DNA of 64,000 nt from NCBI GenBank assembly GCA_963775955.1, contig CAVZKT010000002.1, positions 160,474-224,473 of the forward strand. Reading direction: 5' to 3'. The notes under the pieces are model-generated. The model ran no database searches, was not told the DNA's origin, and was given only the letters and a program-made list of their open reading frames with translations. The translations under genes were made by a program, and so were the position numbers. This stretch comes from Candidatus Moraniibacteriota bacterium (GTDB lineage: Bacteria > Patescibacteriota > Minisyncoccia > Moranbacterales > UBA2206). Position 1 is the first letter of the stretch; each line of letters begins with the position of its first letter. This document shows, one piece after another, positions 1 through 64,000 of the stretch.

Positions 1-1365
<1,365 letters not shown>

Positions 1366-1387
1366 ATTACTCTCTTAAATTTGAATC

Positions 1388-1470
1388 ATGTAGCATGTAA
1401 CATAGAACATGTAACATTTATTTTTTATAATTTGTTACATGCTATATGCTATGTGTTATGTGAACACAGT
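1388..1470. repeat. Long imperfect inverted repeat of CATGTAACAT-like units in the 23S-5S spacer
   Basis: catgtagcatgtaacatagaacatgtaacat ... tgttacatgctatatgctatgtgttatgtg. A related motif occurs at 30930-30960 and inside prmC. Confidence 0.6.
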
Positions 1471-1562
1471 TAGCAGTCAATAATTTCTAAGACGTTGCAA
1501 ATAAATGAGGATAATACGGATCCCATTTTTCATCCCGCACCTTTCTTTCTTAAATATATTAT

Positions 1563-1680
1563 TCTTGGTATCTCTTGCGAAATGGCAACACCTGATTCCA
1601 TTCCGAACTCAGTCGTTAAGCATTTCAGCACCGATGATATCCCCCGCTAAGCGGGGGGAAAAGTAGGCCGGTGCCAAGAA
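1563..1680 (+). rRNA. rrf: 5S rRNA
   Basis: Terminal helix cttggt...gccaag; conserved CCGAACUCAG...GUUAAGC loop; GC hairpin ccccgcuaagcgggg. Confidence 0.8.
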
Positions 1681-1755
1681 TTATGTATTTAAGAAAGGTG
1701 AAAAGGCCGAATTAAGGCTCTTTTTTATTTTTCCAAATCGTGCTAAAATACGACC

Positions 1756-2649
1756 ATGGACCCTGTTAGAGTTTTTGCTGAATTCGAAACGGGGTTGCGG
1801 ATAATTTTTAACTCTAACGGGGTGGAAAAGCGGGATAAAAAAAGAGTGTTTGTCATCGCTGTTTATGCAGTGATTTTTATAGGTGTATTTTTTTTGATTT
1901 ATCAATGGCGAAAACCGGCGCCGAATTGCTTTGATGGAAAACAAAATCAAAATGAACAGGGGGCTGACTGTGGGGGCGTTTGCGCCAAGAAATGTCCGGT
2001 GGTTGCCAAGGAGAATTTGATTGTCCGGCAAACCGGCTATGTGGAAAGCGGCATCGCCGGCAGTTATGACATTTACGCGGAAGTTGCCAATCCGAACAGT
2101 TTGGTGGGCAGTGATAGATTTAATTATAAGTTCGTTGTTAAAAATTCAACCGGTGAAACAATAGCAGAGCCAGCCGGCACCAGTTTCATCCTTCCCGCCG
2201 ACAAAAAATATATTATCGAAACTAATGCGGTGCTGAAAGATATTCCGGCGAGCGTTGAGCTTGGCGTCAGTGATCCGCAGTGGATAGAGACGAATGACGC
2301 ATATGAAAAACCGGAACTGAAGGTTGTAAGCAAGAATTACAACGAGATAACCTCCGGTGTCGGCTTCAGTGAAGCAACAGGACTTTTGAAAAATGAAAGT
2401 CCTTTCAGTTTCAGCTCCTTAAATCTGCGGATTATTCTTGAAAACAAAGATGGAAAAATAGTGGCGCTTAATTCAACCCAGATGAATACCGTCCAGGCCG
2501 GAGAAAACAGGGACTTCCGCGTCAATTGGCCGAGCAAATTTGCCGGTTCGGTTAGCAAAATGGACGTTCAAATAGAAGTAAATGTTTTTGATTCGGAAGC
2601 TTTTTTCAAAAAATATTTCAAGCCGGAAAAATTTCAACAGTATCGGTAG
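1756..2649 (+). CDS. hypothetical membrane-anchored/secreted protein (N-terminal TM helix, Cys-rich CGGVCAKKCP segment)
   Basis: 297-aa ORF; hydrophobic segment FVIAVYAVIFIGVFFLIY. No recognisable family. Confidence 0.5.
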   Translation: MDPVRVFAEFETGLRIIFNSNGVEKRDKKRVFVIAVYAVIFIGVFFLIYQWRKPAPNCFDGKQNQNEQGADCGGVCAKKCPVVAKENLIVRQTGYVESGIAGSYDIYAEVANPNSLVGSDRFNYKFVVKNSTGETIAEPAGTSFILPADKKYIIETNAVLKDIPASVELGVSDPQWIETNDAYEKPELKVVSKNYNEITSGVGFSEATGLLKNESPFSFSSLNLRIILENKDGKIVALNSTQMNTVQAGENRDFRVNWPSKFAGSVSKMDVQIEVNVFDSEAFFKKYFKPEKFQQYR

Positions 2650-2732
2650 TTAGTTATTAGTTTGTGGTTTTTAGTTTTTAGAAATTTCCGATTTTTTCAA
2701 GAACCAGGAGCTACAAGCCAAGAACTTTTATT

Positions 2733-3824
2733 ATGCTTAAAAACTTTTTAAAACTGGACTGGGTTTTGGGCGCGGCAATCGCGCTGCTTTTAGGTGTGGG
2801 AATTCTGGCTCTTTATAGCGTTTCCTTTCTTGAAAACGCTTTAGTGACAGATCATTTTTATCGCCAGTTGGCGTCTATCCTTCTGGGAATTATTCTGATG
2901 CTGATTTTTTCATTTTTTGATTACCGGGCATTGAGTCCATACAGCACAAAATTATATTTTGCGATGATTGCCATTTTGTTTTTGGTGCTGATTTTTGGCG
3001 CGACTGTGCGGGGCACGACAGGCTGGATCGGAAGCGGTAATTTTCATATTCAGCCTGTAGAGGCAGCAAAAATAATTATGATTATTTTTTTAGCCAGTTT
3101 TCTTTCCAAAAAGAAAACAAAACTTAGCGAAACCGCAAAAATTGCCGTTTCGGTACTACTTGTCTTCATTCCGGTATTTTTGATTCTCAGGCAGCCGGAT
3201 TTTGGCTCAGCGGCGGTAGTAGCGGGCATTTGGGGCGGAATGCTTTTTGTTTCTGAAATCAGTAAAAAAAATATACTTCTGCTTTTTTTGGCCATTGCCA
3301 TCGTTGCCGGAGGAAGTTATTTTTTTCTGAAGGATTATCAAAAAGAAAGACTTTATAATTTTGTAAACCCAAGCAATGATCCCCTGGGAAGCGGATATAA
3401 TGTGGCGCAGTCTATGGTAGCTGTTGGATCGGGCGGAATATTCGGCAAAGGGCTGGGCCACGGTCCTCAATCGCAGCTGAATTTTCTCCCGGAAAAACAC
3501 ACCGATTTTATTTTCGCGGCTATTGCAGAGGAGCTGGGTCTTTTAGGATCGCTTTTCGTAATTTTTCTTTTTGGCGTTCTTCTTTACAGGATAAAAAAAA
3601 CGGCGCGCTTGGCCCGCGATAATTTCGGCTATTTGCTGGCGGTCGGAGTGATGATTATGTTTTTTTTGCAAATATTGATTAATATCGGAATGAATATGGG
3701 GCTTAATCCAGTGGCTGGAGTCCCGCTGCCCCTTTTAAGCTACGGAGGAAGTTCAATCGTAGCCGTTTTAGTTGGCTTGGGCATTGTTCAAAGCGTTTAT
3801 CTGCGAGGGATAAAGAGGGGTTGA
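2733..3824 (+). CDS. SEDS-family peptidoglycan glycosyltransferase (RodA/FtsW-like; likely RodA because it is not in the dcw cluster)
   Basis: 363 aa, polytopic. Shows the GKGLGHGPQSQLNFLPEKHTDFIFAAIAEELG and PLPLLSYGGSS motifs typical of FtsW/RodA. Confidence 0.85.
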   Translation: MLKNFLKLDWVLGAAIALLLGVGILALYSVSFLENALVTDHFYRQLASILLGIILMLIFSFFDYRALSPYSTKLYFAMIAILFLVLIFGATVRGTTGWIGSGNFHIQPVEAAKIIMIIFLASFLSKKKTKLSETAKIAVSVLLVFIPVFLILRQPDFGSAAVVAGIWGGMLFVSEISKKNILLLFLAIAIVAGGSYFFLKDYQKERLYNFVNPSNDPLGSGYNVAQSMVAVGSGGIFGKGLGHGPQSQLNFLPEKHTDFIFAAIAEELGLLGSLFVIFLFGVLLYRIKKTARLARDNFGYLLAVGVMIMFFLQILINIGMNMGLNPVAGVPLPLLSYGGSSIVAVLVGLGIVQSVYLRGIKRG

Positions 3825-3939
3825 CCCCATTAGAAATTTATCGACGGCTTTATTTTTACGGACACGCGCAAGCGAAGCGGCTTCACCTTTAAATTTCGTT
3901 ATTAGTAGGTATTTTCTGAAACTTCTAACGGGGTTGACC
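3819..3939. mobile_element. Family A miniature inverted-repeat element, copy A1 (TIR GGTTGACCCCATTAGAAATTT / AAACTTCTAACGGGGTTGACC)
   Basis: Terminal inverted repeats ~20 nt. Internal conserved core cgcgcaagcgaagcggcttc shared with copy A2. The right end provides TTGACC. Confidence 0.65.
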
Positions 3940-3962
3940 AAAATATTTAACTATGATAAAAT
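3934..3962 (+). promoter_or_regulatory. sigma70-like promoter (TTGACC-17-TAAAAT) contributed by the element A1 terminus; transcript nearly leaderless for the 3971 ORF
   Basis: TTGACC 3934-3939; 17-nt spacer; TAAAAT 3957-3962; ATG at 3971. Confidence 0.5.
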
Positions 3963-3970
3963 TCTAAAAC

Positions 3971-4306
3971 ATGGCAAAAAATAAAAATGGAAACTTAGAC
4001 TTTCTGTTAAGATGCTCCTTCTGCGGAAACGGGCTTGAGCAAAATGAGCTGACGATACTGGAAAAGCAGGATCACAAAACCATACTGCACGTTTCCTGTT
4101 CACGATGCGGGACATCCTCAATTTCAATTTTGTCCAGCAATCAGGCCGGCATCATAAGTTTGGGAATGGCAACAGACTTGGACAAGGATGAGGTCAAAAG
4201 TAAATTTTCAAAAAACACAATCAGCGCCGATGAGGTTATTGATGCGCATGAATTTATTGAGAGCAAGCGGGGAAACCTGATGGAATTGATAAAAAATAAC
4301 AAGTGA
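3971..4306 (+). CDS. hypothetical zinc-ribbon protein (CxxC...CxxC)
   Basis: 111 aa; CSFCGNG ... CSRCG. Stop overlaps the next start (ATGA-like tight coupling with rplY). Confidence 0.5.
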   Translation: MAKNKNGNLDFLLRCSFCGNGLEQNELTILEKQDHKTILHVSCSRCGTSSISILSSNQAGIISLGMATDLDKDEVKSKFSKNTISADEVIDAHEFIESKRGNLMELIKNNK

Positions 4307-5022
4307 AATGCAAAACAATGGAAAAAATAAGGTTAAAGGCAAAGCTAAGGGAGGAAAGAGGAAAAAAAGTGAACAAGGGAAGGAAAAGCGGGCTCATTCC
4401 GGCGGTTACTTATGGAAAAAGCGCCGAGTCGCAAAGCCTGTGGATTGATAATTTGGATTTTAGCCGGTTGATAAAAAAACACGGAGAAAGCGTTATCATA
4501 GATTTAAGCATCGGTGAAAAGAGCGGCCATAATGTCCTGATTCATGAGATGCAGCAAAATCCGATAAGCGGAAACATTTCCCACATCGATTTTTATCAAG
4601 TGAAAATGGATGAAAAAATTGAAACTGAAGTAGAGCTGGTTTTTGTCGGTGAGTCTCCGGCTGTCAAGGAATTGGGGGGAGTTTTGGTAAAAAGTCTGGA
4701 CAAAATTGAAATTTCCTGCTTGCCGGCTGATTTGCCTTCCAGCATAGAAGTAGACATTGCCGATATTAAAACTTTTGAAGATCATATTTATGTGAAAGAC
4801 TTGAATATTCCCAAAGAGGTTGAGATTAAAGACGATCCGGAAACAGTGGTAGCTCTGGTCACTCCTCCGCGATCCGAAGAAGAACTTAGCGAGCTGGAAG
4901 AAAAAGTAGTGGAAGATGTGACGGAAGTTGAGGGAGTAGTAAAAGAAGAGCCGGTTGCCGCGGAAGAAGAAAAGTCCTCCAAAGCGGATAAACCTGTCCG
5001 GCCAGGGGAGAAAAAAGAATAG
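4303..5022 (+). CDS. rplY: 50S ribosomal protein L25 / general stress protein Ctc (bL25) with acidic C-terminal tail
   Basis: N-terminal region LKAKLREERGKKVNKGRKSGLIPAVTYGK...SQSLWID is typical of L25/Ctc. Long E-rich C-terminus. Confidence 0.8.
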   Translation: MKCKTMEKIRLKAKLREERGKKVNKGRKSGLIPAVTYGKSAESQSLWIDNLDFSRLIKKHGESVIIDLSIGEKSGHNVLIHEMQQNPISGNISHIDFYQVKMDEKIETEVELVFVGESPAVKELGGVLVKSLDKIEISCLPADLPSSIEVDIADIKTFEDHIYVKDLNIPKEVEIKDDPETVVALVTPPRSEEELSELEEKVVEDVTEVEGVVKEEPVAAEEEKSSKADKPVRPGEKKE

Positions 5023-5085
5023 CATTTCCTTAAAAAATCCTTCTTCTAAAGGATTTTTTAATCTTTTAATACGAGCCAGACTGGA

Positions 5086-6315
5086 ATGTGGTATAATATG
5101 ACCATGAGAAATGTGAAGAAAAAGGCATTGCTGATTTTTTTAGTTGCGCTATTTGCAGGCGCGAACTTTTTTAGCTATGGCAATTTTCAGGCTAAGGCTG
5201 ACACGGCGGAAGAAATTCAAAATCATCTGGATGATTTGCTGAAGAAGCAAAAAGCAGCCGAGGCTGAATTGGCAACCGAGCAGTCCAAGCTGTATAAAAA
5301 TCAGGCGCAAATCAACGCCACGCAGGCGCTGGTTAAGCAGATTAAGGATGAAATAGCCAGGCGGGAAGAAGAATTAAAAAATCTTGAAGATAGGGCCCGG
5401 CTGAACAAAACAATGCTGGCGGAATATATCAGGCAGCTTTATTATGCCAATCAGGAAAACGATCCGCTTATCAGCCTGGCTATGTTTCAAGGGAATCTAA
5501 GCGATATGGTTTTGAATTTTGATAGCACGGTTAGGATAAAAGAAAAAATAATGGACGCGCTGCAAATAATCAATGACGCAAAAACCGAAAACGAAAAAGC
5601 CAAAAATGCTCTGGCAAGCCAGCAACAGGATCGTCAGCAAGTTCTTGCGTCGCAACAGGTTCAGCAAAACCAGATAGCAGGCGAGGTGCAAGAAAAGAAG
5701 GCAAGTGTTGCGGAAATCCAGCAGAAAATTTCAAAATTAAGAAGCACACTGGCGTCTTTTTTAGGTAAATCAATAAGCATGGATGACGTTATTGAGGCAG
5801 TTAAATATGCCGATAAAAAAACGGGTGTTAGAAAAGAATTTTTATTTGCCATGCTTGATAAAGAAAGTGACCTTGGAAGATTTACGGGAGGGTGCACATA
5901 TAAAAACAGCAAAATGGGTGACTATAATGAAAAAATATTCAAAAACATTTGTGGTGAGCTTGGATATGATTATAAAAAAATGAAAGTCTCCTGTCCTCTT
6001 AGCTATGGAATCGGGGGCGCTATGGGTGTGGCGCAGTTTATGCCTAGCACTTGGGGTGATCCAGATGGAAGTCCAGTCGGATGGATCCCAAGAATTAGAT
6101 CAGCTACGGGCCACAATCCTCCAGACCCATGGAATCTAAAAGATGGAATCATGGGAATGGCATTAAAGTTGAAAGCGGCCGGAGCTGATAGCAGAAGCAA
6201 GGAACATTATGCCGCCTCGGTATATTATTGTGGCAGTAATTTGTCAAGGGCTGTGTGCCAAAATTATGCCGATTCAGTCATTAGCTGGTCAAAGGGTTAC
6301 GACGATTATTTTTAA
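5086..6315 (+). CDS. secreted coiled-coil protein with C-terminal lytic transglycosylase (MltB/SLT-like) domain
   Basis: Signal/TM at N-terminus; Q/E-rich coiled coil; C-terminal GIGGAMGVAQFMPSTW motif characteristic of MltB-type lytic murein transglycosylases. Confidence 0.6.
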   Translation: MWYNMTMRNVKKKALLIFLVALFAGANFFSYGNFQAKADTAEEIQNHLDDLLKKQKAAEAELATEQSKLYKNQAQINATQALVKQIKDEIARREEELKNLEDRARLNKTMLAEYIRQLYYANQENDPLISLAMFQGNLSDMVLNFDSTVRIKEKIMDALQIINDAKTENEKAKNALASQQQDRQQVLASQQVQQNQIAGEVQEKKASVAEIQQKISKLRSTLASFLGKSISMDDVIEAVKYADKKTGVRKEFLFAMLDKESDLGRFTGGCTYKNSKMGDYNEKIFKNICGELGYDYKKMKVSCPLSYGIGGAMGVAQFMPSTWGDPDGSPVGWIPRIRSATGHNPPDPWNLKDGIMGMALKLKAAGADSRSKEHYAASVYYCGSNLSRAVCQNYADSVISWSKGYDDYF

Positions 6316-6438
6316 TTTGACCCCGTACGAAGTTCGTTGATAATTTTATTTTTATAAACACGTGCAAGCGAAGCGGCTTCGCTTTAAATCCTCATATTAG
6401 AAATTATTTTCTGAAACTTCTAACGGGGTTGACAAAAG
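6314..6438. mobile_element. Family A miniature inverted-repeat element, copy A2
   Basis: TIRs TTGACCCCGTACGAAGTT / AACTTCTAACGGGGTTGACA. Internal core acgtgcaagcgaagcggcttcgc is near-identical to A1. Confidence 0.65.
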
Positions 6439-6456
6439 CATGAAAAGAGAGTATAA
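6428..6456 (+). promoter_or_regulatory. consensus sigma70 promoter TTGACA-17-TATAAT (partly within the element A2 terminus)
   Basis: TTGACA 6428-6433; 17-nt spacer; TATAAT 6451-6456. Near-identical to the promoter at 25228-25256. Confidence 0.7.
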
Positions 6457-6462
6457 TTAAAA

Positions 6463-6614
6463 ACAGGACGGGTGAATGCCCGTTTTTATCGTTTGAAAAA
6501 TAAAAACAAAAAAATGCGGCCGAAAGGCCTAAAAAATTAAAGGCAAGATTCCTTGCTTTATCCTTAGTGAATAAGGAAAATAATGCAAAAAACCTGATTT
6601 TTCAGGTTTTTTTG
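6463..6614 (+). ncRNA. candidate ~150-nt small RNA or riboswitch-like leader (promoter to intrinsic terminator) upstream of murA
   Basis: Starts about 7 nt after the -10. Hairpins acgggugaaugcccgu, ggccgaaaggcc (GAAA tetraloop), uccuuagugaauaagga. Ends with aaccugauuuuucagguu + U7 (6589-6614). A separate TTGAAT-18-TATACT promoter follows before murA. No ORF. Confidence 0.45.
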
Positions 6615-6668
6615 TTTTTCGCAAAAGCGGGGTTGAATTATTTTCGAGATTTAAAATATACTAGTACT

Positions 6669-7936
<1,268 letters not shown>

Positions 7937-7974
7937 AGTCCATCAAGTCCATCAAGTTCATAAAGTTAAAAGTT

Positions 7975-8419
7975 GTGAGAAAGAAAAAAGCCGGGGAAAA
8001 ATACATAGGAGTCGGAGGGGGAATTTTAATTTTCAATAAAAAAGGAGAGGTTTTATTGATGAAGCGAGGCAAAAATTCCAGCAATGAGATAGGCTGGTGG
8101 AACTCAGCCAGGAGGGACCATTGAATTTGGAGAAAAAGCGGTGGAAGGACTTAAAAGAGAAATAAAAGAGGAGTTGAATATAAATGTTAAAATCTGGGGC
8201 TATGCTCCGCATGTGGATCATATTATTAAAAGAGAAAAACAGCACTGGATCGCGATTATTTTTTTAGCGGATCTAAAGAGCGAGACGCCGAAAATTATGG
8301 AACCGCATAAATGCGATGAAATAAAATGGTTCGATTTAAAAAAATTACCAAAAAAATTGACGCAATCAACAAGAGAGCCAATTGAAAATTATTTAAAAGG
8401 AAAATATATTAAATTGTAA
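7975..8419 (+). CDS. NUDIX hydrolase (probable GTG start), one frameshift near 8100
   Basis: GVGGGILIFNKKGEVLLMKRGKN...IGWW then PGGTIEFGEKAVEGLKREIKEELN (Nudix box GX5EX7REUXEEXGU) in the +1 frame. Confidence 0.6.
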
Positions 8420-8423
8420 TTTT

Positions 8424-9433
8424 ATGCCTTTATTTGTGCGGAAAATTGGAATTGATCTAGGAACAGCAAATACGCTGGTTTTTGTGCCAGGCAAAGGAGT
8501 GGTGGTGAACGAGCCGTCGGTGGTGGCGATTTCGATTTTGGATAATAAGGTTTTGGCGGTGGGAAATGATGCTAAGGAAATGCTCGGGCGCACGCCGGAT
8601 ACGATTGTGGCCAGCCGGCCAATGAAAGACGGAGTCATTGCCGATTACCGCATCACAGAAGCCATGCTTAAATATTTTATCAATAAGGTCAGCGGAAAAA
8701 TCCGCTTGATACGTCCGGAAATCATGATTTCCATTCCGGCGGGAGTAACTTCCACGGAAAGAAGAGCGGTGATTGACGCGGCGGTGCGCGCGGGAGCCAA
8801 GGCCGCTTATGTGGTCAAGGAACCGGTGTTGGCGGCCATCGGCGCCGGCATTCCGATTAATTCTCCAGCGGGAAATATGATAATTGACATTGGCGGAGGA
8901 ACTTCGGAAGTCGCGATCATATCTCTGGGCGGAATTGTGGCGGCGCACAGCGCGCGGGTGGGCGGAAATAAGCTGGATCAGGCGATTTCCGACTACATCA
9001 AAAGAAAACACGGCTTGGCAATTGGGGAAAGGACGGCCGAAGAAATAAAAATCAAAATCGGCTCAGCCATTGCCCAAGTGAAAGAAGAATATATGGAAGT
9101 GCGGGGTCGCGATCTTACCGGCGGTTTGCCGAAGACGGTAAAAATTTCTTCCAACGAAATCACAGAAGCGCTGCAGGATGAGCTGCGCGAAATTATCAAT
9201 ACCATCAAAAAGGTTTTGCAGGATACTCCGCCGGAGCTGGCCGCGGATGTTATGGACAAGGGCATGGTGCTTTCCGGAGGCGGGGCGCTTCTGCGCCACA
9301 TTGACCAGTTGATTACCAAGACAATCGAGGTGCCGTGTTATGTGGCGGATGATCCGCTTTATCTGCGTTATTAAAGGCATTGGGATCGCTCTTGGATAAT
9401 TTGGACGTGTATAAGGACGATAATGCTAACTAA
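8424..9433 (+). CDS. mreB: rod-shape determining protein MreB; C-terminal 25 codons in shifted frames (two indels ~9352 and ~9395)
   Basis: IGIDLGTANTLVFV...DGVIADY...IIDIGGGTSEVAIISLGG, typical actin-like MreB. The conserved tail CVIKGIGIAL/DNLDVYKDDNAN is only found by frame switching. Confidence 0.85.
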
Positions 9434-9461
9434 TGCGTAAGTAGACTTATCGTAAAAATAA

Positions 9462-10640
9462 TGGATGAACGTTCCAGATTGGCAGTTATGCGATAGGCAT
9501 TGACGTCCGTGCGTTTTTAAAACAGCGAACGGGAGTGGAGGAATATTCTTATCAAGTTATAAAACACCTGACGAATAAATTAAATAATGCTCAGGTGGTT
9601 TTGTATTTGCGCAAAAAATCAAACAGTAGATATTACGAATTACCGGAAAATTGGAAAATAAAAATAATCAAATGGCCATATTTATGGACACAAATTGGGT
9701 TGTAAGCTTGGAAATGTTTTTTCATCCAGTGGATGCTTTGTTTATTCCGGCGCATACGGTGCCGATGATTCATCCAAACAATACAATCGTGACAATCCAT
9801 GGTTTGGAATATGAATTTTGTCCCGAAGGCATATTCTTTTTGGGCGAGGCTGTATATGCGCTGGTCTATTAAAAATTCCTGCCGGTGGGCGAAGACGATC
9901 ATAGCCGTATCTAATAATACTAAAAAAGATTTGATGAGATTGTATAAAGTGCCGGAGGAGAAGATCAAGGTGATTTATGAAGGATATGACGCTGATGCGA
10001 AATCCCAAATCCCAAATCCCAAATCCAAAATAAATCCCAAATTACAAATCCAAAATTCAAAATTTTTACTATTCGTTGGTCGTCTCGAAGAGCGCAAAAA
10101 TATTGCTGGCATTATTAAAACTTTTGAAATTTTAAAAGAACAGTATAAATTACCGCATAAATTAATTTTGGCCGGATAAGTTCGGATATGGCACGAGAAA
10201 AAATAGAGGCTTCTATAGAGGATTCTAATTTCAGAAAAGATATTATTTTACCGGGATATATAACTGACGAATGAAAAATGGGAACTTTTAAAAAACGCGG
10301 ATGTATTTTTATTTCCGACATTCTATGAAGGTTTTGGCATTCCGATTTTGGAAGCGCAAAGCGTGGGCGTGCCAGTGGTGGCAGGAATAATTCTTCTATT
10401 CCGGAAGTTGTGAAACGTGTTTCTAAAACCGAGTTTTCAAATTCTCTAAAACTCGGTTTTAGAACAGTGACGAAAATTCCGCGATTTTAGTTAATCCAAT
10501 GAATGCCGAAGAGATAGCCGATGCCGCCTATAAACTGATTTCGGACAAAGCCTTGAGAGATGATATAATAAAGAAAGGCTATGAGAATGTGAAAGATTTA
10601 GTTGGGAAAAATGCGCAGAGGAAATCGCTGAAATTTTGAC
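9462..10640 (+). pseudogene. degraded family-4 glycosyltransferase paralogue (at least 5 frame disruptions/stops) containing an AAATCCC-type microsatellite
   Basis: GT4-like pieces in three frames: IGIDVRAFLKQRTGVEEY; DTNWVVSLEMFFHPVDALFIPAHTVPM; KFLLFVGRLEERKNI; EGFGIPILEAQSVGVPVVAG. Microsatellite aaatcccaaatcccaaatccaaaataaatcccaaattacaaatccaaaattcaaaa at 9999-10062. Confidence 0.6.
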
Positions 10641-10696
10641 AAAATAAAAAGGGCAGATTAACGAACCTGCCTTTGTGGGTTGCTTTACTGCGGGTA

Positions 10697-10921
10697 TTAT
10701 TTTGTGGTTTTCCATGCAATTCGTTTTAGGACATTGGCAAATTCGCCTGCCTTACTGGATGGGATGAATATTTCTCCGTTTAACAAGGTGCTCTTTTCTA
10801 ATTCATCCGTTCTATTCTCTTCCTGACTTATTTCTACCTTATCAACGATGAAGCCGGCTTTTTCTAAAATACTAACCTGTTTGCTTGTTGCATTATCAAA
10901 CTTAACAATAAGTTGTAACAT
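10697..10921 (-). CDS. hypothetical small protein (74 aa)
   Basis: Strong RBS AAGGAGG 7 nt upstream of the ATG on the minus strand. No family recognised. Confidence 0.5.
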   Translation of the reverse strand: MLQLIVKFDNATSKQVSILEKAGFIVDKVEISQEENRTDELEKSTLLNGEIFIPSSKAGEFANVLKRIAWKTTK

Positions 10922-10985
10922 AGCAAGCCTCCTTTTTTGGAACTATAATTAACCCATTAGGATTTCAATCAAGTATAGCATATAC

Positions 10986-12272
10986 ATGGATAAAAGTCAA
11001 GAGCAATTAAATAACACTAAAAATAACCCTTTAATAAAGGGAAATATTAAAGTTGCAATAGTCCATGACTTTCTGGTCCAATGTGGAGGGGCGGAGAGGG
11101 TTTTGGAGGTGCTCGCGGAAATGTTTCCGGAAGCGCCGATTTATACTTTGCTTTATGATAAAGAAAAAATGTCCGCCCAAGGCGGACCAGCCTTTGGCTG
11201 GCGCAACCGAGATATTCGCACATCTTTTTTGCAAAAATTCCCCAAATTTATCCGCAAAAGATACAAATATCTCCTGCCCCTGATGCCGACCGCGCCGGAA
11301 GTTTGGGATCTGCGTGATTTTGACCTGGTAATTTCCAGTTCCGGCGCCTGGAGCAAAGGAATAGTCACCCGCCTGAATACTATTCATATTTCCTATCTTC
11401 ACAGCCCAATGCGCTTTGTTTGGGACGCCAACAGTGAATATCTGCGCGGACAGAAAAAATGTTTTCTGGTGAACTTTTTTTCCCGGATGCTTCTCAATTA
11501 TATCCGCGTCTGGGACAAAGTAGCGGCTGACCGGCCAGATTACATTATTGCCAATTCAAAATATACGCAAAGGAGGATTGAAAAATATTATGGAAGAGAA
11601 AGTGTGGTTATTTACCCGCCCGCATCGCTACGCGAGCCCGCCTGCAACGATTGCATTTCGGGCAGGCAAGCTCGCTTGCGAAGCGTTGCGGGCGGGCCCG
11701 CCGATAGAAATGACCCGGGGTATTTTCTCGTTGTTTCCCGGCTTTCGCCTTACAAAAATGTAGATAAAATCGTGGAAGCGTTTAATAAGCTGGAATTGCC
11801 ACTGGTGGTAATCGGAGAAGGGCAACAAAAAAAATATTTGCAGAAAATCGCCGGGAAAAATATAAAAATTTTAGGCTGGCAAACGGATGAAAAAAAAGCG
11901 GAATATTATGCCAACGCCTGCGGGTTTATTTTCGCGAGCGTAGATGATTTTGGCATTACCCTGGTTGAAGCTATGGCGCACGGCTTGCCGGTGGCGGCCA
12001 TTCGCAAGGGCGGAGCATTGGAGATAGTGATCGAAGGAAAAACCGGCGAGTTTTTTGACGAGGCCACGCCGGAAGTAATTGCCGATGGAGTGAGAAGGCT
12101 AGTGGAAAATTTGGGGGACTATGACAAAGAGTTTATTGTTGGCAGGGCGAAAGAGTTTAGCAAAGAACGGTTTGTCAGAGAGTTTAGGGAATATATAAGT
12201 TCTGTAATTACAAAATCCAAAATCCAAATATCAAACAAAATCCCTGCCTGCCGGCAGGCAGGCAAAATCTAA
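10986..12272 (+). CDS. family-4 glycosyltransferase (GT4) carrying a ~90-nt GC-rich palindromic in-frame insertion and a C-terminal microsatellite/palindrome-encoded tail
   Basis: GT4 pattern: DFLVQCGGAERV...; YPPAS ... YFLVVSRLSPYKNVD ... EGFG-like FGITLVEAMAHGLPV. Insert 11625-11720 encodes LREPACNDCISGRQARLRSVAGGPADRND. The tail ITKSKIQISNKIPACRQAGKI is encoded by a microsatellite plus the palindrome cctgcctgccggcaggcagg. Confidence 0.75.
   Translation: MDKSQEQLNNTKNNPLIKGNIKVAIVHDFLVQCGGAERVLEVLAEMFPEAPIYTLLYDKEKMSAQGGPAFGWRNRDIRTSFLQKFPKFIRKRYKYLLPLMPTAPEVWDLRDFDLVISSSGAWSKGIVTRLNTIHISYLHSPMRFVWDANSEYLRGQKKCFLVNFFSRMLLNYIRVWDKVAADRPDYIIANSKYTQRRIEKYYGRESVVIYPPASLREPACNDCISGRQARLRSVAGGPADRNDPGYFLVVSRLSPYKNVDKIVEAFNKLELPLVVIGEGQQKKYLQKIAGKNIKILGWQTDEKKAEYYANACGFIFASVDDFGITLVEAMAHGLPVAAIRKGGALEIVIEGKTGEFFDEATPEVIADGVRRLVENLGDYDKEFIVGRAKEFSKERFVREFREYISSVITKSKIQISNKIPACRQAGKI
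11625..11720. repeat. GC-rich palindromic insertion inside the GT4 ORF (arms gcccgcctgcaacg / cgttgcgggcgggc; inner palindrome gcaagctcgcttgc)
   Basis: Local GC far above genome average. Dyad symmetry. In-frame (90 nt). A related palindrome lies in holB at 12549-12586. Confidence 0.6.
12243..12262. repeat. GC palindrome cctgcctgccggcaggcagg (copy 1 of 3)
   Basis: Perfect 20-nt palindrome. Identical cores at 32673-32691 and 54204-54223 (28-nt identity with the latter including the flanking gcaaaat). Confidence 0.8.
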
Positions 12273-12325
12273 AACTTTAAAAATTTTGAAGTTTAGTCAT
12301 TTGAACTTGATTTGGAATTTGAACT

Positions 12326-13268
12326 TTGAAATTTGGATTTAAAAACATTATGCACATCATCGGCCACAATAAAATCACTAACCTTTTAAACAGAAGCATT
12401 GCTCGAGGCATTGTAGGACAGGCCTATCTTTTTTCCGGTCCGGAACATCTGGGCAAGTTTACCGTGGCTTTGGATTTTGCCCAAAGATTGGCTGGCGGCA
12501 ATGTGAAAATAAATCCAGACTTAATAATTATCAGACCGGAAGGGAACCCTGCCCGCAATGCTGCGCATAGCGTTGCAGGCGGGGAAAAAAGGAATTGTTA
12601 AAAAAACTCCGCCGCGGCGGATTAAAATCGAACAAATCCGCGATCTTATACATAAGTTAAGCCTGATGGCCGCCAGCGGAAAATATAAAGTTGCCGTTAT
12701 TGACGATGCTGACCGCTTGAATAAAGCCGCGCAAAACGCGCTACTGAAAACTCTGGAAGAGCCGAATGACAAAATAGTGCTGATTTTAATTTCTCAAGAC
12801 AATAAAAAAATACTTGCGACGATTAAATCGCGCTGCCAACGGGTTAAATTCGGTCCGGTTTCCCGGGAAGAGCTTGAAAAAAATATTCCGGTTGGCGAAA
12901 AAAACAAACAAGCTTTAATTTTTTGGTCGCTGGGTCGTCCCGGATTGATGCTGAGTCTTGCGAGAGACAAATGTGAAGTTGATTTTAGAGAAGATGCGGC
13001 GGCGGAGCTGAAAATGTTGCTGAATAAAGGTTTAGCAGAAAAACTTGCTCTAGCCGAAACATTGGGAAAAGACACTCGTGAAGCGGCTAAAAAACTGAAT
13101 TTGTGGATGGTGATCCTGCGTGAAAATCTGCTGGGCAAGGGCCTTTTTGAGAAAAACCAGAAAAAATATTTAAGGATTATTGAAAATATTGAAAAAAGCC
13201 TGGAATTAATAAAAGAAACCAATTCAAATGCACGGCTTATTTTGGAAAATTTATTTTTGCATTTTTGA
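12326..13268 (+). CDS. holB: DNA polymerase III delta' subunit (HolB), frame broken at a ~38-nt GC palindrome (12549-12586)
   Basis: N-terminal part GQAYLFSGPEHLGKFTVALDFAQRL...NPDLIIIRPE; downstream frame IKIEQIRDLIHKLSLMAASGKYKVAVIDDADRLNKAAQNALLKTLEEP...SRCQRV. The junction coincides with the palindrome ccctgcccgcaa..ttgcaggcgggg. Confidence 0.7.
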
Positions 13269-13435
13269 TTAAATCCCGCAGCCAATTCCAATAAAGATAT
13301 AATTCATGGCGACCCCGGCGAAAAATTCCGACAGAGTTTTAATATAAGGTATAAATTTAATTGCGAACTCGCCTAACGGCTAAATTTTAATATAATATAT
13401 AATTTCAATAGCGAATTTTCGCGGGGTGCTCATAA

Positions 13436-14371
13436 TTGTGGCTGCTCGCGAGGCGCTCGCAGACAATTATGGCAAAATATCTGGATGCGGCCGGGTGCCG
13501 GTCTATCCGCGGACGAAAACAGATACGCTTCAAAAGTTCCAAAAAACCCGCATTTTCCAGGGCGGGAAAGTTTTTATATTATCTGATCATCCTGACTTTT
13601 TTTGGCGCGGTTGTTTATTCATTATTTTTTTCCCAATTCCTGGCGGTAACAAAAATCGAAGTCGGCGGAACGGAAAATTTAAATCCGGATGAAATACGAA
13701 AAATAGCCGAGAACAAAATAACCGGAAGTTTTTTTAATCTTATCCCCCGAAATAATATTTTACTGGTTGGCAAAAAGTCCATTGAAAAAAATATTTTGGA
13801 AAAGTATAAACGTGTCGAAAAAGTAGAAATTAAAAAAGATTTTCCCAGCAGCCTGCTTATAGAAATCAAGGAGAGAAAATTAAGCCTTATCTTTTGCAGT
13901 GGAGGAAGTTGCGGCGTGGTTGACGGCAGCGGGACTGTCTTCACCGAGGCTGACTTCGAAAAAAATGAACTCGGGGAAAACAACCTGCTGGTTCTCTACG
14001 ACGAAGGAAACAAAAATTTTGCGCTCGGAGAGGTCGTTTTTGATCAAGATTACACGGATTATCTGCTGGGCATAAAAGAAAAAATAAAAAATGAACTTGG
14101 GATCGAGATGGAACGCGAACTGCGCACTCCGCAAATTGCCTCCGGAGACATCCGCGCGAAAACCGCGGAGGGCTGGCAGGTTTATTTTGATAAAAGTATT
14201 TCCCTTAATAAAGAAATTAGCATGCTGAAAATAGTTTTGGAAAATAAGATAGACCAAAACAGGCGGACTGAGCTTGAATATATAGATCTGCGGACGGAAA
14301 ACAAGGTATATTATAAATTCAAAAACGCCGAGCAGGCGCAAGTCCAGCCGGATGAAACAAAAGAAAATTAG
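13436..14371 (+). CDS. cell division protein FtsQ/DivIB-like (TM + POTRA-like domain)
   Basis: TM helix FLYYLIILTFFGAVVYSLFF, then VTKIEVGGTENLNPDEIRKIAE...VEIKKDFPSSLLIEIKERK, typical of FtsQ. Start may be the internal Met at 13468. Confidence 0.6.
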   Translation: MWLLARRSQTIMAKYLDAAGCRSIRGRKQIRFKSSKKPAFSRAGKFLYYLIILTFFGAVVYSLFFSQFLAVTKIEVGGTENLNPDEIRKIAENKITGSFFNLIPRNNILLVGKKSIEKNILEKYKRVEKVEIKKDFPSSLLIEIKERKLSLIFCSGGSCGVVDGSGTVFTEADFEKNELGENNLLVLYDEGNKNFALGEVVFDQDYTDYLLGIKEKIKNELGIEMERELRTPQIASGDIRAKTAEGWQVYFDKSISLNKEISMLKIVLENKIDQNRRTELEYIDLRTENKVYYKFKNAEQAQVQPDETKEN

Positions 14372-16227
14372 TAATTAGCCAAATCTTCCGAGGTTATGTG
14401 ATAAATGAGGATCGAAGTGCCTGCTTGGAAAGCGGGCTTTTTGTTTTTGAGCCAGCGGTAACTTTGGTTGTCCGGCTTGGTCTTATCATACAAACTGCCC
14501 ATCAGAAAATTGGTAGAAATGGCATACCAGCCGGCTTCAATCGAACGCTTGGAATCCCACCACCGGATATATTTGTCGCCTATATAATACTTAATATCTC
14601 CGCCGCCGAAATAATCCACGCGGATAGTCCCGATTTCCGGATGGCTGTCCAAAAATGAACGCAATCGTTTCAAATCCTGGCCCCAGTCGGCGTTGGAATC
14701 GGTAACATAGCGGTAGCCATTTTTTGGACCGCCCACTGATTCATTGAAATAGGACATATAGTTGGGGAAAACTGCCACAGTTTCAATGACGAGGTAAGCA
14801 GTCAGAAGAAAAACTGACCAGGAAAAAAATAATTTGCCTCGGGTTGAGCGCCTGTTTTTCAAAAACTCACTGATATTTTTAGCAATCAGAATGTAAATAA
14901 ACGGCAGGATCGGAAAAAGGTGGCGGAAACCAATATTTAAATTGCCGGTAATGCTTAAATAAGCATACAAAGCAACAAACAAAACCGCAGATACTTCAAT
15001 AATATGCACGCGGACATAGCGGGAAACATTGCGTGAGGAATTTTTGAAAAAATTTCCAAAAGACTTGATAAAAGTCCGCCCGAATTTAAACAAAGCATAA
15101 AACAGCGCTCCGAACATTAAAAAGAGCATGGGAATCGGTTCTTTGATCATAAAAACAGTCGGGAAATAAGCGCGGAAAGCCGTGCTGGAAACTTGGCCCA
15201 TAAAATAAGCGCCATTGCCGCCAGCCACGCGGCGGAAAACATACCCGATGCCAATTCCATATTCCGTTAAGGGGCGGGTCGCCGGATTGCTATTTAGCCA
15301 GTGCAGGGTTTTGTTAGTGTAGATTTCTTTTTGGTTAGTCGCTGCCGCTGCCGGGAAATTGGCTTCAATTGAGCGCGACACTGTTTCCTTTTGCATACCA
15401 AAAGTATTGCCGGCGTAAATAATCCAGACGACAACGAGTGATGCGAAAAAAACAACCGCACCCTTGCCGATATATTCTCCTAATTTTTTGCATCTGAAAA
15501 TAAAATTACTACTTTTTTCTTCTGTGGTTTTTTTAGTAACCAAAGGATAAAGAATGGTAATCAGGGCGAAAACAGGCAGGGCGGTGATGAAAGAAAATTT
15601 TGCCAACTGCAGAAGTCCGAGAAAAATTCCGGCCAACAGAACATTTTTCCAGGTTGGATATTTAATAAACTTAAGGTAAAAATAAAAAGAAAAAACCATA
15701 AAAGCCGCGATTCCCATGTCCGTGGTTACAAAATGATTATGCCCTAAAATATTGGGATCAAAAGCGTAAAAAAGCAAAGCCAGAATTCCCGCGAATGTTC
15801 CGGCGATTTCACGCCCCCACTTGAAAATGAAAAATCCCAAAAGAAGCGAAAGCAGAATTATAGGAAAGCGCGCCCAAAAAATAATCTTATCCGGATTGTT
15901 GCCGGCCTGGTAGAGCAAATATCGTCCAGCCGCCCATTGGCCCTCGTCCCATTTTCCCGGTAAAGTTCCGGCCCAAAATGGCTGGTTAGTGTCGAAGTTT
16001 AAATGCAAAAGCAAAAGCGGCAGGCCGGCCAAATCTTTGATCAGCGGAGGATGCTCGGGATTGAGACGGATTTCGTGCCGGGTGACATAGGAATAAGCCG
16101 CGCCGATATGCGCGGTCTCGTCAAAAATGGCGCTGTCATTGCGGGCGTTTAAAATTGAAACGACGAACATAAATCCCAGGGCAAAAGCGATAATCAGCTT
16201 ATAATTTTTTTCCAGAAATTTTTGCAT
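14368..16227 (-). CDS. polytopic membrane glycosyltransferase, GT39/GT83 (PMT/ArnT-like) family
   Basis: 619 aa with many TM helices. First-loop DE motif FDETAHIGAAY, then extended hydrophobic core. Confidence 0.65.
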   Translation of the reverse strand: MQKFLEKNYKLIIAFALGFMFVVSILNARNDSAIFDETAHIGAAYSYVTRHEIRLNPEHPPLIKDLAGLPLLLLHLNFDTNQPFWAGTLPGKWDEGQWAAGRYLLYQAGNNPDKIIFWARFPIILLSLLLGFFIFKWGREIAGTFAGILALLFYAFDPNILGHNHFVTTDMGIAAFMVFSFYFYLKFIKYPTWKNVLLAGIFLGLLQLAKFSFITALPVFALITILYPLVTKKTTEEKSSNFIFRCKKLGEYIGKGAVVFFASLVVVWIIYAGNTFGMQKETVSRSIEANFPAAAATNQKEIYTNKTLHWLNSNPATRPLTEYGIGIGYVFRRVAGGNGAYFMGQVSSTAFRAYFPTVFMIKEPIPMLFLMFGALFYALFKFGRTFIKSFGNFFKNSSRNVSRYVRVHIIEVSAVLFVALYAYLSITGNLNIGFRHLFPILPFIYILIAKNISEFLKNRRSTRGKLFFSWSVFLLTAYLVIETVAVFPNYMSYFNESVGGPKNGYRYVTDSNADWGQDLKRLRSFLDSHPEIGTIRVDYFGGGDIKYYIGDKYIRWWDSKRSIEAGWYAISTNFLMGSLYDKTKPDNQSYRWLKNKKPAFQAGTSILIYHITSEDLANY

Positions 16228-16236
16228 TTTTTTATT

Positions 16237-17853
16237 TTAACGGGATAAAGTATAAAAAACTAAATCATAGGAGTCGGTAAATTGCTTTAACTTCATTCCA
16301 CAAAATCGCGAATCAATACTTCTTATTATCTGATCTTTCTGAAAATCAGTAAAAATAATCACAGTATTATTGATATCTTTTGCTTTAAGGGTATCTATAT
16401 CCATTGGGTGCAAATCGTGAAAATTGGGATTATTCCAATTAAAAATTCTTACGGGGACTCTTTGCATATTTCCAGCTGCTACAAAAATTTCTTCTTCGGA
16501 AGACAAAGTTTTTATGTAATCTTTAATGTCGGTCATGGTTGTTTCAAAGGCTTGAGCTGTTTGCGGTTTGTTGGCCCAAAAGTAAAAATATTTAACCGTA
16601 TTAAATATGCCGATAAAAACGAAAGTTATGGCCAAAAAAATTATTACGATCTTACGGTAAAAAGCGCTGCGGCCAGAAGCGAATTTAAGAACATAATTAA
16701 AGGCCAGGCCGGCGAAAATGAAAACAACCGGCAAGGTGCCGATGGCGCGCAGGGCGTGAGGATTGCTGTCAGCTCCCATAAATTCAGGCATAAGCATTGC
16801 AAAAAACCAGGTTAGCAAAATTAAATACGTAGCCATTCTAGTATCATGGATTTTTTTGATAAGCCGTAAAGCAATTGAATGAAAAGATTTTATTAGCAAA
16901 TAAATAAATCCGGAGAGAAAAGCAATGCCAGTCAGAAAATCTAAGATTGGGTAAGGCGGATAATTTTGGCGCCAATTTTGGTCGCCCCAAAAATTATACT
17001 TTGCCAGGCTCAAGCCGAAAGTTTTGAGGAATGTCATAAAAAGATAGCCATGGCTTACTGCCGGGTTAAGAATTGAAATTTCAGAAGTCCGGGAAGCCCA
17101 ATATTCAGGATGGGCGTAAAAAAACGTATAAAACATTGGAGCAGCCGCCAAACTTGCAAAAAGAGTGAAAATCACGAGATGCTTCCAATAAATCTTTATA
17201 AATTTTTCCTGCGAAAGCATGAGAAAAATCAAGGCCGCGGCAAGAATTAGTGGAGCCACGCGGAATGCGATATAAGTATGAAGTCCCAGTCCGAAAAAAA
17301 TTCCGCCAAAGGCAAAAACAAGCAGTTTTTTGGTCCGCAATCCTTTAAACAAAAAGTAAAAAGAAAAAGAGAGGAGAAAAGGAACCATTATGGCGCGGAA
17401 AGCGATGCGGCTGAAGTCAAGAGGCCAAAAAGAAACTGCCACCAGAAAGGAGCTGATCAATCCGACGCGCTGGCCAAAAAGCTCTTTAGCTAGAAGATAG
17501 ATGCCTAGAATAGTCAGCGTTCCGAAAATTATGGAAGGGAGTTTAAGTGTTAGGATGCTTACTCCAAACAGCTTAAAAGAAAGGGCTATGAGATTTATGA
17601 ACAATCCCTCGCGGCCGTTATTGTCAGGATAAAACCACTGATATTGTCCCGTATCATTAGCTTTGAGAGCATCTTGGCCGTTAACCGCTTCGTCCGGATA
17701 AACTCCGGGCGGAGCGTTATTAATATTGTAAATCCTCAAAAAAAATCCCAGGGCGATGATTAAAGCCAGCAGAATGTAAATTTTTGTTTTTTTACTCATT
17801 TTTATATTTGTTCCTATGTTTTGACTATAACATAAAAACGGTTTGTTATCCAC
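16237..17853 (-). CDS. second GT39/GT83 (PMT/ArnT-like) membrane glycosyltransferase
   Basis: YPDEAVNGQDA DE-motif loop after the first TM. 11+ predicted TM helices. Likely start at the internal Met (~17799). Confidence 0.65.
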   Translation of the reverse strand: MDNKPFLCYSQNIGTNIKMSKKTKIYILLALIIALGFFLRIYNINNAPPGVYPDEAVNGQDALKANDTGQYQWFYPDNNGREGLFINLIALSFKLFGVSILTLKLPSIIFGTLTILGIYLLAKELFGQRVGLISSFLVAVSFWPLDFSRIAFRAIMVPFLLSFSFYFLFKGLRTKKLLVFAFGGIFFGLGLHTYIAFRVAPLILAAALIFLMLSQEKFIKIYWKHLVIFTLFASLAAAPMFYTFFYAHPEYWASRTSEISILNPAVSHGYLFMTFLKTFGLSLAKYNFWGDQNWRQNYPPYPILDFLTGIAFLSGFIYLLIKSFHSIALRLIKKIHDTRMATYLILLTWFFAMLMPEFMGADSNPHALRAIGTLPVVFIFAGLAFNYVLKFASGRSAFYRKIVIIFLAITFVFIGIFNTVKYFYFWANKPQTAQAFETTMTDIKDYIKTLSSEEEIFVAAGNMQRVPVRIFNWNNPNFHDLHPMDIDTLKAKDINNTVIIFTDFQKDQIIRSIDSRFCGMKLKQFTDSYDLVFYTLSR

Positions 17854-17918
17854 AGCTATTATTGAAGGGCGATTTGTGGTATAATTTAAACAGGCTAAGA
17901 TAAATAATTATAGGAGCT

Positions 17919-18719
17919 ATGGTTTTTACAATTAGGGATCAATTCGAAAAAGGGTCTTCAGATGTTTTAATGAAAAAATTAAAAAAAGGAAGTGGTGAGT
18001 CTTCCAAAAAACCCGAAAATACGGGAAAAATTTTAGAGACAGCCAAAAGTGTCGGCGCGGCTGCGGCTGGTTTTGAGTTTCCAAAAGACGTTTTTGACAC
18101 ATATGCGGGAGAAGATAAAAGAAGCATTGAAAAAATAACAGAATATCAGGAAGAAATAAGAAAACAGCTGGCGGAATTTGGAGATGGAGGGAATAAGGTG
18201 GATAAAAATCAATTTGCCTTGGATTGTTTGTATCTTCTGGGCAATAAGGCTCCTAAAAAATTAATAAAAGCTTTTGAAGAAAAATTAAAAAAAGAAAAGC
18301 AAACAACTCCGGTATTGAAATCCGAGCCAAAGCCGGAGCCGAAACGGGAAATTAAACAAGAACAGAAGCCAAATCCGGAGACAGAAACGGAAAAGAAAAA
18401 AGAAATAGAAGAGGAGGAATTTAAGGAGGGGCTAAAAAAAATAAAAACCGGGGAAGAATTACTGGCTTATCTGGAATCATTAGGAGAAATCGCGGTTAGA
18501 AGCGAGCAAGAAGGAGTAATATTTTTTCCCGTCTATATTAAAGAAGTAAAAAAGAGCTTAGAAGACAAGCATGAGGTAATTTGGAAAACTATGCGGGATA
18601 AAATCAGGGAAATAAGGGGCGATAAAGAAACAAAAAAATACGAAAAAAAGGAAGAAAAACTTTCCTTTGAAGAATTCAAGGGAAAACATAAGGATATATG
18701 GGAGAAAAAATCTTTTTGA
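17919..18719 (+). CDS. hypothetical K/E-rich low-complexity protein, first gene of a five-gene same-strand cluster
   Basis: 266 aa, highly charged. No family recognised. Confidence 0.5.
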   Translation: MVFTIRDQFEKGSSDVLMKKLKKGSGESSKKPENTGKILETAKSVGAAAAGFEFPKDVFDTYAGEDKRSIEKITEYQEEIRKQLAEFGDGGNKVDKNQFALDCLYLLGNKAPKKLIKAFEEKLKKEKQTTPVLKSEPKPEPKREIKQEQKPNPETETEKKKEIEEEEFKEGLKKIKTGEELLAYLESLGEIAVRSEQEGVIFFPVYIKEVKKSLEDKHEVIWKTMRDKIREIRGDKETKKYEKKEEKLSFEEFKGKHKDIWEKKSF

Positions 18720-19155
18720 TGAAAAATGGGGAAAGTGGATGTTTATACAGGATTATGACGAAGAAAAAGGCGCCTGGGTCAGGTTTGGAGAAGGAACAAG
18801 ATATCTTAAACCAAAGCATATTCCTCTGGATGAATTAGACGCTCTTTTGCGGGAATATAAAAATAAGGAAGAAAAAATTAAAAAAGACGATTCTGCGGAG
18901 AGAGCGGAGGAAATTAAAAGCGCAGAAAAACAAATGGAAGAAGCGGAAAGAAAGGTTTACAAAGAATATGCCGATAAGTTCTATTTGAAATTAAGCGATG
19001 AGGAAAGAGTAAATTGGGCAGGATACACGGCGAAGCAGAAAGTAGAAACCCTTGATATTCAAACGCTGGTATTTTTACAGAAAGAACTTTCTCAAAATCC
19101 AAAATATAAAGATCATGCCGAAAAATTAGCCAAAGAAATTTTTGAAGGCAACTAA
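18667..19155 (+). CDS. hypothetical K/E-rich protein (probable start at internal Met ~18739)
   Basis: 162-aa ORF, charged, coiled-coil-like. Confidence 0.45.
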   Translation: MKNSRENIRIYGRKNLFDEKWGKWMFIQDYDEEKGAWVRFGEGTRYLKPKHIPLDELDALLREYKNKEEKIKKDDSAERAEEIKSAEKQMEEAERKVYKEYADKFYLKLSDEERVNWAGYTAKQKVETLDIQTLVFLQKELSQNPKYKDHAEKLAKEIFEGN

Positions 19156-19173
19156 AAAAGAAGAGAATAAAAT

Positions 19174-21990
19174 ATGGAGAAACTTGATCCAATAAAAGCA
19201 GCGGGGGTAATAGGCGCGAAGCTTGGCGCGGAACTCCGAAAAAAAATTATTATTCCTCAAGAAAAAAAAGGCGTTTCTAGGGGCATTAAGGCTCCAAGCC
19301 AGGAGACTTTTACTGATGAGGATAAGAAAAAGAAAACAAAAAAAATAAAACCAAAGCTGACGGTTCTGTCAAATGAGGAAAAGGATAAACAAATCAGGAG
19401 ATTTTTTGGAAAAGACACATCTGGTGTTGTAACTGAAGAGCCCTTTCTTAATACTAAAGAAAAAATAGAGGACTATGTAAATTCAACTCAATCTGATTAT
19501 GAAAGAGAGGCCGGAATCAAATCGATGTCTTTTCAAAAGAGGATGAAAATAAAGGAAGAAAAAGAACGCAGAGAAGAGAAAAAACCAAAGGAAGCGCAAA
19601 AGATTTTGGAGAAAGATGAGGTGCTGGAAAATATTATGGCCAGAATGAAAATGGCGGCAGAAGTTGGAGATGAGGAAGAAATAAAAAAGCTGGATGAAGA
19701 AATAAAAAAACACAAAGAAGAGCTGAAAACCGGTGAAGAGCTTTTTGAGGAAGCACAGGCGCTGGATAGTGGACAGAAAAGAGCAGAATATCTTCAAAGA
19801 GAATTGGAAACTAAAAAAGTAGAAATGCAAATAGCCGAAAAAGCCTATCTGGAAAAGAGGGGTCAAAATGAAGGATTTTTGCGTAACATTGGGACTCGGT
19901 TGGGAATTAAGTCTCTTGGTCAGGCTGACTTGGAAGAGGGAGGGTTAAAAGAGGAATTTGAAAAAGCAAAAAAAGAATATGATGGCGGGCTTTCTGAATT
20001 AAAAGAATTGCAAAATCTTTTCAATGGCAGAACAAAAGAAGAAAAGCCGGAGTCGGAACTGGAAAATATCCAGCGGACGGAAAAAGAAATCTCCTCTTTG
20101 CCCGAAAAAGAAAGAAAAAAAACAGGGCTAGGCCTTAGAAATGTCGGTTTTTATGCCGAAGAACTAAAAAATAAATTTTTTGCCGGAACTATTAACCTTG
20201 CCGCCAAGAGATTGCCAAAAAGCGAGGCTAACATTGCTGAACGAGGCAGCTTTGCGCGTTTTTTAATTTCTCTTTCTGAAAATTTTAAAAAAGACGAGCA
20301 AAAGGCCAGGATGGCTATTAATAAAACCAATGAAGGAGAAGCAAAAAAATTTGCCAATGTTGGCTATTTGACCGGTAATATTTTGCGTTATGGCAGAATC
20401 GCGACTGATTTTACTAAATGGACGGTTGCGTCTCCTCTAAAATACTGGATGATGTCCGCCATGGCATTATCAAGAAGTTTTGAGGCCATAAAAGAGGCGC
20501 GGATGAAGGGAAAAAAGCTGATAGATAAAACCAGGATTCACGATGTTGATGAAGCGGCTGAAGAAGCCTGGAAAATATATAGTGAAGCCATGTCGAACAA
20601 GGATTCTGTCTCCAAGGAAGATTTAGAAAGAGCGTATACCAGAAATATTCCCCAGGATTTATTGCGCAGGCTTAACAAAAACAGTCCGGAAGTTGTTGCT
20701 GGCGGGTTTGCCCGGAATATTATCCGCTGGGACGTCAGAAAGCTTACGGAAAAAATAAATAAAAAAATAGATAACATTGAAAAGAATGACAAATTATCTG
20801 AACAAGCGAAAGAAGAACAAAAAGAAAAAATATTTGTAAAATATTCAGATTACATAAAGAGTTTTGACAGGATAGTTTCGCAAGCCGGAACAGTTGACGC
20901 TTTAGCGATGGGCGCGCAGTACCTGAAAACCGGATCAAAAGCGGTGGTCTATGGAGTGACGGCGGAAACACTGGCTGTTTTGACTCAAAAAGTTTTTGAA
21001 AATACGCCCCACATTCTTGGCGAAGTGGAAAAAATAATTCATCAGTCGGCTGAGAAAGGCGGGGGACACAGCATATCTTTTCTGGACAATACGGAAATTT
21101 CGCAGGAAGGGCACCCCTTGCATGGACCCTTTAATGAATCGCCAGGTGAAAATTTAGGAGCTGGTGAACCGTCAGGCGAGGCTGTTTTAGAAAAACCAAT
21201 TAATTTGACAGTTGAAAAGGACGGTAGCTTGGAGGGAACGTTGATTGATCATTTGGAAAAAGGCGGCATGGATCATGATGCAGCCGGAAGGCAGGCAGAT
21301 ATTTTTATTAGGCATTATGCTGATGAAAAAGGAATACCTTTTGAAAAACTGAATCATGTTTTGCCCGACCAGGAAATTGAACTTAACCCGGATGGAACAG
21401 TGAAAAGTATCCCTGGTTTTGAAAGCGCACCGGCAGACATTCCAGCGGAACCGAAAATTGAAGTCGTCCCGGATAATATCAAGGAACCGGAAATCGAAAT
21501 TGTCCCAGATAATGTTGCCGAACCGGCGCCTGAAAATTTGCCCAATCCGGCGGATAGCCATTTTGGAAGAAATGTTTCATATGTTATGGATGATCTGGAT
21601 AAGCACATTAATGAAAATACCAGTGAACTTTCCCGTCCGGAGACGCATGACGCGGAAGAGCTCGCGGCCTTTAGAGAAAAAATTGCCGATTTTGGTTATA
21701 GCAGGGGATTTTTGGAAAATTTCCGCGACTCCGTTTTTCGGGGAAATATGGAAGAGGCAACAAAATCATTTCGCAGCGCTATATCACTGGATGAAAAATG
21801 GGATAATATAAAAGGCATGAATTTTCGCGAAGCCGCGAAAAATATGAATTGGAGGGCGAGTGATAAACTGGACACCATTTTTAAATGTCTTAAGGAAACA
21901 CTGGGCAACGACGCGAGGCCGGGGGGCGGGGAAACGCTGGAAAAATGGACGGAGAGAGTATCCAAGTTGGCTATTGAAAAAACCAAATAA
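19174..21990 (+). CDS. large hypothetical coiled-coil protein (938 aa) with a K/E-rich N-terminal half, short VPDN(I/V)xEP repeats and a globular C-terminal half
   Basis: Long ORF with consistent codon usage. Repeats PKIEVVPDNIKEPEIEIVPDNVAEP. Confidence 0.55.
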   Translation: MEKLDPIKAAGVIGAKLGAELRKKIIIPQEKKGVSRGIKAPSQETFTDEDKKKKTKKIKPKLTVLSNEEKDKQIRRFFGKDTSGVVTEEPFLNTKEKIEDYVNSTQSDYEREAGIKSMSFQKRMKIKEEKERREEKKPKEAQKILEKDEVLENIMARMKMAAEVGDEEEIKKLDEEIKKHKEELKTGEELFEEAQALDSGQKRAEYLQRELETKKVEMQIAEKAYLEKRGQNEGFLRNIGTRLGIKSLGQADLEEGGLKEEFEKAKKEYDGGLSELKELQNLFNGRTKEEKPESELENIQRTEKEISSLPEKERKKTGLGLRNVGFYAEELKNKFFAGTINLAAKRLPKSEANIAERGSFARFLISLSENFKKDEQKARMAINKTNEGEAKKFANVGYLTGNILRYGRIATDFTKWTVASPLKYWMMSAMALSRSFEAIKEARMKGKKLIDKTRIHDVDEAAEEAWKIYSEAMSNKDSVSKEDLERAYTRNIPQDLLRRLNKNSPEVVAGGFARNIIRWDVRKLTEKINKKIDNIEKNDKLSEQAKEEQKEKIFVKYSDYIKSFDRIVSQAGTVDALAMGAQYLKTGSKAVVYGVTAETLAVLTQKVFENTPHILGEVEKIIHQSAEKGGGHSISFLDNTEISQEGHPLHGPFNESPGENLGAGEPSGEAVLEKPINLTVEKDGSLEGTLIDHLEKGGMDHDAAGRQADIFIRHYADEKGIPFEKLNHVLPDQEIELNPDGTVKSIPGFESAPADIPAEPKIEVVPDNIKEPEIEIVPDNVAEPAPENLPNPADSHFGRNVSYVMDDLDKHINENTSELSRPETHDAEELAAFREKIADFGYSRGFLENFRDSVFRGNMEEATKSFRSAISLDEKWDNIKGMNFREAAKNMNWRASDKLDTIFKCLKETLGNDARPGGGETLEKWTERVSKLAIEKTK

Positions 21991-22141
21991 TTAGACTATT
22001 TTAAATATATGCCCGGTAGTAGAACCTAGACTGGCCTTAGCCGTCAAAGTCGGAAGACCGGGAGGGGTACCATAATTAGTTAACAACAGAAACCTCGATG
22101 ATTATGCAGAACTAAAAATTGTCGAAGTTTCACTACCGAGT

Positions 22142-22606
22142 ATGGCGGATAATTTAAAATCAAATTTGGAGCCGATTGAAGACGCGGATTTGAATTTGAA
22201 AAATAAGTTTTTAGGAGACGCGGAAAAAATCGCGGCGGGCGGAGAAAAAAAGGAAGCGGGAAAAAAAGTGGAGACTTTGGCGTTCGGCGAAAAAGCGCCG
22301 GAAAGAAAAGAGGGCGCTGCCGAAAAGGAAGCGGTCTATTCCAAAATCTTGTCCAAAGTGAAAACAACCAAAGCGCCGGCGGACGATTCAATCGCGGACG
22401 ACGCCAAATCAACAAGCGCCGAAAGAAGCGCGGAGGCCAAAATTGAAAGACTGGTCCAACTGGCCACGCAAAAGGGCGTGATTCACGCGGTCAAGGTGGC
22501 GCGCCATTTGGATGACAATTATACCATGGATGAATTTCATGACCGGCTGATGGTCGAGGAATTGCACGACGCGCTGGTAAAAAAGGGGCTGATTAAAGAA
22601 CTGTAG
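22142..22606 (+). CDS. hypothetical A/K/E-rich protein (154 aa)
   Basis: ORF preceded by a GC-rich structured segment (22020-22080). Confidence 0.45.
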   Translation: MADNLKSNLEPIEDADLNLKNKFLGDAEKIAAGGEKKEAGKKVETLAFGEKAPERKEGAAEKEAVYSKILSKVKTTKAPADDSIADDAKSTSAERSAEAKIERLVQLATQKGVIHAVKVARHLDDNYTMDEFHDRLMVEELHDALVKKGLIKEL

Positions 22607-22639
22607 AAAATTTTAGTATAAATACAAAATTCGAAAAAA

Positions 22640-25129
22640 ATGGTTAACGCGGATTTAAATTTAATATTGACTATCCTGATTATAATATCCGGCACCGCCG
22701 CTTTGCTGTCCGGGGCCTGGCTTGTATGGCGCAGTTTTGTTCTTTTCCGCCTGCACATCAACCGTTCGCTGAATATGGATCTGGATATCATCCGGGTTTC
22801 CAGGGTTATCAAACAAAGCAATGAAAACGAAAAGCAGGAAATGTGGAAAGAAGAGATTGGAGCGATGGAGCAGCTGCTAACCTCACTGTCAACTCTCAAG
22901 GAAAGAGGCGGAATTATGCACCGCTTGCTGTATGACAATCCCTATATTTCTTTTGAAATTGCCAATTCTTCCAAAGATGAAGAAATCATATTTTTTGTCG
23001 CCATTCCCAAGAAATTCACGGAATCCGTGGAAAAGCAGATTAACAGTTTTTTCCCCAACGCGTCGCTGGAAAAGTCCAAAGATTTCAATGTTTTTGCTCC
23101 CGGCAGTTTTACGCAGGCGGCAGTTTTAAAATTAAGGAGAAAATATGTTTTTCCCATCAGAACTTATGAAAATTTGGAAGTTGATCCGCTAAATGCTATC
23201 ACCAACGCTTTGAGCAAACTGGACACAGTTGAGGAGGGAGCGGCCATTCAGCTTGTAATAAAACCGGCTAGCCCCGGCTGGCGTTCATCCGGGCGATCAA
23301 TTGCCCATAAAATGCAGCAGGGGAAAAGACTGAAAGACATTCATTCAAATTCTTATGCCATGAAGGTCGGAAAAGAGATTGGCAGCACTTTTTATGATAC
23401 TGTCGTCAAAACCAAAAAAGACGAAAGCAATCCGCTGGGTTCCAAAACAGTGCAGTTGACGCCGGAGGAGCAGGAGATGGTGAAAGGCCTGGAGCAGAAG
23501 GCGAGTAAAACCGGATTTAAGGTCAATATTCGCCTGATTGCGTCGGCTAAAACTGATGAAAGGGCGCAGCAAATTTTAGCCCAGCTTGAAAACGCTTTTT
23601 CCCAGTATGAAAACGCCGACATAAATTGTTTCCAGGTCAAAAGCCGGATTAAGGGAAAAGATATTGCTTATGATTTTATTTTCCGCAATTTTATTGAAGA
23701 ACAGGCGATGATCCTTAACACCGAAGAAATCGCGAGTATTTTTCATTTGCCGATTTCCGCCACGGAAACGCCGAAAATAAAGTGGCTCAAAGCCAACTCT
23801 GCCCCGCCGCCGCTGAATATTCCGCAAGAGGGAATAAAATTGGGATTCAATAAATACCGGGGGATTGAGACAGTTATCAGGATTTCCGATAGCGACCGCA
23901 GAAGGCATATATACGCTATCGGTCAAACTGGTGTTGGTAAATCCAACTTTCTTCAGGAAATGGCCAAGCAGGACGCCCGCGAAGGCAAAGGTTTTTGTTT
24001 TATTGATCCGCATGGCGATGCTATCGAAGATATCCTGACGGCTATTCCCAAGGAAAGAGCGGAGGATGTGATAATTTTCAATCCGGCGGATGTGGAGCGG
24101 CCATTCGGCCTTAATATGATGGAATACGACCCGGCTCATCCGGAACAGAAAACTTTTGTGATCAATGAAATGATCGGGATTTTTGACCAGTTATATGATT
24201 TGAAAACTACCGGCGGTCCGATGTTTGAACAATATATGCGAAACGCCATGCTTTTAGTGATGGAAGATCCTGAATCAGGTTCGACTTTGATGGAAATTCC
24301 AAAAGTTTTGGCCGACGAGGAATTCAGAAGAATGAAACTTTCCCGTTGCCATAATCCGGTAGTGGTGGATTTTTGGACCAAGGAAGCGGAAAAAGCCGGA
24401 GGCGAAGCTGCCTTAGCCAATATGGTGCCATATATCACTTCCAAGCTCACAACTTTTATTTCCAATGATATGATGCGGCCGATTATCGCCCAGCAGAAAA
24501 GCACGATCAATTTCCGCGACATTATGGATAACAAAAAAATCCTGCTCATCAATCTGGCTAAGGGGAGAATCGGCGAGATAAACGCCCGGCTTTTAGGCAT
24601 GGTTATTGTGGGAAAAATATTAATGAACGCGCTTTCCCGCGTGGACGTTCCCGAAGAAAATCGCACGGATTTTTATTTGTATATGGATGAGTTTCAAAAT
24701 GTGACTACCAGCTCTATCGCGCAGATCCTTTCGGAAGCCAGAAAATATCGGCTCTGCTTGATTTTAGCTCATCAGTTTATCGGCCAGCTCAAAGAGGAAA
24801 TTTCCAAAGCCGTTTTTGGCAATGTTGGCTCAATGCTTTCCTTCCGTGTCGGCCCGGAAGACGCGGAATTTCTGGAAAAACAATTTCTGCCGACTTTCAC
24901 CGCCAATGATCTGGTCAATGTGGACAATTACAATTGCTTCGCGAGAATTCTCATCAATAATGTTCTGACCAAGCCTTTCAATATGCAGACTTATCCGCCG
25001 ACCAAAGGCGACCAAAATGTCGCCAACGCGCTCAAGGAACTTTCCCGCCTCAAACACGGCCGGGATAAAGACATCGTGAACCGCGAGATTATGGAGAGGA
25101 CGAAAATGAAGCCGTTTGTAAATTCCTAG
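22640..25129 (+). CDS. membrane-anchored P-loop ATPase of the VirB4/TraC/TrbE-like (DUF87, FtsK/HerA superfamily) type
   Basis: N-terminal TM (LILTILIIISGTAALLSGAWLVW). Walker A IYAIGQTGVGKSN near residue 425. Walker B FYLYMDEFQN. ILAHQFIGQL arginine-finger-like region. ~830 aa as in VirB4. Confidence 0.6.
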   Translation: MVNADLNLILTILIIISGTAALLSGAWLVWRSFVLFRLHINRSLNMDLDIIRVSRVIKQSNENEKQEMWKEEIGAMEQLLTSLSTLKERGGIMHRLLYDNPYISFEIANSSKDEEIIFFVAIPKKFTESVEKQINSFFPNASLEKSKDFNVFAPGSFTQAAVLKLRRKYVFPIRTYENLEVDPLNAITNALSKLDTVEEGAAIQLVIKPASPGWRSSGRSIAHKMQQGKRLKDIHSNSYAMKVGKEIGSTFYDTVVKTKKDESNPLGSKTVQLTPEEQEMVKGLEQKASKTGFKVNIRLIASAKTDERAQQILAQLENAFSQYENADINCFQVKSRIKGKDIAYDFIFRNFIEEQAMILNTEEIASIFHLPISATETPKIKWLKANSAPPPLNIPQEGIKLGFNKYRGIETVIRISDSDRRRHIYAIGQTGVGKSNFLQEMAKQDAREGKGFCFIDPHGDAIEDILTAIPKERAEDVIIFNPADVERPFGLNMMEYDPAHPEQKTFVINEMIGIFDQLYDLKTTGGPMFEQYMRNAMLLVMEDPESGSTLMEIPKVLADEEFRRMKLSRCHNPVVVDFWTKEAEKAGGEAALANMVPYITSKLTTFISNDMMRPIIAQQKSTINFRDIMDNKKILLINLAKGRIGEINARLLGMVIVGKILMNALSRVDVPEENRTDFYLYMDEFQNVTTSSIAQILSEARKYRLCLILAHQFIGQLKEEISKAVFGNVGSMLSFRVGPEDAEFLEKQFLPTFTANDLVNVDNYNCFARILINNVLTKPFNMQTYPPTKGDQNVANALKELSRLKHGRDKDIVNREIMERTKMKPFVNS

Positions 25130-25189
25130 AACCCCGTTCTAGGAAAGATATTTTGGCTTGTTTAAGCCATTTAAAAAGTCAGAAGAATG

Positions 25190-25217
25190 TAAAAACGCTG
25201 TTTTCAAGCGTTTTTTG
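25190..25217 (+). terminator. intrinsic terminator after the ATPase gene
   Basis: aaaacgct-gttttca-agcgtttt followed by a T-run. Confidence 0.55.
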
Positions 25218-25227
25218 AGTTTTGGGC

Positions 25228-25256
25228 TTGACAAAAAAGCAGAAAGAGAGTATAAA
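25228..25256 (+). promoter_or_regulatory. consensus promoter TTGACA-17-TATAAA, near-identical to the one at 6428-6456
   Basis: ttgacaaaaaagcagaaagagagtataaa versus ttgacaaaagcatgaaaagagagtataat. Confidence 0.6.
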
Positions 25257-25355
25257 TAAAAGTCGCATGCTATTAAGGAGGAGCGTGCGAAAAAGGCCAT
25301 ATAAGGGTCAAGGGTCAGAAGTACTTTATAAATCATTTTTCAAAAAGGAGACACA

Positions 25356-25628
25356 ATGGAAATCGCGAAGAACTTATCGGAAGAAAGAATTCATGAAATT
25401 GCGTATGCGATATTGTTGATTGTATTGAGTAAACAGGATTTGGAACTCAACCCCGAGAAGTTAAAGCGGGAAATGGGAAATATTCCGCAAAAACTTCAGC
25501 ACATGCCTGAGCAATTCAGGGATATTTCTGCGGAAGAGCTTCAAGTAGCCACCAAGGCCGTCTGTCATGATTTAGTGGAGTATGCCTTTGGCTTTGATTT
25601 AAAAAAGAAGAAGAAATCAGGAAGGTAG
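25356..25628 (+). CDS. hypothetical protein (90 aa)
   Basis: RBS AAGGAGA 6 nt upstream; ORF behind a ~95-nt leader. Confidence 0.45.
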   Translation: MEIAKNLSEERIHEIAYAILLIVLSKQDLELNPEKLKREMGNIPQKLQHMPEQFRDISAEELQVATKAVCHDLVEYAFGFDLKKKKKSGR

Positions 25629-25780
25629 TTGGGTTAAATGAAAGCAAGGTTTGAGGTCGCAAGATCTCACTAAAAGGGTAATTGTTTCTCTCCGCTAAGC
25701 GGATATTGAACAGAATAAGAACCTTACCTCCTTTCTGGATCCAAAACGCGGGTGTTAGCACAAAATGCTGATACCCGTTT

Positions 25781-27940
25781 TTATTTCATCCCAAAAGATT
25801 TGATAGCGGTTGAAATTGCGAAGTAAATAATATTATTGATTTCATCGATGGCGAAGTTGCTGGCGTTGGCGATTTCGGAGTTGTAATATTGCGAAATAAT
25901 ATTGCCATTGAGATCAAGTTTGACGATCCGGGAATTTTTGGTATCCAGAACATATAAATTTTGGCTGTCTCTTTGCGTCCAAACTTTAGCCGGCGCGATT
26001 GGGGTGGCGGAGGTTTCTAGATTAAAATCAACTTTTTTGCTTTTGAACATTTTGGTGATAGTCGTGCCATCAGTGGCGAAAATATTGTCGCTCAAGGCGA
26101 CGGCGGAAATTCGCGACAAGTCAACCGCGTCTTTGAGCCAATTGACAGCCGTTCCAAATCCGTCGCCGGCGCGCGGATAGCGGTAAATCTGGTTATTTTT
26201 CGTGTCAATAAGATAGAGGTAGGTGAAATAGGTACCAGCCGCGGTTAGGTTTGCGTTTTCCTGAATAATAATGCTGTCAAAATTAAATTTCTTGGATACC
26301 GGACTCCAGGACAGAAGTTTGTTTTCCTGGTTAATCAAAAAAATCAAATTCAAATCGTCCATGCCGGCCGCCAATTTTATTTTTCCGAAATCTTGCGGCA
26401 GGGCAAATTTTTCCTGGTTTTCTAAGGCAATAATTTCTGCAAATGTTAGTCCAAAAAACTTACCACTCAAGTTTACAACTCCGGAGATATTTTCATTATC
26501 CAAAACATCATCCAGGTTTTCTACGCGCGTGACATTTTTGTCCTGCGCGAGTGGCACAATGGCCGGAATTTCAGCCGCCAGCTGGACATTTTTGCTCCGC
26601 ATATTTTTTTGAATTTTCAGGGCGAATAGCGGCACAAAAACAATAAACAGGACAATCAGGGCGACATAGAGGCGCTGCTGATAATTCAGGCGGGCGTTGA
26701 TTTTTTTCAACCGAGAGAAACTAGGCAGCAAAAAGGGGCCAATTTTCTTAAGATTGGCTGTGGCCGGAGCAATAAAACTCTTGAGCCTCGCAAAGTTATT
26801 TTTTTCAGGAGCGATTGTTTTTTTGGAAACCGGCGAAGGAGCGGCGGGTGAAAGCTTTGGACGCGGCCGGTGAATATTCTTAGCTATGCCGGACAATAAG
26901 CGGAAAAAAGCTTTAACCAGTTTGATAAACTTTTTCCAGAGAGTGCCTGCCAGTTCTGAAACTACAAAGAAAAATTCGGCGAATCTTTTTTGTTCCGACA
27001 TAACCCTTTCTGTTTCTTTTATATAGAGGTGGTTAGTTTTTTCCGTGGTTTCTTCCATGCTCTTTTCTGAAGTCGGGGAGAGGAAGGCATGGGCGTCTTT
27101 TGCGCCGTAGGATTCACCGGCCTCATCCCGGTTTTGCCGGCTGGATTTGGGGGACTTGGCAAAAGCCGCTGAACTGAAGGCGTTAACTGGCTCTTTTTCG
27201 GCGTAAAAAGACTGGTAAGACTCTTCTTTTTGTTTTAAATCAACAATTAAAACAGCCGCCCTTTCCAGTTCATTGCTTAAGGCGGTTTTTAAAAACTGGA
27301 CGAATTTTTCGGCAGTAAACCGCAGGGCGCTTTTCTTTATTTCTTCCGGAGAAAAAATATTAAAGATTGCTTCCGTGGTAATAATAAGTTTATCCATATT
27401 TTCCAGTTTTCCGCTGGAAATGTTGATGAAGGTTTTTAGCGGGTGGGGCTCGCTTTCAGGAGAAGCTAACCCCTCGCTGATGTTCGTCAGGCTTTTTGAA
27501 CGCAGTAAATATGCCGAAGCATTTCCAGCCTGTGAGAGATAAAGATTGTTTTTCTCAATGACTGCGATTAAAGCGTTAATTTTTCCAATCCATTTGATAT
27601 TCCCGTGCTCGGCCAGCTTTGAAAGGGCGAGATTGGCTTTATGCAGAGCGGCCTCGAAGCTTTCAATCGCTTCGCGCTTGGGGCGGGAAGAATATTCTTT
27701 TTTGATCACGGAAATCAGGTAATTGACAATGTAAGAGGAATCTTCCGAGGTGTCGGTAATTTCAAAAACGCCCAATAGCGTCCCAAGATTTTGCTGAACT
27801 ATGTTTTCGGGCTCATGGACAAAAACTTCAAAGAAGGGCTTGAGTTTTTTATTGTTGCAAACAAAAATATTCTCAAAAAATGGTTCCAGTGTTGATATTT
27901 TTTTATCCGATTTTCTTTTAGCCATAATCGTGTGGGGCAA
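25781..27940 (-). CDS. large single-pass membrane protein: N-terminal cytoplasmic PP2C/SpoIIE-like (possible) domain, TM, C-terminal extracytoplasmic beta-propeller-like repeats
   Basis: PP2C-like strings GTLLGVFEITD, SQAGNASAYLLR, AAVLIVDL. TM YVALIVLFIVFVPLFAL. C-terminal repeats (NNQIYRYPRAG..., LYVLDTKNSRIVKLDLNG...). Confidence 0.4.
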   Translation of the reverse strand: MPHTIMAKRKSDKKISTLEPFFENIFVCNNKKLKPFFEVFVHEPENIVQQNLGTLLGVFEITDTSEDSSYIVNYLISVIKKEYSSRPKREAIESFEAALHKANLALSKLAEHGNIKWIGKINALIAVIEKNNLYLSQAGNASAYLLRSKSLTNISEGLASPESEPHPLKTFINISSGKLENMDKLIITTEAIFNIFSPEEIKKSALRFTAEKFVQFLKTALSNELERAAVLIVDLKQKEESYQSFYAEKEPVNAFSSAAFAKSPKSSRQNRDEAGESYGAKDAHAFLSPTSEKSMEETTEKTNHLYIKETERVMSEQKRFAEFFFVVSELAGTLWKKFIKLVKAFFRLLSGIAKNIHRPRPKLSPAAPSPVSKKTIAPEKNNFARLKSFIAPATANLKKIGPFLLPSFSRLKKINARLNYQQRLYVALIVLFIVFVPLFALKIQKNMRSKNVQLAAEIPAIVPLAQDKNVTRVENLDDVLDNENISGVVNLSGKFFGLTFAEIIALENQEKFALPQDFGKIKLAAGMDDLNLIFLINQENKLLSWSPVSKKFNFDSIIIQENANLTAAGTYFTYLYLIDTKNNQIYRYPRAGDGFGTAVNWLKDAVDLSRISAVALSDNIFATDGTTITKMFKSKKVDFNLETSATPIAPAKVWTQRDSQNLYVLDTKNSRIVKLDLNGNIISQYYNSEIANASNFAIDEINNIIYFAISTAIKSFGMK

Positions 27941-28083
27941 AACTGCCTCAATTATAACACAGTTGCCGGCCGCAAAGAACTTGTGCCGTTATAACTTAGT
28001 CCAGTTTAATGTAAATTTAATAAATTGAATTTATCCGGAGATTTTCTAGCGCGGGCAACTAGATTGTCTAAGTTATAATGGCA

Positions 28084-28722
28084 TTAGAAAGCTTTTTCGT
28101 TTTTAAGAATCTGGCGGGCCTGGTATTTTTTATAAACAGTCAGAATCGTATAGAAAAAAATGGCGGCCGCAAAAATAATAATGCCGGCGTATTCTATGTA
28201 ATCGTTTATCTTTTCGAAGGCGTAGCCGAAAAAGTAGCCCATGGCAACCAAAAAACTGCTCCAAACAATTCCGCCCAGAAAAGACCCAAGGAAAAATTTT
28301 TGGAACTTCATGCGCACGGTTCCGGCGGCGATAAATGTGATCCAGCAAAGTCCGGTAGTTGCCTTTACGGCAAAAATTGTTTTTTTACCATGGAGTAAAA
28401 AAAGTTTTTCCAGCTTGGCCACTATTTCCGGCTTGACTTTAAGAATTCTTTCAGCTTTGGCCAAAATACGGGCGCCTCCGGCGTAGCCGATGATATAGAG
28501 AATGATATCGCCCAGAATGTCGCCCAGCATGCTTAAGCCGAAAACGATGAAAATGTTAAAAAAGCCAAGGCTGGCGGCGAAGGCGGCGAGAATGGTCGCA
28601 ATCGGCCCTTCGACAGTCATCAAAATCAGCATTGTCGGGTAGCCGATAGTTTTTATGTAAGTGAGAATTTGGGGATCTGCCAGACTTATTAAATGAAACA
28701 TTGTTTTACTGTATTTTAACAC
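28084..28722 (-). CDS. DedA-family membrane protein
   Basis: 212 aa. GYPTMLILMTVEGPIATILAAFAASLG and GLSMLGDILGDIILYIIGY match DedA/SNARE-associated family signatures. Confidence 0.75.
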   Translation of the reverse strand: MLKYSKTMFHLISLADPQILTYIKTIGYPTMLILMTVEGPIATILAAFAASLGFFNIFIVFGLSMLGDILGDIILYIIGYAGGARILAKAERILKVKPEIVAKLEKLFLLHGKKTIFAVKATTGLCWITFIAAGTVRMKFQKFFLGSFLGGIVWSSFLVAMGYFFGYAFEKINDYIEYAGIIIFAAAIFFYTILTVYKKYQARQILKNEKAF

Positions 28723-28832
28723 AAAATTAGAATAAAAAAAACAGCCGGCTTGCCTATTTGTTTGTTTCTTAATATAGGTTATAATGGTAAAAAGGAGGCT
28801 AAAAACCTTAATAATTAATAGGCTCTAAAACA

Positions 28833-29432
28833 ATGTCGGAAGTATTAATCGGCCTTTTTGGCTCAAAAGAAAAAACCAGGTTGTTGCGCTTTTTTTTGCA
28901 AAACCCGGAATTAGAGTATTCCTTGAAGGAAATTGCCAGGCGCAACATGATTAAAGCGAAAGCGACAAAAAAAGAACTGGAAAATTTGAAAAAAATAAAA
29001 TTTATTTTGAAGCGTTCTAAAAAAGGAAAAAACACCTATACGCTTAATCAAAACTTCATTTTCTATCCGGAACTCAAAAATCTTATCGCCAAAAGCAACA
29101 TCTACCCGCAGTCGGGAAGCATGGATAAAATAAAAAATATCGGCAACGTAAAGCTGGCGGTAATCAGCGGAGCTTTTATCAATTATCCGAAAAGCAAGGC
29201 GGATATGATTTTGGTAGCTGACGGAATAAGCCGCGCGAAACTCAAGAACCTCATGAATAGTTTGGAAGCGGAGATCGGGAAAGAAGTTGATTTCGCTTTG
29301 ATGACGATGGAAGAATTTAAATATCGCCTGAATATGCTGGACAAATTTATTCTGGAATTTCTGGAAGGTCCGCATGAGGAAATAATAAATAAAATCACCG
29401 GCCTAAAGCAATTTATCGCTAACAGAAAATAA
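28833..29432 (+). CDS. hypothetical protein (199 aa), possible winged-helix N-terminus
   Basis: ORF only; no confident family. Confidence 0.45.
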   Translation: MSEVLIGLFGSKEKTRLLRFFLQNPELEYSLKEIARRNMIKAKATKKELENLKKIKFILKRSKKGKNTYTLNQNFIFYPELKNLIAKSNIYPQSGSMDKIKNIGNVKLAVISGAFINYPKSKADMILVADGISRAKLKNLMNSLEAEIGKEVDFALMTMEEFKYRLNMLDKFILEFLEGPHEEIINKITGLKQFIANRK

Positions 29433-29433
29433 C

Positions 29434-30522
29434 ATGCTCTATGTCCTAGTCGGTATCCTGGTTTTGATAACCCTGGCTCTGGTCTGGCTGGTTTTTGGTT
29501 TGAAAAAAAAGATGGAAAGCGGGGAAAATGGCGAAAAAACGGCAGCGGTGATGGAACGGCTGGCCATGCTCTCGGAGCAGAACCGTGAATTGCGCCGCAC
29601 CATTGACGGCAAGCTTTCCGAGACTCACCGGGCAACGCAGGAACAGATAAATCACACGATAAAGACGATGCAAGGCATTACCGGCCAATCAGCGCGCCAA
29701 ATCGCGGATGTAGTGGCGGGGCTTACAAAACTTGAAGAAACCAACAAGCAAGTGGTCAATTTTTCGGCGCAACTCCAGAACCTGCAGGATATTTTGAAAA
29801 ATCCGAAACAGAGAGGAGTACTGGGAGAATATTTTTTAGAAGAAACGCTTAAAAATGTTCTGCCGCCCGATGCCTATCAGATGCAGTATGCATTTAAGGA
29901 CGGAGTGATCGTGGACGCCGTGGTCAAAGCGCAAAATAAAATAATTCCGATTGATTCCAAGTTTTCATTGGAAAATTACGAAAAAATATTAAACGCCAAA
30001 GACGCGGAAGAAAGAGAAGGGTGGGAAAAATTATTCAAGCAGGATTTGAAAAACAGAATTGATGAAACATCCAAATACATCAAACCAAACGAGGGGACGA
30101 TGGATTTTGCTTTTATGTTTATTCCATCCGAAGCCATATATTACGATCTCCTGGTAAATAAGGTCGGCGCGGCGCAAATCAACACGCGCGACCTGATCGA
30201 GTATGCTTTCAGGGACAAAAAAGTGATTATTGTTTCTCCAACCTCCTTTTTTGCTTACTTGCAAACGGTTATGCAGGGATTGCGTGCCCTAAAAATAGAA
30301 GAAAGCGCCAAGCAAATTCGCGCCAATGTTGAAAAACTGGGTAAGCATATTTTAAGCTTTGAAGATTTTATGAAAAAAGTGGGCGGCAGCCTGGGAACTA
30401 CCGTCAATCATTTTAATTCCGCCTATAAAGAGTTGGGCAAAATTGACAAAGACGTGGTCAAAATCACTGAAGGCGAAAAAACCATAGAACCGGCGCTTTT
30501 AGATAAACCGCAAAGCGAATAA
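29434..30522 (+). CDS. rmuC: DNA recombination protein RmuC
   Basis: N-terminal TM, coiled coil, then GVLGEYFLEETLKNVLPPDAYQMQYAFKDGVIVDAVVKAQNKIIPIDSKFSLENY, typical of RmuC. Confidence 0.8.
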   Translation: MLYVLVGILVLITLALVWLVFGLKKKMESGENGEKTAAVMERLAMLSEQNRELRRTIDGKLSETHRATQEQINHTIKTMQGITGQSARQIADVVAGLTKLEETNKQVVNFSAQLQNLQDILKNPKQRGVLGEYFLEETLKNVLPPDAYQMQYAFKDGVIVDAVVKAQNKIIPIDSKFSLENYEKILNAKDAEEREGWEKLFKQDLKNRIDETSKYIKPNEGTMDFAFMFIPSEAIYYDLLVNKVGAAQINTRDLIEYAFRDKKVIIVSPTSFFAYLQTVMQGLRALKIEESAKQIRANVEKLGKHILSFEDFMKKVGGSLGTTVNHFNSAYKELGKIDKDVVKITEGEKTIEPALLDKPQSE

Positions 30523-30525
30523 ACA

Positions 30526-30939
30526 ATGATAGGGGAAAGCTCAAAAAATAAAGGCAGGAGCCTTAACCTGAAGAAAAAAATCAGGTCTTTTTTTGCGCGG
30601 GAATATTTCAAAAGCCATATTGTCCGTTGGCTCTTGGCGTTTATTGGCATGGCCAATCTGGCCAACTGGGCGGCGCTTAAAATTTTTGTCCAGCCGGTTG
30701 ACTTGCCGATAATTCTGCACTATAATGTTTATTTCGGAGTGGATATGCTGGGCGGCTGGAAAAACCTGTTTTTACTGCCGGCGGTAGGCCTGATTTTATT
30801 TCTAATTAATTTTTTTCTTTCCATCCATTTTTATAAAAGAAAAGAAAGAATCGCAAGCTACCTGCTTCTGATGGCGACACTAATGATCCAGCTAAGCCTG
30901 ATTGTCGCTTCGGCCAGCGTGATAATAATTAATTATTAA
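30526..30939 (+). CDS. hypothetical integral membrane protein (137 aa)
   Basis: Four hydrophobic segments. Confidence 0.45.
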   Translation: MIGESSKNKGRSLNLKKKIRSFFAREYFKSHIVRWLLAFIGMANLANWAALKIFVQPVDLPIILHYNVYFGVDMLGGWKNLFLLPAVGLILFLINFFLSIHFYKRKERIASYLLLMATLMIQLSLIVASASVIIINY

Positions 30940-30961
30940 CACATGACACATAGCACATAAC

Positions 30962-32656
30962 ATGTTTAATTTTCCTAACCCAAAAACTACCGAGCCGAAA
31001 GAGAGAAGGGCGCAAAGAATTCTGGAAATAATTCCGGGCGTTTTAACTTGGACGACTTTTTTAGGCATGATAATTTTTTCTTTCTGGTTGCCGGTATGGG
31101 TGGCGGTTTTTGTCATCATTTTCGATATTTACTGGATTTTTCGGACCATTTTTATCGCTTCTTATTCTGTTGCCGGATACCGCAAGCTTAAGGAAGGCAA
31201 AAAAATTGACTGGTGGGAAAGGTGCCAGAATATTTCAGATCCGGCAAAATATAGGGAAGTGATAAAAGAAAAAATAGGCCATATGCAAAATGTCCTCAAA
31301 GACGGGAAATTTATAAAGCGCCGGGAGAAAAAAATTTTGATGCGGGAAATAAGCAGGCAGGAAAAATATCTCAAAGAGGTAGAGTGTTTGCGAAAAATTA
31401 AAGACCAAATACTGGATTGGCGGGAAATTATCCATGTGGTTATGCTGCCTACGGCCGGTGAGCCGGCGGAGATTATTGAGCCGGCGATTCAATCAGTAGC
31501 CAACGCCAATTTTCCTAACCGCCAGATTATAATTCTTTTGGCCACGGAAGGGCGTGAGGCAGAAAAACACAGGCTGAAAAAAATTGAATATCTTAAAAAC
31601 AAATTCTCGGGAATATTCCGGGATTTTATCGTGACTACCCATATTGTGAGCCCCGGAGAAATAAAATGCAAAGCTTCCAACGCCACTTTTGCTGCCAGAG
31701 AACTTATAAAATATCTGGACGAACGCCAAATAGACTATAAAAAAGTTGTGTTTTCCAACTTTGACTGCGACACTGTGGTTCATCCGGAATATTTTGCCGC
31801 CCTCACCTACGCTTATATTACCGAGCCTAAACGGCTGCAAATGGCCTATCAGCCCCTGCCGATGTATCATAACAATCTTTGGGATACCAATGCGTTTGTG
31901 CGGGTTATTGTGACTGGTTCGAGTTTCTGGCACATATTTCAAAGCACCCGGCCGGAATATATGGTCACTTTTTCTTCCCACAGCGAGCCTTTTGACACGC
32001 TGGCGAAAGTGAATTTTTGGCCGGTGAATATGATTAGTGAAGACTCAATAATTTATTGGAAATGCTTTGCATATTTTAACGGAAATTATAAAGTCAAGCC
32101 GATCTATCTGCCTGTTTCTTTGGACGCAGTGTTGGCGGAGTCCTATTGGAAAACAATTGTCAATCAATACAAGCAAAAACGGCGCTGGTCTTACGGCATT
32201 GAAAATTTTCCGGTAATCATGCGGTCGCTTTTTCCGAATAAAAAAATCAGCTTGGTAAAAAAAGCGCGAGTGGCCATTGAAATGCTGGAAGGGCATCATT
32301 CCTGGGCGACAGCGCCGTTTATTCTGGCAATCCTGGGATGGCTGCCGCTGATTGTCGGAGGAGATGTGTTCGGGCAAAGCGTTCTGGCGCATAATCTCCC
32401 GCTGATGACCAGAAATCTTATGAATCTCGCTATGCTGGGCCTGATTGTTTCCGTTTCTCTGAGTTTTCTGCTGATGCCTCCTCGGCCCAAAAAATATTCC
32501 AAGTGGCGGAATATTTATATGGTTTTGCAATGGGTGCTGGTTCCGGTTTCCGCCCCCTTCCTGGGCGCGATGCCGGCCGTTGAATCCCAGACTCGGCTCA
32601 TGCTGGGAAAATATTTCGGTGAATTTTGGGTAACTGAAAAAATAAGAAAACGATGA
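30962..32656 (+). CDS. processive family-2 glycosyltransferase (cellulose/chitin/hyaluronan synthase-like; QxxRW motif)
   Basis: N-terminal TMs. ...NFDCDTVVHPEYF (DxD region) ... QKRRWSYG (QxxRW). C-terminal TM bundle. Confidence 0.7.
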   Translation: MFNFPNPKTTEPKERRAQRILEIIPGVLTWTTFLGMIIFSFWLPVWVAVFVIIFDIYWIFRTIFIASYSVAGYRKLKEGKKIDWWERCQNISDPAKYREVIKEKIGHMQNVLKDGKFIKRREKKILMREISRQEKYLKEVECLRKIKDQILDWREIIHVVMLPTAGEPAEIIEPAIQSVANANFPNRQIIILLATEGREAEKHRLKKIEYLKNKFSGIFRDFIVTTHIVSPGEIKCKASNATFAARELIKYLDERQIDYKKVVFSNFDCDTVVHPEYFAALTYAYITEPKRLQMAYQPLPMYHNNLWDTNAFVRVIVTGSSFWHIFQSTRPEYMVTFSSHSEPFDTLAKVNFWPVNMISEDSIIYWKCFAYFNGNYKVKPIYLPVSLDAVLAESYWKTIVNQYKQKRRWSYGIENFPVIMRSLFPNKKISLVKKARVAIEMLEGHHSWATAPFILAILGWLPLIVGGDVFGQSVLAHNLPLMTRNLMNLAMLGLIVSVSLSFLLMPPRPKKYSKWRNIYMVLQWVLVPVSAPFLGAMPAVESQTRLMLGKYFGEFWVTEKIRKR

Positions 32657-32657
32657 C

Positions 32658-32716
32658 CCCGGTTAAATTTTCCCTGCCTGCCGGCAGGCAGACGCCCCGG
32701 GTGGAATTTAACAGGG
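32658..32716. repeat. Family B hairpin element copy B4 (CCGGTTAAATT ... AATTTAACAGGG) containing GC palindrome cctgcctgccggcaggcag (32673-32691)
   Basis: Inverted termini plus the conserved GC palindrome. Lies between the GT2 stop and the next start. Confidence 0.6.
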
Positions 32717-32724
32717 TAAATTAA

Positions 32725-33756
32725 ATGATTAAATACTCGGTTCCATTTCTAGTATCCTTCCTGATTACGGTTTTTTTGATTGTCCTGGGAATATATCTTG
32801 GTAAAAAAATCAAATGGGACGGTCGGATTTCTTCCCGGCATATTCATCGCGCGGGAGTGAAGCGTCTGGGCGGAATGGTTATGGTAGCCGCGTTCAATCT
32901 GGCGATACTCTTAAACAAAGATCTGGTAATTACGCCGGAACTCTATGGAGTAATGGCGGCTTCGCTGGTTTTGCTTTTAGTCGGCGTATGGGATGACATC
33001 AGGGAGCTTTATTGGAAGGTCCAATTTTTCTTTCAAGTGGCCTTGGCTGTCATAGTTTTCATCATGGGGGTCAGGATTTATTTTGTTACTAACCCGCTGA
33101 CGGGCGGAATTTTGAATTTAGATTCGGGAATAGGCGTGGTTTTTTCTATAGCGCTGGTTATTTCATGGATTATTTTAATGATAAATTCAATGAATTGGCT
33201 GGACGGAATTGACGGACTTTCCGGGGGCATTACCTTTATTGGGGCTTTCACGATCTTTTTTTTAAGCCTTAGGCCTGAAGTCAATCAGCCTCCAATGGCG
33301 ATTCTTTCCATAATTGTGGCGGGCGCTGCTCTGGGTTTTCTTATTTTTAATTTCAACCCCTCGCGGATCTTGGCTGGAACCTCCGGTTCAATGTTTATGG
33401 GTTTTATTTTGGCGGTTCTGGCGATTTTTGCCGGCACAAAAATCGCGACTTCAATTATGGTTATGGCTATTCCCGTCATTGACTGCATCTGGGTTATTGG
33501 AGAAAGAATCAAAAACAAAAAATCGATTTTCAAGCCGGACAAGATGCATTTACACCACAAGCTGTTGGAATTGGGGTGGTCGCAAAAGAAGATCGCTTTC
33601 TATTTCTATGGTGTAACAAGTTTAATTGCAGTTGTGGCGTTAAATACCAGGTTTATCGGGAAAACAATAACTCTTTTGGCGGCAGCCGCGATTATGGCCG
33701 TTTTTTTGCTGATAATCAACAGAAAAATGTCCGGCAAGCCCAAAATCGCCCAATGA
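32725..33756 (+). CDS. polyprenyl-phosphate N-acetylhexosamine-1-phosphate transferase of the MraY/WecA family
   Basis: VGVWDDIREL; NSMNWLDGIDGLSGG (NxxNxxDGIDGL); FNFNPSRILAGTSGSMFMGFILAVL. Confidence 0.75.
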   Translation: MIKYSVPFLVSFLITVFLIVLGIYLGKKIKWDGRISSRHIHRAGVKRLGGMVMVAAFNLAILLNKDLVITPELYGVMAASLVLLLVGVWDDIRELYWKVQFFFQVALAVIVFIMGVRIYFVTNPLTGGILNLDSGIGVVFSIALVISWIILMINSMNWLDGIDGLSGGITFIGAFTIFFLSLRPEVNQPPMAILSIIVAGAALGFLIFNFNPSRILAGTSGSMFMGFILAVLAIFAGTKIATSIMVMAIPVIDCIWVIGERIKNKKSIFKPDKMHLHHKLLELGWSQKKIAFYFYGVTSLIAVVALNTRFIGKTITLLAAAAIMAVFLLIINRKMSGKPKIAQ

Positions 33757-34220
33757 AAAAAATATATTTAGCAATTTTTTTGGCTCTGGCTGTTATTTTA
33801 GCAGCTGTTTCCTGGTTTTTAATAAGGGGAAAAACAATAAACCCCCGGTCTTCCCGGTCTGGAAACACAGTTAAAGAAATCCAAATTAATGGTAAAAATT
33901 TTTCGGCGGAAATCGCTGCAACTCCCGAAAAAAGAGCGCTGGGGCTTTCAGGCCGGCGGGAATTGTGCCAGGATTGCGCCATGCTGTTTATTTTTGAAAA
34001 ATCGGGCAATTTTTCTTTCTGGATGAAAGATATGCTGTTTGATCTGGATATCATTTGGATTGCGGGTGATGAAATCGCAAGTATCAATAAAAATGTTTTC
34101 CATGAGCGGGGAAGCGCGGAAGTCGTCCACCCGCGAATTCCAGTGGACAAAGTACTGGAGATTAATGCCGGTATCAGTGACCAGCTGAATTTAAAGGTGG
34201 GGGATAAAGTTGAGCTTTAG
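33753..34220 (+). CDS. DUF192-family protein (signal-anchored)
   Basis: ATGA overlap with the upstream gene. ...AEIAATPEKRALGLSGRRELCQDCAMLFIFE...MLFDLDIIWI matches the DUF192/COG1430 pattern. Confidence 0.6.
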   Translation: MKKIYLAIFLALAVILAAVSWFLIRGKTINPRSSRSGNTVKEIQINGKNFSAEIAATPEKRALGLSGRRELCQDCAMLFIFEKSGNFSFWMKDMLFDLDIIWIAGDEIASINKNVFHERGSAEVVHPRIPVDKVLEINAGISDQLNLKVGDKVEL

Positions 34221-34350
34221 ATTGAGATATAAAACGCAAAAACCTGCCGAAGAGGCAGGTCTTGCTATTGGAAAGTAGTAATATACTCAAATTTCTCAAA
34301 AGAACATTAGATTTTTTTTGTGTTTTTCCGGTTTGAATGTTTCAGGAAAA

Positions 34351-34605
34351 TCAAGACAAAGACGGCACCAGCACTGCGTATTTGTGCAAATTATTAAGTT
34401 GTTTTTCGTTCAGGTTTTTGGAGTTTGCAATTGCTTTTTGAATCAAATCTTTGGAAAATTCTAATGAAGTTCCAACGAAGACTCGCTGGGGCGGCACATT
34501 CTTTCTGAGAAAATCCTCAATATAAATCTTGTGTTCCGGAGTCAGGGCTGAATCAGGATTTTTTTCCAGATAGTTCGCTAGCGCTCTGCGAGCTAATTTT
34601 GTCAT
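34351..34605 (-). CDS. hypothetical small protein (84 aa)
   Basis: ORF only. Confidence 0.35.
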   Translation of the reverse strand: MTKLARRALANYLEKNPDSALTPEHKIYIEDFLRKNVPPQRVFVGTSLEFSKDLIQKAIANSKNLNEKQLNNLHKYAVLVPSLS

Positions 34606-34693
34606 ACTGTCTCCCTTGCCTGCGGTTTCAACAAAAGATTTTTCAGTTTCCTGGCTGGTAGCGGCGGCAATTACCTGCTTTTCTTCCTTACTT

Positions 34694-34936
34694 TCAGTTG
34701 TAGCCGCTTCGTTTTCGCGAAATTATGCTTTCTCCATTAACTTCTCCTTGTGAAGTCATTTCCTGGCTGGCCAACTCTTGAGATGGCGACTGGCTTCTCT
34801 TAGAATAGGAATAAATTCCTCCGGCAATTGCAACAACGATTAATATGCTGATAATAATGCGGAGATTGTCCTGGAGCCATTGTTTTGCTTTTCCCGTTTC
34901 AATTTCTGTTTTTTGTTCATTTTCCATTTGTTTCAC
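34694..34936 (-). CDS. hypothetical small membrane protein (80 aa)
   Basis: One TM helix IIISILIVVAIAGGIY. Confidence 0.35.
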   Translation of the reverse strand: MKQMENEQKTEIETGKAKQWLQDNLRIIISILIVVAIAGGIYSYSKRSQSPSQELASQEMTSQGEVNGESIISRKRSGYN

Positions 34937-34948
34937 CTTCCTTTCTAG

Positions 34949-35005
34949 TTTGCCCTGTTAAATACCGCAAAGCGGTAATCCCGAGTGCTCGGGATTATTT
35001 AATGG
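34949..35005. repeat. Family B-like hairpin element (CCCTGTTAAATA ... TTATTTAATGGGG)
   Basis: Inverted termini related to B2/B3. Internal hairpin atcccgagtgctcgggat. Confidence 0.5.
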
Positions 35006-35841
35006 GGTGAAAATTATTAATGCTTGCCCCGCACCAATTTTTGTAAAAACTTCCGTAATTAATTGTCAGAGCCGATAGGTGGCTTCGCCTTTGGGCTATG
35101 CAATAATTCATAGCTTTGTTTGAAATTGGTGCCGGGGTGAACTTTCATTGAAGCTTGTCTTTGAATTTTAGCAAAACAGGAAACCGCGTCAACTGGACAA
35201 AAACGCTTGTCTAGGGCATAATATTGGGATAAAATCTCAAATCCTAAATCTTAAATCCCAAATAAATCCCAATTTCCAAAATCCGAAATTTTTTTAATTA
35301 TCCGATAAAAAGTTTTTAATTTTGAAAATTATAATTTTGAATTTATTTAGATTTTATAATTTTGAATTTGTTATTTTTAAACCAGAAATGAAAAATTATT
35401 AGAATAAAAACACGGTTTGTTTGTAATAATTTATGAAGTTTGGTAAAAATACTACCTGTGGATAACTTTCTTGCTATTGCAAAATAAAAAAATATGGTGT
35501 ATAATTAAAAGCAAGTAAAATTATTTTATCAAAATAATTTTATGAAAAATAAAAATCAGGTCGAACAAAAAACATTAAAATACCAACTCAAGGCGAATTT
35601 CGCCAAACAGTAAAAAAAATAGAAAGGACGGTGAAACAAAATGGCAAAAAAGAAAAAGGCTGCAAAAAAGAAAAAGAAAGGTGGAAAAAAGAAAAAGAGA
35701 TAGTCTTTTGTAGCTAATCCCGGCCTGCTTCTGCTCGGCACTAATAGGGTGCAAGCACTTGGTAGGCTGGAAAATATATTATCAACTTTTGGTTTTTAAA
35801 CTGCTTTTTAGCAAAAAAGATCAATTGTTATAAAGCAAAAA

Positions 35842-35875
35842 ACCCTTGAAATTTCAGGGTTTTTTGCTTTTGAAA
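35842..35875. terminator. bidirectional intrinsic terminator (aaaaaacccugaaauuucaggguuuuuug)
   Basis: Perfect hairpin flanked by an A-run and a U-run. Confidence 0.6.
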
Positions 35876-35993
35876 AGGCTTTTTATACCGTTACAACTTA
35901 AACAATTCTAATTATATTATATAGAAAATCCACTAGACAGGGTCAATGTATTAATATAAAACTGGCATGAATTAAGTTGTAACGGCATTAAAT

Positions 35994-36875
35994 TTAAAAG
36001 ACAATCCTGCAGACCCGCCATTTGCCAGCCATGTCTTTTTTAAACTCAAGTTTGGCGCCTGGCAGGATGAAAGCCGCTAGCTTTGTAAGAGCAGGTTTTT
36101 GTTCAGGACTAATTTCCATGAAACATGAAACATGAAACATGAAACATTTACTTTTTATTTTTTTTATTTGTTTTAAAAGTTTTGTGTAATGTCCTAAACC
36201 GCTCTGCGAACTAAATAAGGCGGATTTTGGCTCGAAATTTTTAACATCCCGCGGAGTTGAATTATAAATTTCTTTTGAAAGGTAGGGAAGATTTGCCAGG
36301 ATAATTAAATTGCTACATTGTTGTATTGTTGAATTGTTACTAAGTTTTTTGTTTTTTAGCAGATCAGATTTTAAAAAAGTAATATTTTTATCCACTTTAT
36401 GTTTCCTGGCGTTATGTTTTGCAACCAAGAGGGCTTTATTAGAAATATCAATGCCAAAAAATCTCATATTGTTCCATGTTCCATGTTTTATGTTATGTGC
36501 CAAGGATGTTATTATATTTCCGCTGCCGGTGCCAACATCTATAATAGTTTTTGGTTTGTAGTTTTTGGTTTGTAGCTCCTTGATAGCTAATTCTACTAAT
36601 AATTCAGTTTCGGGGCGGGGGATGAGCGTGTGTCTGTTTACCTTAAAATCAAGCCCAAAAAACTCCTTGCGGCCTAAAATATAGGCCAAAGGCTCTCCGC
36701 GTCTGCGGCGAGCCAGCAAGTTTTTAGTTTTTAGTTTCTGGTTTTTAGTGAGGTTGTGTTCCGGATGGGCTAAAACAAACTCACGAGTTTTTCCAATCTC
36801 GTGAGCGATTATGAGCTCCAAATCCAGAGCGTCAATTTTGTTATGATATTTTTTGCAAATTTCTCTTATTGTCAT
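35994..36875 (-). CDS. prmC: release factor glutamine methyltransferase PrmC (HemK) with in-frame low-complexity insertions
   Basis: HTLIPRPETELLVE; IIDVGTGSGNI; NLPY (NPPY-like). Inserts encoded by ggtttgtagtttttggtttgtag, gtttttagtttctggtttttag and catgaaacatgaaacatgaaacat repeats. Confidence 0.8.
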   Translation of the reverse strand: MTIREICKKYHNKIDALDLELIIAHEIGKTREFVLAHPEHNLTKNQKLKTKNLLARRRRGEPLAYILGRKEFFGLDFKVNRHTLIPRPETELLVELAIKELQTKNYKPKTIIDVGTGSGNIITSLAHNIKHGTWNNMRFFGIDISNKALLVAKHNARKHKVDKNITFLKSDLLKNKKLSNNSTIQQCSNLIILANLPYLSKEIYNSTPRDVKNFEPKSALFSSQSGLGHYTKLLKQIKKIKSKCFMFHVSCFMEISPEQKPALTKLAAFILPGAKLEFKKDMAGKWRVCRIVF

Positions 36876-37961
36876 TTGGCCATTTTCAATTTTATATCTT
36901 CATCGGCCAGAGCGGTAATAATGTCTTCAATATTTCCGTCCAGAATACCGATGGCAAATTGCTCCAGCTCTGCTTAATCGCGGTGGTCGGTGACGCGGTC
37001 CTGCGGGAAAATTATAAGTCCTAATTTTTTCACTGCGGTCGCCGGTGCCAATTTGGTTTTTTCTGACGTCGCCCGTTTCTTTGGCTCTTTTTTCTTCTTC
37101 CGCCTGCAATAACCGCGAACGCAAAACTTTCATGGCCTTATCCTTGTTTTTAAGCTGGGATTTTTCGTCCTGGCAGCTAACTATTAATCCGGTGGGAATA
37201 TGGGTGATACGCACGGCGCTTTTAGTGGTGTTTACTGACTGTCCGCCCGGGCCGGAAGAGCAAAAAGTGTCAATTCTCAGGTCTTTTTCTTCAATTTTAA
37301 GCTCTACTTCTTCAGCTTGGGGGAGGACTGCCACCGTAGCGGTGGAAGTATGGATTCGTCCCGATTTTTCTGTTTCCGGAATTCTTTGCACGCGGTGCAC
37401 GCCGGATTCATATTTCATCTTACTGAATACATCTTTTCCATTTATTTCAAAAGTAGCTTCCTTGAAACCGCCGATTCCAATGGTACTCGAATTTAAAAGC
37501 GCCGTTTTCCAGCCGTTTTTTTCGGCATAATGGCTGTACATGCGGAAAAGATCCGCCGCAAAAAGGGCGGACTCGTCTCCGCCGGCGCCGGCGCGAATTT
37601 CTACAATGACATCTTTGGAGTCATTTGGGTCTTTGGGAATCAGAATTTTTTCCAGTTCTTTTTCCAGCTTCGCTTTTCTTTCTGAAAGTTTGATATTTTC
37701 GTCCATGGCCATTTGTTTAAGCTCGCCGTCTTCCTCTGAGTTTATAATTTTGGCGTTTTCTTTCATTTCCCTTTCTGTCTTCTCGTATTCATTAATAACA
37801 TTCACGACTTCGGCCAGTTCCGCCTGTCTTTTGCCAAGTTCCGCCATAATTTTCCGATCAGAAACCACCTCGGGATCGGCGAGTTTTTCCTGGATTTCGG
37901 CGTATTCTTTTTTAATCTCGTCGATTTGGTTACGCATATTGATAAAAATACCATAATACAC
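36872..37961 (-). CDS. prfA: peptide chain release factor 1 (PrfA); C-terminal region carries a 1-nt frameshift (~36990-36998) and an in-frame TAA (36974-36976) before the conserved last ~33 codons, whose stop overlaps the prmC start (ATGA)
   Basis: [39 protein letters not shown] (GGQ). Frame C gives [44 protein letters not shown] ending at 36872. Confidence 0.75.
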
Positions 37962-37994
37962 TTTGTTGCGGCCGTACGATAATGTATTTTCTAT

Positions 37995-38816
37995 TTACTC
38001 TAGAGGGCTTTTAATTCTTTTTAAATTAGGGTTGGTAACTTTTGTGTATAACTGGGTTGTGCGGATATTTTGGTGTCCCAGTAATTCCTGCACATATCTC
38101 ACATCCACGCCATTTTCTAATAAATGAGTGGCAAAGCTGTGGCGCAGGCTGTGGAAAGTGGCGTCTTTTTCTATTCTAGCTCTTTTCAGCGCTTTTTCAA
38201 AGACCAGTTGGGCCGTCCTTTCGGTGAGTTTTCCGCCGCGCTCGGACTCAAAAACATATTCATTGCCATGCTGGAGCGCCATAAGTTCAGAAAGATCCGC
38301 CTTTAATTTTTCCGGAAAAACGGTAATCCGATCTTTATTTCCCTTGGCGTTTTTTAAATGGACTGTTAATTCATTCAGGTTTATATCCCTGATTCTCAGG
38401 TTTACAGCTTCGCTGACGCGCAGTCCGGCGCCATAAGAAAGGGAAATGAGCAATTTATGCTTTCTGTTTTCAATTGAATCGATAATTTTTTCTATTTCAG
38501 CCCGCGAAAGCACTACCGGCAGTTTTTTAGAGGTTTTGGCGAATTTAATGTCTATGCGGATCCGGCTTCTGTATATTTCCCGGTAAAAATATTTAATGGC
38601 GTTGAGATGTAAATTGATCGTCTGTGGTGATTGCCCGCGCGCCTGTTTTTTCAGGAGATATTTTTTAAGCAGGGGAATATCCGGGTCTCGCTTTACTACT
38701 TTTATGTAACTGAAATAGTCTGCCAGACAGCCCAAATAACTTTCAATCGTCCGGGGACTATAATTTCGCAATTTCAACTCATCTTTAATTTTACCCAAAA
38801 GCTCTTTTAAGTCCAT
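37995..38816 (-). CDS. tyrosine site-specific recombinase (XerC/XerD / phage-integrase family)
   Basis: 273 aa. GLRVSE (R), HSLRHSFATHLL (HxxR), LLGHQNIRTTQLYTKV (H...Y) catalytic signature, intact. Confidence 0.85.
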   Translation of the reverse strand: MDLKELLGKIKDELKLRNYSPRTIESYLGCLADYFSYIKVVKRDPDIPLLKKYLLKKQARGQSPQTINLHLNAIKYFYREIYRSRIRIDIKFAKTSKKLPVVLSRAEIEKIIDSIENRKHKLLISLSYGAGLRVSEAVNLRIRDINLNELTVHLKNAKGNKDRITVFPEKLKADLSELMALQHGNEYVFESERGGKLTERTAQLVFEKALKRARIEKDATFHSLRHSFATHLLENGVDVRYVQELLGHQNIRTTQLYTKVTNPNLKRIKSPLE

Positions 38817-38954
38817 GCCTTTTATGCTATAATTATTCCAGTGAAGTAATTATATCACACTTACAATATACTTCGCAATACCATCAAATTTAAGCATATT
38901 AACCAACATTAATTCGCATAAAAAAGAGTTAGCTGAAATATTCCTTTTCTTTTC

Positions 38955-38988
38955 TGGGCTATCGCCCAAATTGTTTTAAAAAATTTTC
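38955..38988. repeat. left 34-bp inverted repeat (aaattgttttaaaaaattttcaaatttctttttc)
   Basis: Perfect reverse complement of 42177-42210. Confidence 0.9.
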
Positions 38989-39109
38989 AAATTTCTTTTT
39001 CATTAATTAAAGAGGGGTAATAAGGTGTTTTCTCCGCTCCGCTACGAAAACGATTTATTTACAAGGGGAAAACGAATATAATAATACTAAACTAATCTTA
39101 AAAAATACT

Positions 39110-47601: not shown

Positions 47602-48342
47602 TTGCATTGCTTGATTATAGACTTATACAAAATAAAAAATAAGCAAAAAACGATGAGTAAAAAAGCGATTATAATTGGTATTTTGGTTTTAATACTGCTT
47701 GCCGGTGGTTTATTTTGGTTAATAAGTAAAAAGGAGAGTAAAATTGAGCCAGTAAGTAATCAAAATGAGTCATTACAGCAGGGGTCAGTAAATAATCAAG
47801 GTTCGCAACAAGGGATAGATACGAGCGATTGGAAAACCTATATTAATAATGACTATAAGTTTAGTTTTAAGTATCCAAATTCTTGGAAGGTTGATTCTAT
47901 AACACCAAGTGATATGGGAGGAAAATGGTTTTCTGTTGCTCCTGAAAAAAATTCCAATAATGATGGATTAAAATTTGAATTCGCTGTCTTTAATTTTGGA
48001 AAACCATTTAAATCTGAAAATACGCCTGATTCTTGGTATAAAAATAATATTGAAAATCCAGACATAATTTCTGGATATAAAGGAGAAACAAGAAATTTAG
48101 AAATAAATGGCAATCCAGCTTATTATGTGGAGGAAATAAAAGATTCATTTAATAATGGTATCAGTTATACAAATAAAATATATGTGATTTCTCATAACGA
48201 CATAGTTATTCACATTAGATTTGAGGAGAGAATAATTTATTATAAAGATACTGAGGGAAAAAACATTAAAAAAGATCTTAATTATTCTAATTACTTGTCT
48301 AATTTTAATAGTTTTGTTAATTCAATAGAATTTGCGAATTGA
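47602..48342 (+). CDS. hypothetical secreted/membrane-anchored protein (246 aa)
   Basis: Signal-anchor IIIGILVLILLAGGLFWLI. No family recognised. Confidence 0.5.
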   Translation: MHCLIIDLYKIKNKQKTMSKKAIIIGILVLILLAGGLFWLISKKESKIEPVSNQNESLQQGSVNNQGSQQGIDTSDWKTYINNDYKFSFKYPNSWKVDSITPSDMGGKWFSVAPEKNSNNDGLKFEFAVFNFGKPFKSENTPDSWYKNNIENPDIISGYKGETRNLEINGNPAYYVEEIKDSFNNGISYTNKIYVISHNDIVIHIRFEERIIYYKDTEGKNIKKDLNYSNYLSNFNSFVNSIEFAN

Positions 48343-48392
48343 GAATATTTTGATAGATAATTGTAACTTAACAATTCAAAGAGGAGGAAGAG

Positions 48393-49514
48393 ATGAAAAA
48401 GTTAGCGCTATTGATGTTGTTTCTTGTGGTTTCAGTCATATTGGTTGATAGCCCATTATACGCAGCGGTAAATCAGGACTATGAGGATGACAAGGGTCCT
48501 TCACAATCATGTCCTGATGTAGGGCAAGTATCAGATTCATGGTGTTTCTATACCTGCAATTGCACCTCATACGTTGCGTGGAAATTGAACGAGTATTTTA
48601 CAGAGAGGTCGGCTTCCAATCCGCTCTTCACGAATTCGTATTATGGGCTTTATTGGGGTCACGCATATAACTGGAAACGATTGGTTGATAACGAAACATT
48701 TGCTCATTACAATAGAACACCGGAATATCTATCATCAAACAGCCCGTCATATCCATGGAAGTTCTACGGAAACGGGGGAGTGTTTGATGTAAGAGCTGCA
48801 GTCGCTTGGTGGGATAGTAGTGGCGGTGCCTGTGGTAGTGGTGGTTTGAGTTGTGGCCATGTTGCCTTTGTTGAAAGTGCAAACTGGAACGATGGAGTGG
48901 TTGAAAGCATAGTTGTGTCAGAATATAACTTTAACAGCCCCTTGCAATATACCGCGAGCAGAACTTTATATCCGGGAACATCCAATTACCCTGACGGTTT
49001 TCTGTATATTGTTACAGATACCTTTCAGGAATGCGATTTGACCGGATTATGTCAAGGTAGCGGCAGTTGTAGCGGAGGAAGTGGTGGAGGATCCGTTCCT
49101 GACTTTATCGTTAATGATATCTGGCTGGAAAACCAATTAGGACAAACTAAAACCGTCTTTCGTCCAGGTGAAACAATTACAATGAAGGCAAAGATTAAAA
49201 ATGTCGGAACCAACAGTCCGATGGGTATTGAAGCCAAGTTTTATCTTTCCAACGGCGAAGAAGTAGATTCAGACAAAGAGCCAAAAGAAACCGTCAATAT
49301 TGATGAGAATGATCTGGAAAGCGGGGAAACGCACACCACAGCAGAAGAACTCTTTGCTCCCAGCGCGCGAGGCACATACAACATCACAGTCTGTGCTGAT
49401 ACCGATGAGGAAGTAGAAGAAGAACATGAAAGAAACAATTGTTCGGACGAGGCAGTTTTTAGAGTTGATGATTTTGCTTGGCTGGTGCCGATTATTAATC
49501 TTATCTTGCAGTAA
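48393..49514 (+). CDS. secreted CHAP-domain peptidoglycan amidase/peptidase with Gly/Ser linker and C-terminal CARDB-like domain
   Basis: Signal peptide. CNCTSYVAWKL ... GHVAFVESANWNDG (Cys/His CHAP). CSGGSGGGS linker. Ig-like C-terminal domain. Confidence 0.6.
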   Translation: MKKLALLMLFLVVSVILVDSPLYAAVNQDYEDDKGPSQSCPDVGQVSDSWCFYTCNCTSYVAWKLNEYFTERSASNPLFTNSYYGLYWGHAYNWKRLVDNETFAHYNRTPEYLSSNSPSYPWKFYGNGGVFDVRAAVAWWDSSGGACGSGGLSCGHVAFVESANWNDGVVESIVVSEYNFNSPLQYTASRTLYPGTSNYPDGFLYIVTDTFQECDLTGLCQGSGSCSGGSGGGSVPDFIVNDIWLENQLGQTKTVFRPGETITMKAKIKNVGTNSPMGIEAKFYLSNGEEVDSDKEPKETVNIDENDLESGETHTTAEELFAPSARGTYNITVCADTDEEVEEEHERNNCSDEAVFRVDDFAWLVPIINLILQ

Positions 49515-49538
49515 AAAAAGGAATAAGGAGGAACAGCC

Positions 49539-49886
49539 ATGAAAAAAGTACTTATCATTGCAGTAATGCTCGCTTTATTGGTACCCTCAATGATTTTCGC
49601 CGAAGGCATTGCTAACACTTTCAGCGTGGATTATGTCAGGATAAGCTCTGATGGACGGGGATTCGTGTTTTTCACTTCTGATCTGGATGGCACACCGCCG
49701 TCTTGCACTGAAACAAACTATGCAAATTCTCTGGCTTTTGATACCTCAACAACCGGAGGCAAAGCCATCTATGCTTTGGTTCTTACTGCCAAAGCCAGTG
49801 GAAAAAAAGTATATGCCAAAGGCACGGGAACCTGCACCGTCTATACGTTAGCAGAAAACTGGTCGTGGGGCAGAATCGAAGAATAG
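49539..49886 (+). CDS. hypothetical small secreted protein (115 aa)
   Basis: Signal peptide MKKVLIIAVMLALLVPSMIFA. RBS AAGGAGG upstream. Confidence 0.55.
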   Translation: MKKVLIIAVMLALLVPSMIFAEGIANTFSVDYVRISSDGRGFVFFTSDLDGTPPSCTETNYANSLAFDTSTTGGKAIYALVLTAKASGKKVYAKGTGTCTVYTLAENWSWGRIEE

Positions 49887-50151
49887 GTCAATAAGAAAAC
49901 GAGCAACAAAAAAGGGAGAGGTTAGTCAGAAACTGTGACGCCTCTCTTTTATATTAGACTTAATTTTTTAGAAATATTAAACTAGATCTGGAATATAAAC
50001 ATACTCCTTTTTCTGCACAAAAATAGTTCTAACATCCTTGACTACCCCGTGCTGATATCTAAAACGCTTGTGCAAAGCGTTTTTGTGTTTTTGGCTGTGT
50101 GCATAACTTTTAAATCTTTTTGTGGTATAATAAAAATATAATTTATAATCC

Positions 50152-50197
50152 CTGTTAAATAGGTTCCGTTTCACGGAATTTAACAGGGTTAACGGGG
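50152..50197. repeat. Family B hairpin element copy B2 (CCCTGTTAAAT ... ATTTAACAGGG)
   Basis: Perfect 11-12-nt inverted termini around a short hairpin. Followed by a TAACGGGG (family A-like) motif. Confidence 0.6.
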
Positions 50198-50211
50198 TAA
50201 AAACAAAAAAT

Positions 50212-50679
50212 ATGAAGATTTATTCAATCGTTATCACAATTATTGCGGTTATTGCGATTGTATTTGCCGGCTTTTTTTACTTGCAGACAAGCAAATTTTC
50301 CCAATTAGCGGCAAGTTGCCAAAAAGACAACAAACTTTGCCAGACTGACAAATCAGGACTGGAAAAACAGGTGACGCAGGCGAATGGAAAATTATCCAAT
50401 CTGCAAAAGACAACGGATGTTTTAAATGCCGCGGCCAATTCTTTTATGTTCGCGGGCGATATGAAAGCCGGAGCAGTTGGTTCCCGGGAAGCAGCCGAGG
50501 TTGAACAGAAAATAAACAATATGACGGATAAAGGGGATCACATGGAAACGGAAAAAAACTGGAATGATTTTAAAACTACACTGCGCTTCAATCCTTTTTT
50601 CGGGCTTTTGCGGGGCCTGGTTCAAAGTTTAGACCGGAATTTGTCGCAGCAGCCCGGAAATCAGGCGCCGCTCCAATAA
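50212..50679 (+). CDS. hypothetical membrane-anchored coiled-coil protein (155 aa)
   Basis: N-terminal TM; Q/K-rich helix. Confidence 0.45.
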   Translation: MKIYSIVITIIAVIAIVFAGFFYLQTSKFSQLAASCQKDNKLCQTDKSGLEKQVTQANGKLSNLQKTTDVLNAAANSFMFAGDMKAGAVGSREAAEVEQKINNMTDKGDHMETEKNWNDFKTTLRFNPFFGLLRGLVQSLDRNLSQQPGNQAPLQ

Positions 50680-50702
50680 ATAGGAATACTTTAAAAGAAT
50701 TT

Positions 50703-51758
50703 TTATTTTGCCAGTTTTTTAATTTCTTTCATTAACTCGGCTAGGATTTTGGATTCCGGCACGGTTTTTATGACCTTGCCCCTGACAAAAATAGCTCCGC
50801 ATTTTTTACCGCCTGCAATCCCAATGTCGGCCTCGCGCGCCTCACCGGGGCCATTGACAACACAGCCCATCACCGCGACTTTGATGGGTTTTTTAATTTT
50901 TGTGAGCGCCTTTTCAACTTTAGAAACCAAGTCTATGAGATTTATTTCGGTTCTCCCGCAAGTCGGGCAGGAAATAAGTTCCGGTCCGCGTTGCCGCAGT
51001 TCCAGCGCTTTTAAAATAGCCCAGCAGGTTTTTATTTCCTCAACCGGCGAGGCGGTAAGGGAAACGCGGATAGTCGCTCCAATCCCTTTATGCAATAATA
51101 TTCCAATGCCGATGGCATTTTTAATTGATCCCATGAAAACCGTGCCGGCTTCGGTTACGCCCAAGTGGAGCGGATAAGGAACTTTTTTGGCCAGCATTTG
51201 ATAGCCTTCTATCATGCGCGGCACATCGCTGAATTTTATGGATATGACGATATCTTTAAAATTCAGTTTTTCCAAAATACGCACATGGCGCAGCGCCGAT
51301 TCAACGGCAGCGCGCGGAGTGGCGCCGTATTTTTCCAGTAAATCTTTTTCCAATGATCCCATATTCACGCCGATACGGATCGGAATTTTTTTCTTTTGGC
51401 ACGCTTCAACTACTGCTTTGATTTTTTCCGGCGAGCCGATATTTCCAGGATTGATTCTTACTTTATCTATGCCTTGCCGAATTACTTCCAAAGCTAACTT
51501 ATGATCAAAATGGATGTCGGCGACGAGCGGAATATGAATTTGCTTTTTTATTTTTCCGATAACTTTGGCGGCGGCCATATCCGGAACCGCGACACGGATA
51601 ATTTCACAGCCTTCTTTTTCCATTGCCAGGATTTGCCGGACTGTGGCTTGGACATCGCGCGTGTCCGTATCGCACATGGACTGGATGCGGACAGGATTAT
51701 TCCCGCCCAGTTTCAGGTTTCCAATCTGAACGATTTTTGAAAGATATTTTTTAGGCAT
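50703..51758 (-). CDS. ispG: 4-hydroxy-3-methylbut-2-en-1-yl diphosphate synthase IspG (GcpE), MEP pathway
   Basis: Full-length. ...[30 protein letters not shown] ... CPTCGRT ... GCVVNGPGE cysteine ligands. Confidence 0.85.
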
Positions 51759-51807
51759 ATGAAGATTTATTTAAAATACTCTGAAATTATAGTAGAAAAA
51801 GGGCAAT

Positions 51808-51836
51808 TTGACAAAAAACAAATTTCCACATATAAT
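51808..51836 (+). promoter_or_regulatory. consensus promoter TTGACA-17-TATAAT upstream of the KH-trmD operon (~105-nt leader)
   Basis: ttgacaaaaaacaaatttccacatataat. Confidence 0.65.
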
Positions 51837-51946
51837 ATGCCTGAAAGCAAGTTACGGAGGCCAGCCAAATAGGTGAGGCAAAGGATGCCAGGTCGAACTT
51901 CCATTATCCGCCAGCTTTCAAGATAATAAATCAAAGAATCACCAAT

Positions 51947-52258
51947 ATGGCAGATCAAGACAGGGATTTTGTTGAATATGTTGTCAAACAAATAGTCAAC
52001 AATCCGGACGCTGTTAAGGTTGACAGAAAAATCGATGAAATGGGCGTTCTTATTTCTTTGGACGTAGCTCCGGAAGATATGGGAATGGTTATCGGTCGAG
52101 AGGGCGCAACCGCCAAGGCTCTCAGAACCCTTCTGCGGGTTATCGGCGCAAAAAACAATGCCCGGGTAAACCTCAAAATCAACGAACCGGAAGGTTCCGA
52201 GAGAAAGCCACGGGAGCAGAGAAGCATTGATGAAGTTGTCGGAGGCATTGAAGTTTAG
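51947..52258 (+). CDS. KH-domain RNA-binding protein (KhpA/YlqC family)
   Basis: VIGREGATAKALRTLLRVIGA (GxxG KH core). Conserved position upstream of trmD. Confidence 0.7.
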   Translation: MADQDRDFVEYVVKQIVNNPDAVKVDRKIDEMGVLISLDVAPEDMGMVIGREGATAKALRTLLRVIGAKNNARVNLKINEPEGSERKPREQRSIDEVVGGIEV

Positions 52259-52322
52259 GTTAAAAATCAGTATTTTGTTTAGACAAAAAGGCCGCAAAAC
52301 GGCTTTTTTGTTTTGATAAAAT

Positions 52323-53039
52323 GTGGTAAGATTAAATCGCATGCGCTTTGAAATAATTACAATTTTTCCAGAAATTTTTAATTCCTATTTTTCGGAATCA
52401 ATAATTAAGCGCGCCCAAAAAGCGGGGCTGATTGACGTTGGAATTAATGATTTACGGGATTTTACAACTGACAAGCACAAAACGGTGGACGACACGCCAT
52501 ATGGCGGCGGAGCGGGAATGGTGCTCAAAATTGAACCCATCTGGCGATGTGTCCAATTTATAAAATCCAAAATCCAAAATACCAAATTCCAAATAAATCC
52601 AAAATCCAAAACTCAAAATTCAAAAACGCGGATTATTTTATTTTCCGCCAAAGGAAAAAAGTACACGCAGAAAGATGCCAAGAGACTGGCTAAATATGAT
52701 AATTTAATTTTAATTTGTGGGCGCTACGAAGGTGTAGACGAACGGGTGGCAAAATATATTGCCGATGAAGAAATTTCCATCGGCGATTTTGTGCTGACTG
52801 GCGGAGAAATTCCGGCGATGATCTTGGTTGATTCAATATCCAGGTTAATTCCGGGGGTTTTGGGGAATATTGAAAGCGCCAAAGAAGAATCGCATAATAT
52901 TGAAGGTTATTTAGAGTTTCCCCAATACACAAAGCCGGAGATTTATAATAAATGGAAAGTTCCGAAAATTTTGCTTTCCGGAAACCATGAAGAAATAGAA
53001 AGATGGCGGAAAAAACATTCTAAAATTTTAGGAGCTTAG
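52323..53039 (+). CDS. trmD: tRNA (guanine37-N1)-methyltransferase TrmD with an in-frame microsatellite-encoded insertion
   Basis: [13 protein letters not shown]...[16 protein letters not shown] ... insert [21 protein letters not shown] ... [12 protein letters not shown]...GDFVLTGGE. Confidence 0.85.
52558..52625. repeat. AAATCCAAA-type microsatellite inside trmD (in frame)
   Basis: aaatccaaaatccaaaataccaaattccaaataaatccaaaatccaaaactcaaaattcaaaa. Confidence 0.8.
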
Positions 53040-53058
53040 CTCCTGATAAATGTAACTT

Positions 53059-54165
53059 ATGGCAAATAATGAAAATAAAGCCGACAGAATATTATTGTAT
53101 CTCACTTTCGCGCTGTTGGTTTTTGGATTGATTATGGTTGCTTCGGCCGGGATTGGCTATTCGCGCAGCCGGTTTGGAGATTCATATTTTTTCTTCAAGC
53201 GACAGTTATTGGGAGTCTCTATTGGCTTGATTATTTTATATCTGACACAGAAAATAAATTATAATTTTTGGAAAAAAATATCCTTCCCTTTTTTTGCGTT
53301 AAGCGTGATTTTTTTAGTTCTGGTTTTTGTTCCTGGAATCGGATCAAAAATTTATGGCGCTAATCGATGGATTCAGTTGGGCATTATTTCTTTTCAGCCC
53401 TCAGAAATGCTAAAATTATCACTCATTATTTATCTGGCGGCGTGGCTGGAAGGGCGGGGAGAACGAGCCCGCGATTTTTTTGAAGGTCTGCTGCCGTTTG
53501 TGACGATTATGGCGGCAATTGGTTTTTTACTGATAAAACAGCCGGATATGGGGACGCTTGGCGTGACGGTTTTAATAGCGATGACTATTTATTTCATAAA
53601 TGGCGCGAAAATTTCCCATATACTTCTTCTGGCGCTGGGCGGTTTTTTGAGTTTTTATACGCTTATGAAAACCGAGAGCTATCGCATGGATCGCTTTTTG
53701 GTTTTTTTACATCCGGAACTAGATCCTCAGGGCGTTGGATATCAAATAAACCAGGCGCTGTTGGCCATTGGATCAGGCGGAATTTTAGGCGTCGGTCTCG
53801 GGCATAGCTTGCAAAAATTTAATTATTTGCCGGAACCGGCCGGCGATTCCATATTTGCTATAGTAGGAGAAGAGCTGGGGTTGATTGGAGCCGGGTTTTT
53901 GATAATTCTTTTTGTCGCGCTGTCTTTGCGCGGGTTGCGGATCGCGCGCAACGCTCCGGATATTTTTTCAAAATTATTGGCCGTGGGAATTGTGGCGTGG
54001 ATATTTTTTCAGGCGTTTATAAATATTGCGGCCATATCAGGGCTGATTCCTTTAACTGGAGTGCCATTGCCGTTTATCAGCTATGGCGGGACCTCAGTGA
54101 TATTTTTAATGGCGGGAATAGGGATATTATTGAATATATCTAAGCAAGCTAATTTAAATAGTTAA
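53059..54165 (+). CDS. ftsW: SEDS-family peptidoglycan glycosyltransferase FtsW (dcw-cluster position upstream of murG-murC)
   Basis: GVGLGHSLQKFNYLPEPAGDSIFAIVGEELG; PLPFISYGGTS. Confidence 0.85.
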   Translation: MANNENKADRILLYLTFALLVFGLIMVASAGIGYSRSRFGDSYFFFKRQLLGVSIGLIILYLTQKINYNFWKKISFPFFALSVIFLVLVFVPGIGSKIYGANRWIQLGIISFQPSEMLKLSLIIYLAAWLEGRGERARDFFEGLLPFVTIMAAIGFLLIKQPDMGTLGVTVLIAMTIYFINGAKISHILLLALGGFLSFYTLMKTESYRMDRFLVFLHPELDPQGVGYQINQALLAIGSGGILGVGLGHSLQKFNYLPEPAGDSIFAIVGEELGLIGAGFLIILFVALSLRGLRIARNAPDIFSKLLAVGIVAWIFFQAFINIAAISGLIPLTGVPLPFISYGGTSVIFLMAGIGILLNISKQANLNS

Positions 54166-54181
54166 TCAAAAAAATTCACCC

Positions 54182-54333
54182 TGTTAAATAAATTTTGCTA
54201 GAACCTGCCTGCCGGCAGGCAGGCAAAATTAAGATTTGAGAAAAAAACAGGAGAATTAAAAAATAAATTTTAATATTAAGAAAAATAAGTTGTTTCTATA
54301 AAACATAGACTTAAATCTTATTTAACAGGGTAA
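54182..54333. mobile_element. Family B element copy B3 (13-nt perfect TIR CCCTGTTAAATAA) containing GC palindrome cctgcctgccggcaggcagg (54204-54223)
   Basis: ccctgttaaataa ... ttatttaacaggg. Sits between ftsW and the murG ATG. Confidence 0.7.
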
Positions 54334-55439
54334 ATGCGTATTGTTTTAACAGGCGGGGGAACAGGAGGGCATTTGATTCCTTTAATCAATGTTGCCAAAA
54401 AAATAAACGAAAAAATCGGGCGAAGTTGAATTTTTATTTATCGGTCCCGAAGGAGCTTTAGAAGAAAAGCTGATAGCAAAAGAAGGTATAACTGTTAAAA
54501 AGATTCTAGTCGGAAAAATGCGGCGGTATTTTTCTTTAAAAAATTTTCTGGATATTTTTAAAATTCCAATCGGAATAATCCAGTCCCTGTGGGCCCTTTT
54601 GATGTTTATGCCGGATGCTATTTTTTCCAAAGGCGGATTTGCTTCCTTTCCGGTAGTTTTGGCTGGCTGGCTTTATCGCATACCCATTTTCATCCATGAT
54701 TCTGATTGCGTGCCGGGCCTGGCCAATAGCATTTTGGGAAAACTGGCGACACGCGTGGCGGTTTCCTATCCGGAGGCAGAGCGGGAATTTACGCCGGGAA
54801 GAGTTGCTTTAACGGGAAATCCAATTAGCGATGACATAAACCAGGGAGATCCGGAAGAGGCGCGAAAAATGTTTTCTCTCACCGATATTAAAAAAACCAT
54901 ATTTGTCTACGGCGGTTCGCAGGGAGCGCAGCTGATTAATAACAAAATTATTAAAATTCTTCCCCAGCTTCTTAAAAAATATCAAGTGATCCATCAGACC
55001 GGAGAAAAAAATTATGAAGAAGTTGTGCACAAGGCCGGGCAACTGGGGATCAAGGCCGGACGCGACGGCTATTATCCAGTTGCATTTATCCATGATGAAC
55101 TTAAGGATATTTTGGCTGTGGCTGATTTGGTCATATCGCGCGCCGGAGCCAACTCGCTTTCGGAAATCGCGGCCAACGGCAAACCGGCAATTATTATTCC
55201 TATTGAGCATTCGGCTAACAACCACCAGCGAATGAACGCCTATTCAATTTCCAAAGCCGGAGGTTGCATCGTGTTGGAAGAATCAAATTTGGGAGAAAAT
55301 ATTTTTCTTTCCCGCGTTGAAGAAATTCTTGCAAAACAACGAATTAGCCGGAAAATTATCTCAAAATATCAAGCAATTTTACCATCCGGATGCGGCTGAC
55401 AAAATAGCCGATGGCATTATTGAAATAATTAAAAAATAA
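54333..55439 (+). CDS. murG: UDP-GlcNAc:lipid I GlcNAc transferase MurG, two apparent 1-nt indels (~54420 at an A6/G3 run; ~55335 at an A4 run)
   Basis: MRIVLTGGGTGGHLIPLINVAKKI; second frame EVEFLFIGPEGALEEKL...; C-terminal tail NNELAGKLSQNIKQFYHPDAADKIADGIIEIIKK found in the +1 frame. Confidence 0.8.
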
Positions 55440-55441
55440 TT

Positions 55442-56848
55442 ATGCTGGATTTATCCAAGATCAAAAAAGCGTATCTTATCGGCATCAAAGGCGCCGGCAT
55501 GGCGGCGGTGGCGGAAATTTTACATGGGCGCGGAGTTAAGGTTTCTGGATCGGATACGAGTGAGAAATTTTTTACCGACGAAATTTTGGGGAAAAATAAC
55601 ATAAAATATTTTGAAAAATTCTCCACTGATAATCTTCCTGCCGACGCGGATATAATTTTATACGCTACATGTTATGGCGAAGATAACAATGTGGAACTGG
55701 CGGAAGCGAGAAAAAGAAATTTAAATATATTAAGCTATCCCGAAATTTTAGGTGAATTATTCAAGGAAAAAATGGGCATTGCGGTTTGCGGGACGCACGG
55801 CAAAACAACCACAACTGCGCTTTTGGCTGAATGTTTGCGCGTGGCCGGAATTGATCCGGGTGCGATTGTCGGCAGTAAGGTTATTCAGTGGCAAGGAAGT
55901 TCACTGGCCGGCAACGGGAAATATTTTGTGGCTGAAGCAGATGAATATCAAAATAAATTGCAATACTACAATCCATTCGCGGTGATACTTACCAATGTTG
56001 ACTGGGATCATCCGGATTATTTCCCGACATTTACTGAATACAAAAAAGTATTTGCTGATTTCGTGGCGCGCATTCCCAAACACGGATTTTTGACGATCTG
56101 GGGAGACAGCACGGATACGCTGGATATTTCTAGGCAGGCTAGGTGTGAAATTTTGTCCTATGGTTTTTCTGAAGATTGTGATTATACAATTTTCAATTTT
56201 CAATTTTCAATTTTCAATGAAATTCTAAATTCCAATGACCAAAACTTTCAAAAATTTGATTTAAAATTTAAAGAAAAAAGTTTGGGGACATTTGAAATAA
56301 AATTAGTTGGCAAGCATAATGTCTTGAACGCCGCGGCGGCGGTTGCAGTGTGCCATAAACTGGGAGTTGATATGGAAAAAGTGCGCGAGGCTCTCAAAAA
56401 TTTCCAGGGAACAGCGCGGCGGTTTGAATATATCGGTGAGCGTAACGGCGCGATTCTCATTGATGATTATGCCCATCATCCGGAAGAAATTAAAGCCACT
56501 CTTAAGGCGGCGCGGGAAATTTATCCAGAAAAAAATATTATAACTGTTTTTCATCCGCACACTTTCACTCGCACTAAGGCGTTTCTCCAGGAATTCGCGC
56601 AGAGTTTTAATGATGCTGATCAAGCCATCATCATTGACATTTACGGCAGCGCCCGTGAGGTTCAGGGGGGAGTTTCTTCCAAAGAACTGGTTAATTTAAT
56701 TAATAGATATGATCGCGATAAGGCCAAATATATTCCGACAATTAATGAAGTTATGGAATGCCTGAAAGATAAAATCGGCGCCGGGGACGTTGTCATTTCA
56801 ATGGGCGCGGGGGATGTGTGGAGGGTGGTCAGTCAGTTGAAAATATAA
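55442..56848 (+). CDS. murC: UDP-N-acetylmuramate--L-alanine ligase MurC with an in-frame microsatellite insertion (56189-56220)
   Basis: IGIKGAGMAAVAEIL; GTHGKTTTTALLA; insert FNFQFSIFNEILNSN encoded by (attttca)n; GTARRFE. Confidence 0.85.
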   Translation: MLDLSKIKKAYLIGIKGAGMAAVAEILHGRGVKVSGSDTSEKFFTDEILGKNNIKYFEKFSTDNLPADADIILYATCYGEDNNVELAEARKRNLNILSYPEILGELFKEKMGIAVCGTHGKTTTTALLAECLRVAGIDPGAIVGSKVIQWQGSSLAGNGKYFVAEADEYQNKLQYYNPFAVILTNVDWDHPDYFPTFTEYKKVFADFVARIPKHGFLTIWGDSTDTLDISRQARCEILSYGFSEDCDYTIFNFQFSIFNEILNSNDQNFQKFDLKFKEKSLGTFEIKLVGKHNVLNAAAAVAVCHKLGVDMEKVREALKNFQGTARRFEYIGERNGAILIDDYAHHPEEIKATLKAAREIYPEKNIITVFHPHTFTRTKAFLQEFAQSFNDADQAIIIDIYGSAREVQGGVSSKELVNLINRYDRDKAKYIPTINEVMECLKDKIGAGDVVISMGAGDVWRVVSQLKI

Positions 56849-56891
56849 AAATTATTCTTTATAATATAAACAAAGATGCAGGCTCTCCCGT

Positions 56892-56921
56892 ATTCCAGTA
56901 TACGGGAGAATGGTAATAATT
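56892..56921. promoter_or_regulatory. palindromic operator-like site copy 1 (ctcccgtattccagtatacgggagaatg) upstream of the TrpR/YerC-like gene
   Basis: Dyad cccgtat-n5-atacggg. A second copy lies at 57391-57419. Confidence 0.5.
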
Positions 56922-56942
56922 GTAATTTTTTAGCACAATTAA

Positions 56943-57386
56943 ATGTCTGGAAAAGTCAGATATCACGAATTATCAGAGGATGAAAAGAAAAAATATTTGG
57001 GCGAATTTTATTCAGTGGTAGCGCTCATAAAATCGAGAGATCAGGCCAAAAGATTTTTCAAGGATCTTTTAACTCTAAGTGAGATTGTTATGATTTCTCG
57101 GAGAATTCAAATTGCCAAAATGCTATTGGAAGGATACACGCAGGAAGGAATTAGAAAAAAATTGAAAGTCGGCTTCACTAATATAAGCCAGGTTGAAAAG
57201 TGGCTCAATAATGGTTTTGGCGGATATAGAGAGCTTATAAAAGAATATAAAAAGAAATATAAAACAAAAGATGAATTTGAAAAGTACGGCCACTCTCCTT
57301 TTTCAAGGGAATGGGTTGGTAGTAGATATCCGGCTTACTATTTGCTTTCAAATATTATAGGTAGTATTGGAAAAAACAAAAAATAG
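56943..57386 (+). CDS. TrpR-like YerC/YecD-family DNA-binding protein
   Basis: LLTLSEIVMISRRIQIAKMLLEGYTQEGIRKKLKVGFTNISQVEKWL, a TrpR/YerC-type HTH. Confidence 0.6.
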   Translation: MSGKVRYHELSEDEKKKYLGEFYSVVALIKSRDQAKRFFKDLLTLSEIVMISRRIQIAKMLLEGYTQEGIRKKLKVGFTNISQVEKWLNNGFGGYRELIKEYKKKYKTKDEFEKYGHSPFSREWVGSRYPAYYLLSNIIGSIGKNKK

Positions 57387-57390
57387 CATT

Positions 57391-57419
57391 CTACCGTATT
57401 ACAGTATACGGGAGAATGT
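57391..57419. promoter_or_regulatory. palindromic operator-like site copy 2 (ctaccgtattacagtatacgggagaatg) upstream of the HExxH gene
   Basis: 25/28 identical to copy 1, same orientation, ~25 nt upstream of the next ATG. Confidence 0.5.
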
Positions 57420-57444
57420 GAAACAATAATATTTTTATAAATAT

Positions 57445-58395
57445 ATGGCAAGAGAATGGTCTATAAAAAATTCAAATATCCCGCCTGTGCCGACGGAAGA
57501 TAAATTGGAAGAAAAAGCAGAGGAAACAAAGAAAATGCAGGAAAATCCAGCCGCCGAAAAACCGCCAAAAGCGGAAAATGTGAAAAATGTAGAAAGAAAA
57601 TCTGGAATTACGCGTATCGTTAATGCTGGGGATAAAGAACAGGATATACTTAATGAAGTTGAGGATATTTTTAATGATCAAACCATAAGTGAATATGACA
57701 GGGAAAAAACAGAAGAGGAAATAACCATTATAAAAGAAATAAGTCAAAAAGTTTTTAATTTTGTGGGCAATTTCGGAGGTGTTCCAGTTATGGTAAAACC
57801 TGAGAACATTCATTTGCTAAATATATCGAAACTGACAGAAGAAATGGGAAAGGAGGTAATAAAAAAATCTCATGGATATTATATGCCAGAACTTCAGGGT
57901 GTAGTTATTTTTGACGAATTAAAAAAAGACAGAGGGAGTTTTATTAAAACCTTAATTCATGAATTATTGCACTTTAATTCTTTTCAATCATTAAAATTTA
58001 TAAATAATAAAGCTGAAATAAATAGAATTGGATTTGGCGTATTTTCATATAAAAATAACAAGATCTTTTTTAACAATATTGAGGAAGCAATAATATCCGA
58101 ACTAACTGTCAGAATTTGCTCTAATTTTTTAGCAAAAGATGAACTGAATAAAATTTTAATGGATTACCAATATCGTCTTACACCCCCATGGATTACAATG
58201 GATAATATCTATCAAAAAAATAAAGATAAATTTAATAATAAGGAAGATGTGTTTACCGAATTCGCAAAGGTATCTTTTGTTGGTGGATTAAAAAATATAG
58301 CAAAGCTAATTGAGAATACATTTGGCAAGGGATCATTTAGAAAATTGGGGGAGAGAAATGCTGAGAATATTAAAAATAGGATAGATGAAAAATAA
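57445..58395 (+). CDS. hypothetical protein with HExxH (TLIHELLHF) putative zinc-metallopeptidase motif
   Basis: 316 aa; acidic N-terminus; HELLH motif. Confidence 0.45.
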   Translation: MAREWSIKNSNIPPVPTEDKLEEKAEETKKMQENPAAEKPPKAENVKNVERKSGITRIVNAGDKEQDILNEVEDIFNDQTISEYDREKTEEEITIIKEISQKVFNFVGNFGGVPVMVKPENIHLLNISKLTEEMGKEVIKKSHGYYMPELQGVVIFDELKKDRGSFIKTLIHELLHFNSFQSLKFINNKAEINRIGFGVFSYKNNKIFFNNIEEAIISELTVRICSNFLAKDELNKILMDYQYRLTPPWITMDNIYQKNKDKFNNKEDVFTEFAKVSFVGGLKNIAKLIENTFGKGSFRKLGERNAENIKNRIDEK

Positions 58396-61066
58396 GCAAA
58401 TCTACAATCTAGCTTCCAAAGAAGTCTTGAAAAAATTCGATACTTCTTTTCAGGGGCTTTTAGAAGGGGAGGCGGAAATAAGGCTGCAGAAATTCGGGCC
58501 TAATAAGCTCACTGAAGCCAAAACAGAGAGCCTGCTGATGATTTTTTTGCGGCAGTTCAAAAGCCCGCTGATTTATGTTTTGCTTCTGGCGGCGCTGGCG
58601 GTTTTTTTTACCAGCGATATTTCTGATGGATTCGTTATTATATTTGTTATATTTTTTAATGCTGTTATCGGCACAATCCAGGAGGGCAGGGCTCAAAATA
58701 CGCTCTTGGCTCTCAAAAAAATGACGCAAACCGACGCCTCGGTTATTCGCGGCGGCAGAGAAACCATTATTTCGTCTGAAGAATTGGTGCTTGGGGACAT
58801 TATTGTTCTTAGGGAAGGCGACAAGGTGCCGGCGGACGCCAGAATTATTCATGAAGACCTTTTTAAGGTTGATGAAGCAGTGCTGACGGGGGAATCTTCT
58901 TATAAAAGTAAAACCAGCGAGCCTGTTTTAAAAAAAGCACTTCCTCTAACTGACCAGGAAAACATGGTTTTTAAAGGTACTTTTGTTGTGGCCGGAACCG
59001 GTAAGGCGGTGGTAATTTCGACCGGCATGGAAACGTATATCGGTAAGATATCCCAAAAAGCGGCTCTTATTGAAAGCGACATACCTCTCAAAAAAGACAT
59101 TAAAAAATTATCCAAAATTATTATTATCGCCGTTTCGGCAATTGGAATTTTACTGATGGTCTTCGGAGTGCTCTCAGGAAACGCAACTATGGATATTTTT
59201 AAAGTGGCCGTGGCCGTGGCCGTTTCCGTTGTTCCGGAAGGACTGCCTATCGTGATGACAGTTGTGCTGGCGATGGGAGTTTGGCGAATGAGCAAGCACA
59301 ATGTTTTGGTGAAAAGACTGCAGGCGGTTGAAGCGCTGGGACAGGCTAAAATTATCGCCGTTGATAAAACCGGCACGCTCACTAGAAATGAACTTACGGT
59401 GGAAAAAGCGTATTGCTACGGAAAAAATTTCACTATTTCCGGAACAGGATATGAAACGAAAGGAATGATAAGCTACGAAAAAAATATCATAGATCCGCTA
59501 AACTATCAGGAGCTTCTGATGGCAGGGAAAATTTCTTGTTTTTGCGCCAACGCGCAAGTAGCTTATCTTCCAAGCGAAAAAATTTGGAAAATATCCGGTG
59601 ATCCCGTGGAAGCCGCTATGCGGGTTTTTTCTGAAAAAGTCGGTTTTCGCAAAGAAGTTTTGGAAAGCGAAATGCCGAAAATCAGTGAGATACCTTTTGA
59701 TTATAAAACTAAAATCCACGCAGTTTTAAACGCAGGGGAAAGAGATAATTTTTTAGCGGTGGCGGGAGCTCCGGAAAAAATAATTGATAGGTGCGGAAAG
59801 ATCTGGCATCCGAATGGAAGCGTTGAAATTTCCCAAGAAAACAAGGAAGAACTCAATAAAATTTTTAGTGATATGTCAAGAGAGGGGCTGCGAGTTATTG
59901 CCATCGCCCGTATGAAGACCGCTGCCAAGGCTATTTCTCCGGATGATCTTAAGGGGCTGGCATTTGTGGGATTTTTAGGAATGAAAGATGTGTTGCGCGA
60001 AGAGGCCAGGGAAGCAGTTAAAAAAGCGCAGGCCGGGGGAATAAAAGTTGTGATGCTCACGGGGGATCATAAAATAACCGCTCAAGCTATTGCCAAGGAG
60101 GCGGGAATATATTTCAACAAAGAAAAAATTATTGTCGGAGATCAAATAGATTTAATGAAGGACAGTGAATTAGAACAAGCGGTTGGCGAAAGCCATATTT
60201 TTGCCCGGGTTACTCCGGATCATAAACTTCGGATTATTGAAGCGTATCGGAGGCGGGGCGAAGTGGTGGCAATGACCGGCGACGGAGTGAATGACGCGTT
60301 GTCGCTGGCGGCCGCGGATCTGGGAGTGGCGATGGGAAAAATTGGGACCGAGGTGGCGCGCGAAGCCTCCGACATAATTCTTTTAGACGATAATTTTGGA
60401 AATATCGTTCTGGGCATTAAGGAAGGAAAAAATATCCTGCGTACGATGAAAAAGGTAATTTTATATCTGTTTTCCACTGGAGCGGGGGAGCTGCTAACGA
60501 TATTTGCAACCTTTTTAATTGGATTTCCCCTTCCAATTTTGGCGGTCCAAATCCTGTGGCTCAATCTGGTGACTGACGGTTTTTTGGATGTGGCGTTGGC
60601 GATGGAACCGCAGGAAAAAGGATTGCTCCGAAAAACAAAAAGAAATTCTTCAAAAAATCTTATTGACAGCCTGATGGTGCGAAGGATAGTGGTTATGGCG
60701 CTGCCAATGATGGTTGGAACACTTTTTCTTTTTGGTAAATATTTTGGACAAGATCTGGCTAAGGCCTGGACAGTTTCGCTTACCACCCTCGCTGTTTTTC
60801 AGTGGTTTAACGCCTGGAATTGCCGGTCAGAAGAAAAATCAATTTTTCAGATGAATCCTCTTGCCAATTTTTATTTGGTTTTGGCTACGGCGGCTGTGAT
60901 TGCTCTTCAGCTTTCAGCGGTTTACGCTCCGTTTATGCAAAAATTATTGCACACAGTTCCGCTGGAAATTTCAGACTGGCTTTTGATTATTCCGGTCGCT
61001 TTTAGTATAGTGATTATTGAAGAAGTGCGAAAAGTAATATATAGATTTATGCATAAATATGACTAA
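58385..61066 (+). CDS. cation-transporting P-type ATPase (type II, Ca2+/Mg2+-like)
   Basis: DKTGTLT (phosphorylation site), TGES, MLTGDHKITAQAIAKEAGI, TGDGVNDALSLAAADLGVAMG; 10 TM helices. Confidence 0.9.
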   Translation: MKNKQIYNLASKEVLKKFDTSFQGLLEGEAEIRLQKFGPNKLTEAKTESLLMIFLRQFKSPLIYVLLLAALAVFFTSDISDGFVIIFVIFFNAVIGTIQEGRAQNTLLALKKMTQTDASVIRGGRETIISSEELVLGDIIVLREGDKVPADARIIHEDLFKVDEAVLTGESSYKSKTSEPVLKKALPLTDQENMVFKGTFVVAGTGKAVVISTGMETYIGKISQKAALIESDIPLKKDIKKLSKIIIIAVSAIGILLMVFGVLSGNATMDIFKVAVAVAVSVVPEGLPIVMTVVLAMGVWRMSKHNVLVKRLQAVEALGQAKIIAVDKTGTLTRNELTVEKAYCYGKNFTISGTGYETKGMISYEKNIIDPLNYQELLMAGKISCFCANAQVAYLPSEKIWKISGDPVEAAMRVFSEKVGFRKEVLESEMPKISEIPFDYKTKIHAVLNAGERDNFLAVAGAPEKIIDRCGKIWHPNGSVEISQENKEELNKIFSDMSREGLRVIAIARMKTAAKAISPDDLKGLAFVGFLGMKDVLREEAREAVKKAQAGGIKVVMLTGDHKITAQAIAKEAGIYFNKEKIIVGDQIDLMKDSELEQAVGESHIFARVTPDHKLRIIEAYRRRGEVVAMTGDGVNDALSLAAADLGVAMGKIGTEVAREASDIILLDDNFGNIVLGIKEGKNILRTMKKVILYLFSTGAGELLTIFATFLIGFPLPILAVQILWLNLVTDGFLDVALAMEPQEKGLLRKTKRNSSKNLIDSLMVRRIVVMALPMMVGTLFLFGKYFGQDLAKAWTVSLTTLAVFQWFNAWNCRSEEKSIFQMNPLANFYLVLATAAVIALQLSAVYAPFMQKLLHTVPLEISDWLLIIPVAFSIVIIEEVRKVIYRFMHKYD

Positions 61067-61997
61067 AATCCCGATGAATATTCAGAAAAATATACCGCTC
61101 AAAAATTACACAACCTTCCGCATTGGCGGGCCGGCGAAGTTTTTTGTGGAAGTAAAAAACGAGGACGAATTAATAGAGGCTTTAAAATACGCCAGAGATA
61201 ATAATTTGGGATTTTTCATTTTAGGTGGAGGCAGCAACCTATTGGTAAGCGATAAAGGCTTTGATGGCTTGGTTATAAAGCTGCGGGTTATGGGGTGCAG
61301 GTTAAAAGACAATTTTATTGAAACCGGAGCCGGCGTTCCGCTGGCAAAAATTGTTCAAGAATCAGCGAAACATAATTTGACCGGCCTGGAATGGGCGACA
61401 GGAATTCCGGGAACAATTGGCGGAGCAGCGCGGGGGAATGCGGGAGCGTTCGGCAGCTGCATGAGAGACATTGTTGAGGATGTAAAAGCTATCAGCACGA
61501 AGGATTTAAAAATAAAAACTTACGATTTAAAAACCTGTGAATTTGATTATAGATCAAGTGTTTTTAAAAAAAATAATAATTTAATAATTTTGTCAGTTGT
61601 AATAAGATTAAAAAAAGGAAATAAGAAAGAAATACAAAGTAAGATCGTAGAAATAATTGAAAAAAGAAGCTTAAAATATCCAAAAAAAAACAGCGCCGGG
61701 TCATTTTTTAAAAACCCTATTGTTGAAAACAAAGAATCAATGAGAGAATTCGAGCGGGACCAGGGTATTAAATGTAGGAATAACAAAATTCCGGCCGGGT
61801 GGTTAATTGATCAAGCTGGATTATGCGGCAAAAAAATCGGCGGGGCGATGGTGAGCGAGAAGCATGCTAATTTTATTGTGAACACTGGCACAGCGACGGC
61901 TGAAGATGTTATAATGCTGGCAAGTTATGTCAAACAGCAAGTGAGGGACAAATTTGGGATTGAATTGGTTGAGGAGGTGCAATACTTAGGTTTTTAA
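61059..61997 (+). CDS. murB: UDP-N-acetylenolpyruvoylglucosamine reductase MurB
   Basis: NYTTFRIGGPAKFFVEV...ILGGGSNLLVSDKGFDGLVIKL (FAD-binding); C-terminal MurB domain. Confidence 0.85.
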   Translation: MTKIPMNIQKNIPLKNYTTFRIGGPAKFFVEVKNEDELIEALKYARDNNLGFFILGGGSNLLVSDKGFDGLVIKLRVMGCRLKDNFIETGAGVPLAKIVQESAKHNLTGLEWATGIPGTIGGAARGNAGAFGSCMRDIVEDVKAISTKDLKIKTYDLKTCEFDYRSSVFKKNNNLIILSVVIRLKKGNKKEIQSKIVEIIEKRSLKYPKKNSAGSFFKNPIVENKESMREFERDQGIKCRNNKIPAGWLIDQAGLCGKKIGGAMVSEKHANFIVNTGTATAEDVIMLASYVKQQVRDKFGIELVEEVQYLGF

Positions 61998-62074
61998 TTG
62001 TTAAATTGCTAAATGGCTAAATTGTTGATAATTTTTAACCATTTGACAATATAACAATATAACAATTTAATCGT

Positions 62075-62437
62075 ATGACACAAGAAAACAGTTTCCGTAT
62101 TTTTTTCAAAGGCGTGAAAATTGACGAGCGGACCGAGGATTATATTAAGAAAAGACTGGCAACGCTGGAAAAACTTTTGGACAAAATCCTGCGCGTAGAA
62201 GTGGAGATAGATTTGGACAAAAAAGGAAAGTTTCGGGCGGAAGTTATGGTGAAAACTCCCTACCAGCTATACCGCGCCGAGGAAACAACGGAAAGCATTG
62301 AAGGTTCAATTGATATGGTTTCAGAGCAACTCAAGGTGCAAATTCGAAAGGACAAAGATCGCGTGGTGGCTCTCCGCCGCCGGGGCGGGAGATCCATTAA
62401 AAAGAAGATAACCATAGACCAAAACGCAAGATTTTAA
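62075..62437 (+). CDS. hpf: ribosome hibernation promoting factor / RaiA (S30EA family)
   Basis: IDERTEDYIKKRLATLEKLLDKILRVEVEIDLDKKGKFRAEVMVKTPYQLYRAEETTESIEGSIDMVSEQLKVQIRK. Confidence 0.8.
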   Translation: MTQENSFRIFFKGVKIDERTEDYIKKRLATLEKLLDKILRVEVEIDLDKKGKFRAEVMVKTPYQLYRAEETTESIEGSIDMVSEQLKVQIRKDKDRVVALRRRGGRSIKKKITIDQNARF

Positions 62438-62466
62438 TGATTTAAAAAATAAAAACAAAAATATTT

Positions 62467-62575
62467 ACCCCGTTAGAATAAAGATTTGTTTTTTGATGGG
62501 GTTAGGTTCTAATAATTTATATCATTTTATACTATTGTTTTTTAAACAAGTAATAGTACAAAATTCTAACGGGGT
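62467..62575. mobile_element. Family A miniature inverted-repeat element, copy A4 (ACCCCGTTAGAAT ... ATTCTAACGGGGT)
   Basis: 13-nt inverted termini. Internal ggggttaggttctaa submotif. Overlaps the annotated start of the next ORF. Confidence 0.65.
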
Positions 62576-62930
62576 GAACACGCCCGTAAAAACCTGGATC
62601 GGGGTAACTATAATAATCGCCGCGGCGGTTATGGCTGGAATGTCTATTTGGTACTGCCAAAAGAATTACGTAATTAATTACGTAAATATTGAAACGCCGC
62701 AAATAAATAAAAAAGCTTGCACTGAAGAAGCGAAAGTTTGTCCCGACGGCAGCGCCGTCGGCCGCACCGGGCCGAATTGCGAATTCGCGCCTTGCTTCGG
62801 CGAAGGAAAGGATATGGTCGGCAATGACCGCGATGAGCACGGCTGCATTGGATCCGCCGGATATTCCTGGTGCGAAGAAAAACAAAAGTGCCTGCGGACT
62901 TGGGAAGAATCCTGCGGGACAGAAGAATGA
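62493..62930 (+). CDS. hypothetical small Cys-rich secreted protein (start uncertain, probably downstream of element A4)
   Basis: TM/signal IGVTIIIAAAVMAGMSIWY; 8 cysteines in the C-terminal 80 aa. Confidence 0.45.
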   Translation: MMGLGSNNLYHFILLFFKQVIVQNSNGVNTPVKTWIGVTIIIAAAVMAGMSIWYCQKNYVINYVNIETPQINKKACTEEAKVCPDGSAVGRTGPNCEFAPCFGEGKDMVGNDRDEHGCIGSAGYSWCEEKQKCLRTWEESCGTEE

Positions 62931-63056
62931 CAAATGATTATAAAAAGAATCCTTTCCGATTTTAAATTTATAAATTAACAATCGTTTAGAAAAGCCTTTC
63001 ATCTTTGACTCGGGAGGCTTTTTTTGGTAGGATGAAAGGGTATTAAAATATTTAGA

Positions 63057-64000
63057 ATGGCTTTTTTTACGAAACTTTTTGGCTCAAATCAGCGGGAAAT
63101 TGGTAAACTTCATTCAGTTGTTGAGAAGATTAATTCTTTCGAACCGGACATTCAGAAACTTTCCGACGAGGAGCTGAAAAATAAAACCCAAGAATTTAGA
63201 GAGCGAATCGCTAAAGGATGAAACTCCGGATGATATCTTCCGGAGGCTTTTGCGGTGGTCCGCGAAGCGGTGAAGAGAGTTATAAATGAAAGGCTTTTTG
63301 ATGTTCAGCTTATGGGCGGCATCGTTTTGCATCGAGGGAAAATCGCCGAAATGAAAACCGGTGAAGGAAAAACGCAGACTGCCACTTTGCCGATTTATCT
63401 CAACGCGTTTACCGGCAAAGGCGTGCATGTGGTCACCGTCAATGATTATCTGGCCAAGCGCGACTGCAACTGGATGGGGCCGATTTATCATTTTCTGGGG
63501 CTTTCGACGGCTTGCATCATGCACGACGCTTCTTATATCTACGAACCAAAAATACATGATGCCGATGAAGTGAGCGTGGAAATGGAAAATCTGAAGCCGG
63601 TTTCGCGCCGCGAGGCCTATGCGGCCGATATCACATATGGCACAAACAATGAATTCGGTTTTGATTATCTGCGCGACAATATGGTGCAGAGCTTGGAGCA
63701 GATGGTGCAGCGAGAACTGAATTATGCCATTGTCGACGAAGTGGACTCAATTTTGATTGATGAAGCCCGCACGCCGCTCATCATCAGCGCGCCGGACACG
63801 GAATCAACCAAACTATATCAGCAATTTGCCCAAATTGTGCCGCGGCTCAAAGAAGACGAAGATTTCGACAGTGGATGAAAAAATGCGGGCTGTGACGCTC
63901 ACGGAAAAAGGAATTGCAAAAGTGGAAGAAATGCTGGGCATCGGAAATATTTATGACATCTGGCAAAATCTCCTATGTCCATCAGCTCGAGCAGGCCTTG
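63057..64000 (+). CDS. secA: preprotein translocase ATPase SecA, 5' ~940 nt (continues beyond window), with at least 4 apparent indels (~63215, ~63240, ~63875, ~63965)
   Basis: [18 protein letters not shown]...; [74 protein letters not shown]; later [14 protein letters not shown] and [11 protein letters not shown] in other frames. Confidence 0.85.

Follow-up and report, generated by a model that had tools for sequence, protein, structure and literature searches.

The window analysed here (the whole 64-kb stretch of DNA) contains five copies of a short inverted-repeat element, referred to as family A and numbered A0 to A4 (Table 1). A preliminary description had reported A1 to A4, which are all present where it placed them; the total of four that it gave was one short, as it overlooked A0. 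Each element is bounded by CCCC and GGGG and flanked by a 4-nt direct repeat, which is perfect in three of the five copies. The family A ends read CCCCGTTAGA...TCTAACGGGG and are usually paired over 13 bp, while the interior is variable. The elements are 62–110 bp long in the window (92–122 bp in the public copies described below) and contain no transposase gene.

The arms ACCCCGTTAGAA and TTCTAACGGGGT occur without mismatch in A3 and A4; the right arm is also exact in A1 and A2, the left arms of which have one and two mismatches respectively. Allowing at most two mismatches, the 12-mer occurs 12 times, vs. 4.3 ± 2.4 times in shuffled sequence, and none of 100 shuffles reached 12. The two arms of A0 are separated by a loop of 40 nt. 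The terminal inverted repeat described earlier for A1 and A2 is real, but TTGA had been drawn into it, which is a direct and not an inverted repeat. The internal core common to both copies was confirmed as GCAAGCGAAGCGGCTTC, and the core GCGAAGCGGCTTCGC is found in A2 as well as A1. Predicted folding is far stronger than that of shuffled sequences in A0, A2, A3, and A4 (z about −4.8 to −5.0), with A1 reaching only z −1.4; pairing on the + strand includes an A-C mismatch in A1 and a G-U pair in A0. No Rfam family was found for the elements, either with gathering scores over the whole window or at E ≤ 1 within 1690–6700.

Table 1. Family A elements and adjoining signals, in positions of the window.
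Feature	Positions	Strand	Description
-10-like TAAAAT	1744–1749	+	6 nt before ATG 1756; TAGAAT or TAAAAT in relatives
A0	1757–1826	+	TGGA, CCCTGTTAGAG...CTCTAACGGGG (element 1761–1822), TGGA
A1	3821–3937	+	TTGA, CCCCATTAGAA...TTCTAACGGGG (element 3825–3933), TTGA
Promoter-like TTGACC-17-TAAAAT	3934–3962	+	5' of zinc-ribbon ORF (ATG 3971)
A2	6317–6432	+	TTGA, CCCCGTACGAA...TTCTAACGGGG (element 6321–6428), TTGA
TTGACA-17-TATAAT with terminator-like hairpin (6465–6486)	6429–6486	+	Unit kept with A2 in relative L122
A3	44469–44578	+	TTAA, CCCCGTTAGAAATTTTAC...GTAAAATTTCTAACGGGG (element 44473–44574), TGAA
A4	62464–62578	+	TTTA, CCCCGTTAGAAT...ATTCTAACGGGG (element 62468–62574), TGAA

Filled and empty sites and the adjoining signals

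Syntenic contigs of related Moranbacteria (L120 to L124) were aligned to the window. A0, A1, and A3 are missing from related contigs, in line with the insertion polymorphism that the preliminary description had proposed to look for. At these sites the alignment has a clean gap corresponding to the element plus one 4-mer, with a single 4-mer left: ATGGAAAAG for A0 and a single TTGA for A1 (both in L120, L121, and L122), and ATGGGAAAGATT for A3 (in L123 and L124). No empty site was obtained for A4. The distant relative L122 also has A2, at the matching position and with its odd left arm preserved; in four closer relatives A2 is missing along with the sequence as far as 6632. Between the window and L122, the arms, core, and flanking promoter of A2 are 100% conserved while the spacers are roughly 40% identical by eye, and RodA is only 71% identical between the window and the relative sharing the identical arms and core. 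This pattern suggests a host-level constraint on the A2 arms and core. In a scan of metagenomes, only three loci with relatives of the 409-aa protein came up, and none of them has A2.

The promoter-like sequences beside A1 and A2 (the latter at 6429–6457) are present as previously described, and are the best promoter-like matches in 1650–6750. It had been claimed that A1 creates the promoter of the zinc-ribbon ORF and thereby makes the gene leaderless, and that the family appears to distribute ready-made promoters. The comparison with relatives contradicts the first claim and does not support the second. L120 and L121, which lack A1, already carry TTGACT-17-TAAACT/TAAAAT before the same gene, and the spacing from -10 to ATG in L121 is identical to that in the window, i.e., the leaderless arrangement is older than A1. 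The short distance between -10 and ATG is real, although it is 8 nt rather than the 9 nt reported. The TTGA of the -35 box is also found to the left of the same copies. As the A1 promoter is present in relatives without A1, the TTGA beside the element is a duplicated target, and only GGGG comes from the element. The rodA TGA stop codon (3822–3824) lies within the left TTGA of A1, and the -35 box begins with the right TTGA; in L120 and L121 the rodA stop codon is inside the TTGA of the existing -35 box. The A2 promoter, with the terminator-like hairpin directly 3' of it, must also be older than the insertion, judging from the TTGA on both sides of A2; this promoter may drive the candidate sRNA that had been attributed to A2.

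The other three copies are located at start codons. The left TGGA of A0 is within an original ATG GAA, while the right TGGA and the terminal G of the element form GTG GAA (GTG 1822). Element and duplication together add 66 nt, or 22 extra codons, in an open frame, and the public gene call at this site is a 297-aa protein starting at 1756. The -10-like TAAAAT upstream of this ATG is the pre-existing promoter of the gene. That A3 and A4 abut start codons, as noted earlier, is correct: the original start was hit, and the present GTG consists of the last G of the element and a duplicated TG. A3 was inserted after the ATGG of the ricT start (ATG 44465), and the gene now starts at GTG 44574, encoding 257 aa compared with RicT homologs of 258 aa that start with M-x-KILV. 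A compensating change from TTAA to TGAA appears to have been needed here to gain the GTG. At A4, GTG 62574 is the start of a Cys-rich membrane protein, whose homologs start with MNQQ, MNKK, or MDKK followed by a membrane helix; its original start was likely A^TGAA^C (ATG AAC, ^ marking the junctions), of which the left copy would since have decayed. The public record has a 144-aa protein starting inside A4. Read in frames +1 and +2, the right arm contributes a stop codon that either overlaps the new GTG or precedes it by 8 nt.

Family A termini in public genomes

A scan of GTDB species genomes for family A termini gave at least 119 genomes or loci in many phyla, including Patescibacteria, Omnitrophota, Planctomycetota, and Desulfobacterota. 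A scan of 2.9 million viral contigs with this pattern had no hit. Several copies can be present in one genome, e.g., two at L071, and L006, two at L011, and L051 in a single MAG. The target-site duplications anticipated in the preliminary description flank public copies as well as those in the window. Of 121 elements among the matches listed, 64 carry perfect 4-nt direct repeats immediately outside CCCC/GGGG, in this one register only, and the other 57 lack a perfect duplication. The consensus of the duplication in these matches is TNNA, preceded by a purine and followed by a pyrimidine; TAAA, TTTA, TGAA, TTGA, TCAA, and others were seen, while a perfect TTAA duplication is present in none of the listed public copies. 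The arms pair over exactly 10+3 bp in 52 of 122 elements (among the matches listed), with positions 11–13 differing among copies and yet remaining complementary within each copy. The distance between the arms varies from about 20 to 140 nt.

To score insertions relative to genes, the element was removed computationally and long open frames were recorded, with random TNNA sites as control. Long open frames hold only 5 of 50 duplication-bearing elements (among the matches listed) vs. 64% of random TNNA sites. L016 and L029, the two of these five elements that were inspected, both look spurious, and in all five apparent long-ORF insertions inspected (two with and three without a duplication) the junction lies upstream of the real start. 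Start codons, by comparison, are overlapped by 11 of 60 elements among the matches listed, nine of them in exact register, vs. 2.7% of random TNNA sites. For duplications of the TGAA/TGGA type, 8 of 13 in the listed matches are at start codons, compared with 8.6% of the same tetranucleotides outside ORFs. In-frame read-through was considered as a way for start-codon insertions to persist and was rejected, as no more than 4 of 10 keep the reading frame and just one is open (among the matches listed). TTGA/TCAA duplications are TTGAC in 10 of 11 cases (in the matches listed), which makes -35 boxes a recurrent insertion site and not cargo of the element.

Insertions were also found in leader peptides. 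In three Omnitrophota prepilin genes the element is in frame in the leader peptide and rebuilds G^FT, and the twin-arginine (TAT) signal peptides of L096 and L112 also carry an element in the reading frame. Further, complete tRNA genes lie within four of the public copies, which have no duplications. At L073/L099 and L075, the tRNA-carrying element is inserted in an anticodon loop, and the interrupted cloverleaf is otherwise perfect; L073 and L099 differ by three compensatory double changes in the outer acceptor stem, and L099 has an imperfect outer anticodon stem.

We searched the window and 869 kb surrounding the public copies for an autonomous element or transposase with family A ends and found none. 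A Pfam scan of 30 ORFs in the window gave no transposase or integrase, tblastn with the ISEcp1 transposase had no match near any copy in the window or in the DNA around public copies, and an all-against-all comparison of ORFs neighboring the listed loci did not reveal a recurrent protein family. Long elements with the same ends in the at least 119 listed loci were chance pairs only. Two of them were inspected, L112 2997–4545, which holds ordinary genes, and L090. Literature searches on the arm sequence and for MITEs in candidate phyla returned nothing relevant and no such papers respectively.

Proposed mechanism and alternative explanations

The 4-bp duplications, the empty orthologous sites, and the at least 119 further public loci support the earlier reading of the copies as miniature inverted-repeat mobile elements. 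Family A probably represents non-autonomous DNA transposons (MITEs) of 62–110 bp, with the adjoining promoters being targets that were hit rather than cargo. A transposase acting in trans would mobilize the elements through a 4-nt staggered cut at R^TNNA^Y, which would leave a 4-bp duplication on each side. With the target sequence retained on either side and G as the last base of the element, some insertions would then leave a working signal beside the gene. If the TTGA of TTGACA is hit, the gene side would keep TTGACA, and a stop codon overlapping the -35 box, as in rodA, would be retained on the other side. A hit at an A^TGAA or A^TGGA start would give G plus TGAA and thus a GTG start, and a hit at a G^TTTA^C prepilin cleavage site would give ...GGG TTT AC. 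In compact genomes, insertions that rebuild the signal would be the survivors, so that the clustering of insertions at -35 boxes, start codons, and prepilin sites would come from selection, probably not from active targeting.

Some observations sit less easily with MITEs. The interiors vary widely from copy to copy, an unusual feature if they derive from one insertion sequence, and the complementary variation at arm positions 11–13 is not explained by simple transposase binding. The missing parent element, the 57 of 121 listed matches without a perfect duplication, the tRNA-enclosing copies, and the conservation of A2 also belong here.

It is possible, though we consider it doubtful, that these are instead regulatory RNA or DNA hairpins of mobile origin, adopted by the host, for example as 5'-leader or 3'-end stem-loops acting on mRNA stability, translation coupling, or termination, with arms under host selection. 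The strong predicted folding of four of five copies, the pairing kept while arm positions 11–13 vary, the conservation of A2 against L122, the location of A0, A3, and A4 5' of the start codon and 3' of a promoter or a preceding gene, and the right-arm stop codons near the new GTG would all be compatible with adoption. However, A0, A1, and A3 are dispensable in close relatives, interiors are not conserved, the left-arm mismatches of A1 and A2 disrupt pairing without compensation, and the A-C of A1 set against the G-U of A0 favors neither strand. A very improbable alternative is that the right terminus carries an outward -35 box (GGGGTTGAC) and makes promoters wherever the -10 spacing fits. This finds its contradiction at A1, where relatives without the element have the promoter, and in the TTGA left of the same copies, which identifies a direct repeat and hence a duplicated target. 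The ends of A0, A3, and A4 read GGGGTGGA or GGGGTGAA and not TTGAC, and duplications elsewhere take many sequences, even though TTGAC follows GGGG in A1, A2, and about 10 listed public copies, a good -10 is found at 17 nt in the window, and other MITEs such as Correia provide a precedent (PMC10969869).

Intron-like removal from RNA, i.e., cleavage at the base of the 13-bp stem and ligation, which would silence insertions in start codons and anticodon loops, is very improbable. Silent splicing is not expected to produce the strong exclusion from coding regions, the cut positions implied by L073 and L075 disagree, A3 apparently needed its TTAA to TGAA change to regain a GTG, and no bacterial splicing enzyme of such a type was identified in this analysis. 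The interrupted anticodon loops at L073/L099 and L075 and the compensatory acceptor-stem changes speak for removal, with the imperfect outer anticodon stem of L099 against it; start-codon insertions are tolerated even with a broken reading frame. Still further from likely, the inverted 12-mers could be immobile paired operators of a DNA-binding regulator that loops over about 100 bp, as their overlap with -35 boxes and start codons is typical of operators. We rejected this idea because of the variable arm spacing and the duplications; the empty sites, the between-copy variation that is complementary within each copy, and the unrelated phyla and neighbor genes also conflict with it. A broader and unlikely variant would be a cross-phylum superfamily that actively homes to -35 boxes, start codons, and leader-peptide junctions via a bacterial piggyBac/IS1380-like enzyme, or undergoes removal or processing in RNA by way of its 13-bp stem, or both. 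RNA-level processing, if true, would account for both the tRNA-within-tRNA genes seen in some Parcubacteria and the tolerance at start codons.

Comparison with known mobile elements

Like other bacterial MITEs, family A is short and non-coding, with terminal inverted repeats, target duplication, an RNA hairpin, many copies, and filled/empty polymorphism. Known bacterial MITEs (Correia/CREE, ERIC, RUP, Nezha, and Chunjie) often lie immediately 5' of genes, in some cases extending over a gene end (PMC10969869, PMC3184786); Correia and RUP duplicate TA, while Chunjie has 21-bp inverted repeats and 9-bp duplications (PMC3184786). Family A differs from these in its ends, its duplication, its highly variable interiors, and its spread over many phyla as opposed to one genus, and no cognate insertion sequence was found in the window or in the DNA around the listed public loci. 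Correia brings its own promoters, whereas the adjoining promoter of family A is a pre-existing target. Identity with Correia was rejected, as the ends and duplication differ from the 26-bp Correia repeat and TA, and the A1 promoter is older than the element. Family A is, in our reading, a new and unusually widespread MITE family and not a promoter dispenser.

The termini and duplication of family A resemble those of IS1380-family insertion sequences (e.g., ISEcp1) and eukaryotic piggyBac, the resemblance extending to a few terminal bases only. The ends start with CC(C), soon followed by TAGA (ISEcp1 CCTAGATTCTACGT, family A CCCCGTTAGAAAT), and family A has the CC-initial ends and the 4–5 bp T...A duplication typical of this group. 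The piggyBac end reads CCCTAGAAAGATA; its terminal repeat is 13 bp, as in family A, and it duplicates TTAA, while ISEcp1 duplications are 5 bp. Short T...A flanks or duplications are found in all three, namely TCATA (ISEcp1 in pC15-1a, where TCATA is followed directly by CCTAGATTC), TTAA (piggyBac), and TNNA (family A). IS1380 transposases serve as the prokaryotic outgroup of piggyBac (PMC10813416). piggyBac proper, which is strict for TTAA, was rejected since the family A duplications vary, TTAA being present only as the left copy of A3.

Integron attC sites share with family A an imperfect hairpin of 60–140 nt, a GTTRRR/YYYAAC pair near the base, and a variable top. In attC the motif order is YYYAAC...GTTRRR; it is reversed in family A (GTTAGA...TCTAAC), which has an extra outer CCCC/GGGG clamp and 4-bp duplications, and no cassette arrays or nearby integrase were seen at the listed loci, so attC was rejected. 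In REP/REPIN elements each arm is a small palindrome with GTAG, there is no duplication, and a RAYT is encoded in the genome. Family A arms are not self-palindromic and lack GTAG, and the 4-bp duplication is present, so this identity was also rejected. As with Rickettsia palindromic elements (RPEs), family A palindromes are tolerated in reading frames (A0, the Omnitrophota prepilin leaders, and the L096/L112 TAT signals) and are annotated as protein by gene callers (PMC3184786). Unlike RPEs, only about 15% of family A copies can be read through, they are at the extreme 5' end of genes rather than inside domains, and they have clear 4-bp duplications.

Patescibacteria are usually described as poor in mobile elements, and family A shows recent or ongoing DNA mobility in this group. 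The ends shared with Omnitrophota, Planctomycetota, and Desulfobacterota point to a candidate transposase that would be widely exchanged. In principle, start codons, -35 boxes, and peptidase sites can be restored by a 4-bp duplication combined with a terminal base that is always the same, and insertions can thereby persist in genomes with almost no spare DNA. Such elements also distort gene calls in very small genomes, as in the 297-aa and 144-aa proteins at A0 and A4, and in regulatory analyses an adjoining -35 box may seem to be borne by the element though it is a duplicated target. Besides family A, the window contains four copies of a sister family whose arms read CCCYGTTAAAT (at 32658, 34953, 50150, and 54179), and B-type and C-type relatives of the elements are present in L123 and L124 at sites that are bare in the window.

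Copies in the window and their flanking repeats

All four copies of the short CCCC...GGGG inverted-repeat family (family A; copies A1 to A4) were recovered where the preliminary description had placed them, and a fifth, A0, was added. A3 and A4 match the arms ACCCCGTTAGAA and TTCTAACGGGGT exactly; the right arm is exact in all four of A1 to A4, and the left arm carries one mismatch in A1 and two in A2. Allowing up to two mismatches, the arm 12-mer occurs 12 times in the window, vs. 4.3 +/- 2.4 times in shuffled sequences. The internal core claimed for A1 and A2 was borne out, with about 75% of the interior common to both, including a small hairpin, GCGAAGCGGCTTCGC. Folded as single strands, four of the five elements are much more stable than shuffled sequences (z about -5), the exception being A1 (z -1.4).

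Directly outside CCCC and GGGG lies a 4-nt repeat that is direct rather than inverted. As TTGA is such a repeat, the string "GGGGTTGAC" is read as GGGG from the element, TTGA as the second target copy, and C from the flank.

Family A copies, the A2 segment and sister-family copies in the window
Feature	Position	Left/right 4-mer	Remarks
A0	1761-1822	TGGA / TGGA	arms CCCTGTTAGAG / CTCTAACGGGG; just downstream of 5S rRNA gene; overlooked in the preliminary description
A1		TTGA / TTGA	
A2		TTGA / TTGA	
A3		TTAA / TGAA	
A4		TTTA / TGAA	
Segment missing in four relatives	between 409-aa gene and murA promoter		contains A2
Sister family (CCCYGTTAAAT / ATTTAACRGGG)	32658-32716, 34953-35007, 50150-50188, 54179-54330		

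Empty sites in related Moranbacteria

The source names of close RodA and RicT homologues place the window in a Candidatus Moranbacteria genome (Patescibacteria). Syntenic contigs of relatives were retrieved via RodA and RicT homologues, and their alignments show clean gaps with the size of the element plus one 4-mer. The duplications and these empty sites support the preliminary reading of family A as a miniature inverted-repeat element (MITE); it has all the structural features of a MITE, lacking only a known parent. At the A1 site, the element is absent from contigs L120 (RodA 86% identical; ...AAATATTTGACTCAAAGCATTATTTATGATAAACT...ATG) and L121 (RodA 88% identical; ...GCGCTTGACTAGCGTATTTGGGCGTGATAAAATTTTAAAACATG), each of which has one TTGA, containing the rodA stop codon. 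This same single TTGA opens a TTGACT-17-TAAAAT promoter of the same zinc-ribbon gene, which is thus older than A1, as is the near-leaderless arrangement, since L121 has near-leaderless spacing without A1. The proposal that the right terminus supplies a -35 box, and the element a ready-made promoter, is therefore refuted at A1, and is unnecessary at A2, where TTGA is the duplicated target on both sides.

The A0 site in L120, L121, and L122 reads TA(G/A)AAT-N6-ATGGAAAA or equivalent, with a single TGGA within ATG GAA; in the window, A0 lies between two TGGA copies, and its last G together with the right copy forms GTG GAA. The A3 site in L123 and L124 is AAAAAATATGGGAAAGATTTT, without the element. 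RicT homologues are 258 aa long and open with M-x-K-I-L-V, in which the second residue varies, and the 257-aa RicT of the window begins at a GTG in the A3 right arm. We infer as the simplest history that ATG GTT AAG was ancestral, that TTAA was duplicated, and that a TTAA later changed to TGAA, making the GTG. For A4, where no relative yielded an empty site, homologues begin MNQQ, MNKK, or MDKK followed by a membrane helix, which fits an original A|TGAA|C. Public gene calls absorb element sequence: the call at 1756-2649 (297 aa) opens with the ATG that precedes A0, and that at 62493-62930 (P0241, 144 aa) inside A4. Homologues point to true starts at 1822 (A0 gene) and 62574 (A4 gene).

A2 is common to L122, with the same mismatched left arm, core, TTGACA-17-TATAAT, and terminator hairpin. 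By five of six compared genes, the 409-aa protein being the exception, L122 is the more distant relative, and the 310-nt A2 segment is wholly absent from four closer relatives (L120, L121, L126, and L127). Either A2 is old and was lost once later on, or it was exchanged laterally; that arms and core are perfectly conserved next to spacers that have diverged suggests some constraint. At 6429-6632 in the window and 5540-5880 in L122, the consensus TTGACA-17-TATAAT is directly followed by a terminator-like hairpin (6465-6486) and by more hairpins, kept in L122.

Distribution, insertion sites, and proposed movement

Scanning GTDB species genomes with CCCCGTTAGA-N72-102-TCTAACGGGG gave at least 119 loci; those listed fall in Patescibacteria (many classes), Omnitrophota, Planctomycetota including Brocadia, Desulfobacterota, Nitrospirota, Spirochaetia, Stahlbacteria, and Edwardsbacteria, and the same pattern had no match in 2.9 million viral contigs. 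Among the matches listed, the flanks of 121 elements could be read, and 64 of these elements show a perfect 4-nt direct repeat, always in the same single register, with the consensus TNNA (TAAA, TTTA, TGAA, TTGA, TCAA, TTCA, and others) and a purine 5' and pyrimidine 3' of it. Arm pairing is typically exactly 13 bp, with positions 11-13 varying among copies while remaining complementary, and the interiors are very diverse. In MAG DX4.bin27, ~320-nt inverted repeats, each with a family A element, surround a 686-aa secreted protein gene (L011, 2046-2369 and 4832-5155), and the same repeat occurs on two further contigs (L006, L051).

After computational removal of the element and one repeat, long open frames held only 5 of 50 elements, vs. 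64% of random TNNA sites, and both inspected ones of these five look spurious. Start codons are overlapped by 11 of 60 elements, vs. 2.7% of random TNNA sites, and in 9 of the 11 the duplicated bases are bases 2-5 of the ORF (A|TGAA, A|TGGA); of the 13 elements with TGAA/TGGA-type duplications, 8 were at start codons, vs. 8.6% for the same tetranucleotides outside ORFs. Ten of eleven TTGA/TCAA duplications are TTGAC, mostly TTGACA (-35 boxes). The element lies in frame within the leader of three prepilin genes from Omnitrophota, where the TTTA duplication provides codons TTT AC and the element end ...ACG GGG restores the G|FT cleavage motif. These type IV prepilin insertions (L071 6334-6425 and 6918-7021; L016 900-1012) place 32-36 codons in the leader, with the G|FTLIEL site rebuilt.

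The insertion pattern is instructive: in every site class, the duplication and the fixed terminal G keep the signal next to the gene intact. Since nearly any insertion in a compact genome would be harmful, the visible copies would be those that regenerate what they interrupt; family A may also actively target promoters and gene starts. Read-through is not general, as only 4 of 10 start-codon insertions are in frame and one is open. Each of the two remaining frames meets a stop in the right arm, either a TAA 8 nt ahead of the new GTG or a TGA overlapping it, which, speculatively, would permit termination-reinitiation. Family A most likely comprises non-autonomous cut-and-paste, or copy, elements, which would be moved by an enzyme that recognizes the CCCCGTTAGA ends and cuts with a 4-nt stagger, a mechanism deduced from the 4-nt duplication.

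Rival readings, known elements, and other repeats

No transposase was found in the window, in the neighborhoods of public copies, in any long element bounded by family A ends, or with the ISEcp1 transposase as query. Together with the diverse interiors, the 13-bp pairing, the conservation of A2, and the tRNA-enclosing copies described here, this keeps alive two rival readings, namely host use of the hairpin and, less likely, removal of the element at the RNA level, against which the exclusion of family A from ORFs argues. Four public copies, all without duplications, enclose a whole tRNA gene (Ala-CGC, Val-TAC, or Val-GAC: L073 1104-1287; L099 about 5020-5250; L075 1513-1326, minus strand; L048 431-590). 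In three of these loci (L073/L099 and L075) the copy splits a second tRNA, well formed and with an otherwise perfect cloverleaf, at its anticodon loop, and the outer acceptor stems of L073 and L099 differ by three compensatory double changes. Such a locus, which merits study of its own, may represent one tRNA nested in another, an arrangement resembling an intron, or a gene that is dead.

Returning to the MITE reading, family A is a new member of a known element type and is unusually widespread. Identity with Correia, RUP, ERIC, or Chunjie elements was rejected because their ends differ, as do their duplications (TA, or 9 bp). Family A is also neither REP/REPIN nor attC. The nearest flavor, as a lead rather than membership, is IS1380/piggyBac, which resembles family A in CC-initial ends followed by TAGA, a 13-bp terminal repeat, and a 4-5 bp T...A duplication. 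ISEcp1 in pC15-1a reads TCATA|CCTAGATTCTACGT...ACGTGGAATTTAGG, and the piggyBac end is TTAA|CCCTAGAAAGATA.

Copies of the sister family lie 4-25 nt ahead of gene starts (32725, 50212, and 54334, the last that of a murG-like gene) and show no clean 4-nt duplication. In L123 (786-836) and L124 (244-293) such a copy precedes the rpsB ATG by 8-9 nt, and window 42880-42915 has none. A third hairpin family, with ends CCCCCACACCAA...TTGGTGTGGGGG, occurs in L122 (about 5645-5757) and L123 (594-658); the L122 copy contains GCGAAGCGGCTTCGC, the core of A1 and A2, in the opposite orientation, so families with different ends have internal modules in common. A GC-rich palindrome, CCTGCCTGCCGGCAGGCAGG, occurs three times (12243-12268, 32673-32698, and 54204-54229), twice within sister-family hairpin loops. 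A perfect 34-nt inverted repeat (38968-39001 / 42177-42210) surrounds ~3.2 kb of DNA whose GC content is low (about 35%), including a D12-class DNA adenine methyltransferase gene (39891-40982), a segment that may be inserted or invertible. AAATCC-type low-complexity runs and their complements occupy intergenic positions 9986-10062, 35232-35294, 52549-52625, 12311-12341, and 47378-47438.

Follow-up and report, generated by a model that had tools for sequence, protein, structure and literature searches.

The locus lies in a cluster of cell-envelope and cell-elongation genes within the 64-kb stretch of DNA that was analyzed (hereafter, the window; table 1). The names attached to the closest transglycosylase homologues assign this DNA to a CPR bacterium of the Moranbacteria/Parcubacteria group. 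Upstream are genes for RodA/FtsW, a 111-aa protein of unknown function, ribosomal protein L25, and an SLT-type lytic transglycosylase, and downstream is murA, followed by mreB; a NUDIX protein gene is listed between the latter two among the local genes with Pfam matches. The murA and NUDIX genes show frameshifts at about 7009–7046, 7802, and 8102–8109, which may be assembly errors or true gene decay. The spacer between the transglycosylase gene and murA holds a 119-nt repeat with inverted ends (element A2), then a promoter-to-terminator unit with no open reading frame (ORF) of note in the ~150 nt after its promoter, and finally a second promoter that belongs to murA itself.

Element A occurs twice in the window, the copies being 79–84% identical and each bounded by TTGAC. 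The right-hand TTGAC of element A2 is at the same time part of the −35 box of the RNA promoter. After the other copy of element A comes a protein gene, not the RNA.

Table 1. Features of the transglycosylase–murA region and other features of the window discussed in the text
Feature	Position	Strand	Description and basis
rodA/ftsW	2733–3824		Pfam
Element A, first copy	3821–3939		Bounded by TTGAC
Protein of unknown function	3971–4306		111 aa
Ribosomal protein L25	4303–5022		Pfam
SLT-type lytic transglycosylase	5086–6315		Pfam
Element A2	6316–6434		119-nt repeat with inverted ends, TTGAC on both sides; adjoins the RNA and is not part of it
RNA promoter	6429–6457	+	−35 TTGACA 6429–6434, 17-nt spacer, −10 TATAAT 6452–6457; 12/12 consensus match
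Predicted noncoding RNA	6464–6613	+	~150 nt, predicted start through the last U of the terminator
P1	6465–6486	+	5' hairpin AGGACGGGU-GAAU-GCCCGUUUU, U-rich sequence after it; folding and terminator scan
A-rich linker	6487–6517	+	UAUCGUUUGAAAAAUAAAAACAAAAAAAUGC, unpaired
P2	6518–6529	+	GGCC-GAAA-GGCC; variable across the family
P3	6538–6559	+	Core hairpin UUAAAGGCAAG-AUUC-CUUGCUUU; stem 6540–6547 with 6552–6559
P4	6561–6577	+	UCCUUA-GUGAA-UAAGGA
Intrinsic terminator	6590–6613	+	Stem 6590–6597 with 6602–6609, UUUU loop; aaaaaaccuga-uuuu-ucagguuuuuu (6590–6609), U run reaching 6613; terminator scan
murA promoter and start codon	6633–6671	+	TTGAAT-18-TATACT 6633–6662, ATG 6669–6671; promoter scan; separate transcription unit
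murA	from 6669	+	Pfam EPSP_synthase matches
mreB	8424–9374		Pfam
KhpA-type KH protein	51947–52258		Pfam KH_KhpA-B, 80 bits

The Promoter-to-Terminator Unit

The promoter of the unit matches the consensus at every position of both hexamers. It was the sole 12/12 match within the first 20 kb in a consensus promoter scan, and a separate scan of both strands found two such promoters in the whole window, this one and one other. Arithmetic from the GC content of 40.6% gives a chance expectation of ~0.08 for a promoter of this quality. We placed the 5' end of the predicted RNA from the position of the −10 box.

Positions 6459–6614 fold to −47 kcal/mol, compared with −27.2 ± 3.7 kcal/mol for dinucleotide shuffles (z = −5.3), and none of 200 shuffles equaled the native value. 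The opposite strand also folds well (z = −4.7), as expected of hairpins. The fold comprises P1, P2, P3, P4, and the intrinsic terminator, and a terminator scan found that P1 itself resembles an intrinsic terminator. Only 6 nt separate the −10 box of the downstream murA promoter from the ATG, so that murA looks leaderless.

A first-pass annotation of the same DNA had described a TTGACA-17-TATAAT promoter, a unit of ~150 nt ending in a canonical terminator, a stem closed by a GAAA tetraloop (ggccgaaaggcc, here P2), and a separate TTGAAT-18-TATACT promoter for murA, all of which are present at the positions in table 1. The hairpins, which it had put at three to four, number five.

Homologous Copies in Related Moranbacteria

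We identified 14 distinct homologous copies of the RNA on contigs of related Moranbacteria, the most divergent of which (L030) is tentative. The loci of transglycosylase homologues yielded L002, L004, L102, L010, L027, L042, and the tentative L030, and a metagenome scan with the pattern of P3 yielded L085, L086, L087/L093, L089, L091, and L100. A transglycosylase-alignment scan limited to one genome per species provided 80 Moranbacteria loci, and a search of these with R1, a single-sequence covariance model of the five helices, found the RNA in L010, L027, and L042. The P3-pattern scan returned 17 loci, comprising 8 chance palindromes and 9 true copies (L085, L086, L087, L093, L089, L091, L099, L100, and L101); eight of the latter were accepted by model score and L101 by sequence. 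L099 is on the same contig as L010, and L101 is identical to L100 and is cut short by the end of its contig.

A multi-sequence covariance model of the 3' domain, R3, recovers all of the earlier copies at 33–91 bits and adds L030 as a divergent candidate at 27.5 bits. This candidate is preceded by a TTGACG-17-TATACT promoter of its own, includes a hairpin resembling P1, and sits immediately before murA. At the window locus R1 scores 198.8 bits (6464–6613) and R3 90.8 bits, and searches with both models found no second copy of the RNA within the 64 kb. Borderline model matches at L029, at L055, and at window positions 42191–42402 and 52283–52422 were judged nonhomologous. The P3 pattern had no match in IMG/VR, and an association of the RNA with phages was rejected on this basis.

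The order transglycosylase–murA is conserved in the contigs with the closest transglycosylase homologues, and the spacer between the two genes is highly variable. The entire unit including element A is present in L002, whose transglycosylase has 78% amino acid identity to that of the window, and the promoter and RNA occur without element A in L004 (70%) and L102 (65%). At the same TTGAC, L102 has a different inverted-repeat element. The spacer is devoid of the RNA in L001 (80%), L003 (78%), L103/L104 (63%), L105 (58%), and L106 (58%), and the murA promoter is retained in all of these loci. Absence of the RNA from this spacer in relatives as close as L001 and L003 indicates that it is dispensable or relocatable. 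The RNA without element A was found in L004, L010, L027, L091, L085, and L086, and the unit is therefore not part of that element.

The hexamers and spacing of the RNA promoter are kept in L002, L004, L102, L010, L027, and L091. The promoters of the long forms follow the pattern TTGACAAAAG-N10-GAGTATAMT, with TATAAT or TATACT as the −10 box. The corresponding promoter of L085 and L086 is TTGCTT-17-TATAAT, and no clear RNA promoter was found in L042/L087 or L089.

Conserved Structure and Covariation

The 5' portion of the RNA is its more variable part. Within the family, the P1 hairpin is built on an ACGGGUGA...CCCGU core, with Us after it. The core ACGGGUGA...CCCG is kept, with varying loops, in L002, L004, L102, L010, and L027, and reads UCGGGUGA...CCCG in L091, also with a variable loop. 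A different 5' hairpin takes the place of P1 in L042/L087 and L100, P1 is missing from L085 and L086, and none was identified in L089. All long forms have an A-rich linker of 20–40 nt with (A)5Y-type repeats. The state of P2 depends on the clade: it is absent (L010, L102, L085, and L086), a 4-bp hairpin with a GAAA tetraloop, or a long branched hairpin (at this position in L004 and L100), and its variants include AGCC-GAAA-GGCU in L027, CCCG-GAAAA-CGGG in L091, and AUCCU...AGGAU in L042/L087.

The sequence of P3 is nearly invariant across the homologues, with the consensus UAAAGGCUAGAUUCCUYGCCUU. Covariation in this hairpin is small, a single pair varying between G-C, G-U, and U-A, and 9 of 12 sequences have a U.U or U.C mismatch at the same position. 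Some copies carry GG insertions that pair with the CC of AUUCC and so lengthen the stem without breaking it. The near-invariance, the shared mismatch, and the stem-extending insertions are as expected if selection acts on P3 as an RNA hairpin and the sequence of its loop and 3' strand matters. In the short forms L085 and L086, only a short 5' tail, P3, P4, and the terminator are left, suggesting P3 as the functional core.

P4 and the terminator behave differently from P3 in that their sequence differs in nearly every lineage and the pairing is always kept. Five of the six P4 pairs have changed on both sides across the homologues, with 97% of cells paired, giving variants such as UCCCGC/GCGGGA, GCCCCGACG/CGUCGGGG, UUCUUC/GAAGAA, and CACAG/CUGUG. 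All eight terminator pairs show double changes (98.9% of cells paired), and a U run follows the terminator stem in every homologue. The hairpins are plain to see in the sequences of the homologues themselves, and P2, P4, and the terminator show compensatory changes across lineages with a transglycosylase identity of only 40–55%.

In a 12-sequence alignment to the model, 94.8% of the cells in helices are paired as opposed to 69.9 ± 1.6% in shuffles, figures that are somewhat inflated because the alignment was fitted to the model structure. Double-sided changes occur in 28 of the 35 pairs, a value attained by none of 500 shuffles, and when the 3' partners were slid as a control, pairing fell to 43–64%. 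RNAalifold, applied to the same alignment, independently recovered P3, P4, and the terminator, with compensatory changes in 18 of 23 pairs. The helices are out of register in MAFFT alignments of the homologues. G.U pairs outnumber A.C pairs in the helices by 22 to 2, which places the RNA on the forward strand; an RNA from the opposite strand was rejected on the same bias and on the direction in which the promoter and U tail point. Judged by its sequence record, the promoter-to-terminator unit is more than a product of chance, since it persists in related genomes with base changes that compensate one another.

Relationship to murA

In 9 of 12 lineages (the window, L002, L102, L010, L027, L085, L086, L100, and L030), the RNA immediately precedes murA and has the same orientation; two further contigs end before the downstream gene. 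This adjacency holds despite differences in the upstream gene, which is murD-like in L085/L086 and in L030 is separated from the RNA by a gene for a small membrane protein that follows the transglycosylase; the RNA thus stays with murA and not with the transglycosylase. It is away from murA in three lineages: L042 and L089 precede other genes, and in L087/L093 the first substantial ORF downstream (at least 70 aa) runs in the opposite direction.

The frequent adjacency to murA is also the pattern to be expected of a cis-acting element and raises the question of whether the RNA is a cis-acting leader of murA. Transcripts started at the 6429 promoter would then stop at the terminator unless a ligand or protein on P3/P4 allowed read-through, which would add to transcription from the weaker murA promoter in a tandem-promoter arrangement. 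In favor of such an attenuator are the persistence of the RNA upstream of murA while the gene on its other side changes, the conservation of P3 in sequence including its fixed mismatch, as is often seen in ligand- and protein-binding sites, and the ability of UUCACCC to pair alternatively with GGGUGAA in L004 and L100.

However, a complete murA promoter lies between the terminator and the gene in every murA-linked copy whose sequence reaches murA, and in the window murA is leaderless. Close relatives that lack the RNA (L001 and L003) carry the same murA promoter. The 13 homologues inspected share no alternative pairing with the 5' arm of the terminator; an alternative helix occurs in L004 and L100 only, where it does not consistently involve the terminator, and no family-wide antiterminator emerged. 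The short forms, moreover, are three plain hairpins without a multihelix junction, the lineages with the RNA before other genes or facing an opposite-strand ORF do not fit a murA leader, and no Rfam riboswitch family matches. We therefore regard the attenuator as unlikely, although a cis role in murA expression is the main alternative to a stand-alone RNA, and control of murA by a cis riboswitch or attenuator is not supported. Its most specific form, a cis sensor through which a peptidoglycan-precursor metabolite or a cell-wall stress protein would gate read-through into murA, is compatible with the persistent murA position and the invariant P3 with its fixed mismatch, but it seems very improbable. 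If it were true, cell-wall synthesis would be controlled at its first committed step by a new class of riboswitch-like attenuator, seen to date only in CPR.

A role of P3 at the DNA level, as an operator palindrome for the murA promoter, was rejected because P3 lies at no fixed distance from the murA −35 box (65–102 nt). The 2-nt insertions in P3 that extend the RNA stem likewise favor selection on RNA over a DNA operator.

We consider it probable that the unit is an independent transcription unit. The first-pass annotation had offered two readings, a candidate small RNA and a riboswitch-like attenuator of murA. The first has stood up well, given the conserved promoter, the compensatory changes in the helices, the terminator, and the lack of a conserved ORF; the second has not, in view of the separate murA promoter, the missing antiterminator, and the three lineages with the RNA elsewhere. 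Our preferred interpretation, which we hold with some reservation, is that the locus encodes a stand-alone small noncoding RNA of ~150 nt belonging to a previously undescribed family confined to part of the Moranbacteria/Parcubacteria (CPR).

Possible Role of the RNA

As a small RNA gene, the unit would be transcribed from its own consensus sigma-70-type promoter (6429–6457) and transcription would stop at its own intrinsic terminator (6590–6613). The product would be laid out as P1, a long A-rich single strand, an optional P2, P3, a P4 that begins with its pyrimidine-rich arm, and the terminator, with the loop and 3' strand of P3 reading AUUCCUYGCC. Such an RNA may act as a regulator in trans. 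Its working surface would be the invariant pyrimidine-rich tract that runs from the P3 loop into the 5' arm of P4 (AUUCCUUGCUUUAUCCUUA in the window), and this CU-rich tract could pair with purine-rich, Shine–Dalgarno-like sites. C/U-rich small RNAs pair with sites of this kind in Gram-positive bacteria. The regulated genes would probably be those of the surrounding cell-envelope cluster, that is rodA, the lytic transglycosylase gene, murA, and mreB.

Searches for target sites did not single out a partner among the sequences covered. Pairing with the 5' region of murA, assessed by RNAduplex in eight species, showed no consistent interaction (z = −0.2 to +1.9 in seven species, L100 being the sole outlier), although the method is a weak one and allowed very long loops. 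Pairing of P3 with the 3' coding region of the transglycosylase gene (GCAAGGAA at 6197) was rejected, the complementarity not being conserved in relatives. Complements of the P3 motif near start codons of the 64-kb window occur at chance level only.

A protein with affinity for single-stranded RNA may also dock on the A-rich linker. In an alternative reading the RNA would be a protein-binding sponge or scaffold and not a base-pairing regulator: its A-rich strand and P3 would bind an RNA-binding protein, for example KhpA/KhpB, and so modulate the neighboring cell-elongation machinery. In bacteria without Hfq and ProQ, KhpA/KhpB bind small RNAs globally (10.1101/2023.10.30.564711; PMC10117727), and KhpB binds single-stranded RNA of at least 7–9 nt with little base specificity (PMC12408800). 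The window contains a gene for a KhpA-type KH protein (table 1), which lies behind the only other perfect consensus promoter, and the RNA itself sits among the rodA, transglycosylase, murA, and mreB genes. This support is purely circumstantial, however, and KhpA genes are so widespread that their presence in the same window means little; we consider the sponge or scaffold improbable.

Two further alternatives deny the unit a role as an RNA. It could be a nonfunctional spacer in which boundary hairpins of element A2, or decayed remnants, happen to follow a chance promoter, as might be suggested by the abutment of element A2 on the −35 box and by the several close relatives without the RNA in the same spacer. 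The first-pass annotation had named mere element A2 boundary hairpins as the outcome that would overturn its proposal. This is excluded by the six loci that have the RNA without element A, and decay is hard to reconcile with an invariant P3 and with compensatory changes that preserve pairing in P2, P4, and the terminator across transglycosylase identities of 40–55%, so that we give a nonfunctional spacer very little credence. Lastly, translation of a small protein or leader peptide from a GUG in P1 (22 codons in the window, Lys/Asn-rich across the A-rich tract) is extremely doubtful: the ORF starts from the GUG of GG(G)UGA in all 11 homologues checked and the A-rich tract would give Lys/Asn runs, but its length ranges from 5 to 74 codons, no peptide conservation is seen beyond what the conserved P1 nucleotides dictate, and the GUG lies in the apex of P1 without a properly spaced Shine–Dalgarno sequence. 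The variable length and lack of a conserved sequence of this ORF indicate that the unit is noncoding.

For a small RNA gene in this setting, a functional link to murA or to the cell-wall genes is possible, and its position beside murA within a cluster of elongation genes is suggestive. If the link to murA is functional, it would bear on the regulation of cell-wall synthesis in ultra-small bacteria. The CPR/Patescibacteria have tiny genomes and few known regulators, and a full-text search of the literature for noncoding or regulatory RNAs of the CPR found nothing relevant; the regulatory RNAs of these bacteria seem to be almost wholly unexplored. A structured RNA that has a consensus promoter and deep conservation in a cell-elongation cluster would offer an entry point to RNA-based control in this group.

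Comparison with Known RNA Classes

A search of the whole window against Rfam 15 at the gathering threshold found no family at the RNA locus. A permissive scan of positions 6250–6750 (E up to 10) gave no meaningful match, only subthreshold ones driven by the terminator, and six homologous loci scanned permissively yielded no consistent match. The best of the subthreshold matches, to the rimP leader (RF01770; 33.4 bits vs. a threshold of 47, positions 6555–6644), covers the terminator hairpin and U run only and is not a family match; this and the sraA and ncr1015 matches were rejected as reflecting the terminator. 6S RNA was likewise rejected, there being no Rfam 6S match and, instead of a rod-like fold with paired ends, a row of independent hairpins and a terminator. 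On these searches and the predicted structure, the RNA family is new and absent from Rfam, to which it could be added, and the kind to which it belongs, the stand-alone bacterial small RNA gene, is already known; its architecture is unsurprising.

The first-pass annotation had mentioned riboswitches for c-di-AMP as regulators of cell-wall genes. The c-di-AMP riboswitch (ydaO-yuaA) is similar to the present RNA in being structured, in ending in an intrinsic terminator, and in lying upstream of a cell-wall gene. In contrast, the RNA described here is cut off from murA by a promoter, has no conserved antiterminator, and is of far simpler architecture, and the Rfam model of the riboswitch had no match, gathering or permissive, in the window or in the six homologous loci.

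RsaE/RoxS, from Gram-positive bacteria, are small RNAs with C/U-rich motifs that act by base pairing independently of Hfq. Like the present RNA, they are produced from a stand-alone gene with a sigma-70-type promoter and an intrinsic terminator, are 100–200 nt long with several hairpins, and carry, within or beside a hairpin loop, a conserved pyrimidine-rich motif with the potential to pair with Shine–Dalgarno-like purine tracts. They differ in that there is no sequence or Rfam similarity, the motif being AUUCCUYGCC here and CCCC there, in the CPR lineage of the present RNA, in its long A-rich linker, which has no counterpart in RsaE/RoxS, and in that no target was found here.

In Enterobacteria, GlmY/GlmZ control an early step in the supply of cell-wall precursors by acting on glmS, one of the two being a protein decoy. 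No homology to them was detected, their gene is glmS and not murA, and the link of the present RNA to the cell wall is one of gene neighborhood alone. Like it, they are nevertheless encoded by genes of their own and consist of a few stem-loops and a terminator, and theirs is the kind of role suggested by the position of the present RNA among cell-wall genes.

RNA structure

The 5' hairpin P1 of the RNA (window 6465-6486), followed by UUUUUAUCGUUU, was scored as an intrinsic terminator, and its start approximately coincides with the predicted transcription start of the RNA. In the related Moranbacteria locus L004, P1 is the first terminator after the lytic transglycosylase gene, with no other ahead of it. 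Given these features, P1 may also end transcription arriving from upstream, or alternatively attenuate the RNA itself.

The arms of P1 and of the next hairpin, P2, are near-identical in the homologue at L100 (reverse strand, oriented positions 20-190; CCUGUUAAAU / AUUUAACNGGG), so that P1 could pair through its 3' arm with the 5' arm of P2, in an alternative helix of ~15 bp that encloses the A-rich linker. Such a potential switch in conformation was seen in the L100 clade only, plus a weaker form in L004.

Neighboring genes and promoters

Only one other perfect promoter of the type that precedes the RNA is present in the window, ~110 nt upstream of a gene for a KhpA-type KH-domain protein, which is followed by trmD and a second SEDS (FtsW/RodA) gene. 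The start codons of murA and of the 111-aa gene at 3971 lie too close to their -10 boxes to leave space for a leader or Shine-Dalgarno sequence, and both mRNAs look leaderless. The murA arrangement is the same in the relatives L001, L003, and L010.

Comparison with the MurA of L002 revealed that the murA of the window is broken by two frameshifts, and the NUDIX gene downstream of it (7975-8416) carries one (7975-8109 vs 8102-8416). Together these amount to three indels within 1.5 kb; the only one inspected, cccgggCggg, lies within a short stretch of G and C. The frameshifts reflect either mistakes in the assembly or genuine decay of the genes.

Positions of features in the window, unless a related locus is named
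Feature	Position	Strand	Remarks
MurA aa 1-127	6669-7046		frame 1; compared with L002 MurA
MurA aa 114-378	7009-7803		frame 2; compared with L002 MurA
MurA aa 378-419	7802-7927		frame 3; compared with L002 MurA
murA start	6657-6671		ATG 6 nt past -10 TATACT
111-aa gene start	3957-3973		ATG 8 nt past -10 TAAAAT
Second perfect promoter	51808-51836	+	TTGACA-17-TATAAT
KhpA-type gene	51947-52258
Element A	3821-3939; 6316-6434; L002 1997-2116; L003 2014-2130
Short element	L102 4197-4275; L102 4520-4589		ends CCCGGTAGT...ACTACCGGG

Inverted-repeat elements

Locus L102 carries two copies of a short element with inverted ends, distinct from element A; one adjoins the TTGAC of the RNA promoter, as element A does in the window, and the other separates the murA promoter from the start codon (ATG) of the gene. 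Element A, a repeat of 119 nt, has inverted ends (CCCCGT...ACGGGG) and a hairpin at its center, and close relatives differ in its presence or absence at both of its sites. Because TTGAC flanks it at both boundaries, its right end re-forms the -35 box of the promoter that houses it. Element A behaves like a miniature inverted-repeat element targeting TTGAC.

Follow-up and report, generated by a model that had tools for sequence, protein, structure and literature searches.

The gene prfA, for release factor 1 (RF1), appears in this contig with a shifted reading frame and a TAA before its end, which would place a UAA codon inside the gene of a factor that itself decodes UAA. Does this lesion belong to the organism, to some form of recoding, or to the assembled sequence? 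A sequence-only reading of the window (the whole 64-kb stretch of DNA analyzed here) had identified the gene as prfA, coupled to prmC by an ATGA overlap, and had put the frame change at about 37004, the TAA at 36976-36974, and the final TGA at 36874-36872. All of these assignments stand. Its account of the damage, a single frameshift together with a nonsense mutation by substitution, does not: alignment at the DNA level shows three insertions and no substitution. Judging from comparisons with related genes, the locus is very probably an ordinary functional prfA-prmC operon (Moranbacteria/Parcubacteria, CPR) carrying three spurious consensus insertions from assembly or polishing.

Reading frames of the prfA-prmC locus

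The prfA DNA was aligned with the prfA genes of eight related Moranbacteria/Parcubacteria. Relative to all eight there are precisely three insertions (1 + 1 + 2 nt, four bases within 55 nt) and zero further gaps (Table 1), which is not the pattern of a nonsense mutation. The coding path accordingly runs through frame A (codons 1-311), frame B (312-319), frame C (320-328), and frame B again (329-353). The deposited frame departs from RF1 sequence after ...EKIRTYNFP (Pro311, CCC 37007-37005). The defining features of RF1 are the GGQ peptidyl-tRNA hydrolysis motif and a P-x-T tripeptide; both are in frame A, as SGPGGQS and as PET within RIPETEK, and both are invariant among the aligned homologues. 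Opposite the short peptide read from frame C, protein alignment gives the homologue consensus (I/V)KxNWSNLP.

The apparent TAA sits between the second and third insertions, with 33 sense codons after it in frame B. Around it, ten frame-B codons (D*AELEQFAI) do not match RF1; the corresponding residues IKQSWSNLP are encoded in the third frame, which the earlier reading had left out of consideration. What looked like an in-frame UAA comes from ATT-AAG (Ile-Lys) when the reading is displaced by one base. From these alignments the 353-aa RF1 is predicted to have no internal stop, and the TAA is an out-of-frame artefact of reading frame B straight through. The C-terminus described earlier as conserved beyond the TAA is indeed conserved in that frame, although only from Gly329 (36949) onward.

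Table 1. Positions of the prfA-prmC features and of the other broken genes. Coordinates are those of the window; inserted bases are in square brackets and alternative bases at one position are separated by slashes.
Feature	Position	Strand	Remarks
prfA (RF1) locus as deposited	36872-37937	-	1066 nt = 1062 nt (353 codons plus stop) + 4 extra; located by tblastn of repaired RF1
prfA start codon ATG	37937-37935	-	
prfA frame A, codons 1-311 (Met1-Pro311)	37005-37937	-	Undamaged; tblastn 100% over residues 1-311
Insertion 1 (+1)	37004	-	G in tttccc[g]cag, or equally one C of 37005-37007; wobble of Pro311 (CCC/G); gap column in 8/8 relatives
prfA frame B, segment 1, codons 312-319	36980-37003	-	QDRVTDHR
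Insertion 2 (+1)	36979	-	G in caccgc[g]att, or C at 36980; wobble of Arg319 (CGC/G); gap column in 8/8 relatives
prfA frame C, codons 320-328	36952-36978	-	IKQSWSNLP; predicted real coding frame spanning the apparent TAA
Apparent TAA	36974-36976	-	T of ATT (Ile320) + AA of AAG (Lys321) in frame B reading; no stop in predicted true frame
Insertion 3 (+2)	36950-36951	-	tc in ttgcca[tc]ggt, or the bases "at" of 36952-36951; wobble of Pro328 (CC A/T/C); two gap columns in 8/8 relatives
prfA frame B, segment 2, codons 329-353	36875-36949	-	Gapless against T. thermophilus RF1 up to residue 345
False TGA	36927-36929	-	Ends the deposited 344-aa ORF after 33 out-of-frame codons
ATGA overlap	36872-36875	-	prfA TGA 36874-36872 with prmC ATG 36875-36873
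prmC (RF N5-glutamine methyltransferase)	35994-36875	-	Undamaged; TIGR03534 221.8 bits (cut-off 199)
murA	6567-7827		Two breaks: ~7014 (cccggg[c]ggg; repair restores PGGC motif) and ~7803 (ctt[g]att)
NUDIX hydrolase gene	7975-8419		Break ~8107 (tca[g]cca; repair restores GxWxxPGG)
Family-1 glycosyltransferase (GT1-family)	9475-10640		At least 8 frame changes, repeatedly back to the same frame
holB	12326-13268		Break ~12580
Conserved membrane protein gene	34354-34951		Break ~34725
EcoRV-like nuclease	39110-39898		Two breaks: 39341 (+1) and 39429-39430 (+2); repaired product gapless against EcoRV over both junctions
tsf	43815-44451		Break 44193; one +1 insertion in DNA alignment with six relatives

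Deleting the four bases yields an RF1 of 353 aa, the modal family length, which gives gapless alignments with 15 homologues (78-88% identity) and, up to residue 345, with T. thermophilus RF1. The repaired protein scores 506.3 bits against NCBIfam NF001859 (cut-off 400), covering profile positions 2-344 of 347, and 495.7 bits against TIGR00019 (cut-off 423). For the deposited ORF the corresponding scores are 458.6 and 454.2 bits, with only profile positions 2-309 of 347 covered; the segment absent from it corresponds to T. thermophilus RF1 residues 308-345. A continuous ORF of ~350-360 codons, as in other RF1 genes, is found only without the 4 nt. In scores, PET and GGQ motifs, length, and linkage to prmC by ATGA, the locus is otherwise that of a bacterial RF1 (NF001859/TIGR00019) in a prfA-prmC operon, and the sole difference is the four extra bases at three sites in the deposited DNA.

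The repaired RF1 has no sign of decay. Of 197 family-invariant columns, defined with the 15 homologues, it differs at one (D344 for E, a conservative change), while the homologues' own leave-one-out deviations at such columns range from 0 to 11. Together with the confinement of all lesions to 55 nt, this is not the picture of a decaying pseudogene. The earlier view, of an error or else a very recent lesion, holds. By our own calculation, three independent, uniformly placed events would fall so close together in a 1062-nt gene with P ~0.008, which argues that the three lesions are not independent mutations.

A search with the A/B/C/B reconstruction returned thousands of RF1 matches, the best of them in Parcubacteria and Moranbacteria (353-354 aa, 78-88% identity, 100% query coverage). 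The sole 100%-identical entry, P0004 of a public protein collection, is the miscalled 344-aa ORF from the same contig and forms a cluster of one. Apart from that entry, the closest RF1 among ~15 billion proteins has 88% identity, and the searches turned up no other assembly of the species. Exact-protein contig look-ups of the deposited RF1 ORF, PrmC, the recombinase, S2, and MreB gave no match, and the genome was not found among GTDB representatives. A 23-mer scan of JGI metagenomes for prfA gave one match only, which is unrelated: AAGCAGAGCTGGAGCAATTTGCC occurs exactly in JGI contig Ga0114938_1000031 (L081, 5921-5943), with dissimilar flanks, apparently by chance.

Two observations concern the immediate neighborhood. 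The upstream neighbor of prfA, on the same strand, encodes a XerA/integron-integrase-like tyrosine recombinase (37995-38816; NF040815 220.2 bits, cut-off 220). Within prmC there are three sets of tandem repeats, CATGAAA x4.4 at 36117-36147, TAGTTTTTGGTTTG x2.2 at 36545-36575, and AGTTTTT x4.4 at 36719-36749, and the ORF stays open through them.

Breaks and repeats elsewhere in the window

The window was screened with ORFs from related loci, Pfam, three-frame reading, and repaired translations. Roughly 19 indels were found in the 64 kb, most of them in two patches, 7-13 kb and 34.7-44.2 kb, and long genes outside these patches, of up to 938 codons, are undamaged. At each of the other broken genes (Table 1), removal of 1-2 bases brings back conserved motifs or a gapless alignment. 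The prfA break had been set apart from the others as different in nature; it is of the same kind as the other frameshifts.

Several of the affected genes are hard to reconcile with real damage. murA, holB, tsf, and prfA are each essential and single-copy; all lie in one contig and are mended by changes of 1-2 nt at a site, and their joint inactivation is incompatible with a viable cell. Because so many nearby essential genes are broken likewise, the prfA break is most likely an assembly error, and its insertions most likely belong to a window-wide, patchy set of assembly or polishing indel errors. The glycosyltransferase and the EcoRV-like nuclease are accessory genes and could be true pseudogenes. 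In the former, an AT-rich inverted repeat (~10412-10455, TCTAAAACCGAGTTTT ... AAAACTCGGTTTTAGA) lies between the conserved IPEVV and ILVNP segments, and part of the disruption of this gene may therefore be real and not a consensus error.

Other signals were set aside. Of three tblastn frame switches, the one at ~33730 reflects two genes overlapping by ATGA (a fused ORF is found in only one relative), that at ~47015 is conserved tRNA genes read as protein, and that at ~30550 is an antisense-strand signal. At the junction 18667-18719 between two ORFs, neither ORF has a family match. A frame tracker using a 3-periodic Markov/Viterbi model of the window's long ORFs was too coarse for indels and was excluded from the counts.

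The window also has repeats of several kinds. An AAATCC-rich element of ~60 nt, with a 7-nt sub-repeat and a 32-nt period x2, is present in three copies: in the glycosyltransferase (10000-10063), where it encodes KSQIPNPKSKINPKLQIQNSK; in frame within trmD (52562-52625), whose ORF remains open; and in the inter-ORF gap downstream of prmC (35232-35290). The element is reminiscent of repeats inserted in frame within genes, for example the Rickettsia palindromic elements. GC-rich palindromes are found in coding sequence of this 40%-GC genome at 12548-12583, ~12605-12620, and 11640-11693. A loop in holB carries CCTGCCCGCAATGCTGCGCATAGCGTTGCAGGCGGG followed by CCGCCGCGGCGG, with the holB frame change adjoining; similar arms (GCRTTGCRGGC) lie within the glycosyltransferase ORF at 10986-12272, and the translated form of a comparable element in a relative (L002) is TPACIAMRSIAGR. 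A tandem repeat CAATTTT x4.6 at 56187-56218 leaves the ORF 55442-56848 open, and a further tandem repeat of this group, whose units are 7 or 14 nt long and match perfectly or nearly so, lies at 47318-47347.

Three further groups of genes may be mentioned. An EcoRV-type restriction-modification pair spans 39110-40982, with the nuclease (E ~1e-40 to EcoRV structures after repair) followed, after a 4-nt overlap, by a D12-class N6-adenine DNA methyltransferase (39891-40982). The first 1679 nt hold the 3' part of a 23S rRNA gene, cut by the window edge, and then a 5S rRNA gene. Four intact tRNA genes (Thr-GGT, Tyr-GTA, Thr-TGT, and Trp-CCA) are clustered at 46202-47519.

Origin of the extra bases

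Nearly all of the indels whose direction can be determined are insertions. Those that are informative fall at codon wobble positions (37004, 36979, 36950-36951, 7014, 7803, 8107, 9702, 9823, 10184, 10197, and 10272). The codons concerned, for Pro, Gly, Arg, Ser, and Leu, are mostly four-fold degenerate, and the result looks like stacked wobble bases: CC[C/G], CG[C/G], CC[A/T/C], GG[G/C], CT[T/G], TC[A/G], GG[A/T], and GG[C/A]. The wobble bias is statistically modest, ~(2/3)^7 for junctions validated by conserved residues. Classic residual long-read errors are changes in homopolymer length. In contrast, several of the breaks here are non-homopolymer wobble insertions, with cgc[g]a, cca[tc]g, tca[g]c, gga[t]a, and ggc[a]c impossible as homopolymer extensions, and this points to stacked strain alleles.

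In a consensus built from co-assembled strains, two or three alleles might be written in tandem at synonymous SNP sites, which would turn SNPs into +1 or +2 insertions and SNP-rich patches into patches of insertions. In prfA, three such spurious insertions would carry the reading from frame A into B, then C, then B again, and individual reads would be expected to have single bases at each of the three sites. The indel spectrum suggests allele stacking by a mixed-strain consensus as the simplest single cause that fits it. The data would likewise be explained by a read-error process with a context bias, and the conclusion for prfA is unchanged either way. Miscalls at CpG or methylation motifs (CCCG, CACG) were also considered and set aside, the GC-rich contexts being equally accounted for by Pro, Gly, and Arg wobble codons.

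Frameshifting indels in assembly consensus sequences, with fragmentation of gene calls as a result, are documented (PMC9262707; bioRxiv 10.1101/2021.08.23.457338). The window matches the errors reported for long-read or mixed-strain MAGs in having many split genes, essential ones among them, patches of errors between long clean stretches, and repair by 1-2 bases.

Alternative readings and implications

How much the organism depends on this gene can be gauged from its stop codons. Of 52 ORFs in the window, 33 end in TAA, 10 in TGA, and nine in TAG, the last including tsf. RF1 is therefore required, since TAG terminates nine of the 52. A tblastn search with the repaired RF1 found no second RF1 or RF2 in the 64-kb window.

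The alternative that survives best is a genuine, very recent complex micro-insertion at the 3' end of prfA, leaving an RF1 of 311 native and 33 junk residues. The extra bases do stand in a public entry (P0004), CPR bacteria have reduced, symbiont-like genomes, and a very recent event predicts no decay, so that the single difference among 197 invariant columns is compatible with it. Against this, the like breaks in murA, tsf, and holB within 64 kb could not be borne together by a viable cell, TAG is used normally as a stop, and three events in 55 nt demand one unusual event. The lost segment, moreover, belongs to solved RF1 sequence (T. thermophilus residues 308-345). Compensation by another prfA copy elsewhere is conceivable, as is a defective minority variant caught by the assembly; the window itself offers no second RF1 or RF2. 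On balance a genuine insertion is unlikely, and that the cell lives with the extra bases, with an RF1 that has lost its 42 native C-terminal residues and with TAG ending ~17% of its genes, is more unlikely still. If the extra bases were real, either UAG termination would have to work with an RF1 scrambled at its C-terminus, or another gene elsewhere would have to supply a compensating factor.

Programmed recoding, in which ribosomes would shift frame at the prfA sites in an autoregulation like that of prfB (RF2), has far less in its favor. RF2 is a precedent for a release factor that regulates itself through frameshifting, and prfA likewise encodes a release factor and, as deposited, requires a +1 shift. 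+1 shifts are known at CCC-N sequences, and at the first site (CCC-G) re-pairing of tRNA-Pro in the +1 frame is possible in principle. The likeness ends there: prfA would need three consecutive shifts (+1, +1, +2), lacks a CUU-U slippery codon, and has neither a UGA nor any other in-frame stop at the three shift sites, the zero frame (TTT CCC GCA GGA) being open for 33 more codons. We know of no mechanism for a 2-nt skip over "tc." None of the 38 nearest genomic relatives and none of the 15 aligned homologues is interrupted, and unrelated genes in the window are broken similarly in dissimilar contexts. Programmed recoding of prfA is effectively refuted by this non-conservation, and its probability is put at close to nil.

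Loss of RF1 with reassignment of UAA or UAG as a sense codon, so that the TAA would be translated, is just as improbable and is refuted by the frame analysis: although UGA is recoded in some CPR lineages (Gracilibacteria, Absconditabacteria), the prfA TAA is outside the coding frame, TAA and TAG both end genes here, and no conserved gene in the window needs stop read-through once the indels are accounted for or repaired, in agreement with the earlier judgment against reassignment.

An intact prfA-prmC operon with consensus insertions thus has consequences for how this genome is read. Automatic gene calls from the contig, such as the 344-aa "RF1" P0004, would be shortened artefacts. A more general caution is that a nonsense codon in an RF1 gene can vanish once its three frames are compared with those of relatives, and the pattern of insertions at wobble positions may aid in diagnosing mixed-strain consensus errors. 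Should the lesion be real after all, it would bear on the dispensability of the RF1 C-terminus. As the evidence stands, prfA-prmC and its neighbors are best treated as intact in metabolic or genetic-code inference on this genome.

Follow-up and report, generated by a model that had tools for sequence, protein, structure and literature searches.

Introduction

Heptamers are the commonest class of long simple sequence repeats (SSRs) in many bacteria (Mrazek, Guo and Shah 2007, as quoted in PMC4692102 and PMC4679880), and they have been described mainly from large genomes (Burkholderia, cyanobacteria, Xanthomonas, actinobacteria) and at intergenic positions. The rule stated there for SSRs in coding sequence is a unit length divisible by three, and the sole published idea for the preference for 7 nt is slippage combined with a polymerase footprint of about 7 nt. 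Our literature search returned no paper in which heptanucleotide, heptamer or simple-sequence repeats are connected with CPR, Parcubacteria or Patescibacteria, and the top hits of a broader search held nothing relevant.

Here we analyse a window (the whole stretch under study, 64,000 nucleotides from contig CAVZKT010000002.1 of a Candidatus Moraniibacteriota bacterium) and its relatives. The new aspect is that a known heptanucleotide SSR class is dense in tiny CPR genomes and reaches the loops of essential enzymes. With a probability of roughly 0.7, we attribute the arrays to heptamer-biased slippage whose products selection retains in spacers and permissive loops, where they then decay.

Results

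Heptamer arrays lie within three housekeeping genes of the window:

52341-53039, forward strand: trmD, tRNA m1G37 methyltransferase, host gene (Pfam PF01746, E=8e-58; PDB 8byh alignment; AlphaFold model)
52558-52625, forward strand: degenerate (A)AAATCC heptamer array within trmD, two 32-nt higher-order units, encoding 21 residues
55442-56848, forward strand: murC, UDP-N-acetylmuramate-L-alanine ligase, host gene (Pfam, three Mur ligase domains)
56187-56218, forward strand: perfect (CAATTTT)x4.6 array within murC, encoding IFNFQFSIFNEIL (FNFQFSIFNE) in a middle-domain hairpin that is variable
35994-36875, reverse strand: prmC, release-factor glutamine methyltransferase, which carries four arrays and lies downstream of prfA (36927-37961)
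36117-36147, reverse strand: perfect array in prmC, (ATGTTTC)x4.4 when read on the sense strand, encoding KCFMFHVSCFM, a 6-7-aa insert versus T. maritima HemK
36470-36494, reverse strand: (CATGGAA)-type array in prmC, encoding NIKHGTWNN, a 6-aa insert also found in several orthologues
36545-36575, reverse strand: (AAACCAAAAACTAC)x2.2 array at an indel hotspot of prmC that precedes the GTGSG motif, encoding LQTKNYKPKTI
36719-36749, reverse strand: (AAAAACT)x4.4 array in the N-domain of prmC, encoding TKNQKLKTKNL

The initial annotation had described a single degenerate repeat with a 9-nt unit that recurs in trmD, murC, prmC, two GT4 genes and intergenic DNA. Repeats are indeed present at all of these sites, those outside the three housekeeping genes spanning 10000-10063 in the GT4 pseudogene, 12211-12228 in the GT4 tail, and 35232-35272 and 47318-47440 in intergenic DNA, and the one in trmD is non-random, lies in frame in its ORF and encodes the 21 residues ascribed to it. 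The unit is a different matter, as Tandem Repeats Finder assigns 7 (sometimes 8) nt: the copies stand head to tail at 52562-52625 in trmD (period 7, 8.6 copies, 78% matches, 13% indels), at 56187-56218 (100%) and at 36117-36147 (100%). The trmD array also scores a 32-nt higher-order period (2 copies, 87%), reflecting a layout of four heptamers plus AAAT followed by four heptamers. A common AAATCC-type repeat was borne out at trmD, the GT4 pseudogene, the GT4 tail, the 35.2-kb and the 47.4-kb sites; murC and prmC hold different heptamers. Two of the prmC arrays (36117-36147 and 36470-36494) are new relative to that annotation.

Comparison with solved structures upheld the view that the repeat segments keep the reading frame at enzyme loops. 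Window TrmD exceeds PDB 8byh by 16 residues, placed after a helix and before the strand that runs into the AdoMet loop; PrmC has inserts of 6 and 6-7 residues relative to 1sg9, exactly at two of its arrays; and MurC is 9 residues longer than 9ir5. The inserts thus fall in gaps of the solved structures, and among orthologues the array-bearing loops are length-hypervariable. That all segments are insertions proved true of TrmD and of two PrmC arrays, but not throughout: the prmC 36719-36749 array (aa 43-53) equals all orthologues in length, and the hairpin holding the murC array varies in length in all orthologues. In TrmD the insert sits between a helix ending around FIKS and the strand RIILFSAKG, as placed with an AlphaFold model of modest quality (pLDDT 64) used for secondary structure only. 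The array adds 13-16 residues to this helix-strand loop, and the predicted effect is a tolerated, Lys/Gln/Asn/Ser-rich extension, any function of which would be hypothetical.

Across TrmD orthologues the loop ranges from 0 to about 40 aa. An insert of the same architecture as in the window is present in another species whose TrmD is 77% identical, and the window insert aligns without gaps to that of locus L095 at 85% identity, with the pattern QIxNxKxQxNxKxK kept across species. Judged from these alignments, the trmD array is old, degenerate, common to other species and orthologous to the insert of the 77%-identity species. The baseline loop is K/S-rich, and the array begins in its ancestral K-S-K codons (AAA TCN AAA). 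Period-7 repeats occur in 18/51 TrmD loops versus 6/421 control windows, and other lineages fill the same loop with unrelated heptamer units (e.g. AAGTTCA, ATTCAAA, AAATTTC, GACAGCA, GTCAAAT, GAAATCC), as they do the MurC hairpin. TrmD orthologues both with and without the insert exist, but the loop is itself repetitive in most of them, which leaves no precise empty site to define. Its recurrent occupation could reflect either repeated origin or turnover of one ancient array.

Two observations on individual TrmD loci stand apart. One truncated member (P0250, from L093) carries a frameshift of 1 nt at the edge of the loop array rather than a 7-nt unit, maybe a sequencing error, and was not counted as slippage. 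Between L093 and L094 the loop units differ, and identity rises from about 90% on one side of the array to 100% on the other; with a length of 781 nt and 2x coverage, contig L094 is a possible chimera.

The AAATCC-type sites outside trmD, along with the remaining arrays of the window, are the following:

9400-10950, forward strand: GT4 glycosyltransferase pseudogene with many in-frame stops in frame 2
9997-10064, forward strand: AAATCCC-type array, paralogous copy of a ~64-nt element, in the interdomain linker of the decayed GT4 pseudogene
12206-12240, forward strand: short AAAATCC array in the C-terminal tail of an intact GT4 (KSKIQISNK), forward arm of an inverted pair
12243-12262, no strand: GC-rich perfect palindrome CCTGCCTGCCGGCAGGCAGG between the array arms, also at 32674 and 54204, after gene ends
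12290-12340, reverse strand: GGATTT/GAATTT-type array in reverse orientation, partner arm of 12206-12240
35229-35296, forward strand: intergenic copy of the AAATCC-type ~64-nt element
35312-35385, reverse strand: degenerate reverse-orientation AAATCC-type copy, inverted pair with 35229-35296 (60-nt arms, 70% complementary)
47318-47347, forward strand: (AATTTCT)x4.3 array between tRNA-Thr and tRNA-Trp
47414-47440, reverse strand: AAATCC-type array in reverse orientation (GGATTT units), just upstream of tRNA-Trp
1387-1462, forward strand: heptamer arrays with CATGTAA and ATGCTAT units, in the spacer between 23S and 5S rRNA
2650-2681, forward strand: (TTAGTTT)x4.6 array in the spacer right after a gene end, upstream of an ftsW/rodA-family gene
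30937-30962, forward strand: TAACACA/TGACACA/TAGCACA array filling the 22-nt spacer of two co-directional genes, with stops in all three frames

A ~64-nt higher-order structure is common to the arrays of trmD, the GT4 pseudogene and the 35.2-kb site. As the AAATCC-type arrays share this structure of 2 x 32 nt, they are probably related copies, and their presence at unrelated loci would most simply be explained by ectopic recombination or conversion. Identity between copies in register exceeds that after a shift by one unit by a modest gap only (76% vs 70%; 68% vs 56-61%). Folding of 12200-12345, GC palindrome included, gave z=-6.0, and the fold of the inverted pair at 35225-35385 was not significant (z=-1.3); a hairpin function of inverted array pairs, predicted from these folds, is strongly supported only where the GC palindrome is included.

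The shared higher-order structure could instead mean that the AAATCC-type segments are a ~64-nt non-autonomous mobile or dispersed element (cf. cyanobacterial small dispersed repeats and MITEs) that enters spacers and also ORFs where its length and frame permit, the trmD insert being one such insertion. Four window copies align without gaps and with the same internal irregularity (4 units + AAAT + 3-4 units), other genomes hold similar elements that also have an offset of 3-4 nt at their centre and that often stand next to each other in inverted pairs, and insert-bearing and insert-free TrmD orthologues are interleaved when ordered by overall similarity. A second, unrelated small element, GGCGGACCAGCCTTKGGCTGG, is likewise found within ORFs of several genomes, including another TrmD loop. 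We nonetheless consider such an element unlikely, as the copies are only 72-81% identical, no TIR or TSD was visible at their boundaries on inspection of 4-5 copies, and no transposase was seen near the arrays. Moreover, the start of the trmD array in ancestral K-S-K codons suits growth in situ, and most arrays of the clade have unrelated units, so that the element cannot account for the class as a whole.

No close strain of the window organism came up in two metagenome scans that used flank patterns of the murC and trmD arrays, and exact-protein look-ups with three forms of the window TrmD returned no contig. Unit-number change is documented in relatives. At the site that corresponds to the window array at 36545-36575, prmC carries (ATACAAG)x5, x4 or x3 among relatives' strains that are 99.4-100% identical, and in a comparison of six strains no other indel lies within a gene. 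The x4 allele is off-frame and occurs on at least 22 contigs, across many samples. In a second related species, prmC carries (ATTGGAA)x4 and x3, so that whole-unit copy change between close strains (5/4/3 and 4/3 units), as expected of a heptanucleotide SSR, is seen in both. With a unit of 7 nt, only three-unit changes keep the frame, and the off-frame alleles split the gene; the stop of the off-frame allele overlaps a GTG start that would permit a separate methyltransferase domain. The suspicion that these repeats are unstable was thus confirmed for relatives' prmC. For the window's own arrays, the perfect ones in murC and prmC included, it is conjectural, and the old, degenerate trmD copy is neither a recent nor a demonstrably unstable insertion.

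In-frame and out-of-frame alleles differing in unit number, the mark of a contingency locus, hence exist for prmC of two related species. Other marks of such loci are absent from these genes: in place of a long pure tract at the 5' end or promoter there are 3-5 units (8.6 degenerate ones in trmD) in internal loops, and in place of accessory or surface genes the hosts are core translation and cell-wall genes (trmD, murC, prmC). A survey of 80 representative loci for array-linked frame switches yielded arrays in short spacers between adjacent genes only and no split genes, a result that is consistent with selection against off-frame alleles.

Could the arrays owe their persistence to a selected function, with repeat loops aiding the enzymes (Lys-rich, tRNA or RNA binding) or with arrays acting as programmed switches of fidelity genes such as prmC? 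In every relative the TrmD loop is rich in Lys, and its insert pattern is conserved between species as described above; there may be a selected role for Lys-rich loops in this tRNA-binding enzyme. Similarly, the CFMFHVSCFM peptide is conserved in many PrmC orthologues (its DNA is a perfect repeat in the window), and both the commonness of the off-frame prmC allele and its stop-start overlap suit a switch. Yet the insert is wholly absent from many TrmD orthologues (e.g. P0029 and P0103), the units and hence the peptides are completely different between lineages at the same loop, arrays are equally common in a dead pseudogene and in spacers, and their shortness sets them apart from known contingency loci. 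On this balance we hold a selected function, as the general explanation, to be quite improbable.

Heptamer-biased slippage also fits the census of repeat periods. The window contains 14 period-7 arrays versus 0.67 expected from block dinucleotide shuffles, with other periods barely enriched, and 4 AAATCC-type clusters versus 0.34 expected. Across 80 related Parcubacteria loci (1.14 Mb) we counted 236 arrays of period 7, 13 of period 8 and 6 of period 9, and neither control, E. coli (100 kb) or AT-rich T4 (50 kb), contained a single array. Seven-nucleotide arrays thus exceed both chance and other unit lengths in the window and in its relatives. Their overall density in these CPR genomes is about 0.2 per kb; when stop-free frames of 120 aa or more are taken to represent genes, it is 0.72/kb outside long frames versus 0.11/kb inside (about 7 times), and about 44% of the detected arrays fall within long open frames. 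The units of the clade are diverse and AT-rich (e.g. AAAAATT, AAAATTG, AAATTAG, AAATCCC), and the same pattern recurs in independent MAGs from many projects. The window arrays are therefore members of a clade-wide class of many-unit heptanucleotide arrays and not one repeat inserted everywhere.

That there is no repeat process at all, the segments being either assembly artefacts or low-complexity linkers that an AT-rich genome inherited from its ancestors, can be set aside as scarcely credible despite the K/S-rich baseline of the TrmD loop, the unchanged length of prmC aa 43-53 and the AT-rich and Lys-rich genome, as it is already contradicted by the composition-matched shuffles and the E. coli and T4 controls with about 0 arrays, by enrichment at period 7 only, by the TrmD loop versus control-window counts, by perfect arrays of 4.4-4.6 copies, by the recurrence of the pattern over independent projects and by whole-unit alleles that recur over many contigs and samples. 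Two further candidates were dropped: a telomere-like reading of AAATCCC, which is not a cyclic permutation of CCCTAAA, and DGR-type diversification, for which there is no template/variable pair and whose target folds do not include these loops.

Discussion

We propose that a replication or repair process in these Parcubacteria strongly favours gain and loss of 7-nt units of any sequence, with a presumed enzymatic cause. Arrays would arise everywhere and persist where they do little harm, that is in spacers and, within proteins, in termini, interdomain linkers and surface loops. Among arrays in genes the survivors would be stop-free orientations whose net length is divisible by three, since three units make 21 nt, or 7 aa, read in three frames (e.g. 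KSQIPNP or CFMFHVS). Pure arrays would slip by whole units, a change of one or two units producing a frameshift and a split gene (as seen in relatives' prmC) and a slip of three units presumably adding or removing 7 aa in frame. Point mutation would then decay the array into a stable, ordinary-looking loop, and we place the window trmD array at this stage.

A bolder version, to which we give little credence, posits a dedicated or idiosyncratic Patescibacteria process that makes and exchanges 7-nt repeats, including ~64-nt elements spreading between loci, that continually seeds core-protein loops and by which translation-fidelity genes such as prmC acquire, in natural populations, fused/split or ON/OFF states that are heritable and possibly reversible. 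If true, housekeeping genes of ultra-small genomes would be subject to a contingency-like mechanism.

The reach of this dense repeat class into loops of essential enzymes accounts for many of the odd low-complexity "inserts" seen in CPR annotations, and for some of the split genes there. It also shows how protein loops can originate and be replaced in a simple way. Small genomes, reduced replication and repair gene sets and thousands of MAGs make these organisms a comparative system for asking why 7 nt is favoured. The segregating prmC frameshift alleles also call for caution, as gene calls at arrays made from a single MAG may misrepresent the population.

Compared with known systems, the arrays resemble long heptanucleotide SSRs, as the sources quoted at the outset describe them, in the excess of 7 nt over other units, the intergenic density, the length variation between close relatives, the occurrence of some inverted pairs and the proposed origin by slippage. 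They differ in residing in small CPR genomes, with about 44% in long frames and some inside core enzymes. The cyanobacterial STRR/Nostoc GGGGA(T/C)T and Xanthomonas GGGAATC repeats (PMC4692102) share the 7-nt period, intergenic arrays, convergent inverted layout and strong strain variation at the same intergenic positions, but are G-rich, quadruplex-capable and built from one or few dominant units, whereas the clade arrays are AT-rich, diverse and in many cases coding, with no G/C-rich dominant unit (such as CCCCAGT or GGGGAYT) among them. Like the TAACTGA repeats of marine Beggiatoaceae (PMC4679880), they place heptamers in short spacers just before start codons, with stops in three frames as at 30937-30962; in Beggiatoaceae, however, a single unit is favoured and a regulatory role has been proposed, whereas the units of the present arrays are many and nothing seen so far points to regulation.

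The neuO (5'-AAGACTC-3')n repeat of the E. coli K1 phage CUS-3 (PMC13001214) is similar in its coding 7-nt units, frame-dependent full length, whole-unit ON/OFF alleles and 7-aa peptide repeat per three units. By contrast, neuO, an accessory gene for surface modification, carries 3-53 pure units at its 5' end and its switching has been measured, whereas here 3-5 units occupy internal loops of housekeeping genes and switching is suggested by allele surveys of relatives only. Borg tandem repeats (PMC9879509) are likewise pervasive and A-rich, arise independently in intergenic DNA and ORFs, and add low-complexity segments at similar places of homologous proteins. The Borg ORF repeats, however, are all perfect with a unit divisible by three, whereas the unit here is 7 nt, the 7-aa peptide period comes from three units read in three frames, and a single-unit change breaks the frame.

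A heptamer array in a TrmD loop

The repeat at 52558-52625 lies within trmD (52341-53039, 232 aa; Pfam tRNA_m1G_MT, E=8e-58) and is translated in frame into a 21-residue peptide. Tandem Repeats Finder assigns it period 7 (consensus AAAATCC, 8.6 copies, 78% matches, 13% indels) and, in a second description, finds a 32-nt higher-order unit present twice; the 9-mer unit proposed in the initial annotation was not recovered, the unit being a heptamer and sometimes an octamer. Compared with the solved structure 8byh, TrmD carries 16 additional residues placed exactly at the array, with a helix on one side and the strand entering the LFSAKG AdoMet-binding loop on the other. In an AlphaFold model of modest quality, the array covers the last part of helix 64-85 and a low-confidence loop (86-95) that precedes strand 96-102. 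The array begins at the ancestral Lys-Ser-Lys codons of the loop. The gene order KH-domain gene, trmD, ftsW is kept in two relatives (L093 and L095); a minus-strand ORF (51767-52342, 191 aa) overlapping the KH-domain gene upstream of trmD (51947-52258, KhpA/B-like) is probably spurious.

Other arrays in the window

All further sites named in the initial annotation are present. Its single shared repeat holds for the arrays in trmD, in the GT4 (glycosyltransferase family 4) pseudogene and in the tail of GT4, and for those at 35.2 kb and 47.4 kb. Different heptamers make up the arrays of murC and prmC, and prmC contains four arrays, including both of the two originally claimed.

Genes and arrays in the window
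55442-56848: murC, three Mur-ligase domains
56187-56218: murC array, perfect (CAATTTT)x4.6, encoding IFNFQFSIFNEIL
35994-36875, minus strand: prmC, downstream of prfA
prmC array: (AAAAACT)x4.4, encoding TKNQKLKTKNL
prmC array: (AAACCAAAAACTAC)x2.2, encoding LQTKNYKPKTI
prmC array: CATGGAA-type, encoding NIKHGTWNN
prmC array: perfect (ATGTTTC)x4.4, encoding KCFMFHVSCFM
35.2 kb: intergenic array
47.3-47.4 kb: intergenic arrays between tRNA-Thr and tRNA-Trp
2650-2681: array following a gene end
1387-1462: two heptamer arrays, CATGTAA and ATGCTAT, in the 23S-5S spacer
30937-30962: array TAACACA/TGACACA/TAGCACA in a 22-nt spacer

The rRNA genes flanking that spacer occupy 1-1679 (3' part of the 23S rRNA gene, 1-1376; 5S rRNA gene, 1564-1679). 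Very short spacers separating co-directional genes are taken up by stop-containing heptamers at 30937-30962 and in a related locus (L025:6041-6079, AGTAAAC x4), where they place stops in all three frames immediately 5' of the next start codon, like the TAACTGA repeats described in Beggiatoaceae.

The "degraded GT4" is a genuine pseudogene: one frame of ~9400-10950 encodes a GT4 glycosyltransferase interrupted by many stops, and such decay is out of the ordinary for so compact a genome. It sits directly upstream of an intact paralogue (10986-12272). The AAATCCC array of the pseudogene lies in the interdomain linker, where the intact GT4 has a 30-aa GC-rich insert. In the intact gene, translation continues through a short array of AAAATCC units and a GC palindrome, which supply the C-terminal tail.

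Other small elements
12243-12262, 32674-32691, 54204-54223: GC-rich perfect palindrome CCTGCCTGCCGGCAGGCAGG, each copy just downstream of a plus-strand gene
Intact GT4 11172-11207, 11631-11720; L007:10244; L040:2788; L052:10866 (related loci): coordinates for a second small element, GGCGGACCAGCCTT(T/G)GGCTGG, with two short hairpins, inside ORFs of several genomes

The palindrome resembles dispersed elements of the REP or terminator type; one copy is read through by the GT4 ORF, whose tail becomes ...IPACRQAGKI. The second element encodes GGPAFGW in the window GT4 and GGPALGW in the TrmD loop of another species, and other relatives have related peptides (PAGRQ, FAKASRG, SAKGGSAFGGK, PPKADQP) in their TrmD and PrmC loops.

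Insertions, ancestral linkers and loop hotspots

The arrays had been read as insertions, with ancestral linker sequence as the alternative; both apply, and which one does varies from site to site and with how deep the comparison goes. Set against HemK of T. maritima (1sg9), PrmC shows a 6-residue gap at HGTWNN and one of 6-7 residues at CFMFHVS, while the remaining two arrays correspond to a 2-residue gap and to none. MurC has 9 additional residues relative to 9ir5, in a hairpin that is present in every orthologue and varies in length by up to ~13 residues. The TrmD GM-to-strand distance spans 22-51 residues in 51 relatives (baseline ~25; window, 38). Both the tolerance of the repeats and the variation in orthologue length are established.

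The TrmD loop is repetitive across many lineages, with unrelated units.

Units in the TrmD loops of related loci
L004: AAGTTCA x4
L008: AAATCCC x3
L031: ATTCAAA x4
L040: AAATTTC x4
L046: GACAGCA x4
L049: GAAATCC x4
L047: GTCAAAT x4, loop length at baseline

A period-7 self-match of at least 80% was found in 18 of 51 TrmD loops; of 421 windows of equal size from other parts of these genes, 6 reached that level. Periods other than 7 hardly appeared in this test. The MurC hairpin behaves in the same way, carrying differing heptamer arrays in the window, L001, L006 and L008 (42-48 residues) and being non-repetitive in L003, L004, L005, L007 and L009 (35-41 residues).

Period 7 is favoured across the clade

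We scored an array when two unit-lengths matched the next copy with at most 2 mismatches, leaving out low complexity of period 1-3. The window contains 14 period-7 arrays versus 0.67 expected from composition-matched block dinucleotide shuffles; period 8 (2 versus 0.1) and period 6 (12 versus 5.1) also exceeded the shuffles, and periods 4-5 were as frequent as predicted. Clusters of at least three AAATCC-like units numbered 4 versus 0.34 expected. Under the identical rule, no period-7 array was found in 100 kb of E. coli K-12 or in 50 kb of phage T4 (34% GC). Judging by the names of its closest TrmD and PrmC matches and of related genomes, the organism is of Candidatus Moranbacteria type, within the Parcubacteria/Patescibacteria. 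Eighty trmD-surrounding loci from different Parcubacteria species (1.14 Mb) yielded 236 arrays of period 7, 13 of period 8 and 6 of period 9, with highly varied, AT-rich units and a period-7 density of ~0.2 per kb, as in the window. Within stop-free frames of at least 120 aa the density was 0.11/kb (109 of 250 arrays) versus 0.72/kb outside, copy number and purity being alike in both (median ~4 copies). On the basis of the period-7 excess and the unit diversity, the favoured property is the 7-nt period and no particular sequence. Arrays in coding DNA are reduced by selection, yet some remain.

Unit-number alleles in relatives' prmC

The suspected repeat instability is borne out for relatives only, where prmC unit-number alleles show it directly; metagenome scans with the flanks of the murC and trmD arrays turned up no strain close to the window organism. 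Within a PrmC cluster drawn at 90% identity, full-length members read ...QDTRYKIQDTRIVDVGTGSG, and several members are identical upstream and then meet a frameshift or stop within this peptide. Full-length genes carry (ATACAAG)x5; x4 is a common variant (at least 22 contigs), and x3 also occurs. The surrounding 3-4 kb are 99.4-100% identical among alleles, and the unit change is the sole within-gene indel among six strains. This array occupies the position of the window LQTKNYKPKTI array, immediately before the GTGSG motif. Off-frame alleles produce two ORFs, for the N-domain and the methyltransferase domain, the GTG start of the second overlapping the stop of the first. In the 4-unit allele (L084:1501-2390), the overlapping stop is TAG and the methyltransferase-domain ORF starts at ...VDVGTGSG, such that this split gene might still give both domains through translational coupling. 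In a second species, (ATTGGAA)x4 gives full-length prmC and x3 a split gene. Species-representative genomes contained no array-associated split genes, which fits selection against off-frame alleles.

Probable kinship of the AAATCC-type copies

Sequence comparison indicates that the window trmD array is an old one and that it has related copies elsewhere. In P0005, a TrmD orthologue on L095 with 77% identity, the insert aligns without gaps to that of the window (85% identity), both having four units, a truncated AAAC/AAAT and four more units; the derived pattern QIxNxKxQxNxKxK is common to many other TrmD orthologues. The trmD, GT4-pseudogene, 35.2-kb and reverse 35.3-kb copies are 76-78% identical in register, with the same internal irregularity. 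In-register identity is only modestly above one-unit-shifted identity, and the argument for homology therefore leans mainly on the common 2 x 32-nt layout. Other genomes carry similar elements, often as adjacent inverted pairs; between genes, a forward array of this type often has a reverse-complement array after it, the two forming long imperfect hairpins.

Inverted array pairs
Window: 12206-12340, 35231-35377
L012:12970-13135
L013:5080-5225
L014:19120-19250
L052:17860-17995
L059:7320-7425

The 12.2-kb pair folds far beyond shuffles (z=-6.0) and the 35.2-kb pair not significantly beyond them (z=-1.3). Transposition seems the less favoured origin, since the 4-5 AAATCC-type copies inspected displayed no terminal inverted repeats or target duplications; this, the common layout and the Lys-Ser-Lys start instead favour local growth with array-to-array exchange. 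In the trmD genes of two relatives from one 90% cluster (L093:1257-1320 and L094:300-360), sequence downstream of the loop array is 100% identical and upstream ~90%, and the units differ in every copy. Recombination with its breakpoint at the array would account for this, as would chimerism of a low-coverage contig. In L093, the trmD frame is additionally shifted by 1 nt at the edge of the array.

Proposed origin and comparison with known systems

The likeliest explanation, to which we assign a probability of about 0.7, is that slippage biased to 7-nt units would generate arrays that selection would filter and that would subsequently decay, with exchange taking place between arrays. The observation in the initial annotation was real; its scope needed correction, and its interpretation is supported in part, any adaptive switching role being hypothetical.

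As summarised in PMC4692102 and PMC4679880, Mrazek and colleagues found that heptanucleotides outnumber the other long SSR classes in many bacteria, suggested that a DNA-polymerase contact of ~7 nt favours slippage, and noted that coding repeats tend toward units divisible by three. The G-rich heptamers of Nostoc and Xanthomonas (PMC4692102) and the Beggiatoaceae TAACTGA repeats (PMC4679880) are mainly intergenic. In neuO of E. coli K1, the classic example of a heptanucleotide repeat within a coding sequence, the frame is kept only at unit numbers divisible by three (PMC13001214). The disordered protein segments contributed by Borg tandem repeats come from units always divisible by three (PMC9879509). 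Our literature search returned no publication connecting CPR bacteria with heptanucleotide or simple-sequence repeats. Their short tracts and their housekeeping host genes set the window arrays apart from contingency loci, and they are not STRRs, MITE-like elements or three-divisible amino-acid repeats either. They belong to the class of heptanucleotide SSRs and work in the same way as its published members. Unlike its known members, however, the arrays of the window and its clade are very dense, occur in tiny genomes, sit in loops of core enzymes and recur in the same loops with different units.
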